A DNA stretch of 35,676 bases, taken from Patescibacteria group bacterium. Lineage in GTDB: Bacteria; Patescibacteriota; Microgenomatia; UBA1400; PJMF01. Under the pieces are notes generated by a model. The model did not search any database. It had not been told where the DNA came from and saw nothing but the letters and a program-made list of their open reading frames with translations. Shown here piece after piece: positions 1 to 35,676 of this stretch (position 1 is its first letter; each line of letters opens with the position of its first letter). Position numbers and translations under genes: made by a program. The DNA is taken from the NCBI GenBank assembly GCA_039934415.1, contig JBDTME010000001.1:404785-440460 (forward strand). The letters are read 5' to 3'.

Positions 1-175
1 TCGAAACGATCACAAACAATTCAACGCTGACTCGAGAAAACGCAATAAATAACCTGACCAAAAATTGGCCGGTTTTGAATTTTGTTTTCTCGTTAAAATA
101 CTTTTGAAAATTGCAGAATTTTTCCTCTAGATCGAAAGCCTTGAACTGTCACCCTCGACTTTTAGGGTGGAAAGT

Positions 176-204
176 ATAATAACAAGGATTTCTCCCCTGG
201 TCAA
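176..204 (-). promoter_or_regulatory. Canonical sigma70-type promoter pointing out of the left window edge
   Basis: Minus strand reads TTGACC (204-199), a 17-nt spacer, then TATTAT (181-176), followed by a hairpin (CACCCT 150-155 / AGGGTG 164-169 on +). Confidence 0.55.
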
Positions 205-353
205 GAGTGGAATTTCAAAGTGGGAGTGTCTCCTCCACTCAAGACCCATAGTGTTGATTTTTGGGATAAAAAAATAATACAATGCCTGCCGTTAAGATAG
301 GCTTTGCTCCAAGACTATTATAGCCACAAAGAGCGAGGGAAATGGCGAAGAAA

Positions 354-1352
354 TTACTTCAAGTATTTCTGGATGTTTTGAAGGTGTTGGTCGTACGTTT
401 CGGAGTAATGCATTTTTCCTTGTCCATCGGAGATGTAAAACAAGTTGTTAGAGGGTGTCGGGTCCGCTGCTGCTTGAAGGGCTTTCAAACCTGGATTGGA
501 AATTGGCGCGGGTGGTAAACCGGTCACTTTATAGGTATTGAAAGGTGAATCAATCTCTTTATCCGCAGACAGAGATGGAGTCCACCATTGTTTGGTCTTG
601 GTGTCGTATCCTTTGGCATACTGCATGGTGGCATCAACTTGTAGTGCCATGCCATTATCCAATCTGTTATTCAAAATGCCCGCCACGATTTTCATATCTT
701 CCTGGCTTTTTGCCTCACGCTCTAGGAGTGATGCCAAGATTACGACATCATTTAAATTTGTGTTGTTTTTTTGGAATTTTTTTTCAAGCCCATTTGCTTG
801 AACTACTTTATCAAAGTTTTTTCGTAACTGATCGTGCACAGTTTTGGCAGTGGCTTGAACTGGGAAAAGATAGGTATCAGGAAATAAGTACCCTTCATCC
901 TCAGCACTCAGTGTTAAAAATTCCTTCAGATCAAACTCACTAAACTCTGAGAAATACGCTGCAATCTCCTCTTTACGCTTTCCTTCTGGAATCGTCACCC
1001 ACACATCATCAGTACCTGTTGTTAGCTTCTGCACAATCTCTCTAGGACTTTGCGAAGCACTGAGTTTAAATGAGCCTGCTTGAATTTTGGTGGTAAGTTG
1101 ACGACGCCATACCAAATAACGAAACGCCCAAGCACTTTTGATCAATTGCTGCTCTTCGAGTCGATCACCAATTTTCTGGACTGACTGACCTTTAGGAACG
1201 ACAAATTGAACGGACTCAGTTGCTTGTGTATTTGCAGGCTGCAATACTTTGAATAACCAAGCCCAAACGATACCCACACCCATAAGCACCAACAGCATCG
1301 AGCTTGTGAGTACTATTAATAGTGTTTTTTTAGTAAGTAGTGACGATGACAT
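354..1352 (-). CDS. mltG: Endolytic transglycosylase MltG (YceG family)
   Basis: N-terminal TM helix; motifs TIPEG, EGYLFPDTY, LASLLEREA (catalytic Glu), LQVDAT, SPFNTY..GLPPAPISNPG. Confidence 0.95.
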   Translation of the reverse strand: MSSSLLTKKTLLIVLTSSMLLVLMGVGIVWAWLFKVLQPANTQATESVQFVVPKGQSVQKIGDRLEEQQLIKSAWAFRYLVWRRQLTTKIQAGSFKLSASQSPREIVQKLTTGTDDVWVTIPEGKRKEEIAAYFSEFSEFDLKEFLTLSAEDEGYLFPDTYLFPVQATAKTVHDQLRKNFDKVVQANGLEKKFQKNNTNLNDVVILASLLEREAKSQEDMKIVAGILNNRLDNGMALQVDATMQYAKGYDTKTKQWWTPSLSADKEIDSPFNTYKVTGLPPAPISNPGLKALQAAADPTPSNNLFYISDGQGKMHYSETYDQHLQNIQKYLK

Positions 1353-1434
1353 GAAAGGAAACGATACCGTTTTCAGGATTCTTTTTCAAGTTACAAAAAC
1401 TCACACCGCTCCTTGAATATATTTCATACTCAGA

Positions 1435-1821
1435 TCAATTATTCTCTTGTTCTTCCAAAAACTGTTGCAAAATATGAGCCGCGGCATAATGATCGATCGG
1501 CTCTTGGCGATCCTTCATCTTTTTACCAGATGCCAAAATCATTTTCTGAACTTCTTTGGAACTCATCGTTTCATCCATAAAGTGAATCGGCAAGTTCACT
1601 TGCTCTTTCAAAGCATGAGCAAATACTTTTGTCGCTTCCGCCATCTCGCCTTCAGAAACACCACAGACTATTTCATCGATCTGATACTCCTTGCACAACG
1701 CAACGATCTGGTCGATCGCGTCAGCATTCTGATGAACGATAATAACCGGCTCTGCTAGCCACCCCACTGACCGAGCAATTCCTATTCGCTTGGTTCCGTA
1801 ATCAATTCCTAAATAATTCAT
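1435..1821 (-). CDS. ruvX: RuvX/YqgF pre-16S rRNA nuclease
   Basis: LGIDYGTKRIGIA, DETMSS and DHYAAAHILQ motifs; 128 aa; usual neighbour of mltG and alaS. Confidence 0.92.
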   Translation of the reverse strand: MNYLGIDYGTKRIGIARSVGWLAEPVIIVHQNADAIDQIVALCKEYQIDEIVCGVSEGEMAEATKVFAHALKEQVNLPIHFMDETMSSKEVQKMILASGKKMKDRQEPIDHYAAAHILQQFLEEQENN

Positions 1822-1893
1822 GAGTATTCTTTGTCAGTCATTTTTAAAATAAAGATCAAAACTTAATCACTAAACTAAAATTTCTTTCTCCCC

Positions 1894-2832
1894 TCACTCT
1901 ACGTTTTCTAATCTCGAGACAACAACACCACGATGGAGGAAAGTACCTTCAGGTGTACACGTAATCAATTTTAGTTCCCTTCGAGAGTGTCGCTGTTCCA
2001 GAATGTACGTGTCTTCAGGATCAACTTCGTGTTTTTCCTCGACGATGTACGTGTATTTTACCCCATCATAGGTCAAGTAAATTGCATCTCCGGCTTCAAG
2101 CGTCATGATTTTACTAAAAATTGATTTCAACCGATTCGGGTTGGTCAACTCCGGTCGATAAAATTGACGAAGTACCGAGTGACCAAAGATGACTGGCGCA
2201 CCAAAATCGCCTGGATCAGCCGTTCCTGGATACTGAATCAGTGACTTATTTAGATCTGTTCCGCCCACTTTGACGCTGGTCCTCTCAATGCCTAGTTTGG
2301 GAATTTCAATAAAATACTCTTTCCCCTGCTGTTGAGCTTCTTTCTCAACTTCAGAAGGATCTCGGAACCAGTTTGCCAAATTAGAGTAATCCAGCTGCTC
2401 TCGCAAAATAATCGGTTTCGGTTTCGGCTTGATCAGTTCACCACTCGCCAACTCCGCAGCTTGAGCTCTCCCAACAGAAACCGTTTGCTCAGACGGAGAA
2501 ATGACATTTTCTTGTGGAACCGGTGCAGATAAACTAATTCGCTGTAATCCAGGTGAAGTGAAGATCGTAAAATATAAAATTGGCCACACTGCGTTTGCAA
2601 CTAAGATGCTCCCAAAAGTAATCAGTACCACCGGCAAAATGCGACGAACATGGTAGAACTTCGTTTGCAGTTTTTTTTCTTTTTTACGAAGGGTGTGAAC
2701 TTGATCAACAATCTCGTCAAACTCCTTGAGTTCGTGTTGCACATCAGCAACACTCATCCCAGATTTGATTGCCTCACGATATAAATCAAGAACAGCTTCC
2801 CGAGCAGATGTTGGCGTTGCTTGCGACTGCAT
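1894..2832 (-). CDS. Sortase family protein with N-terminal extension and TM anchor
   Basis: IEIPKLGI, IFGHS (His), LITCTP (Cys) and a downstream Arg; TM segment at about residues 65-90. Confidence 0.88.
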   Translation of the reverse strand: MQSQATPTSAREAVLDLYREAIKSGMSVADVQHELKEFDEIVDQVHTLRKKEKKLQTKFYHVRRILPVVLITFGSILVANAVWPILYFTIFTSPGLQRISLSAPVPQENVISPSEQTVSVGRAQAAELASGELIKPKPKPIILREQLDYSNLANWFRDPSEVEKEAQQQGKEYFIEIPKLGIERTSVKVGGTDLNKSLIQYPGTADPGDFGAPVIFGHSVLRQFYRPELTNPNRLKSIFSKIMTLEAGDAIYLTYDGVKYTYIVEEKHEVDPEDTYILEQRHSRRELKLITCTPEGTFLHRGVVVSRLENVE

Positions 2833-2853
2833 ATACGTTGTAACTTCCTCACC

Positions 2854-5145
2854 TCACTCTACTTTTTTCTTCAATGTAATTTTTTTCTTGTCATCTGGTA
2901 AGCGAGCAACGAGGAACTCAGCAATTCCAGGACTCAAATGAATGGTACTTGATTTGATCTCCGCTTTTTCAGACAAAATCTGCCTCGCCTGTTCCAAAGT
3001 CTTACCTTTAATATCATCCAACCAAGCCTCTGAGTTCGTAGGAGGAACATACTCTGAAGTCAAGGTTGCATCGAGAGTTAAACTAGCTGAACTGGTCGCG
3101 TTTTGGCTTTCCTTCGATAAAATACTGATCTTATTCTCGATCAGTGCCCCACCATCAGGCACTAACCCGGCTAATTGTTCACGAGCAATCGGCTGTAAAT
3201 CACTAGACTTATATGTGTATGCTTCGACACTCAATGTCATCGTTAACGTGAGCTTCTCAGTTTCCTCTCCCACTTTGGCACTAAACGTTTCCTTTTTCAC
3301 TTGTGACTTGCCGCTTAACACTAAATAATCTCCCGATGCTAAGCCTGACTTCATTTCTGATTCTGCTTTTTTCATCAGACTCTTTTTTAAATCTGTCTCT
3401 AATTTTTGTTGATCTTCTTTTGATACTGCTTGAATTTCCCGACTTGAACCGCCTGCAATTGCTTTATCGTTTCGTGCTGTATAGGTGTCTTTACCAAAAT
3501 TGCCAACTGAAAAATCCGTGTCTTTATCCAAATTTGACTCAGCTCCAATCTCTTTGGCGGTAACGCTAACATCCTTTTTCCCATATTGAACAGTCTGCCC
3601 GTTGTCATTTTCTTGGGTGCTGGCTGATGCAACTGTTACGTCTTGATCAGTAAAAAACAACTTAGTACCTGATTTAATCTCAGTACCTTTGGCAATGGTT
3701 TTAAGACTCGTTGTTTTATTTAAAATTGTCACTGTTCCTTTAGCGTTCTCACCAATGATCTTTGAACCGTGAGTACTAGTTTCTTGATTGTCTGTTTCTT
3801 CTTTGTTGACGATAGACACCTTTAAGACTTTCTTTTCTGCATCTGTAACTGGAATATTAGGATTGAGCGCTACTTTGGCATCAACTGAAACTGGGATGGT
3901 TTTTAGAATAATTTCGACATTCGCAACTCGCTGAATGACAACCCAACCATATACACCCGCCGCCATCACTAACAAAAACCCACCCACGACCACTCCCAAT
4001 ATCCCAATTGTTCTCGTATTTTTGCGAGGAAATAATCGCCGTGTTGGTGTTTCAGCAGAGGGATCTGACGCAATGCTTGATCTAGAAAAGACTGCTGGCA
4101 GTGCAAAAACTGGGAGTTTAAATTTGGGCAATTTGAATTTGAACGCAGCTTTTGCCGGCTGCTCCGCATACTCAGCATCAATGACTGATTCGTCAATTGC
4201 ATACTCTGGTTCTACTTCAGCTGAAGTAGGAGGTTCCATGGATTTAACGACTTTAGAAGGCATCGGAATTCCAAAAGAGCTGACTTTAGCGGATTCTGTC
4301 GGTTGATCCATCGCTGTAAAACCAAAGTCGGTATCCTCAGTGTGAACAGGCTTTACTGCTACCACGGAACTTTCTTGATGTGTATCGACAGGAGTCAATT
4401 CAGTATGTAGTGTCTCGCTACCACCAGCGATACAAGCTGCTTCGACCATGTCAGACCGAGACAAAATATCAATCGACGGCAAATGGTGAAACAACTTGGT
4501 CGTATCCCAATCGTGAGCTAAGAAAGTCTGTTTATCTTGTTCCAATTGGTCCATCGGTACTTCAAATGAGAAAAAATACATTTGAGCAGGCAGTGGTTGT
4601 TTCTCTAGTCGACTTAGTCCTTCTATCAAATCATCAACAAATTTATCACTGCGGCCCATCGTTTCTTTTTGTAACAACTGTCCATGTTCAGTCAAAAAAA
4701 GACGATACTCATTGGCACAAACCTGTAAATATAATGTCAGAGCAGCTGACGTTTTAAACTGAAAAATGAAATGAAATAACGCTTCAAGCGTGACGACAAA
4801 TCCGACTGGATGTAACACTAACTTTTGAGTAATTTTCTTTAAAACTTCTTTGTACTCAGGTTTGATATCAGCAGGTGTTACCCACTCTTGCGGTAAACTA
4901 AAAAGTACTTTTGTTACACCTTCTGCTTCTTCGTGGAACTCTTCGAGTCCTAATTCCACCGCATCACTCAAAGATATTAACTCCAACCATTCTTTCGGTG
5001 TACCAATCGACAACACTTTTGGTCGACCATTAACGACTCCCCAAATTGCCAACGTTACAAAAGAATCCTCGATCAGACAAGTAAAATACTTCTCCACGAT
5101 CTCTGACGAACTTATCTTTTGGGCCAACACGTTTGCGAATTGCAT
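2854..5145 (-). CDS. 763-aa single-pass membrane protein: cytoplasmic N-domain, acidic linker, TM, baseplate J/gp47-like C-domain
   Basis: One TM (IGILGVVVGGFLLVMAAGVYGWVVI). The C-terminal part has AKGTVTILN, FFTDQDVTV, VSVTAKEIGAESN and GGS...VSKED, resembling baseplate-J-like proteins. The N-domain only loosely resembles FtsA/PilM. Confidence 0.6.
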   Translation of the reverse strand: MQFANVLAQKISSSEIVEKYFTCLIEDSFVTLAIWGVVNGRPKVLSIGTPKEWLELISLSDAVELGLEEFHEEAEGVTKVLFSLPQEWVTPADIKPEYKEVLKKITQKLVLHPVGFVVTLEALFHFIFQFKTSAALTLYLQVCANEYRLFLTEHGQLLQKETMGRSDKFVDDLIEGLSRLEKQPLPAQMYFFSFEVPMDQLEQDKQTFLAHDWDTTKLFHHLPSIDILSRSDMVEAACIAGGSETLHTELTPVDTHQESSVVAVKPVHTEDTDFGFTAMDQPTESAKVSSFGIPMPSKVVKSMEPPTSAEVEPEYAIDESVIDAEYAEQPAKAAFKFKLPKFKLPVFALPAVFSRSSIASDPSAETPTRRLFPRKNTRTIGILGVVVGGFLLVMAAGVYGWVVIQRVANVEIILKTIPVSVDAKVALNPNIPVTDAEKKVLKVSIVNKEETDNQETSTHGSKIIGENAKGTVTILNKTTSLKTIAKGTEIKSGTKLFFTDQDVTVASASTQENDNGQTVQYGKKDVSVTAKEIGAESNLDKDTDFSVGNFGKDTYTARNDKAIAGGSSREIQAVSKEDQQKLETDLKKSLMKKAESEMKSGLASGDYLVLSGKSQVKKETFSAKVGEETEKLTLTMTLSVEAYTYKSSDLQPIAREQLAGLVPDGGALIENKISILSKESQNATSSASLTLDATLTSEYVPPTNSEAWLDDIKGKTLEQARQILSEKAEIKSSTIHLSPGIAEFLVARLPDDKKKITLKKKVE

Positions 5146-5524
5146 AGCAACAATTCCCTGTTTTTAAAAAGGGAATACTACCATTAAAACAAACTTTACT
5201 CCGGAGGGAAAGGGTGACTTGTGCGAAAGATGAATTTATTTTTTCATTCCCCCTCCCCTCTCATTATAAAAGTGTACTAGGATTGGACTAGAACTAGCCT
5301 AAAATATAGGCTAAAACTAGGCTATGAATATAGTATCTCCCATACAGCTGCAAGAAACTATTTCTGATGAGCTCAAAAATCTCTTACAAGAAAAAGTAGA
5401 CAGTTTTGAAATTTAATCATTCACAACCTGAAAAAGAATCCACAACTTCCAATCGACCTCAGTCTTAAAAGTCAAACAAGGAAATAGTAACTGATAAAAT
5501 ATACTCGTGTTGGAACCTATTTTC

Positions 5525-7390
5525 TCACACTAAATAAATTCGTCTCACTCCTGCTGATACTGCTTGTTCTTTTTGAATTTTAAGTTGACCGATCTGACCG
5601 GTGTGTTCGACGTGAGGGCCGCCGCAAAATTCTTTGGAAACCCAGTCATCGTCAACATCTTTACCTACAGTGTAGACAGAAACTTCGTCTGGATATTTTT
5701 CGATAAAAAAGGCGATCGCACCTAATTTGAGCGCGTCTTCTTTTTTCATGACTTGCTTGGTGACAGGCAAATCTTGAGCAACCCACTCGTTGATCTGATC
5801 CTCAACTTGCTTCTTTTCTTCTTCAGTCATGGCTTGTGGATGTGAGAAATCAAATCGTAGTCGTTCACCAGTAATATTCGAACCCTTTTGCTGAACGTGT
5901 GTGCCTAACACTTTTCGTAGTGCCGCATGAAGTAAGTGCGTGGCGGTGTGATACTTGGTCGTTTGCTCGGAGTGATCCTGTAAACCACCTTTGAACATAC
6001 CCACTGATGCGCTGCGTGATTGCTCAGCATGTTTAGTTTTCTCGGCATTAAAGTCAATTTCAGTCAGTTCCACATTTTTTTCTTTGGCAATTTCTTGTGT
6101 GAGTTCGAAAGGAAAACCGTACGTTTCATAGAGCTGAAAAGCAACTTGGGCATTTAACTCCCCCACTTTTTCAATCTCTCGCATGCCTTTTTCTAAAGCT
6201 CGTTGAAATTTGCTTTCTTCTTCTTCTAAGACACGGCTAATTTGCTCTACTTGCCTACTCACCTCAGGATATGGTTCGGCGTAGATACTAGAAACTGCTT
6301 TGACAATCTCAGCCACAAATGGGTTTTCAATTCCAATCATTTTGGCGTAACGAATTGACCGACGAACTAAACGGCGCGAAAAGTAACCTTGAGCTTTATT
6401 GGATGGGAAAATACCATCCGATGCTAACATGACAGCTGCCCGCATGTGATCGGAGATCACGCGAAAAGATCGAGTGTGAACTTCATCATCACCGTATGTG
6501 ACACCACTAATTTTTTCAATCACTTTCACAATTGGTTGAAACGCATCGGTTCTAAATACATCAATCTCATTATTTGCTGGCGCCAAAATCCGTTCCAACC
6601 CTCCTCCAAAGTCCACATTTGGCTTCGACAGTTTCTCAAAACCATTATCTGTCTTCACGTATTCCATAAACACACTGTTTCCAATTTCCATAAACCTTCC
6701 ACAATCACAATTGACATGACATGGTTCGTCTTTGAACTGAGAATTTTCATGGAGCTTTAACTCCACGCCAAAATCATAGAAGACTTCACTATCTGGGCCA
6801 CCTGGTTCACCAACAGGCATGTTTGAAGGTACTCCGGCACGTGACCACCAATTTTTCTTGGCGTCATAATAAAAGATACGCCCGTCTTTCATCCCATCTT
6901 TTTCGGCAAAATCTACATCTTGGGCTTCAATATTTTTTTCTTTAAATAATTGTTTCCAAATTTCGACTGACTCGGTATCTTTCGGCACATCAATCTCAGG
7001 CGCACCACGAAAGACCGTTACAAACAATCTGTTGGGATCTAATCCCATTCCATCCGTTTTATCAGTCAAAAACGTAAAAAACCAAGTGAGTTGTTCTTTT
7101 TTGAAGTAATCGCCGAGCGACCAATTCCCCAACATTTCAAAGAAAGTGGTATGACGATTGTCCCCTACTTCCTCGATATCTTGAGATCTGAAACATTTTT
7201 GGGAGTCAACAATACGAGTGCCTAATTGGTGTTTTTGCCCCAATAAATACGGCACCATTGGCTGCATACCAGAACCAGTAAATAGAGTTGTAGGATCGTT
7301 ATCAGGTACTAAGGGAGAAGACGGCACGATCGCATGCCCATTTTTTTGAAAAAAGTTTAAATATTTTTGGCGAAGTTCATTCGGTGTCAT
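5525..7390 (-). CDS. alaS: Alanine--tRNA ligase, short form (621 aa)
   Basis: DPTTLFTGSGMQP, RHTTFFEMLGNWSLGDYFK, DFGGGLERI, DHMRA; editing motifs HTATH and CGGPH; ends at GVRRI. Confidence 0.97.
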   Translation of the reverse strand: MTPNELRQKYLNFFQKNGHAIVPSSPLVPDNDPTTLFTGSGMQPMVPYLLGQKHQLGTRIVDSQKCFRSQDIEEVGDNRHTTFFEMLGNWSLGDYFKKEQLTWFFTFLTDKTDGMGLDPNRLFVTVFRGAPEIDVPKDTESVEIWKQLFKEKNIEAQDVDFAEKDGMKDGRIFYYDAKKNWWSRAGVPSNMPVGEPGGPDSEVFYDFGVELKLHENSQFKDEPCHVNCDCGRFMEIGNSVFMEYVKTDNGFEKLSKPNVDFGGGLERILAPANNEIDVFRTDAFQPIVKVIEKISGVTYGDDEVHTRSFRVISDHMRAAVMLASDGIFPSNKAQGYFSRRLVRRSIRYAKMIGIENPFVAEIVKAVSSIYAEPYPEVSRQVEQISRVLEEEESKFQRALEKGMREIEKVGELNAQVAFQLYETYGFPFELTQEIAKEKNVELTEIDFNAEKTKHAEQSRSASVGMFKGGLQDHSEQTTKYHTATHLLHAALRKVLGTHVQQKGSNITGERLRFDFSHPQAMTEEEKKQVEDQINEWVAQDLPVTKQVMKKEDALKLGAIAFFIEKYPDEVSVYTVGKDVDDDWVSKEFCGGPHVEHTGQIGQLKIQKEQAVSAGVRRIYLV

Positions 7391-7424
7391 GGCAGATATT
7401 GTATCATCTACTCGAAAAAATTCG

Positions 7425-8048
7425 TCATTTTGATTTCACTTTGCCAGTGAAACCCACAGAGTTTCCAATTCTTGCCTCAGCCAACCGATGTTCAAACAAA
7501 TGGCTACCCAAATCAGCCAGTGTTTTTAAGATCACCAGTATGACAAGCGCATACACTGAGTGATTACTCAAAACGAAGAATCCCCCGAGTATCACTGTTA
7601 AATGCATCACAATTACCCGAGGATATGGTGAGATGAATAATCGTTCAACGCTAGTATGTAAATACTCACCTCGACCCAAGTAGTTCGTTTGGTATGAAAT
7701 AAAATGACTCAAACACATTGATAAAAAGGTCAGAAAAATTCCCCAAAGTGACGCTTCCGGTGAGTAGAAAAAAATTAAGACGAAAATTCCGTGTACCAAG
7801 GTAAACATACCAAAATGAATAGTGAAGAAAGGGATAAAGAATGAACGCTCTGCCTGAACCGAATCCAGGTTGCCAGCTTCGGCACGTTTCATTTTTTGAA
7901 CTGTGAACACTCCAATCAAGACATTTTCTAACCAGTACAAAACCATCAAGGAGAAAACATTCCAATGAAAATAAATAACACCAAACAATGGGATAAGATT
8001 TGAAACGAGTAGGGAAAAAACTGCGAAAATATTCGAAATCGTTTTCAC
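7425..8048 (-). CDS. DUF6498-like multi-pass membrane protein
   Basis: NLIPLFGV, YWLEN, FFTIHFGMFTLVH, PYPRVIVMH and LKTLAD pattern; about 6 TM segments; GTG start. Confidence 0.7.
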   Translation of the reverse strand: MKTISNIFAVFSLLVSNLIPLFGVIYFHWNVFSLMVLYWLENVLIGVFTVQKMKRAEAGNLDSVQAERSFFIPFFTIHFGMFTLVHGIFVLIFFYSPEASLWGIFLTFLSMCLSHFISYQTNYLGRGEYLHTSVERLFISPYPRVIVMHLTVILGGFFVLSNHSVYALVILVILKTLADLGSHLFEHRLAEARIGNSVGFTGKVKSK

Positions 8049-8057
8049 AAAATACCT

Positions 8058-8390
8058 TTATACGCCCTTGAACTTCTTGGTCTCTTTCTTTTTCGGAGCT
8101 TCCATTCTTTTGACTGGTGCTCTTTTAATCGTTGTCGTTTTGACCAGGCGCTTGGGTTCGATGATGTGTTCAATAGTATGTTGCACTGTTTCAGGCAAAG
8201 ACTTCGTCGCATCTTCAATGGCACCGGACTTAGCCATCTCTTCTTTGGCTTTCTCCCACTCTTCTGCTAACTTTTGGCGTGCTTTTTTACCTTCTTCTGT
8301 TTTTAAGAAAAAATAGCTCGCAGCTCCAGCAATAGCACCAAACATTAAACCACTGAAAAAATTTCCACTAGTCTGTTTATCTTCAGTCAT
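8058..8390 (-). CDS. YtxH-like protein
   Basis: FFSGLMFGAIAGAASYFFL followed by GKKARQKL and a charged helical tail. Confidence 0.7.
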   Translation of the reverse strand: MTEDKQTSGNFFSGLMFGAIAGAASYFFLKTEEGKKARQKLAEEWEKAKEEMAKSGAIEDATKSLPETVQHTIEHIIEPKRLVKTTTIKRAPVKRMEAPKKKETKKFKGV

Positions 8391-8391
8391 A

Positions 8392-8661
8392 CTATTCCTT
8401 TTTGCCTTCTTTATTTAACCAACTCATGAATGCAGTTGCTACCTTTAATCCACTCTTGAGTCCGTCCATTGTACCACCCAGTCCAGCTAACGGAGCGATT
8501 ACTTGATTCGTTGCTTTCTCAAAGGTTTCAGTTAATATATTCACCTTTTTCAAGGTCAGCTTCACTTCTTGCAAAACCAAAATGACTTGAATACCAGCTA
8601 CAACCAAGACAATTCCGAAAATGCAGATGACGATGGTGAGTATGATAATAACTGGATCCAT
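8392..8661 (-). CDS. Small membrane protein, YtxG/DUF948-like
   Basis: N-terminal TM then an amphipathic helix; 1 nt upstream of the YtxH-like gene, the usual pairing. Confidence 0.55.
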   Translation of the reverse strand: MDPVIIILTIVICIFGIVLVVAGIQVILVLQEVKLTLKKVNILTETFEKATNQVIAPLAGLGGTMDGLKSGLKVATAFMSWLNKEGKKE

Positions 8662-8738
8662 ATGTGCCTTAAAATTGAGTGCTATTGTACTACAGTATAT
8701 ACCAAATCAAATGTAATTTTAAATTTCAAATTGAGAGA

Positions 8739-9377
8739 CTACTCTTTGACAGTCACAGTTCTTTGTATCGTGCTGGTTCGTTGATGACGATCGGCTGACT
8801 GAATGGTAATTGTGTAAGTGCCGTCATCTGGAAAAAATACAGTTGTTTCAAACATCCCATCTGGAGTAATCGCTGTCGGTTTTGAGTCAACTGTCACAAC
8901 AGCATCGATGCTTGTCTTACCTCTTACTGTCACATTTTTTTGCACATTTTCATTTTGCTCTGGACTACTCACTACGAGTGGGGGCGGTTGCCGAAATTTC
9001 CACCACTGTAAAGCGGCATACCCTAAGACCAGAATAACGACGAATGTTGTAGAAATGGCGACGGTCAATCTGGGTCCAACCCAAGTTTGTTGTCTTTTTA
9101 TTTGTTTCAAAAACTGGCGCGGTACAATTTTGCCTTTTTCACCTGTTTTAAAGTCTCGACGCAATAAGGCAAGAATTGTTTCCGGATCCAATCCTAAATA
9201 ATTAGCGTACGAGTGTAAGAAACCACGCACAAATGGTTCTGCTGGTAACTCCTCAAACCGATTATCTTCGATCGCTTTAAGAAACTCGACACGAATTCGA
9301 GTAATTTGAGCAATTTTTTCCAGAGAAATGTTTTGTTTGAGGCGATATTCAGCCAGTACTTGTCCAACTTTCTTCAT
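8739..9377 (-). CDS. RodZ-like HTH membrane protein with Ig-like C-terminus
   Basis: HTH_25 signature (VGQVL..YRLKQNISLEKIA...LKAIE...LPAEPFVRGFLHSYANYLGLD), one TM, beta-rich C-domain. Confidence 0.85.
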   Translation of the reverse strand: MKKVGQVLAEYRLKQNISLEKIAQITRIRVEFLKAIEDNRFEELPAEPFVRGFLHSYANYLGLDPETILALLRRDFKTGEKGKIVPRQFLKQIKRQQTWVGPRLTVAISTTFVVILVLGYAALQWWKFRQPPPLVVSSPEQNENVQKNVTVRGKTSIDAVVTVDSKPTAITPDGMFETTVFFPDDGTYTITIQSADRHQRTSTIQRTVTVKE

Positions 9378-9415
9378 AGGCTCTGACTATTATATAGAGC
9401 TTGTTGGATTGTGCA

Positions 9416-9853
9416 TTAGGCGAGTGCAGTTTTGACTGCTTCAGTCACTCGTTTTCCATCTGCTTGTCCTTTGACTTCAGCCATGACAGCTTTCATGACT
9501 AAGCCAAAATTGGATTTGTCTGTCACGTTTTTGAGTGCGTTTTCGACAGCAACCTGCAAATCAGCATCGCTCATCTCCGCAGGGAGAAACTCTTGAATCA
9601 CTTTCAACTTTGCTTCTTCTTCTACCACAATGTCTTCTCGACCACCTGTTTTAAATTGTTCGATGGCTTCCTTACGATTTTTTAGTTCTTTCTTAAGCAA
9701 AGCGATGAACTCGTCGTCCGTCATCTCTCGCTTCAAATCAATCTCAGCATTTTTCATTTGGGACATCACAAACCGAATCGTGTCCAACCGAACCTGATCG
9801 CGTGCTCTCATCGCATCCTTCATGAGGTTAGGTAAGTTTGAGCGTAATGACAT
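9416..9853 (-). CDS. yqeY: GatB/YqeY domain protein
   Basis: MKDAMRARD..RL.TIR, F..GGREDI, FLP..MS and G.VMK.VM..VKGQADGK; AAGGA SD upstream. Confidence 0.92.
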   Translation of the reverse strand: MSLRSNLPNLMKDAMRARDQVRLDTIRFVMSQMKNAEIDLKREMTDDEFIALLKKELKNRKEAIEQFKTGGREDIVVEEEAKLKVIQEFLPAEMSDADLQVAVENALKNVTDKSNFGLVMKAVMAEVKGQADGKRVTEAVKTALA

Positions 9854-9867
9854 AAAGTTCCTTTAGT

Positions 9868-10251
9868 TTAATTCTTTAATCTGAAAGGGATGATTCTTTT
9901 TCTCTGTCTTTCTATTTCCTGCCCGATAACGTAAAAGAGTGAATATCCCTGTGCTAAATCAGGATCTAGTCTAGGCGATTCACCAATATCACCTACCAGT
10001 GAGTTAAATTCTTCTGTTTTCATTTCCTGCCGTCGCAAAAAACTTTCTGCAAGTCCAAAGACTAGATTGCACAACTGCGTCAAATTATACTGCTCTATAT
10101 GAACTGGTTGATGATTCTCATCGAACATCATGTAAGGATTTGCCGACTCAGCAACCACTGTTTGCAAGTTTCTTAAAAATACTTTAACTAACCTGAGTTG
10201 CTCGCGTTTGCGTTCGAGCTCGCGTTTGCGTTTGCGTTCGATCATATGCAT
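9868..10251 (-). CDS. Hypothetical protein with basic N-terminus (true start may be ATG 10245)
   Basis: Fills the intergenic space and is co-oriented with neighbours; TATAAT upstream; no recognisable family. Confidence 0.6.
   Translation of the reverse strand: MHMIERKRKRELERKREQLRLVKVFLRNLQTVVAESANPYMMFDENHQPVHIEQYNLTQLCNLVFGLAESFLRRQEMKTEEFNSLVGDIGESPRLDPDLAQGYSLFYVIGQEIERQRKRIIPFRLKN
10200..10241. repeat. Short intragenic direct repeat
   Basis: GCTCGCGTTTGCGTT at 10200-10214 and 10218-10232, plus GCGTTTGCGTTCGA at 10204-10217 and 10228-10241; encodes ERKRKRELERKRE. Confidence 0.8.
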
Positions 10252-10297
10252 GTATTATACTCCTTTGTTTTCATATTCTCAGGAGTTGGAGCAATCG

Positions 10298-10591
10298 TTA
10301 CTGAATCTGTTGATGACGCCCACCTAATAGTTGTCTGACTCCACGTGTTATATCACCAGATACTGCCAAATGATTAAATATTTCCCAACCACGTGTTAAC
10401 CTGAAATCCTTAGGTTCCCCAAGTGTAAAATACTCAAGGACATCTATCATGTTGAGACCTGTGCTATCTAAAAAGAGAAGGATCTTGTTGACAACGACAT
10501 CGACATTGAAGGACTCCGGAAGTTCAGATAGCTCCAAAAAAAACACTTTCAATGCTGCTTCTTGATTTAGCTGGATTGTTTCTTCTTTCAT
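10298..10591 (-). CDS. Hypothetical protein (97 aa)
   Basis: ATG preceded by TATAAT at 7 nt; no recognisable family. Confidence 0.6.
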   Translation of the reverse strand: MKEETIQLNQEAALKVFFLELSELPESFNVDVVVNKILLFLDSTGLNMIDVLEYFTLGEPKDFRLTRGWEIFNHLAVSGDITRGVRQLLGGRHQQIQ

Positions 10592-10652
10592 TCGGCTGAT
10601 TATACTCCTCTCCCTGCTTTACCCCGCCCAAGAAACTTGCTATCGTGGGCGG

Positions 10653-13202
10653 ATGGACTTCCACACCCCGATGATGCAGCAATATATGGAGATGAAAGCA
10701 CAGTATCCAGACTGCATCCTTTTTTTTCGACTAGGCGACTTCTATGAACTGTTTTTGGAAGATGCCAAAATCGGTTCTCATGTGTTGGGAATTACATTAA
10801 CTCGTCGAGCGCGGGGGAAAGATGGTACGATCCCGATGTGTGGCGTTCCGTATCATGCCATAGAAATGTATATTCCCCGATTAGTGGAGGCTGGATATAA
10901 GATTGCAATAGCAGAACAGATTTCCGACCCCAAAGACACTCCTAACTTAGTCATTCGCAAAGTGATTCGAGTCATCACTGCTGGAACATTGTTAGACGGA
11001 CGAAGCGTCAATGAACGAGAGTCGTCGTTTGTCTGCGCGGCTTGCGTTCAAAAAAAAGATGTCACATTGGGATTTGCTGACATCGCCACTGGACAATTTG
11101 TAATCACTTCAGTTCCCATCGAACAACTCGTTGACGTCATCCATCAGTACAGTCCCAAAGAAATCATCTTATCGCCTGAACAATATAATAGTCCCAAACT
11201 GTTGGGCGTCTTTAGCTTGATTTCACATCTAAACATTGCCCCGTTTTTAGAATGGTCAACTTGGAATGATAGAGCAGACCAAGCTTTGAAAGATCATTTT
11301 CAAGTAAGTAGCTTACTAGGATTCGGTTTGGAAGCAGAAAATGAAATTGCCATTGCGGGCGTTTTACTCGGGTATTTAACCTATACCCAACAAGGCAATG
11401 TCACTCATATCAAATCCGTCGACCGCATCAATGATTCTCATTTTTTAAGTTTAGATGCGACGACAATTGAAAGTTTAGAACTGTTTCGATCAACGATGGA
11501 TAAAAGCTCAGAAGGGAGTTTGTTCGCTGTGATTGATAAAACATTGACGGCTATGGGTACCCGATTACTAAAAGACTGGCTGATTCATCCACTCGCCGAG
11601 CTGAAACCTATCAACCAACGTCATACCGACGCTCTGTTTTTTGTCCAACATCCTGCACTGTTGGCAGATGTCCGAAAAGTAATGAATGAGATCGTGGACA
11701 TCGAACGCTTGTTAGCAAAGCTATCCGTCAACATTGGGAATGCGCGTGATCTCGTCAGTTTGAGAGACGCACTTGAACGCTGCGAGAAAGTATTTGAACT
11801 GATCAAAAAATACCGATGGGAAAGTTTTGACATGGCAGATTTGCCTGGAAGCACTATCACAGCTACTCAATTAATTTCACAATGGATCTTGGATGACCCC
11901 CGCGGTATCACTAAAGAGGGCGGGATGATCCGTCCAGAAGCTGATGCAGAGTTGGCAGAGTTAAAACGAATTTTTACAGATACGACTGGATGGTTAGCAG
12001 AGTTTGAAATTGCTGAACGCGAACGCACCGGTATCCCCACGCTCAAAGTTGGTGAAAACTCAGTGTTTGGTTTTTACATCGAAGTGAGTAAAGCACACGC
12101 AGTAGCAATTAAAACAGAACACGGTTATGAGCGAAAACAAACTTTAGTCAATGCTGAGCGGTACATCACCGCAGAGTTAAAAGAAAAGGAACGCATCGCA
12201 TTGACCGCACGAGAGTCTATTTTTGCACGCGAGTTTCATCTATTTGAACATGTTGTAAAACAAATTATCGAAAAAGTAAGTGCGCTTCAGCGAGTAGCGC
12301 ACGTCATCGCCCAAATCGATTGTGTGACAAGTCTCTCACAGCTGGCTTTAGAAAAAAAATACGTTCAACCCACCATGACGAGTGATAGAGTCATGTCGAT
12401 TCGCAATGGACGTCATCCAGTTGTCGAACATTTCTTGGGCAACGCATTCGTTCCCAACTCAACTGATCTCACTGAACAGCAACGTTTTTTACTGTTGACT
12501 GGTCCTAATATGGCTGGTAAATCAACCTATATTCGACAAGTCGCCTTGATCGTTTTATTGGCGCACATGGGTTCTTTTGTACCAGCTGATCACGCAATCA
12601 TACCTTTATCAGATCGTATTTTCTCTCGCATCGGTGCATCAGATGCACTGCATAAAGGCCTATCAACATTTATGGTCGAGATGACCGAAACAGCGCGTAT
12701 TCTACGGAACGTCACAGATCGCAGCGTAGTAATTTTTGATGAGATTGGGCGCGGAACGGGCACGCTAGATGGTATGAGCATTGCTCAAGCAATCGCAGAG
12801 TATGTCGCAACTTTACCCACGCACCCTTTTATATTTTTCGCGACGCATTACCACGAACTGGCAGAACTCGCAGGTAAATTTTCCGCAATTAAAAATGGTT
12901 CAATGGCAGTCAGCATGCACAAAGGTCAAGTGATATTTCTGCGCACACTGCAAGAAGGCAGCACTGATGAAAGCTACGGCATCGAAGTCGCCAAACAAGC
13001 TGGCATCCCCTCAGTCGTCACGAGAAGAGCAGATCAAATTAAAAGAGAAATGAAATTAGTAGCATTGAGAAAAATTGAAATGATTGACGAAAGTGATTCA
13101 CAAAAATTCATGGGAGAGTTACTCACTTTAAATCTTGATGATTTGACGCCAAAACAAGCATGGAAGAAGTTAGAAGAGATACAAGAAAACAAGAAAACAT
13201 GA
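10653..13202 (+). CDS. mutS: DNA mismatch repair protein MutS
   Basis: TPMMQQY, FFRLGDFYELF, TGPNMAGKSTYIRQ, STFMVEM, DEIGRGT, FATHYHEL, SYGIEVA. Confidence 0.98.
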   Translation: MDFHTPMMQQYMEMKAQYPDCILFFRLGDFYELFLEDAKIGSHVLGITLTRRARGKDGTIPMCGVPYHAIEMYIPRLVEAGYKIAIAEQISDPKDTPNLVIRKVIRVITAGTLLDGRSVNERESSFVCAACVQKKDVTLGFADIATGQFVITSVPIEQLVDVIHQYSPKEIILSPEQYNSPKLLGVFSLISHLNIAPFLEWSTWNDRADQALKDHFQVSSLLGFGLEAENEIAIAGVLLGYLTYTQQGNVTHIKSVDRINDSHFLSLDATTIESLELFRSTMDKSSEGSLFAVIDKTLTAMGTRLLKDWLIHPLAELKPINQRHTDALFFVQHPALLADVRKVMNEIVDIERLLAKLSVNIGNARDLVSLRDALERCEKVFELIKKYRWESFDMADLPGSTITATQLISQWILDDPRGITKEGGMIRPEADAELAELKRIFTDTTGWLAEFEIAERERTGIPTLKVGENSVFGFYIEVSKAHAVAIKTEHGYERKQTLVNAERYITAELKEKERIALTARESIFAREFHLFEHVVKQIIEKVSALQRVAHVIAQIDCVTSLSQLALEKKYVQPTMTSDRVMSIRNGRHPVVEHFLGNAFVPNSTDLTEQQRFLLLTGPNMAGKSTYIRQVALIVLLAHMGSFVPADHAIIPLSDRIFSRIGASDALHKGLSTFMVEMTETARILRNVTDRSVVIFDEIGRGTGTLDGMSIAQAIAEYVATLPTHPFIFFATHYHELAELAGKFSAIKNGSMAVSMHKGQVIFLRTLQEGSTDESYGIEVAKQAGIPSVVTRRADQIKREMKLVALRKIEMIDESDSQKFMGELLTLNLDDLTPKQAWKKLEEIQENKKT

Positions 13203-13227
13203 AAAATTCATAAGTTTTCTTGTCAGT

Positions 13228-13520
13228 TCACGCTCTGCCTTGCTCATTTCTTTTTCTTCGAGCATCTTCAACGATTTCTTTTATCTCAAGATCAAATTCC
13301 TCTGCTTCAGTGAGGACTACTTCTTTTTTAAAAGTAAATAGTTTATGAACATTTGTATGTAACCGGTCCGCTATAAGCAATGCAGTCAAAACAGAAGGGA
13401 CAACTTGGCCAAGCTCAATCTTACTCTTTCAGCCAAAACTGTTTGTGAAAAGCCAAGTGGCTCGCGAAATTTTCTAATATTATTAGAGATAGTAAATGGA
13501 AAATGTGAATTTTTTTTCAT
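13228..13520 (-). pseudogene. Frameshifted XRE/Cro HTH transcriptional regulator
   Basis: From ATG 13520: MKKNSHFPFTISNNIRKFREPLGFSQTVLAERV. After 2 stray nt (13421-13420) another frame reads IELGQVVPSVLTALLIADRLHTNVHKLF...GRA to TGA at 13230-13228. Both halves fit the HTH_3 pattern and the helix between them is missing. Confidence 0.8.
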
Positions 13521-13537
13521 ATCCTTTTTTTCAAATA

Positions 13538-13620
13538 TGTATCTTAAAGAGGGCAATTGTACCAGATCACCTGATCTACTTCTGCAGCTTTTAAGATACA
13601 GTTTTCAAAAGAAGGTACAA
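13538..13620. promoter_or_regulatory. Clustered inverted repeats upstream of the XRE pseudogene (possible operators)
   Basis: TGTATCTTAAA 13538-13548 / TTTAAGATACA 13590-13600; AGATCA-cc-TGATCT 13564-13577; TTGTACC 13557-13563 / GGTACAA 13614-13620. Confidence 0.45.
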
Positions 13621-13719
13621 GAAAATAACAATCCAAAGAATTAGAAGAAAAGTCGTCACATCAACTGCTGTCCACGAGGATCTTTGCGAGCATTGAATAA
13701 TATAAGCGAACCAATCAAT

Positions 13720-14082
13720 CTATTTGTAGTTGTCAGCTGCTGGCATAACCCACTCTTTTCCAAATTCATCGATAAGCACCCTTAAGGCCGCACAAGCTGA
13801 CTCAGGACCCCAACGAATATTAAAGCTAATATCTGCACCCTCTAAAAGGGTAGCAGCAAAACCGCGACATTTAAGCCACATTTCTTGACAAAGAAATGAG
13901 AGATCCTCAATAGAAATTATTCCCTTTTGGTAATCTTGAACTATTGCAGTGAACAAAAGACGTCCATGTTCTTCTTTTATTACATCAGCATCAACAATAG
14001 CAGTAGACAAACCCACTTTTTCTGCATACGCATGAGGCAGTTTTTTTCTTCTATTCATTATCTTTTGATACTTGTCTTCCAT
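13720..14082 (-). CDS. Hypothetical protein (120 aa)
   Basis: ATG with extended -10 TGcTATACT 7 nt upstream; no recognisable family. Confidence 0.65.
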   Translation of the reverse strand: MEDKYQKIMNRRKKLPHAYAEKVGLSTAIVDADVIKEEHGRLLFTAIVQDYQKGIISIEDLSFLCQEMWLKCRGFAATLLEGADISFNIRWGPESACAALRVLIDEFGKEWVMPAADNYK

Positions 14083-14181
14083 AATGTGGAGTATAGCAGG
14101 GGAAGTGATATCTCACACTTACCCTAGAGCAAGCCTTTTTCCCGTTTGACCTTTTTCCCCATTCTCTATACTCTAGGTTCA

Positions 14182-15666
14182 ATGAGTTCCCTCTCTCAAA
14201 TCCACCGTCTTTCCCAACATGTCATTCATCATATTGCAGCTGGTGAGGTGATTGAGAAACCGGTTTCCGTCGTCAAAGAACTGATTGAGAATGCAGTGGA
14301 TGCACAAGCTACTCGAATTGAGGTTGAAATTTTGCAAGGGGGTCGCGAACGAATTACAGTGAGTGATAACGGTCATGGCATCGAACGCAAAAGCATTCCT
14401 TTGATGTTCGAACGGTATGCTACGAGCAAATTCAAAGATATCGAAGACTTTCACAAACTAAAGTCGTTGGGATTTCGTGGCGAGGCGCTATTTTCAATTA
14501 TGACAGCAGCAGACGTTACCGTGATGACTCGATCTTATCGCGAACAAGAAGGCACCTGGGTACGAACACATAATGGCAAAGTAGAAGAAGTTCGTCCGAT
14601 TGGTTGTCGGATTGGTATGACAATTATGATTGATCGTTTGTTCGGTCGGTTTCCAGTTCGTCAACAAGCACTCGAATCCAAAAAAGATCTCCAACAAATC
14701 AAACACTTGATAACGCAATATGCACTAACCTATCCCCAAATTGGTTTTGTCCTCAAACACAACTCAAGTTTATTACTGTCTTATTTTGAACAAGAAGAAC
14801 CAGTCGATCGGATTGCAAAGACCTGGCAAGTCACTCACGGAGAAGTTTTTGAACTTTCTGCGACTGAAGATGACTGGCGTTTCACAACATGGATCGCCCA
14901 CCCCCAAGTATTTGCAACGCACAAGCAACATCAGCTCATCGTCGTTAATGAACGGCCAGTGGAAATGCCAGCACTTCATCAAGCCATTGACCAAAGTTTA
15001 CATACTTTTCGTCACGCTGGTCGGCAACCTCGCTATGTTTTTTTACTCGAAGTTTCTCCTCAATTGATTGATGTAAATGTGCATCCTCAAAAACTGTCAG
15101 TTACTTTAGCTCAACAAGATCGAATTCTGGCTGGTATCACCCAACGTCTCCAACAAGCACTTTCACAACTGCTCCCGCAAGATCTTCGCTACACAGGACA
15201 AGATTTATTTCAAACAGAACTAGCTGAAAGCGTCAGAGAATCACTACCGCTTTTTCTGGCCGGACCATACATGCAGCTCAATAATATGTTTATCATGACA
15301 CCCACACAGAGTGGTTTTTTACTCGTAGATCAGCACGCTGCTGATGAAAGATTGTGGTACAACGCTCTCCTGAATGATGTCCAACTTCTAAATGACATTG
15401 AAAAAAAAATTACGCAAGAATGCAGAGAAGAACTCGCTGATGATGTGTATCAACACAGTTTTGATGATGAAATCAATGCCAGAATTGCCACGATTGCTTG
15501 TCACCAAGCCATTCGCGCCGGCCAACACTTAACTGAATCAGAAATGAGTCAACTCGTTCGATCAACCCTCGATGGCGGCAGTGAGACGCTCGTCTGTCCA
15601 CATGGTCGGCCGACTCACATCACCGTCTCCCAACACCAGTTGGAAACAGTGTTTAGAAGAAAATAG
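14182..15666 (+). CDS. mutL: DNA mismatch repair endonuclease MutL, shortened
   Basis: IAAGEVIE, KELIENAVDA, DNGHG, LGFRGEAL, DVNVHP, DQHAADER, ACH, CPHGRP, FRR. ATG 14182 is preferred to TTG 14146. Confidence 0.95.
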   Translation: MSSLSQIHRLSQHVIHHIAAGEVIEKPVSVVKELIENAVDAQATRIEVEILQGGRERITVSDNGHGIERKSIPLMFERYATSKFKDIEDFHKLKSLGFRGEALFSIMTAADVTVMTRSYREQEGTWVRTHNGKVEEVRPIGCRIGMTIMIDRLFGRFPVRQQALESKKDLQQIKHLITQYALTYPQIGFVLKHNSSLLLSYFEQEEPVDRIAKTWQVTHGEVFELSATEDDWRFTTWIAHPQVFATHKQHQLIVVNERPVEMPALHQAIDQSLHTFRHAGRQPRYVFLLEVSPQLIDVNVHPQKLSVTLAQQDRILAGITQRLQQALSQLLPQDLRYTGQDLFQTELAESVRESLPLFLAGPYMQLNNMFIMTPTQSGFLLVDQHAADERLWYNALLNDVQLLNDIEKKITQECREELADDVYQHSFDDEINARIATIACHQAIRAGQHLTESEMSQLVRSTLDGGSETLVCPHGRPTHITVSQHQLETVFRRK

Positions 15667-15817
15667 TTACACATACTGTTTATTCAGTCGCATTCGTAAA
15701 TACGAAACAACTCCCCGTTTTCCATCAGCTCTTCTTCGTAATCCCATTCTTGTCTAGATGAGTAAAAAAAAAGTGATTCTGTTCATATTACAATAATTTG
15801 TTATAAATAAACGTAGT

Positions 15818-15913
15818 TCTCACGGAACTCAGTGTAAACCTGAGACTGTGCCGCAACGGTGTATGTGAAATTGAGTACTAAAATTACTCAACACATGAGT
15901 CCGATCTGTGAGA
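15818..15913 (+). ncRNA. Cobalamin riboswitch aptamer
   Basis: TCTCACGG 15818-15825 pairs with CTGTGAGA 15906-15913; GGAA; P4 CTCAG-TGTAAAC-CTGAG; CTGTGCCGCAACGGTG; extension stem ATGTG..TTGAGTA / TACTCAA..CACAT; GAGTCCGAT box, with CGG/CCG pairing in place of the commoner CTG/CAG. Confidence 0.88.
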
Positions 15914-16007
15914 TAGCCCTGCCGATGGCAGGGTGTTCGACGAGCATCGGAACCTCAAGTGTCAGAATCCCGCCTAGCGGGCTTCCTTCGCGAAAACCCT
16001 TCCGAAT

Positions 16008-16031
16008 GCTCCTCTCACGAGGAGTTTTTTT
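16008..16031 (+). promoter_or_regulatory. Expression platform: SD-sequestering, terminator-like hairpin
   Basis: GCTCCTC-tcac-GAGGAGT running into the T7 tract 16025-16031, then ATG 16032; the GAGGAG SD is the 3' arm. Confidence 0.75.
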
Positions 16032-17558
16032 ATGGCAAAAGAGCAACAACGAAAGTATCGCGTCGAAGGCGAGTGGGTCACTGATGCCCAAATTCCGGAA
16101 ATTTTTAACTTGGGAAATTTGTTTCATGAATACCAAAAAACCATAGCATCCTATGGTCCTCGAGAAACAACGGAACGATTTAAGACCTTGTTGAGAAAAC
16201 AATTGATTTCTTTAATCCAAGAACTCGTCATTCAGCCGCTGACACCAAATTTTCTCTATAGTCTCGTTGAACGTGTCGACCACATCGAGGTCAATGATGA
16301 CGACTATCCTCAAAAACCAAATATTGTAAATCGAGCTAATCCTTATGAATGGTATAACCTGACCGAAGAAGCTGGAACTGAAGCCCTGTACGCAATGTCA
16401 CCATTTGCGAAACCCTTTCTTGATCGATTTCTTTTAGAGTATGAACAAATAAAATTGCTCGTCGAAGAATATCTCCCCAAAGATCCACTGTTATCCCTTC
16501 CTTTTATACAGCAGTTGAGTGAGACCACTCAACCCATCACAATCCAACTGGCTGATAGCAAAACAATTGAAGGCTTTGTGTCAAATTGGTACGCAATGGC
16601 TATGCCAGCCAGCCAAGTTCACAAAGGCGGAGGCTCTTACTTTAATATCTATCGTATCGTTGCAGTCCCAACAGAGAACGGAAACTTTGAGTACTTCCTT
16701 CAGAAACAAGGCCTTCTCCACAAACTGAATCAGAAAAGACATGCCCATGACTTACTGAATATTGACCAGTTAGAAAAAGCGACGCCTCAAACAGAACGTG
16801 AAATCATGATGAGAATTATTCAGTTAAGTCCTCATAGAAATAAACAGACTCCAGAAGAATTATTTATTGAAGTAACACAGAAAAAAATACCAAATTTAAA
16901 GACACAGATTGCAAAAGCTAGAGAAAGGCAAGAAAGTCAAACTGTAGCTATAGAGCAATCTATTGAAGCGATTCTAAAAATATTTGAACATGAGTTGTCA
17001 CAACCAGAAACCCCTGACCAATTGGTAAGACTCAAGGATTTCTTTGAGGGGATTGGAAACCCACTCTACTTTGCAAAGGATGTGCCACAAGAGGTATTAG
17101 TCGAGAAATATCACTCTGAGTTAGCATCAGGCAAAGGTCGAGATGCGTTCATTTCTTCTCTTTCGACTGCCATTCCTACTATTCTGCAACGCGTTGCTGG
17201 TTCTTTCTTCTGTGGTTCAATGTCAGCCGGCGGTTTAATCGCAAAAGCTGGAGGGGCTCATGGATTTGGGGGCATCAAAATCGATTCCTGCACAACTTGC
17301 CCGAACTGCGGATCATCTGGAATCGTGGGTCCCTTGTGCAACTGTGGCTTTGGTCGAGATGGCATGATGCATCATGTCCCCACAACAAATACTTCACATC
17401 CACAATCGAGTCACAACTCAAAGACCAGTTCGAAAAAAACAACAGGACCTCACTCTTCCGGCTTATTTACTATTTTGCCTACTTTAGACTCAGTATCGAT
17501 TAATCATATTTTTTCAACCGGAAAAGCTTCTGTAGGCGTGAACGGTTTGTTTAATTGA
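16032..17558 (+). CDS. 508-aa protein of unknown function with a C-terminal Cys cluster (putative metal-binding ribbon)
   Basis: Long ORF with a strong SD; no signal peptide or clear TM; FFCG, a Gly-rich stretch, CTTCPNCG...CNCG and a His/Ser-rich tail. Confidence 0.85.
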   Translation: MAKEQQRKYRVEGEWVTDAQIPEIFNLGNLFHEYQKTIASYGPRETTERFKTLLRKQLISLIQELVIQPLTPNFLYSLVERVDHIEVNDDDYPQKPNIVNRANPYEWYNLTEEAGTEALYAMSPFAKPFLDRFLLEYEQIKLLVEEYLPKDPLLSLPFIQQLSETTQPITIQLADSKTIEGFVSNWYAMAMPASQVHKGGGSYFNIYRIVAVPTENGNFEYFLQKQGLLHKLNQKRHAHDLLNIDQLEKATPQTEREIMMRIIQLSPHRNKQTPEELFIEVTQKKIPNLKTQIAKARERQESQTVAIEQSIEAILKIFEHELSQPETPDQLVRLKDFFEGIGNPLYFAKDVPQEVLVEKYHSELASGKGRDAFISSLSTAIPTILQRVAGSFFCGSMSAGGLIAKAGGAHGFGGIKIDSCTTCPNCGSSGIVGPLCNCGFGRDGMMHHVPTTNTSHPQSSHNSKTSSKKTTGPHSSGLFTILPTLDSVSINHIFSTGKASVGVNGLFN

Positions 17559-17620
17559 CTACAATCTATAATTTTGCTTTACTACTGTTACTAATATGAA
17601 TCACTCCTAAGGAGGAAGTT

Positions 17621-18109
17621 ATGAAGAAAGCAATTTTCACTGGATTGGCAGCGTTGCTGCTCGCCGGTTGTACCCCTACATCAACCACAAACAACGTTGT
17701 GCCAGAACCTACTTCAGCTCAAGTTGAAGAAATGGCAAAACCAACAGATGCCGCCATGATGGAAAAAGAAGACACCATGATGGAACCAATGACCGTGACA
17801 TTGGGCGAGCAAAATAAATCTGGACAAAAAGGATTAGCCACCCTTGAAGAAAGAGATGGCAAAGTCGTCGTAACAATCATGCAAACCGGTACAGCATCAA
17901 CAGTTGCTCAACCTGCACATATTCACATGGGCAGTTGTCCAACTCCAGGTGCAGTCAAGTTTCCTTTGACCGACGTCGTCAATGGAAAGTCTGTGACCAC
18001 GGTTGATACAACCATCGCAGATCTCAAGAAAATGATGCCAATTGCAATCAATGTGCATAAGTCAGCAGCAGAGTCGAAAATGTACACAAGTTGTGGTGAC
18101 ATTAAATAA
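17621..18109 (+). CDS. Lipoprotein with CHRD / Cu-Zn SOD-like domain
   Basis: Lipobox LLAGC, Met/Glu-rich linker, QPAHIHMGSC, INVH and terminal CGDI; TAAGGAGG SD. Confidence 0.7.
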   Translation: MKKAIFTGLAALLLAGCTPTSTTNNVVPEPTSAQVEEMAKPTDAAMMEKEDTMMEPMTVTLGEQNKSGQKGLATLEERDGKVVVTIMQTGTASTVAQPAHIHMGSCPTPGAVKFPLTDVVNGKSVTTVDTTIADLKKMMPIAINVHKSAAESKMYTSCGDIK

Positions 18110-18127
18110 TGTTTATTTGAAAACAGG

Positions 18128-18156
18128 AAAAGCCGTCCTTAAAGGACGGCTTTTTT
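18128..18156 (+). terminator. Intrinsic terminator
   Basis: AAAAGCCGTCCT-taa-AGGACGGCTTTTTT, about 20 nt after the lipoprotein stop. Confidence 0.9.
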
Positions 18157-18207
18157 GTACAAAGATTATATCTCCTTGCTTCGCGTATTTCTGTGTATAA
18201 TTGCGTC

Positions 18208-18666
18208 ATGAATATTCTCGTGACATACGCCACCAACTCAGGTTCCACCTATTTGGTTGCCAAATATATTTCAGAGAAACTCCAAGAGCACACTCATCAA
18301 GTCACCCTACTCAATATCATGGACGCTAACCCAGAAGATTTATTGAAATATGATTTAGTATTTCTTGGTTCGAATAGTTGGGATTTTGAACACAAAGAAG
18401 GTCAACCTCACCATGCCTTTATGCAATTCCTCGATGGAATAAAAGATGTCCAATTATCAGATCACAAGTATGTACTGTTCGGATGCGGTGATAAAAGCTA
18501 CCAATATTTCTGTGGGGCACTGACAGTTATCGAAGAGTTCGTCAAAGCACACGCTGGCCAGGTGATCGCAGAACCACTCAAGATAAATCAGTACTTCTTC
18601 AACGATACTGACAAAATTCATTCTCAAATTGATAGCTGGCTTTCTGAAGTCGAACAAAAGTTTTAA
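18208..18666 (+). CDS. Flavodoxin
   Basis: YATNSGST FMN loop, GSNSW, FGCGDKSYQYFCGA; ATG 18208 preferred. Confidence 0.9.
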   Translation: MNILVTYATNSGSTYLVAKYISEKLQEHTHQVTLLNIMDANPEDLLKYDLVFLGSNSWDFEHKEGQPHHAFMQFLDGIKDVQLSDHKYVLFGCGDKSYQYFCGALTVIEEFVKAHAGQVIAEPLKINQYFFNDTDKIHSQIDSWLSEVEQKF

Positions 18667-18714
18667 TTGAATCACCCCTAGATTTTCCCAACTTTTTCAG
18701 CGCATAATGTCCTT

Positions 18715-19092
18715 ATGTTTTCATATCTCTATAAAGTGTTACGCAGTTTCACGTACGCCGCACATGGCATGATTAGCATGCTTGGTGAACGCAATATGCA
18801 GGTACACATTACTGCCGCATTTGTAGTCATCATACTCGGGAACATCCTGCCTGTTACACAAACTGAATGGTACATTCTCCTGATACTGATTGGAGCAGTT
18901 TTCGCTTTAGAAATGATGAACACAGCAGTCGAAGAACTCGCAAATATCATCCGAGACGAGTTGAAGTTGAATTATAAAGCCACCCAACGCGCACGTGATG
19001 TTGCTGCCGGCGCTGTCTTCACGATGGCTATCATTGCAGCACTCATCGGATTAGCTATCTTTCTTCCTAAAATATTATTTATAATTGAGTAA
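18715..19092 (+). CDS. dgkA: Diacylglycerol / undecaprenol kinase (DgkA family)
   Basis: SFTYAAHG, ERNMQVH, EMMNTAVE, RDVAAGAV; 3 TM. Confidence 0.92.
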   Translation: MFSYLYKVLRSFTYAAHGMISMLGERNMQVHITAAFVVIILGNILPVTQTEWYILLILIGAVFALEMMNTAVEELANIIRDELKLNYKATQRARDVAAGAVFTMAIIAALIGLAIFLPKILFIIE

Positions 19093-19124
19093 ATTTTGTC
19101 CAAAGTTGTTGTATAATTAAATCC

Positions 19125-20666
19125 GTGCACAAACATCTAAAATCCTGGCTTCTAGAATATAAATGGCTCATCATATTGTGTGTATTTGCAGTTATTGTTC
19201 GGTTACCCCAACCTCTCACCGACACGATAGCCTTTCGCTTCGATCACGGAAAAGACTCAGTCGCAATTTTACATCTCATCAAAACGTGGAAGCCAGCACT
19301 GATCGGACCATGGACAAGTATTCCTGGTTTGTACTTTGGGCCAGGTTGGTATTATCTGCTCGCACCTGCTTTTATTCTGAGTGGTGGTCATCCTGTCGCA
19401 CCAGTCTATTTGATGATGGGACTCATTATCGTGCAGATTCTTCTGGCTGAACGCTATTTGGGAAAGTTAGAGGCAATCGCAATTGCCTGTGCTCCCCTTT
19501 GGTTGATCATTTCAAGCAGCGCCTGGAATCCATTTCCGATGACACTCCTGTCGCTACTGATACTGATTGCATTGCAACAGGTCAGAAAAAGAAAAAAACT
19601 AACGATAAAACTCGCCATTATTTTAGGCTTGAGTGCAGGATTCGGGTTCCACTTTTCTACAGCATTTGCAATTTTCTATCCACCAATTATTGCGTTGAGC
19701 TTGCTTCTGCGCAGGGTCAAATTAAATTGGAAAGCAGTACTCGTTCTATTGATTGCTTTCGCATTACCATTTATGCCCCAGGCACTCTTTGAGGTTCGTC
19801 ACCAGTTTCTAGAAACTCACGCAGTCATTAACTACTTAGTTGAAGGTAGAAAACAAGAAGCCAGTGGTGCGACAAAAGTAACAGACGTGTTAATGACGAT
19901 TATGAATGAATCAAAACTGGCAATCTTGCCTGAAATTTGGACTCCGATGGCTGGGGTAAACCAACTCATTTCATTACTCAATGCAATACTGTTGGGAGCA
20001 GGAGTCGTACTGATGGTAATAAAGAGAAAGTTGCCCAAAAACTGGCTCGAGATCTTGTTGTTTTTCATAATTCCAATTCCTGGCTTTTTTCTCCTCCATT
20101 TCAACCTGTGGTACATCCTGGGGTTAATACCAGCTGGTTTATTGTTTTGCATGTTCGCCATTCGCCAATTGCCAAAACAACTTCAATACTTTTTTGTATT
20201 CTTGATGCTGCTTACTCCAATCTCATTGGCAGCCCGTTTTTTCAGTGAGAGACCAGCTCTCAACGCAAACACAAGTTTATTGCCTGTCAAACTGCAAGCA
20301 ATCAGCGAAGTACGAAAACGAGCAAATGGCCAACCATTTGCCAGCTACCAATACGTTCCCGATATTTATGATTACGCATATCAATACCTCTATATGTACC
20401 AAGGCTTTCACGGTCAACAACTTCCTACCGAGTTTAGCTACAAACCTGGTGAGACTGCCTACATTTTAGAAAAACCAGAGCTCATGGCAAAGTTAGGATC
20501 AGTTACTCCTACCCAAGCACCAGTTATGATTTTTTATATCGTGGAAAGTGCAGACTACGATGATTTCTTAAAATCTTGGTGGGGAGACCAAAGGTACGAT
20601 CAAATTGTAGATTCTTTCAAAGTTGGTGAGAACGTCACAGTTTACCAAGCAACACCGCGTAAATAG
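19125..20666 (+). CDS. GT-C fold membrane glycosyltransferase (ArnT/PMT-like)
   Basis: First-loop FDHGKD, LIGP.TS..GLYFGPGWYYL, WNP; multiple TMs; soluble C-domain. Confidence 0.75.
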   Translation: MHKHLKSWLLEYKWLIILCVFAVIVRLPQPLTDTIAFRFDHGKDSVAILHLIKTWKPALIGPWTSIPGLYFGPGWYYLLAPAFILSGGHPVAPVYLMMGLIIVQILLAERYLGKLEAIAIACAPLWLIISSSAWNPFPMTLLSLLILIALQQVRKRKKLTIKLAIILGLSAGFGFHFSTAFAIFYPPIIALSLLLRRVKLNWKAVLVLLIAFALPFMPQALFEVRHQFLETHAVINYLVEGRKQEASGATKVTDVLMTIMNESKLAILPEIWTPMAGVNQLISLLNAILLGAGVVLMVIKRKLPKNWLEILLFFIIPIPGFFLLHFNLWYILGLIPAGLLFCMFAIRQLPKQLQYFFVFLMLLTPISLAARFFSERPALNANTSLLPVKLQAISEVRKRANGQPFASYQYVPDIYDYAYQYLYMYQGFHGQQLPTEFSYKPGETAYILEKPELMAKLGSVTPTQAPVMIFYIVESADYDDFLKSWWGDQRYDQIVDSFKVGENVTVYQATPRK

Positions 20667-20668
20667 TT

Positions 20669-22429
20669 ATGAGTCACCACCTTATTTCTGTTGCTCGTAG
20701 ACACTATTTCCTCCTCCTCATTTTTCTCACTTGTTGCAGTCTCTTAACTAGAATCCTTTTTCTGAACTCCCTCCCTTCTGAACTGCATCGGGACGAAGCA
20801 AATATTGCCTATAATGCGTACTCGATATTAAAGACGGGAAAGGATGAGCACGGCAAATCGTATCCTGTCATCTTTGAATCCTTCGGCGATTACAAATTAC
20901 CTGTCATGGTCTATCTGACTGAAGTGAGTATCGCTTTGAAAGGACTAGAACCGGGGGTTGTTAGAGTACCTAATGCGTTGCTCGCAACTTTGCTCATTCC
21001 AGCCTTCTTTGGCTTGTCATATGAATTGTTCAAAAGAAAACAAACCGCATTGTGTGCAAGCGCTGTTCTCACTTTTAGTGTTTGGCACACTTTCTTGGCA
21101 CGGACCATTTACGAGCCAATTGCTGGACTTACCTTCTCAACAATTGGTCTCTATTTTTTACTCAAGGCCAGACACTCTTCTGTTTGGTTCATTCCGGCCG
21201 CACTCTTTTTTTTAATAGCATGTTTTACATACAACTTACCGATGCTATTTATTCCACTCATAGTAGTGGCAAGCGCACTCATTTTTCGCAAAGAATATCA
21301 TCTCCATTCACTGCAGAAATTTAGTGGTTTTCTTCTCGTGGGAGTTGCGTTTCTCATCCCCTTTTTGATCACACTCCCGCTTGCACAACAGAAATCTGGC
21401 GCAACTCTTTTTTCAAATCAACAACTCCTGGATGAAAGCCAAGCCAATTTCGCCGCACTCATCCGACAAAGAGTACCCTATAAAATCAGTGTTGTGCTCA
21501 CCAATCGTTACTCAACTGGTTTGACGCAGTTCGTAGCAAATTACGCAGCAGTATGGAATCCTCAATATCTTTTTATCAAAGGCAATGACAACCCTTGGCA
21601 CAGTCTGCAGTTGATTCGAGTTGGCAGTTTCCATTGGGGTGCAATTCCTTTCATATTGATAGGCATGCTCTTGCTCATCCGTAGAGCACCCAAATGGTCA
21701 AAGTCAGAATTGTTAATTCTCATCTACTTGCTGTTTTCACCGGTAATCAACTCGCTTACACTTGATTCTCCGAACACAAATCGGTTAATGGATTTTCACC
21801 TAGCTGTTACTTTGATCTTGGCTATTGGGTTGAGTTGGACAATCGATCAACTCCGTTTTAGCAAGAATCGTCAAATCAAAGTATTTTTGTGTTTACTGAT
21901 TGGTTACTATCTGATGAGTTGGTCCAATGCGATGATGAAGTACACACTGTTACACTCTTCTCACTTAGATATCAAATGGCATGAAGGTGTAGAGAAAGCT
22001 TCACAAACACTTGCTCCTCTCCTTACAGATGTTGACATCATTTATGTAGATGCGTCAAACTTACCTGACTACTACTTGTTGTATACCGAATTTGCGTTCT
22101 ACACCAAACTTGATCCCCAGGTTTTTCAAAACACAGCACAGTGGGACAAACAGTTTTCATTTTTGGCACCACATCAGTTCGCTAACTATCGGATGATCCT
22201 CCCTTTCAAAATCGATAATCTGACCAATGTCGACACTACTCAATATTTCCCACCGGGTGTAAACACAGTCATTTTTGTGAAACGTTTATCACCGTCAGAT
22301 ACCATTAGTTCTTATCACACCGCAATCATCAACAACTACAAAGGCGAACCTATTTGGGAAGTTGCTAAAGTGACTAAACAAGAAATCGAAGATCGACTAC
22401 ATCCAGCAGTTCTACTCAAGAAGAAATAA
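20669..22429 (+). CDS. GT39/ArnT-like glycosyltransferase
   Basis: RDEANIAYNAYSILKTGKDEHGKSYP..FESFGDYKLP; multiple TMs. Confidence 0.85.
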   Translation: MSHHLISVARRHYFLLLIFLTCCSLLTRILFLNSLPSELHRDEANIAYNAYSILKTGKDEHGKSYPVIFESFGDYKLPVMVYLTEVSIALKGLEPGVVRVPNALLATLLIPAFFGLSYELFKRKQTALCASAVLTFSVWHTFLARTIYEPIAGLTFSTIGLYFLLKARHSSVWFIPAALFFLIACFTYNLPMLFIPLIVVASALIFRKEYHLHSLQKFSGFLLVGVAFLIPFLITLPLAQQKSGATLFSNQQLLDESQANFAALIRQRVPYKISVVLTNRYSTGLTQFVANYAAVWNPQYLFIKGNDNPWHSLQLIRVGSFHWGAIPFILIGMLLLIRRAPKWSKSELLILIYLLFSPVINSLTLDSPNTNRLMDFHLAVTLILAIGLSWTIDQLRFSKNRQIKVFLCLLIGYYLMSWSNAMMKYTLLHSSHLDIKWHEGVEKASQTLAPLLTDVDIIYVDASNLPDYYLLYTEFAFYTKLDPQVFQNTAQWDKQFSFLAPHQFANYRMILPFKIDNLTNVDTTQYFPPGVNTVIFVKRLSPSDTISSYHTAIINNYKGEPIWEVAKVTKQEIEDRLHPAVLLKKK

Positions 22430-22431
22430 AC

Positions 22432-24228
22432 TCATCTCATTACAGCAAAGAACGATTTACAGAAAGTGTCTTGTGGAAGACTCTCAATTTGAAACACGTC
22501 TTTTGTTACATGACTAAAGGGCGGAAGTCCATATTGTTGACATATCGAATCGTTGTAAATCTTATAGACACTACCACTGTCAATTAATGAAGGAATCATT
22601 ATGCGCGCACTTGGATTCGTCATCGCTTCACTCTCACCTTCACAGAAGGGAATTCTGGCATCCACAATCGCAACATGCTCACCCAGTTTTGTAGGCGAGA
22701 AACACTCTCCAATCACCTGCACTGCATTCACCGCAAAAACTTTAGATTGATATGCTTGATGGATTTGGTCGAGTGAGTTCTTTTGAATGACATTTGCTAG
22801 CGTAAGGTAGGTCGTAAACGTAAAATACGGTTCTTCTGCATACACATATACTTGCTTTCCTACAGCACTCTCTTCTTTTACATACCTTGAGAGAACTCGT
22901 TCTGCTAAGTATCCTTGATTCGTTCCATACACAGGATAACGAACAAAATAATCATAAAAGAACATCACAATAAAAATCATGTAGATACCAGCAACACCAG
23001 CTATTAACCATCGCGGCTTGAGCACTTGCCACATTTTCCACAAACCCATCGCTGAGAGTAGGATTCCCCAGGGGAACAAGAAGCTCGCACGGAAAAACAT
23101 CCAAGTATCTTTGCTATTAATGGCGGAAGGCAAAGGTGCGATCAAAACCATCGTTGTAATAAATATCGCCTGAGATCGCCATTTTTTTTGAGAAAACAAC
23201 ACGGCTATTCCTACCAGGATGAGTGGTAAATCAACTAAATGAAAGATGCCTTTTGACCAAACTGCAAACGGATTTCGCAACGCGTCAACGTGTAAGAATA
23301 ACTGTGAAAATTCAAAGCTGTTTAAATATTTCTCACTAAAAATTTCAAATAAAACTGTAGCTTTGTTATTCAAAATTTTATTCAATGGTGAAACTAAACC
23401 TTGTGCACGTTCTTTATTCATTCTTGTTTCGATAAAATCATGATTCAAAAAAATGAGATCATTGACTCGGCCACCTGCTTCAGTTTGACTTAAGCGAAAC
23501 AAATGAATTCCAAAAAAAAGGATAGCGATAATGAAAAAAACGAGGTAGACATAATTCTTTTTCACCAACTTGAGCCACTGCACTGGCCTCTCTTCAAATA
23601 CTTTCATTTGGTAAAGTACCATCATGAAAATCATCGGCAAAAATAGAATCTTAAGACCTTGATATTGATAAAAACCGAGCACAAACAGCAGAAAACTCAA
23701 CGGCAGCATTTTTTTCTGTGAAGATAATCCCACCCAAATCGCCGAAAAATAGAAAAACAAACTGAGTAATGAATCAAAAGACATGCGCGAATTTTCAAAC
23801 CACCAGGGGTTGAACAAACAAACAGTCGCAGTTACTAATGCCAATTTCCGACTGTGAAAAAGCTGCAAAACCACACCTGCTAATACGAGCGCAAATGCAC
23901 TCCCCAACACTGCGTGTGTGAAACGACCAGCAAGCAACGGATTGTTTGGGAATAGCAAAGCACCTGGTACCATCATCAAACCCGGTAACTCGGCATATAA
24001 TGGATTAGCTGCCTGTAAACTTAAAGGTGAAACTTGGCCTGTTAAATCAAGCCCATCTAGAGCAATTGTTTTTGCTTCGGCTAAATAATAAATTTCGTCA
24101 TGAGAAACAACAGGACTCAAATTTGAAAGTTTATAGAAGTGAATGAACAATCCAACTATAAAAAGACCCACACATATGAGGTAAAAAGTGATCTTTCGCT
24201 GATGAAGAAAAGAGTTATGCATACTCAT
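22432..24228 (-). CDS. GT39/ArnT-like glycosyltransferase
   Basis: HDEIYYLAEAKTIALDGLDLTG, NPWW..NSR; multiple TMs. Start uncertain (ATG 24228 or 24222, or TTG 24258). Confidence 0.78.
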   Translation of the reverse strand: MSMHNSFLHQRKITFYLICVGLFIVGLFIHFYKLSNLSPVVSHDEIYYLAEAKTIALDGLDLTGQVSPLSLQAANPLYAELPGLMMVPGALLFPNNPLLAGRFTHAVLGSAFALVLAGVVLQLFHSRKLALVTATVCLFNPWWFENSRMSFDSLLSLFFYFSAIWVGLSSQKKMLPLSFLLFVLGFYQYQGLKILFLPMIFMMVLYQMKVFEERPVQWLKLVKKNYVYLVFFIIAILFFGIHLFRLSQTEAGGRVNDLIFLNHDFIETRMNKERAQGLVSPLNKILNNKATVLFEIFSEKYLNSFEFSQLFLHVDALRNPFAVWSKGIFHLVDLPLILVGIAVLFSQKKWRSQAIFITTMVLIAPLPSAINSKDTWMFFRASFLFPWGILLSAMGLWKMWQVLKPRWLIAGVAGIYMIFIVMFFYDYFVRYPVYGTNQGYLAERVLSRYVKEESAVGKQVYVYAEEPYFTFTTYLTLANVIQKNSLDQIHQAYQSKVFAVNAVQVIGECFSPTKLGEHVAIVDARIPFCEGESEAMTNPSARIMIPSLIDSGSVYKIYNDSICQQYGLPPFSHVTKDVFQIESLPQDTFCKSFFAVMR

Positions 24229-24297
24229 CTGTACAGATAAAAATATGTTACCATACAATAGTTGAGAAAAAAATTTTACTTTTATTTCAAAAAGTTC

Positions 24298-26049
24298 ATG
24301 AAACGTCAGCTAAGCAAGATCAAAAACTATTGGTCTCAAGCAACCATACTATTATTAATTCTTGTTTTTGCATTTTCAATTCGGTTATTTCAGCTCGACG
24401 AATCACCAAAAGGTGCGTTGATTGATGAAGCTCATTTTGGGTATCTCGCCTGGTCAATACTGGAAACAGGCAAAGATGAACATGGAGTTCCCTTTCCCTT
24501 AAATTTCAAAGGTTTTGGTGACGATAAATTACCTCTCCAGGTTTACTTACTGGTGCCAATCGTAAAATTTTTTGGGCTCAGTAACGCCACAATTCGCTAT
24601 CCTTCAGTTTTGCTCGGTAGTTTGTTAACACTCTTGATGTATTTCTTGAGCCGTCGGTCAGGTTTTACGCATCAATGGGCACTGCTGGCTGCATTTATCA
24701 CAGCGATCAGTCCTTGGCCTTTCATATTGAGTCGGTTTGGTTTTGAGTCAAATATTGCGTTATTCTTCTTCACACTCGGTCTGATCTTTCTGATGAGTTT
24801 TCTAAGAAATGGTAAAAAATACTTCTTGTTGGGCTGGGCAGTTTGTTTTGCAGTGACTTGGTATGCATATATAGCTTATCGACCCATCACAATTGGCTTC
24901 TTCATCCTCACGGTACTATCTTTACGGTTTATAAAAAAAATTACGACCAAACAGTTGCTCGGATTCGTGTTGATCTTTGTCGTCGCCATCATTCCTTTAT
25001 TCCAACGTTCCGTCATTGGAAATAATAGCACACGACTCAGTCAGGTAGGTATCTTCCATGAACCAAGCCTTGCTCTTGAAGTAAATGAGTTTCGCAGTTT
25101 TTGTGTCTCGTATCTGTACCAACCCAAACTGTGTTATCTCGTTTCAAATAAATACGTCGTCGCATTTCGATTTTTGCTCAATAGATACTTAGAGGCTTTT
25201 TCGCCCAATTTCTTGGGTACGCATGGAGAATCAAATGAAAAATTCTTGACTGCAGAAAATGCGGGTCAATTTGCCAGTATTTTATATCCTTTTTTCATCA
25301 TCGGATTTGTCAGATTAATTATAGTCTGCATTGAAGACTGGAATGAAAAAAGAGCTTCTCATCAATTTCTGATCAGTTCCTTGATCTTGTTCGGATTATT
25401 ACTGACACCTATTCCTTCCATCTTAGCCGGCGATCCACAAAAAGTTCGAATCTCTGCATTTTATCCTTTTGTGGTGTTGACGATGATGCTAGGTATGTCT
25501 TGGCTTTACAACACGATCAAAGTGAAAAAGATATTTAAACAGTTAACTGTCTTGTTAATTCTTGGAGTTTTATTTATTCAATCTGCTCAATTTTTGACAA
25601 ATTGGTTTGGAGTTCATACGCTGAAACACGGTGATATGTATCAAAGCTATTTGCCAAAGTTATTTCGTTACCTTCAACCTCAACTCGAAAATCCAGACAC
25701 GCATGTCTATGTCAAACCATTTTTCTCGGATCCGATCATGTTCTATGCCTACTATACTCATTATGACCCAGCAAAATATCAACAACTTGCGAAGCTTGGA
25801 GTGAAAGAAGCTTCAGGATTTCAACACACAGTTCAATTAGAAAATTTCTTTGTCACTCAAGTTTCACTCGGTGAAATAGGCTGCCAAGCAATTCTCACCG
25901 GTCAAAGAACGTTATATATCACGTCGGAAAAGATTGAAGGCGCGAATGTAGCATTCAGTGTGTATTCAGAGAATGGTGTGGATCCAATGGTGTTTGTATA
26001 CAATGCACCATTATCGGTAGATCCCAAAAAATGCGCTGCGATTCAATAA
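24298..26049 (+). CDS. GT39/ArnT-like glycosyltransferase
   Basis: IDEAHFGYLAWSILETGKDEHG..FP..FKGFGDDKLP, SPWPFILSR.GFE; ATG 24298 is preferred to TTG 24262. Confidence 0.85.
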   Translation: MKRQLSKIKNYWSQATILLLILVFAFSIRLFQLDESPKGALIDEAHFGYLAWSILETGKDEHGVPFPLNFKGFGDDKLPLQVYLLVPIVKFFGLSNATIRYPSVLLGSLLTLLMYFLSRRSGFTHQWALLAAFITAISPWPFILSRFGFESNIALFFFTLGLIFLMSFLRNGKKYFLLGWAVCFAVTWYAYIAYRPITIGFFILTVLSLRFIKKITTKQLLGFVLIFVVAIIPLFQRSVIGNNSTRLSQVGIFHEPSLALEVNEFRSFCVSYLYQPKLCYLVSNKYVVAFRFLLNRYLEAFSPNFLGTHGESNEKFLTAENAGQFASILYPFFIIGFVRLIIVCIEDWNEKRASHQFLISSLILFGLLLTPIPSILAGDPQKVRISAFYPFVVLTMMLGMSWLYNTIKVKKIFKQLTVLLILGVLFIQSAQFLTNWFGVHTLKHGDMYQSYLPKLFRYLQPQLENPDTHVYVKPFFSDPIMFYAYYTHYDPAKYQQLAKLGVKEASGFQHTVQLENFFVTQVSLGEIGCQAILTGQRTLYITSEKIEGANVAFSVYSENGVDPMVFVYNAPLSVDPKKCAAIQ

Positions 26050-26103
26050 TTACTGTAAATCGTTTGGTGTACAATAGGCCCTAATTCTAAACTAAAGGAT
26101 CAT

Positions 26104-26868
26104 ATGCCATTGCTTTATATTTTCGGATTCATTTTCGCAGTCTTGATTTTCGTAGTACGACCAATCGTGCTCAATGAGTATGAACGCGGAGTAGTCTATA
26201 TGTTGGGCCGATACACCGGCATGATGGGACCAGGACTTCACTTCATCATCCCCTTAATTCAAATGGTGAAAAAAGTTGATATTCGTGTCAAAGCAGTCGA
26301 TATTCCCAAACAAGAAGTCGTCTCAAAAGATAATGTCTCCTACAAGATGAACGCTGTGATTTATTACAAAGTCGATGATGCATCAAAAACAATCAATGAA
26401 GTAGAAAATGTGTTTTGGGCTGTTTCCCAACTCGCACAAACCACGATGCGTCGAATTGCTGGTGAAGCAACTTTGGATGAGCTGTTATCGAATCGGGAAA
26501 AAATCGCCAAAGAAATCATGGCAGCCGTTGATCCTATTACTGAAGAATGGGGAATTAATGTTTCATCAGTGGAGCTTAAAGACATTGAACTTCCTGAATC
26601 GATGGTCAGAACGATGGCCAAACAAGCCGAGGCCGAACGCGAGAAACGTGCCACAATCATCAGTTCTGAAGGTGAAGTACAAGCTTCACAAAATTTAGCA
26701 CATGCAGCAAAAGTGTTATCTGCTAGTCCCGGTGCACTGCACTTACGCACACTTAACTCTATTAATGATATTTCGTCAGATCAATCTAACACCGTCGTGT
26801 TTGCGGTACCTTTGGAAGTGCTTGAGGCTTTTCAAGGTTTAAGTGAGTACACTCATAGCAAAGCCTAA
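26104..26868 (+). CDS. SPFH/stomatin (slipin) family protein
   Basis: EYERGVVYMLG, GPGLHFIIP, VDIR, AQTTMR, QAEAEREKRA, ALHLRTL. Confidence 0.93.
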   Translation: MPLLYIFGFIFAVLIFVVRPIVLNEYERGVVYMLGRYTGMMGPGLHFIIPLIQMVKKVDIRVKAVDIPKQEVVSKDNVSYKMNAVIYYKVDDASKTINEVENVFWAVSQLAQTTMRRIAGEATLDELLSNREKIAKEIMAAVDPITEEWGINVSSVELKDIELPESMVRTMAKQAEAEREKRATIISSEGEVQASQNLAHAAKVLSASPGALHLRTLNSINDISSDQSNTVVFAVPLEVLEAFQGLSEYTHSKA

Positions 26869-26896
26869 CCAATTGGATGCAGCAAAGATACGGTGA

Positions 26897-27538
26897 TTAA
26901 TCTTCAATCTTTTTCGCATCTTCAATTGTGAAGTCCCCAACTCTAGTTCTGACTAAGTCAGACATGTATCCACCCACACTCAATTCTTCACCGATGTCTC
27001 GCGCTAAAGAACGAATATAGACTCCCTTGCCACACTTCACTTTTATTTGCAAAAGTGGCCAAACATATTTGATCAAATCAATTGTAAAAATCACTACCTG
27101 ACGTGGTTGGAGTTCAACAGTTTCGCCTTGCCGAACACGACGATGTGCTGGTCGTCCTTGAATTTTTATTGCACTGTATATGGGTGGAAGTTGATCAACT
27201 TCTCCGACCCAGTGAGCAAGTACTTCTTGAACTTCTTTTTCGGTAGAAATATGAGCTACTTCTCGTTCTGTTTTCTCTCCTTCAGCATCATCCGTGGTAC
27301 TCGTTTTTCCAAATGTAATCTCGGCAAGATATTCTTTGTCAGTTTTCATGAGGGAATCTAATTGCTTGGTAAACTCACGACCAACAGCTACAACCAGTAC
27401 ACCTGAGGCTAACGGATCTAGTGTGCCCGCATGGCCAACTCGCTGTATTCCTGACAACCTCCGAATTTTATCAATCACATCGTGTGATGTAATACCTTTT
27501 GGTTTAAAAATTGAGTAAATACCAGGGATGAAAGTCAT
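26897..27538 (-). CDS. truB: tRNA pseudouridine(55) synthase TruB, lacking the PUA domain
   Basis: KPKGITSHDV, VGHAGTLDPLASGVL, PPIYSAIK, GVYIRSLARDIG; ATG 27538 avoids overlap with the upstream gene. Confidence 0.95.
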   Translation of the reverse strand: MTFIPGIYSIFKPKGITSHDVIDKIRRLSGIQRVGHAGTLDPLASGVLVVAVGREFTKQLDSLMKTDKEYLAEITFGKTSTTDDAEGEKTEREVAHISTEKEVQEVLAHWVGEVDQLPPIYSAIKIQGRPAHRRVRQGETVELQPRQVVIFTIDLIKYVWPLLQIKVKCGKGVYIRSLARDIGEELSVGGYMSDLVRTRVGDFTIEDAKKIED

Positions 27539-27545
27539 AGAAAAC

Positions 27546-28028
27546 TCAGGCAAACGGCAACTCAATGTTATCGACTCCTCTGATAATTTTATCAATTCTT
27601 TGCATTCCTAATTTTTTAAGCACTGCTATGTCTTGTAATGTTACTATGGACAGCGGTAACTGACTCGCTTCTTCTATAGTAAACCAACCGATTCTCTCGC
27701 ATTTTTCAGGTTCCATCACTCTCGGTTCACCCTGGATGATTCGGCAGAAAAAAGTTGGGGACACCCAGTGTTGCTTTTCGTCAGGTAAAATATGATCGGC
27801 CACTTGCAAAAGCTGAAGGACTTTAATCTCAACACCCAACTCTTCCTTCGCTTCCCGCGTAATCGCTTCAGCTAATGTTTCTCCAAACTCCACTCCTCCA
27901 CCAGGAATCTCCCATTTCCCTTGCTCATTCTTTGCTTTCGGTCCGCGCAAAGCTACCAAAAACTTTCCTTTATCATTAAAAATGAGCGCACCCACACCAA
28001 CGCCGATATAATCAATGCCTTTTTTCAA
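27546..28028 (-). CDS. NUDIX hydrolase
   Basis: Nudix box GGGVEFGETLAEAITREAKEELG; EPEKC motif; TTG start overlaps the upstream stop. Confidence 0.92.
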   Translation of the reverse strand: MKKGIDYIGVGVGALIFNDKGKFLVALRGPKAKNEQGKWEIPGGGVEFGETLAEAITREAKEELGVEIKVLQLLQVADHILPDEKQHWVSPTFFCRIIQGEPRVMEPEKCERIGWFTIEEASQLPLSIVTLQDIAVLKKLGMQRIDKIIRGVDNIELPFA

Positions 28029-28495
28029 AGAAAGCCTTTCAATTTCGCTACAGCTGCTTTGGCAGCCTTCGGCAAAGGATATTTCTCTAATTCATCAAAC
28101 TTCACAAACCCAACGAATTCAGTTGTACCTTCAGTTGCTTCGACCAACTCTCCTACCAGCTTTGCAGAATAGAACATCTGGATTGTTTGATAAAAATTGC
28201 CATTACCATGTTTGAAAAAACCTTGCTCCACATGGATAATGTTTCCAATAGCAGCTTTAGCACCAGCTTCTTCCATGAGTTCTCTTTCTAAGGCTTCTTC
28301 TATACTTTCTCCGAACTCAATGCCTCCTCCTGGAACGTCGTACAATTTTTCATTTCTATTTTTAATGATCAAGATTGAATCCTCTTGGACAATGAGTGCG
28401 TAGGCAGACACTCGCCAACTTACTGCTTGGCCATCGTATTGCATTACCTCTTGATCTGCGTTGGTAAATACTCGATTAGAAAAGTTGTTCATCAC
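28025..28495 (-). CDS. NUDIX hydrolase
   Basis: Nudix box GGGIEFGESIEEALERELMEEAG. Confidence 0.92.
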   Translation of the reverse strand: MMNNFSNRVFTNADQEVMQYDGQAVSWRVSAYALIVQEDSILIIKNRNEKLYDVPGGGIEFGESIEEALERELMEEAGAKAAIGNIIHVEQGFFKHGNGNFYQTIQMFYSAKLVGELVEATEGTTEFVGFVKFDELEKYPLPKAAKAAVAKLKGFL

Positions 28496-29361
28496 AGAAT
28501 CTCACTTTCCATTTCCTCGGTTTGAGTAATCCAAGGTAGAACATAGATATCATTGCGTCCGTTATCATGGACTAGCTCACCTTCTCCATTTAAGATGCGT
28601 TCAAATGGTTGGCAGTGCATACAGCCTGCAGCTCCATTTGGACACTTCATAATATTGAGTTTTCTTGCGAGTGAGATTTTTTTGGCGAGTTGTAAGATTT
28701 GATCAAAAGCAGTTTGCAAATCAGGCAACTCTTTCTCCTGCAGTTCATCTGACATTTCTAAATACCAGTAACTCGCTTTCGTGACGGCTCGTTGCTGGCA
28801 GTAATGCACTAACAAATGATAGATAGGTAACTGCAGTGAGTTGGTGTCCTCTTGAGTTTTACTCGTTTTGAAATCTATAATGCTGACGCTATCTGTTTCT
28901 GGGAAATACTCGAGCCAATCAATTTTCCCACACAAAATAATATTATCTTCTTCTGATAACCAAAAATAAGGCAACTCTTGTTTAATCTTGACTGCTAACC
29001 GTGATAACGGACCTTTGACTCGCTCTGCACGCTTCATCATCGCCTCACCACGATCACGATAGCGCTCTTCTTGTTCCATGGAAGAAAATCCACCTCGTTT
29101 TCCAGAAACTTTTTGCCAAGCCTTTTCAAATTTTGACAACAAAGACTCGCGAAACCGCTGATCAGTCGGAAGGACAGATAATGATTCTAAAACTTCATGA
29201 ACAGCCTGACCTAACGCCAATGGAGGCGACATGATTTGAATTTTATGACGAGTGTGAGGGTCTTTATACACATTACGCAAGTAATATCCTCGGGGACATT
29301 TCAAAAAATCACTTAAGGAAGTATGAGACACCCACACTGCGGAGTACTTATCTTTAGCCAT
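28492..29361 (-). CDS. PD-(D/E)XK nuclease (RecB/AddB/Cas4-like)
   Basis: SHTSL..FLKCPRGYY, GQAVH, GKID, IIDFKT, QLPIY and three C-terminal Cys. Confidence 0.88.
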   Translation of the reverse strand: MAKDKYSAVWVSHTSLSDFLKCPRGYYLRNVYKDPHTRHKIQIMSPPLALGQAVHEVLESLSVLPTDQRFRESLLSKFEKAWQKVSGKRGGFSSMEQEERYRDRGEAMMKRAERVKGPLSRLAVKIKQELPYFWLSEEDNIILCGKIDWLEYFPETDSVSIIDFKTSKTQEDTNSLQLPIYHLLVHYCQQRAVTKASYWYLEMSDELQEKELPDLQTAFDQILQLAKKISLARKLNIMKCPNGAAGCMHCQPFERILNGEGELVHDNGRNDIYVLPWITQTEEMESEIL

Positions 29362-29415
29362 GACGTGAATTGTACATCACAACCGACATCCTAGCCACTA
29401 AATGTATCCTACCGT

Positions 29416-30606
29416 CTACTCAGGAATTAATCGGTAAATGTGATCATCCCCACCTCTCACTTTGCCTCGCCCGTCTCTGTTAGAAGTTGCAAAGTAAATA
29501 AATCCATCCGGACCTTGCTCAACTTCTCGGATTCTGCCAACTGTAATCCCATTTAATTTTGATACACGCTCAACTTTACTCGGGTCTTCATTTGAAAATT
29601 CGACGCGCATAATTCCTTCTCCTTTGAGCAATGCAAACAAAAAGTTGTTCTGCAGTTGTGGAAAAATATCACCACTGTAAAACATCGCGCCGGACGGTGC
29701 GACAGCTGGTGTGAATTCTAATACTGGATCAATCATTCCATCCTGGTGAAGTTTGTGATGCACTGTTGGCCAACCGTAATTCTGGCCAGCCATAATAGCA
29801 TTTACTTCATCTCCCCCAGCCGGTCCATCAAACACAGTTGGTCCGTGTTCTGTAGCAAATAACTGACCAGTACCAGGCTGCCAAGCAATTCCTTGCGAAT
29901 TTCGATGGCCCAATGTATACACGTAAGAATTTGGAAAAGGATTATCAGCAGGAATTGAACCATCGGAGTTCATGCGTAAAATTTTTCCACCCAATGAGTT
30001 CATGTCTTGAGCAATTTCTTTAGTAGTGGCATCTCCCGTCGTGACGTACAGCTTCGCGTCTGGACCAAACCTCACTCGACATCCAGCATGATTCGTCGCT
30101 GAGGGAATCGCATCAAGGAGTTGTTTTTCAACAACGGCTGTATCTCCCTCATCTTTCAATCGCACAACTTTATTCTGCAAATTTTTTCCAGATGCATACG
30201 CCAAACAAGCATACAAGAATTTATTTTTGGAGTATTCAGGGTCCATCGCTAACCCCATCAATCCTTCTTCGCCTTTATCAGAAACCTCTGGAAATTTCAT
30301 CAATGGTTGTGGGAGTAATTTATTTTTTTGAACGACCCGTATTGCACCACTTCTTTCGGTAACGAGCATTCGATCGACTGAGGTAAACACAATGCTCCAG
30401 GGGACATATAATCCTTCTACCACCGATTCGACTTTATAATTGACTGAGGCTTTTAGAAAATTACTCTGTAAACTCGTTGGCGAAACACTTTGGGTTATTG
30501 AAGTATCTAATACGCCAATTGCCAAATATGATTTCAGTTTCAGAACAACAAAAACGAGTGCGAGAACTCCGACCAACAATGAAAGTAAGAGTAGTATTTT
30601 TTTCAT
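29416..30606 (-). CDS. PQQ-dependent sugar dehydrogenase (GSDH/Asd beta-propeller), membrane-anchored
   Basis: EEGLMG, NHAGCRVRFGPD..LYVTTGD, GKILR, GHRNSQG, EHGP, NYGWP, APSG, GRIR. Confidence 0.9.
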   Translation of the reverse strand: MKKILLLLSLLVGVLALVFVVLKLKSYLAIGVLDTSITQSVSPTSLQSNFLKASVNYKVESVVEGLYVPWSIVFTSVDRMLVTERSGAIRVVQKNKLLPQPLMKFPEVSDKGEEGLMGLAMDPEYSKNKFLYACLAYASGKNLQNKVVRLKDEGDTAVVEKQLLDAIPSATNHAGCRVRFGPDAKLYVTTGDATTKEIAQDMNSLGGKILRMNSDGSIPADNPFPNSYVYTLGHRNSQGIAWQPGTGQLFATEHGPTVFDGPAGGDEVNAIMAGQNYGWPTVHHKLHQDGMIDPVLEFTPAVAPSGAMFYSGDIFPQLQNNFLFALLKGEGIMRVEFSNEDPSKVERVSKLNGITVGRIREVEQGPDGFIYFATSNRDGRGKVRGGDDHIYRLIPE

Positions 30607-33146
30607 ACATGAACCTTTACTTCTATTTTTTTAGCAAATGAGTAATAAGCCAATTTGGCTGCTTCAGTGACAACAAAGTAAAGCACAACAATGAACATGA
30701 CAATTCCCATCGACTGGGCAGTCGGATGAATAAATTCAAAGACGCGTTGGCCAAAAGCAGTGAATGGGACAACAATACTCGTAATAGCTGCAACCACAGA
30801 TAACCCGATTAAAAGCACACTTGGTCGGACTGAAGTCAGGAAAAACTTCTGAACTCGAATGGAGTAGATGAAAGCTAGCTCGGTGAGCACTGACCCAATG
30901 AACCAGTAGGTCTGTAAATTTGCCGGATTTTGATGAGAAAAAATTGCAAAAAAAGTGAAGTCAAAAAAACTACTCACAATTCCTAGAATAGAAGCTAATG
31001 CCACTACTTCGTGCACCTGATATTTTTTAGGAGCATGCAACTCGTCTGGATCAACAGTGTCAGTTGCAATTGAGATCATCGGAAGATCCGAGAGTAAATT
31101 TAAGAGTAAAATCTGGAGCGGTAACATCGGTAGATTTGAGCTCAGTAATGAAGCCACAGCGACTGCAAAAAAATTACCAAAATTTGAAGACAGTGTGGCT
31201 TGTATATATTTCACTGTGTTGGCAAATACTTCCCGACCTTTCTGAATCCCGTCGACAATCACTCCCAAATCATTATCCAACAGCACGACATCAGCGGCTT
31301 GAGTCGCAATATCTGAAGCTCCATGCACAACGATGCCTACCTGAGCAGTTTTGAGCGCAGGCGCATCGTTAATTCCTTCTCCTAAGAACCCCACACTTTG
31401 GTGATCCTGCAAAATATGAATAATTGCGTGTTTTTGTTCAGGTGAAATCCTAGCAAAAACGTGATGAGAAACGACTGCTTCATGCTGTTCAAGTGGAGAC
31501 AAATTTTCAAACGCTTCACCAGTAATGACTTCGTCACTGGATTGGATTAATCCTACTTTTTGGGCGACGTGCGTCGAAACTTCAGCACTATCCCCCGTCA
31601 GAATCTTCACTTGTACACCCAGCTCCTTTGCTCGTCTAAGCGCGACAACTGCAGAAGATTTGAGGGGATCTTCAAATGCGATCACTCCTACTAACTCACC
31701 ACCCTCAATATCCATCTCACCTTTGATTTCTTTGACAGTCGTCTTACTCACTTTCTTGGTGACTGCCAACACTCGCATTCCTTTTTTTCCTTGGTCACTT
31801 GCCCAAGCTAACGCATTTTTTTTCTCAGCACTACTCGCGTTTGATGCCTTAATAAGTAGTTCAGGCACCCCGCGTACTACAATTTCGTGATGATCTTTGC
31901 GTACAATTACCACAGTACTGCGTCTTCTCATTGGATCAAAAGGTAATACGAGTTCAAAGGTGATAGAGCGAGCCATTTTTTTATCCGCGTCAGATAACTG
32001 TTTCCAGAGTGCGATATTAAAACTATTATTTGGTTCTTTTTTCTGTCTCCCTAAAAACGATGAACCAACTGCAGCAATCATGATCAACTCTCTCTTATCA
32101 TTCCTCAATGTAAATACATCCGCTACACTCAACACGTTCTCGGTCAGAGTACCAGTCTTATCCGTACAAAGCACTTCAATACTGCCAAGATCTTCAATCG
32201 CAGAAAGTCGTTTCACAACGACCTTAAGCTTCGCTAACATCAACGCACCTTGAGACAATGCCAGTGTCGTAACTACAGGCAATCCTTCAGGAATAACACT
32301 AATCGCCAGCGCAATGCAAAAGAAGAGGAGTGAAAAAAGATCAATACTTTCTCGTTTAATCGCGATGTTTAAACCAATGACTATAAGGAGTGTAAAAAAA
32401 ATAACTCGCAAAATAACCTGACTGTACGCAGTAATACTAGTTTCAAAACCACTGACGCGTTTTGCTTGATCAGTTAACTGAGCGATCGAACCAATTTCAG
32501 TGTATAAACCAGTAGCAAACACGACGCCTAATGCTCGACCTACCAAAACATGCGTTCCACTAAATGCAATACACTGTGCTTTAAAAATTTCGTGTGTATT
32601 GATCGGTTCTACACTCTTCTCAACAGAGATCGACTCACCAGTCAAACTACTCTCGTCGATGGTACAGTTAGTGACTTCAATCAACCGCACGTCAGCCGGT
32701 ACAATATCGCCTGCTTCGATAAGGATAATATCACCAGGAACAATAGATCTTCCTTCTACTAACTCTTCTTTTCCTCCGCGCATGACATGAGTCTTTGTCG
32801 TGATAAATTTTTTGAGAAGCTTGATTGATCGCTCTGAGCGATACTCTTGAAAAAAGCTCAGTGACACGTTGATCACAAGAAAAAGAAGTACCATCAAGCC
32901 ATCGATCATTTGCCCCAATGCAAATGACACCATCGTGACGACAACTAAAATGAGTGTAAAAGGGGAAGTGAACTGACGACGCAACACATCCCACCAACCA
33001 ATGTCGTGCTTAATAAACTCGTTTGGTCCGTATTTTTGAAGACGTTCTTTTGCCTGGGAAACTGACAAACCTTCTGAGGTGGATTCCAGTAACTCAAGAC
33101 TGTTTTTCACATCCAGTCCTACCCACTGATCAAAGGTTTTACTCAT
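30603..33146 (-). CDS. P-type cation ATPase, MgtA/P3B-like
   Basis: TGES, PEGL, DKTGT, TGD, GEGINDAPAL, SSNFGN, MLPLQILL.NLLSD; ATG 33146 preferred. Confidence 0.88.
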   Translation of the reverse strand: MSKTFDQWVGLDVKNSLELLESTSEGLSVSQAKERLQKYGPNEFIKHDIGWWDVLRRQFTSPFTLILVVVTMVSFALGQMIDGLMVLLFLVINVSLSFFQEYRSERSIKLLKKFITTKTHVMRGGKEELVEGRSIVPGDIILIEAGDIVPADVRLIEVTNCTIDESSLTGESISVEKSVEPINTHEIFKAQCIAFSGTHVLVGRALGVVFATGLYTEIGSIAQLTDQAKRVSGFETSITAYSQVILRVIFFTLLIVIGLNIAIKRESIDLFSLLFFCIALAISVIPEGLPVVTTLALSQGALMLAKLKVVVKRLSAIEDLGSIEVLCTDKTGTLTENVLSVADVFTLRNDKRELIMIAAVGSSFLGRQKKEPNNSFNIALWKQLSDADKKMARSITFELVLPFDPMRRRSTVVIVRKDHHEIVVRGVPELLIKASNASSAEKKNALAWASDQGKKGMRVLAVTKKVSKTTVKEIKGEMDIEGGELVGVIAFEDPLKSSAVVALRRAKELGVQVKILTGDSAEVSTHVAQKVGLIQSSDEVITGEAFENLSPLEQHEAVVSHHVFARISPEQKHAIIHILQDHQSVGFLGEGINDAPALKTAQVGIVVHGASDIATQAADVVLLDNDLGVIVDGIQKGREVFANTVKYIQATLSSNFGNFFAVAVASLLSSNLPMLPLQILLLNLLSDLPMISIATDTVDPDELHAPKKYQVHEVVALASILGIVSSFFDFTFFAIFSHQNPANLQTYWFIGSVLTELAFIYSIRVQKFFLTSVRPSVLLIGLSVVAAITSIVVPFTAFGQRVFEFIHPTAQSMGIVMFIVVLYFVVTEAAKLAYYSFAKKIEVKVHV

Positions 33147-33199
33147 GTCTCTAGCGTACTTCGAAAGGAGGTTGCCTGGCAAGAGTAAGAGAAGGACTC

Positions 33200-33925
33200 T
33201 TAGTTCGCAGGCGGCTCACCATAGATAATGATCTCTGTACCAGGATTATCTACACTTGCATGCATACTCGTCTTACCTTCTGGTAAAGTTGGAGTCGACC
33301 AGTAGTAAATCTGTTCGGCCTCTTCTGTTTTCATGTTAACGCAGCCATGCGACATTGGATGACCAAAATTATTGTGCCAGTATGTTCCGTGCAAACTAAA
33401 TCCTGCTGAACCTGGAACCTCTGCATTTGAGAAAAACATCACATATGGGACATTTGGCAAATAATAGTAGGTATGCAATGCCTTTGATCCTCCACTCATT
33501 TTGGTGTAACGAAACTTAGTCCAAATATGAAAAGTACCAGTTGGTGTTTTGCCCCATTTACCTGATGAAATTAAAAAATCAAAAACTTTGCGATCTCCTT
33601 CAAAGGCATAAAGACGCTGGTTGGTCAGGTCAACTTCAATGTGTTTATTCGAGGTTGTATCACCCAACACTGGTCTGGGTACTTCTTGTTCTTGTTCTGG
33701 AATATTGACTGATCGATCCAAAAATGTGGCAGTTTGAGCACTTGTATCGTACTGACCAGTTGTGTGTGCAAAATCAACTTCTGCGGCTAATAACTTTGGT
33801 TTGAAATCGGATCCAAAATTCTTCAAAAAGGCAGCCAAATACAAAATCCCCAGCAACAAAGCTATTAAGAAGAAGATAAGAAAAGGCGTACTCATGGTGA
33901 GTGAAGAAGAGTGGGCTTTAGGCAT
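33200..33925 (-). CDS. L,D-transpeptidase (YkuD family)
   Basis: IEVDLTNQRL, ISSG..TPTG, HGTYWH, SHGCVN; N-terminal TM; ATG 33925 preferred. Confidence 0.92.
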   Translation of the reverse strand: MPKAHSSSLTMSTPFLIFFLIALLLGILYLAAFLKNFGSDFKPKLLAAEVDFAHTTGQYDTSAQTATFLDRSVNIPEQEQEVPRPVLGDTTSNKHIEVDLTNQRLYAFEGDRKVFDFLISSGKWGKTPTGTFHIWTKFRYTKMSGGSKALHTYYYLPNVPYVMFFSNAEVPGSAGFSLHGTYWHNNFGHPMSHGCVNMKTEEAEQIYYWSTPTLPEGKTSMHASVDNPGTEIIIYGEPPAN

Positions 33926-34004
33926 GTAACTAGTGTACAGAATTGTCAACAAAAACACTAGTGAATCCTAGCGAGACACTGCTAGCGATGCTATACTTCC
34001 GAAC

Positions 34005-34820
34005 ATGTCACTCCCTCAACAACTTGAGCATCGTATTCAGTCAGAGGTTGATCCAGCTTTCGCGTTACGCGCACGTTATATCTTAGAACGAGTACTAGTA
34101 TTAAAACCAAAAAACATTCTCGATGCTGGGTGTGGTCGAGGATTTTATGCTTCATCATTTTGCGAGTTTCCATTTGTTAAAAAGATCATTGGCATTGATT
34201 TACGAGAGAAATATTTAAAAAAGGCACGAAAGTTTATAAAAGATAAACGCTTAACTTTACAACAAGCTAATATTTATAGACTGCCTTTTAAACCTGAGGT
34301 GTTTGATTTCATCGTTAGTTCAGAAGTGATGGAACATTTACCAGATGATGTCAAGGCTTTGAAAGCACTTCACAAAATTGTTAAAAAAGGTGGAACATTA
34401 ATTATCAGCGTGCCTCACGCGAACTATCCCTTTTTATGGGATCCTTTAAATTGGATTTTAGAAAAGTACTTTCAAACTCATATCAATAAAAATATCTGGT
34501 GGTTAGCTGGCATTTGGGCTGATCACGAGCGACTGTATTCATTGAAAGAAATTACTTCTGCTGCCAAAAAAGCGGGCTGGAAAATCGTGAATACTCAGAG
34601 CGTTGTTCATTACTCCTGGCCACTTTCACATTTCTGGTTATATGGAGTTGGAAAAAATATTGTGGAAAGATTGGGCTCAGATACATTCAATCGTTTTACT
34701 TTGGAACAAAAACCGTTATCAGAACTTCTTGCCAAAATTGTCGCCTGGCCATCACAATTTGATCCCAAGGACATGACTGGCGTATCAAGCGTGGATTTAA
34801 TCGTGGAGTTGAAGAAGTAA
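34005..34820 (+). CDS. Class I SAM-dependent methyltransferase
   Basis: ILDAGCGRG, LPF...FD, EVMEHL, GG.LIISVP. Confidence 0.92.
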   Translation: MSLPQQLEHRIQSEVDPAFALRARYILERVLVLKPKNILDAGCGRGFYASSFCEFPFVKKIIGIDLREKYLKKARKFIKDKRLTLQQANIYRLPFKPEVFDFIVSSEVMEHLPDDVKALKALHKIVKKGGTLIISVPHANYPFLWDPLNWILEKYFQTHINKNIWWLAGIWADHERLYSLKEITSAAKKAGWKIVNTQSVVHYSWPLSHFWLYGVGKNIVERLGSDTFNRFTLEQKPLSELLAKIVAWPSQFDPKDMTGVSSVDLIVELKK

Positions 34821-34852
34821 AAAAAAGCCGTCTCCATGTTTCAGAAGACGGC
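34819..34852 (-). terminator. Intrinsic terminator for the small minus-strand gene
   Basis: Minus strand GCCGTCT-12 nt-AGACGGC followed by T8. Confidence 0.7.
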
Positions 34853-34871
34853 GGGTGAGTTGAATGACTAT

Positions 34872-35048
34872 CTAATGTGCGCGGACCGTATTACGTCCGC
34901 GCCAGGTGGCGCGTTGCCACCCATTTTCTAAATAATCGCTCAGCTCGCTTTTAAAAACTCCCATCACCTCGTCGCCCTTAGCGACAAGGATCACTTTCTC
35001 CGTATCCTTCTGTTTTTTTTTCAAAAAACTGCGCCGATGCTGGCCCAT
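34872..35048 (-). CDS. Small basic hypothetical protein (58 aa)
   Basis: AGGAGG 6 nt before ATG 35048; terminator just after the stop. Confidence 0.65.
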   Translation of the reverse strand: MGQHRRSFLKKKQKDTEKVILVAKGDEVMGVFKSELSDYLENGWQRATWRGRNTVRAH

Positions 35049-35124
35049 GATAGGCCTCCTGTGCACTAAGAAATTCGGAATCGAGATTGTATCACTCAAA
35101 GTGAAAATACACAATACTATAGGA

Positions 35125-35676
35125 TTATTTCTTCACTTCGTGTCCGCCAAACTCATTTCTGAGGACTGAGACTACTTGACCGGTATAGCTTGGTTTATTG
35201 GTCGAATCTATCCTGAATTGGAGTGAACCTTCAATGATCGGTACTGGCACATCTAACTCCTTGGCTGCTTCGACTGTCCACTGTCCTTCACCACTATGTT
35301 TGACAGATCCGGAAATTTCAGCTAGTTCTTGACCATTTTTTTGATACCCTGAAATGAGCCAGCCAATCAATCTAGACTCGATCACGCTGCCGTTGTTATA
35401 GAGCTCAGCTACTTTTTCTAGGTCCAATTTAAAACTCGATTTTTTTAATACTTCAAATCCCTCACCAATGGCTTGCATCATGCCGTACTCAATACCGTTG
35501 TGCACCATTTTGACAAAATGTCCGGCTCCAGCACCAGGAAAAAAGGTATATGCATTTGGTGCAGCAATATCTTGGAACAATGGCTCTATTTGGGGGTATA
35601 TTTCTGCACTACCACCGATCATCACACACGCGCCATTACGTGCACCAGCCGGTCCACCAGATACGCCCGCATCAAA
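35125..35676 (-). CDS. gnd: 6-phosphogluconate dehydrogenase, decarboxylating, short type (5' end outside the window)
   Basis: DAGVSGGP, GAGHFVKMVHNGIEYGMMQ, SGEGQWTV, LRNEFGGH; frame is open to the window edge. Confidence 0.95.
   Translation of the reverse strand, partial: FDAGVSGGPAGARNGACVMIGGSAEIYPQIEPLFQDIAAPNAYTFFPGAGAGHFVKMVHNGIEYGMMQAIGEGFEVLKKSSFKLDLEKVAELYNNGSVIESRLIGWLISGYQKNGQELAEISGSVKHSGEGQWTVEAAKELDVPVPIIEGSLQFRIDSTNKPSYTGQVVSVLRNEFGGHEVKK

Follow-up and report, generated by a model that had tools for sequence, protein, structure and literature searches.

What does a cobalamin riboswitch control when the gene behind it belongs to no recognisable family? The question is raised by a leader in the window (the whole 35,676-nucleotide stretch of patescibacterial DNA analysed here) that follows mutL and precedes the gene of a 508-aa protein, P0001. 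A preliminary description of the locus had proposed a cobalamin-type RNA that represses this gene when its ligand is bound. The reading we prefer, tentatively and with somewhat less than even confidence, is that positions 15815-16031 form an adenosylcobalamin (AdoCbl)-type OFF riboswitch and that the protein is likely a corrinoid acquisition or processing factor induced by B12 starvation. As an RNA the element is of a common type; the novelty lies in the gene that it controls.

The leader RNA and its predicted switch

Positions 15815-15953 are a cobalamin-clan aptamer (Rfam clan CL00101), with its core features located where the preliminary description had put them. The parts of the aptamer are the following, those from the 5' arm to the 3' arm of P1 belonging to the core.

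15815-15953, + strand: cobalamin-clan aptamer (RF01482 match and conservation in relatives)
15817-15913, + strand: aptamer core, P1 to P1' (RF01482 match, covariation of P1 and P4)
15817-15823, + strand: 5' arm of P1
15824-15827, + strand: GGAA
15828-15844, + strand: P4 hairpin
15846-15859, + strand: CTGTGCCGCAACGG
15847-15855, + strand: P5/L5, with L5 = GCC
15857-15859 with 15901-15903, + strand: base of P6, CGG with CCG
about 15861-15897, + strand: variable P6 extension hairpin
15898-15906, + strand: AGTCCGATC, B12-box-like
15908-15913, + strand: 3' arm of P1
15917-15933, + strand: variable hairpin between P1 and P13, CCCTGCC GAT GGCAGGG (covaries where present)
15936-15951, + strand: P13 stem, TTCGA/TCGGA (stem covariation)
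15941-15946, + strand: L13 hexaloop CGAGCA (near-invariant; proposed kissing-loop partner of L5)

At gathering thresholds no Rfam family matched over the window. In E-value mode the AdoCbl model RF01482 aligns to 15805-15937 with 33.4 bits (E 1.7e-4; cut-off 50), and in the whole 1.18 Mb genome this leader is the sole match of RF01482 (E 1.1e-4) as well as of RF00174 (15.9 bits; cut-off 31.5). For both families the scores stay below gathering. The assignment is more than chance because of conservation, not because of these sub-threshold scores. GGAA, GUGUAAAC, CUGUGCCGCAACGG and AGUCCGAUC align to the RF01482 consensus with high posterior probability and are invariant or nearly so among 30 aligned sequences of the f1 family. 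The fold of the leader beats 200 of 200 shuffles (z -5.66), all its helices are intact, and no part is missing from the L13 loop or the terminator/Shine-Dalgarno element.

All three relatives that carry a homologue of the reading frame retain a cobalamin-clan match just upstream on the same strand, the arrangement for which the preliminary description had proposed a search. A model built from these three RNAs and that of the window (four sequences) found a single copy each in 108 of the 140 family genomes, and a sample of 151 genomes from across the order contains the riboswitch in 79. Each of 20 tested relatives matches the clan at E <= 0.01, five of them at the gathering score. Among the Rfam models RF01482 scores best in the window and in 16 of the 20, with 35.1-66 bits in those relatives; the 33.4 bits of the window lie below the scores of all 20 more distant relatives. 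The P6 extension is nearly absent in some sequences and exceeds 100 nt in others, and relatives that lack it score best on RF01689.

Covariation was assessed in 62 distinct relatives. Both sides change in 7/7 pairs of P1 and in 4/5 pairs of P4, while P5 and the base of P6 are invariant and hence uninformative. Double changes affect 7/7 pairs of the hairpin between P1 and P13, where about half of the sequences have gaps, and the P13 stem covaries as well, one of its pairs being CG in 24, UA in 19 and UG in nine sequences. Overall, 91.1% of cells are paired and 22/30 pairs show double changes, values matched by 0/500 shuffles and by no slid register; as the model guided the fitting of alignments A4 and A5, these pair counts lean towards the structure. 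In the closest relatives the arrangement is unchanged, and P1, P4 and P6 show compensatory changes. L13 is constant in the aligned f1-family sequences inspected, and in 20 sequences from other families it reads CGAGCA with two exceptions, on a different stem. A pairing of UCCGAU in the aptamer with a downstream AUCGGA, which RNAalifold preferred for four sequences and which also appears in the minimum-free-energy fold of the single sequence, was rejected as a conserved structure because in relatives the segment turns into UCAA, UUGA or UCCR in step with a local partner, with which it makes up P13.

The RNA shares with RF01482 the order P1, GGAA, P4 with a GUGNAAA-type loop, short P5, P6 with a variable extension, AGUC box and P13. 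It differs in its loops (L5 GCC and L13 CGAGCA here, CcC and UCGAGGc in the model consensus), in the box, which reads AGUCCGAUC, and in the additional hairpin between P1 and P13. To judge from the sequences, the two loop differences may form a compensatory pair. L5 GCC could pair with GAGC of L13; the family offers no covariation there.

As described previously, the RNA leads into the Shine-Dalgarno sequence of a long reading frame (ATG at 16032). The following elements connect the two.

15943-15953, + strand: 5' strand of the antiterminator, GAGCATCGGAA, complementary to TTCCGAATGCTC
16000-16011, + strand: 3' strand of the antiterminator, TTCCGAATGCTC, complementary to 15943-15953 with one bulge
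16008-16031, + strand: intrinsic terminator and sequestrator of the ribosome-binding site, GCTCCTC / TCAC / GAGGAGT plus T run (terminator scan)
16019-16024, + strand: Shine-Dalgarno sequence GAGGAG, in the 3' arm of the terminator
16025-16031, + strand: T run (terminator scan)
16032-17558, + strand: reading frame of P0001, a 508-aa soluble orphan protein (branch c12 of the c0 superfamily)

Expression platforms based on P13 and L13 are a feature of cobalamin riboswitches; here the nucleotides of the L13 loop double as an antiterminator strand, which differs from RF01482. The terminator-like hairpin (16008-16025) and its T run stand directly 5' of the ATG, and the strict pattern TGCTCC...GGAG plus T run recurs in 34 of 62 related leaders. 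The 3' strand of the antiterminator shares GCTC with the 5' arm of the terminator. The antiterminator duplex is calculated at -15.9 kcal/mol versus -10.6 kcal/mol for the terminator hairpin, and a transcript truncated at 16018 folds as the antiterminator. In 34 relatives the variable flanks of the antiterminator strands fit their own partner better than permuted partners, the observed mean being matched by 0 of 2000 permutations.

These alternative pairings suggest how the leader could operate. With ligand bound, L5 of the aptamer would hold L13, leaving TGCTC at 16007-16011 free, so that the terminator GCTCCTC/GAGGAGT would form, halt transcription and bury the ribosome-binding site. Without ligand, GAGCATCGGAA would pair with TTCCGAATGCTC, the terminator would be blocked and the 508-aa protein would be made. 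Repression by the ligand, as first proposed for this locus, is the predicted outcome, as the L13 loop is able to engage the 5' arm of the terminator, the 3' arm of which carries the ribosome-binding site.

An orphan protein in a B12-dependent genome

P0001 matches no Pfam family (E <= 0.01) and no NCBIfam family (E <= 1e-5), and no related first gene behind the riboswitch reaches the Pfam cut-off. A crude Kyte-Doolittle scan found no 19-residue hydrophobic segment (maximum 1.15), and neither a membrane segment nor a signal peptide is predicted; therefore, the protein cannot be an importer on its own. Its AlphaFold2 model, of moderate confidence (pLDDT 63.7), shows some 360 folded residues (about 25-380), which form a helical bundle plus a small sheet, and a disordered tail, with low confidence for residues 382-508. 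Foldseek against the PDB returned nothing at E <= 1e-3 for this model and otherwise only weak LOV/PAS rows; the best hit of a wide VIA-align search (Z 6.8) equals the helical-bundle background, and the ESM Atlas gave no usable feature match and structural TM scores of at most 0.26. None of these searches, Pfam included, recognised a corrinoid-binding fold or motif. The view of the preliminary description that the frame encodes no recognisable family and no transmembrane segment or signal peptide holds up, as does its exclusion from known B12-regulon families, in that signatures of transporters, biosynthesis enzymes or isozymes are missing; the structural search proposed there matched no known fold.

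What the sequence does contain is a Gly-rich segment, CG..GG..GFGG, and a four-cysteine motif, CxxC...CxC (CxxC in most relatives); C394 is a further conserved cysteine. Seven sequence relatives of P0001 were found among 5.8 billion clusters, and the c0 profile yielded at least four among the matches listed. The alignment of the c12 and c0 profiles (A1 and A6; hhalign 95.6%, E 1.1e-8, 322 columns) places P0001, on this sequence-level criterion, as a divergent branch of a lineage-restricted superfamily of soluble proteins, c0/c12, defined in the present analysis. Identity within c0 is 12-23%, which points to very fast evolution. Several candidates for remote kinship were rejected: c4/14 proteins (hhalign probability 0.1%) and the orphan first genes of other families in genomes G226/G234, G215 and G056, which have no profile similarity to c0/c12. 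The orphan first genes of G039 and G180 have only the region of the C-terminal Cys motif in common with it (62% and 33%).

The genome depends on B12. The sole ribonucleotide reductase found is RTPR-like, of the AdoCbl-dependent type (239.9 bits, full length); a class I barrel and NrdD are absent. Two CobA-type adenosyltransferases are present, and among the families searched no B12 importer was clearly found. A weak FecCD permease match (30.8 bits) may stem from a B12 ABC importer that went unrecognised. Searches of the genome found no PF02310 B12-binding domain, PduO-type adenosyltransferase or DUF4430, and no match to DUF6580, a model that was silent in the control genomes too, yet matched relatives. 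A flavodoxin is encoded about 640 bases downstream of the reading frame.

Across 140 genomes the RNA and RTPR occur together in 103, the RNA without RTPR in five, RTPR without the RNA in 18 and neither in 14, that is, the RNA is found in 103/121 genomes with RTPR and in 5/19 without; this table was tallied by hand, and since the genomes are related it overstates their independence. P0001 is a new member of the B12 regulon, and its biochemical role is inferred from this setting. As AdoCbl is needed for the sole reductase found and no importer was clearly found, a role in corrinoid acquisition or processing appears most likely.

Gene neighbourhoods and alternative readings

The most frequent first-gene partner of the riboswitch is c0/c12, which follows it in 28 of 44 genomes (all four c12 genes and 24 c0); the remaining 16 have an unrelated protein of about 240 aa, c4/14, instead. 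Type IV secretion-like genes lie downstream on the same strand in 18/44: c1 (1100-1500 aa; two of the four c1 proteins scanned have a C-terminal Peptidase_M23), a gene for a PrgI-family protein and others of the cluster. c1 follows the first gene in 15 of the 28 c0/c12 cases and does not follow it in 26 of the 44 genomes, some of whose contigs end too early to tell. Some gaps between first gene and secretion genes are tiny or are 4-base overlaps, and the first gene appears to be co-transcribed with the secretion-like machine in many sister genera. Where the two are unlinked, the riboswitch accompanies the first gene and not the secretion genes; this is the case in the genome under study, whose type IV cluster is on another contig. 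Neither c0 nor c12 has a Pfam match to type IV secretion components.

Outside the family, but within the order, the riboswitch stands upstream of DUF4430/DUF6580 genes and of nrdR-nrdJ, DUF4430 being what we take to be a B12-binder domain, and a unit of riboswitch and orphan gene immediately precedes nrdR and reductase genes. There, c0-like genes neighbour DUF6580 and nrdR-RNR genes rather than secretion genes: they adjoin nrdR-RNR genes in G167 and G179, and in G167 the c0-like gene comes directly after a riboswitch-flanked DUF6580 gene. Within the family, DUF6580 was considered as a complement of c0/c12 and rejected as not clean, as it occurs in 14 of 24 sampled genomes, some of them with c0. 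Since the pairing of RNA and gene is conserved, the riboswitch is no remnant of a lost nrd or btu gene.

Several observations count against the preferred reading. The Rfam scores of the window are under both gathering cut-offs, 18 genomes with RTPR have no detected RNA and five with the RNA have no RTPR, the type IV cluster is elsewhere in the genome, and the FecCD match, weak as it is, might represent an importer. A corrinoid factor in particular is disfavoured by the fast evolution, by the lack of a recognised corrinoid-binding fold or motif, by the inability to act as an importer alone, and by the exchange of the first gene in 16/44 genomes, which fits host-interaction proteins better than cofactor enzymes.

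This exchange between unrelated families, together with the fast evolution and the disordered C-terminal tail of P0001, leads to a possible though rather doubtful alternative, in which B12 is a cue for host attachment. The riboswitch would read intracellular corrinoid as a proxy for host feeding, and c0/c12 and c4/14 would be accessory factors or substrates of type IV secretion without direct B12 chemistry. The same-strand succession of first gene, c1, PrgI-family and cluster genes in 18/44 genomes, some of them with minimal gaps, agrees with such a role, and a cultivated Saccharibacterium cannot grow epibiotically without its type IV secretion cluster according to the available text of two articles (PMC10633639, PMC12102498). 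Set against this are the absence of c1 downstream in the genome itself and in 26 of the 44, short contigs among them, the loyalty of the riboswitch to the first gene upon separation, and the DUF6580 and nrdR-RNR neighbours of c0-like genes elsewhere; co-transcription with the secretion genes is, moreover, deduced from gene order. Unlikely, in our estimate, is a combination in which B12 is the master signal for a type IV raid on the host: low AdoCbl, a threat to DNA synthesis through RTPR, would open the riboswitch and drive c0/c12 or c4/14 together with the machine, and the protein would be a secreted or machine-associated factor that draws corrinoids or deoxynucleotide precursors out of the host cell. 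If true, such effectors of cofactor piracy, directly controlled by a riboswitch, would form a new class. A B12-independent bypass is less probable still. Under a shortage of AdoCbl, with RTPR stalled, the protein (aided by the secretion-like machine in genomes that link the two) would provide deoxyribonucleotides along a different route, for instance from salvaged host DNA or deoxynucleosides. Such a bypass would resemble the B12-independent reductases that B12 riboswitches are known to repress, and it would suit a genome with RTPR as the sole reductase found, as well as the riboswitch-orphan units ahead of nrdR and reductase genes in other families. However, P0001 resembles no reductase, kinase or nuclease in Pfam, NCBIfam and fold searches, it is predicted to fold as a bundle of helices and a small sheet, and its replacement by unrelated 240-aa proteins in 16/44 genomes is hard to fit with one enzyme. 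A secretion cluster that has no recognisable relaxase or coupling protein, as far as the accessible part of PMC10633639 describes it, would be compatible with the bypass.

Two further alternatives concern the RNA. That it is a derived variant aptamer for a non-cobalamin ligand, or for a corrinoid other than AdoCbl, is very unlikely. Scores below gathering in the window and 15/20 relatives, the departures of the core from the RF01482 consensus (L5, L13 and box) and the variable P6 extension, with RF01689 as best model where it is missing, are what such a variant might display. But all 20 relatives match the cobalamin clan, five at gathering, the presence of the RNA tracks the AdoCbl-dependent reductase, and in sister families it precedes a DUF4430 gene and nrdJ. 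Hardly credible is a decaying relic that has lost its regulatory function in this genome: the window scores lowest among the sequences scanned and its unit is detached from the secretion cluster, but the helices, L13 loop and terminator/Shine-Dalgarno element are intact and the closest relatives maintain the arrangement through compensatory changes. We accordingly retain, with the reservation stated at the outset, an AdoCbl-type OFF riboswitch that controls a corrinoid acquisition or processing factor.

Comparison with known systems

Classical B12 regulons comprise btuB/btuFCD, ECF-type B12 uptake, cob/cbi and the B12-independent isozymes metE, nrdAB and nrdDG, and B12 riboswitches repress B12-independent reductases. 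The present genome resembles them in that it needs AdoCbl and has a single riboswitch-controlled unit, and sister families have the riboswitch before DUF4430/DUF6580 and nrdR-nrdJ; the difference is that the gene controlled here encodes a soluble orphan. Across much of an order of host-dependent bacteria with genomes of roughly 1 Mb, one cobalamin riboswitch per genome is dedicated to orphan proteins. If our reading is true, these proteins are candidates for the missing step of B12 acquisition or processing where the sole ribonucleotide reductase needs AdoCbl, and a machine of unknown function gains a regulatory handle and a testable signal, B12. The leader would also offer a natural ligand-controlled expression element to a group short of inducible genetic tools, for which a need is expressed in the available text of PMC11665869.

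A literature search over openly accessible journals found no paper that links a natural cobalamin riboswitch to Patescibacteria or to type IV secretion. The closest comparison is the cultivated Saccharibacterium, whose essential type IV cluster has no relaxase, as far as the accessible text goes (PMC10633639, PMC12102498); in that text the word riboswitch does not occur in either article, nor cobalamin in PMC10633639. The cluster of the family studied here adjoins dnaA and encodes a PrgI/VirB3-like protein, a VirB4-like ATPase and a large protein with an M23 peptidase, in agreement with the accessible text of both articles (PMC10633639, PMC12102498). It differs in that a cobalamin riboswitch with its orphan first gene heads the cluster in 18 of 44 genomes of the family, while in the genome under study the two are unlinked.

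Aptamer and expression platform of the leader

The core B12-element features named in the preliminary description of the leader are all present and correctly placed. The AdoCbl model RF01482 of Rfam aligned over its full length in E-value mode (E 1.7e-4), with 33.4 bits against a cut-off of 50; a scan of the window at curated thresholds gave no match. When the window's genome was searched whole (1.18 Mb, 99.8% complete), this locus was the only match to both RF01482 (E 1.1e-4) and RF00174 (15.9 bits). The leader also folds better than shuffled sequences (z -5.66), none of 200 shuffles being as good.

Elements of the leader and its open reading frame (window positions)
15805-15937, full-length alignment to RF01482
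15936-15940 with 15947-15951, stem P13
15943-15953, GAGCATCGGAA, loop L13 and the 3' strand of P13
16000-16011, TTCCGAATGCTC, overlapping the 5' arm of the terminator
16008-16025, terminator-like hairpin, followed by seven T
16032-17558 (+), open reading frame of the 508-aa protein P0001

The terminator-like hairpin and its T-run abut the ATG at 16032, and the 3' arm of the hairpin is the ribosome-binding site GAGGAG. The segments GAGCATCGGAA and TTCCGAATGCTC are complementary, and their predicted antiterminator duplex is more stable (-15.9 kcal/mol) than the terminator hairpin (-10.6). When cut at 16018, the transcript is predicted to fold into aptamer plus antiterminator. P13 covaries among relatives (CCGA/UCGG, UUGA/UCAA, CCAA/UUGA or GGA/UCC), while its hexaloop L13, CGAGCA, is constant in the aligned sequences inspected and nearly always the same in 20 sequences from other families (2 exceptions), where it sits on a UCC/GGA stem. 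By a strict pattern, 34 of 62 related leaders carry the TGCTCC...GGAG element with T-run. The variable bases beside the two antiterminator strands in these 34 pair with their own partner at a mean of -3.55 kcal/mol versus -1.71 when permuted, a value that 0 of 2000 permutations reach in a test inflated by the relatedness of the leaders.

L5 (GCC) and L13 (GAGC) are able to pair and differ in a compensatory way from the RF01482 consensus in the Rfam alignments (CcC, GAGG), which suggests a putative L5-L13 contact. Following the usual cobalamin logic, ligand binding would stabilise this contact, L13 would be kept from TGCTC, and the leader would adopt the terminator and sequestrator form, turning the gene off.

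Conservation of the RNA and probable cobalamin dependence

The RNA is considered real because it is conserved in relatives. Of 60 relatives searched, 3 carry a homologue of the P0001 reading frame, and the expectation that the RNA stays upstream of it was borne out in all three, each with a cobalamin-clan match directly upstream on the same strand (38.7, 26.0 and 15.6 bits). Compensatory changes among the four leaders fall in P1, P4, the P6 extension and the post-P1 hairpin. Of 140 genomes from the family, 108 (46 of 57 genera) match a covariance model built from these leaders, almost always once each; in a sample of 151 genomes from the order as a whole, 79 match (13 of 19 families). With E <= 0.01 as the limit, all 20 relatives compared with Rfam match the cobalamin clan; five of them reach a gathering score (two RF01482, two RF01689, one RF00174). 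An alignment of 62 distinct sequences, related to one another and fitted to the model, has 91.1% of its cells paired and double-sided changes in 22 of 30 pairs; none of 500 shuffles and no slid register comes near these values.

Gene content points to an AdoCbl-dependent organism. Its genome encodes a full-length reductase resembling the AdoCbl-dependent ribonucleotide reductase RTPR (TIGR02505, 239.9 bits, 9-723 of 724; below the equivalog cut-off of 340), two CobA-type adenosyltransferase domains (93.4 and 85.4 bits) and a weak FecCD permease match (30.8 bits). Searches of the same genome for the PF02867 class I barrel, NrdD, the PF02310 B12-binding domain, a PduO-type adenosyltransferase, DUF6580 and DUF4430 found none of them. 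The adenosyltransferase frames each carry an N-terminal extension of ~150 aa.

CobA/CobO/BtuR-type domains in the window's genome
G000:C1:291800-292360 (-), in an open frame of 343 aa (L113)
G000:C1:443472-444065 (+), in an open frame of 328 aa, ~3 kb past the window's right end (L114)

Within the family, RTPR is found in 121 of 140 genomes. Because these genomes are related, the hand-tallied counts below are given as a pattern, with no statistical test.

Riboswitch (covariance-model match) and RTPR in 140 genomes of the family
Riboswitch present: RTPR present 103, RTPR absent 5
Riboswitch absent: RTPR present 18, RTPR absent 14

Whole genera, such as g8 and g19 (all four genomes each), have neither; in genus g9, RTPR occurs in 3 of 4 genomes and the riboswitch was not detected.

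Genes behind the riboswitch

That P0001 falls outside recognised families and has no transmembrane segment both held up: Pfam and NCBIfam give no family, and no hydrophobic stretch reaches the transmembrane threshold. Seven sequence relatives, all unnamed, were found among 5.8 billion clusters. An AlphaFold2 model computed on nine sequences has moderate confidence over residues about 25-380 and low confidence over 382-508, which are probably disordered; comparison of the model with solved folds gave no match, and the ESM Atlas nothing usable. The alignment displays a Gly-rich CG..GG..GFGG segment and a CxxC...CxC motif (CxxC in most relatives), followed by a low-complexity tail.

To place P0001, riboswitch loci were collected from 44 of the family's genomes (roughly one per genus), and the first gene on the riboswitch strand was classed by profiles.

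First genes behind the riboswitch in 44 genomes
c0 family: 24 genomes, 570-740 aa
c12, the P0001 branch: 4 genomes, about 510-545 aa
c4/14, unrelated: 16 genomes, about 206-271 aa

Profile-profile comparison finds c12 and c0 homologous (95.6%, E 1.1e-8, 322 columns) and c4/14 related to neither. The c0 family diverges very fast (12-23% identity), and among 28 aligned c0/c12 proteins there is no consistent hydrophobic segment, five having a single borderline window (1.61-1.67). Of 1.84 billion cluster representatives, just 207 match the c0 profile at E <= 1e-3; therefore, the superfamily is lineage-restricted. In one locus (L052, G073) the c0 gene lies in three open frames of 223, 157 and 194 aa, probably because the gene is broken or misassembled; locus L019, from the unpublished genome G106, bears no conclusion alone. 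We regard it as secure that the riboswitch belongs to the cobalamin clan, has an expression platform of terminator and sequestrator, and controls a member of this new soluble superfamily, its most frequent first-gene partner.

Twenty loci from other families of the order were also fetched. In some, the riboswitch lies 5' of genes for DUF6580 and/or DUF4430, the counterpart of the domain with which transcobalamins of animals bind B12. In 3 of 4 such loci scanned (G185, G049a, G190b), these genes are followed by nrdR and by a class II reductase gene that includes the RNR-II insertion domain. Other loci have riboswitch, orphan gene, then nrdR and reductase genes (scanned in G226, G179 and G039; by gene sizes alone in G234, G215 and G180). 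By HMM, five of the genes found here resemble c0 (G175, G060, G198, G167, G179), two groups of them giving 97.6% and 98.3% in hhalign. Tandem riboswitches flank a DUF6580 gene at G167:C18:17435-18865 (L108) and G042:C5:47752-49040 (L109), giving a separate copy to each of two consecutive genes; this flanked gene is the only part of the DUF4430/DUF6580-nrdR pattern shown there. The second riboswitch of G167 leads to a c0-like gene and genes of 151, 661 and 537 aa, an nrdR-reductase pattern by size alone. In a third family, DUF6580 lies immediately upstream of the riboswitch-orphan unit. Tandem reductase large-subunit-like genes follow nrdR in G226 (L096, 2949-6602, 629 and 588 aa) and G179 (L105, 658 and 612 aa), with no small subunit seen within the fetched stretches.

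In the window, mutS and mutL lie upstream of the leader, and other genes of note are listed below.

Other genes (window positions)
1894-2832 (-), sortase-family protein
5525-7390 (-), short 621-aa alanyl-tRNA synthetase of PRK01584 type
17621-18109 (+), 162-aa predicted lipoprotein (LLLAGC lipobox), directly after P0001
18193-19092 (+), flavodoxin and diacylglycerol-kinase gene pair

The sortase and short synthetase are consistent with a monoderm, reduced-genome lineage. Taken with a genome size of about 1 Mb and the type IV secretion-like cluster described below, they suggest that the window probably derives from one of the Patescibacteria. The lipoprotein has a weak CHRD-domain match (20.8 bits against a cut-off of 24.1) and no counterpart behind the reading frame in G001, G005 and G027. 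The flavodoxin gene lies ~640 bases downstream of P0001. In G005 and G036 both genes are again found behind the riboswitch unit, and in G001 only the kinase gene is. Flavodoxin can serve as the reductant of CobA-type adenosyltransferases, and its adjacency may or may not be meaningful.

Role of the protein and the type IV secretion-like cluster

In 18 of 44 genomes, c1, the gene for the large protein of a type IV secretion-like cluster, comes after the first gene on the same strand, some gaps being small or a 4-base overlap; several of the 26 loci without c1 stop at a contig edge. The c1 protein is 1100-1500 aa long, and 2 of the 4 scanned carry Peptidase_M23 at the C-terminus (38.0 and 64.9 bits). 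Behind c1 come genes for a protein of 190-365 aa and for a PrgI-family protein (33.2 bits). In the window's genome the cluster lies on a different contig from the riboswitch.

Type IV secretion-like cluster of the window's genome
c1, 1231 aa, Peptidase_M23 64.9 bits
PrgI-family protein, 31.6 bits
398-aa protein
VirB4-like ATPase, TraG P-loop 95 bits, AAA_10 43 bits
dnaA and dnaN, after the ATPase gene

Immediately 5' of this c1, YafQ/ParE-like toxin and RHH antitoxin genes (L082, G000:C2:124000-143900, about 13626-14146 (-)) occupy the site where other genera place riboswitch and first gene, which suggests that insertion or replacement uncoupled the cluster from the riboswitch.

We tentatively favour, at somewhat less than even chances, a role of P0001 in corrinoid acquisition or handling, possibly via the secretion machine, because B12 regulons generally behave so, no importer of a recognised kind was clearly found, and sister families place DUF6580 and nrdR-reductase genes beside the riboswitch. 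Against this role, and for a part in host interaction, stand the solubility of P0001, its very fast divergence, the unrelated family that takes its place in 16 of 44 genomes and the tight linkage to secretion genes; a cue for a host programme ranks next, as a possible if rather unlikely reading. A deoxynucleotide bypass appears improbable, an aptamer for another ligand more so, and we give very little credence to the last-ranked view of the locus as a relic.

The RNA class is already known; within the searchable literature, neither its target nor its place heading a type IV secretion-like operon is described. Among the papers listed by full-text search, with subscription journals and supplements outside its reach, none treats a natural riboswitch of Saccharibacteria, Patescibacteria or TM7x, and none connects a natural cobalamin riboswitch to type IV secretion. 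Of the related papers, one deals with TPP riboswitches in another organism (PMC10409787), two use synthetic riboswitches as tools (PMC11665869; PMC13622651) and one concerns the absence of FMN riboswitches (PMC4508563). In a cultivated Saccharibacterium, a type IV system of this kind is reported to be essential for growth as an epibiont (PMC10633639). The chromosomal, dnaA-proximal type IV system without relaxase of Patescibacteria (PMC12102498) matches the layout of the cluster in the window's genome.
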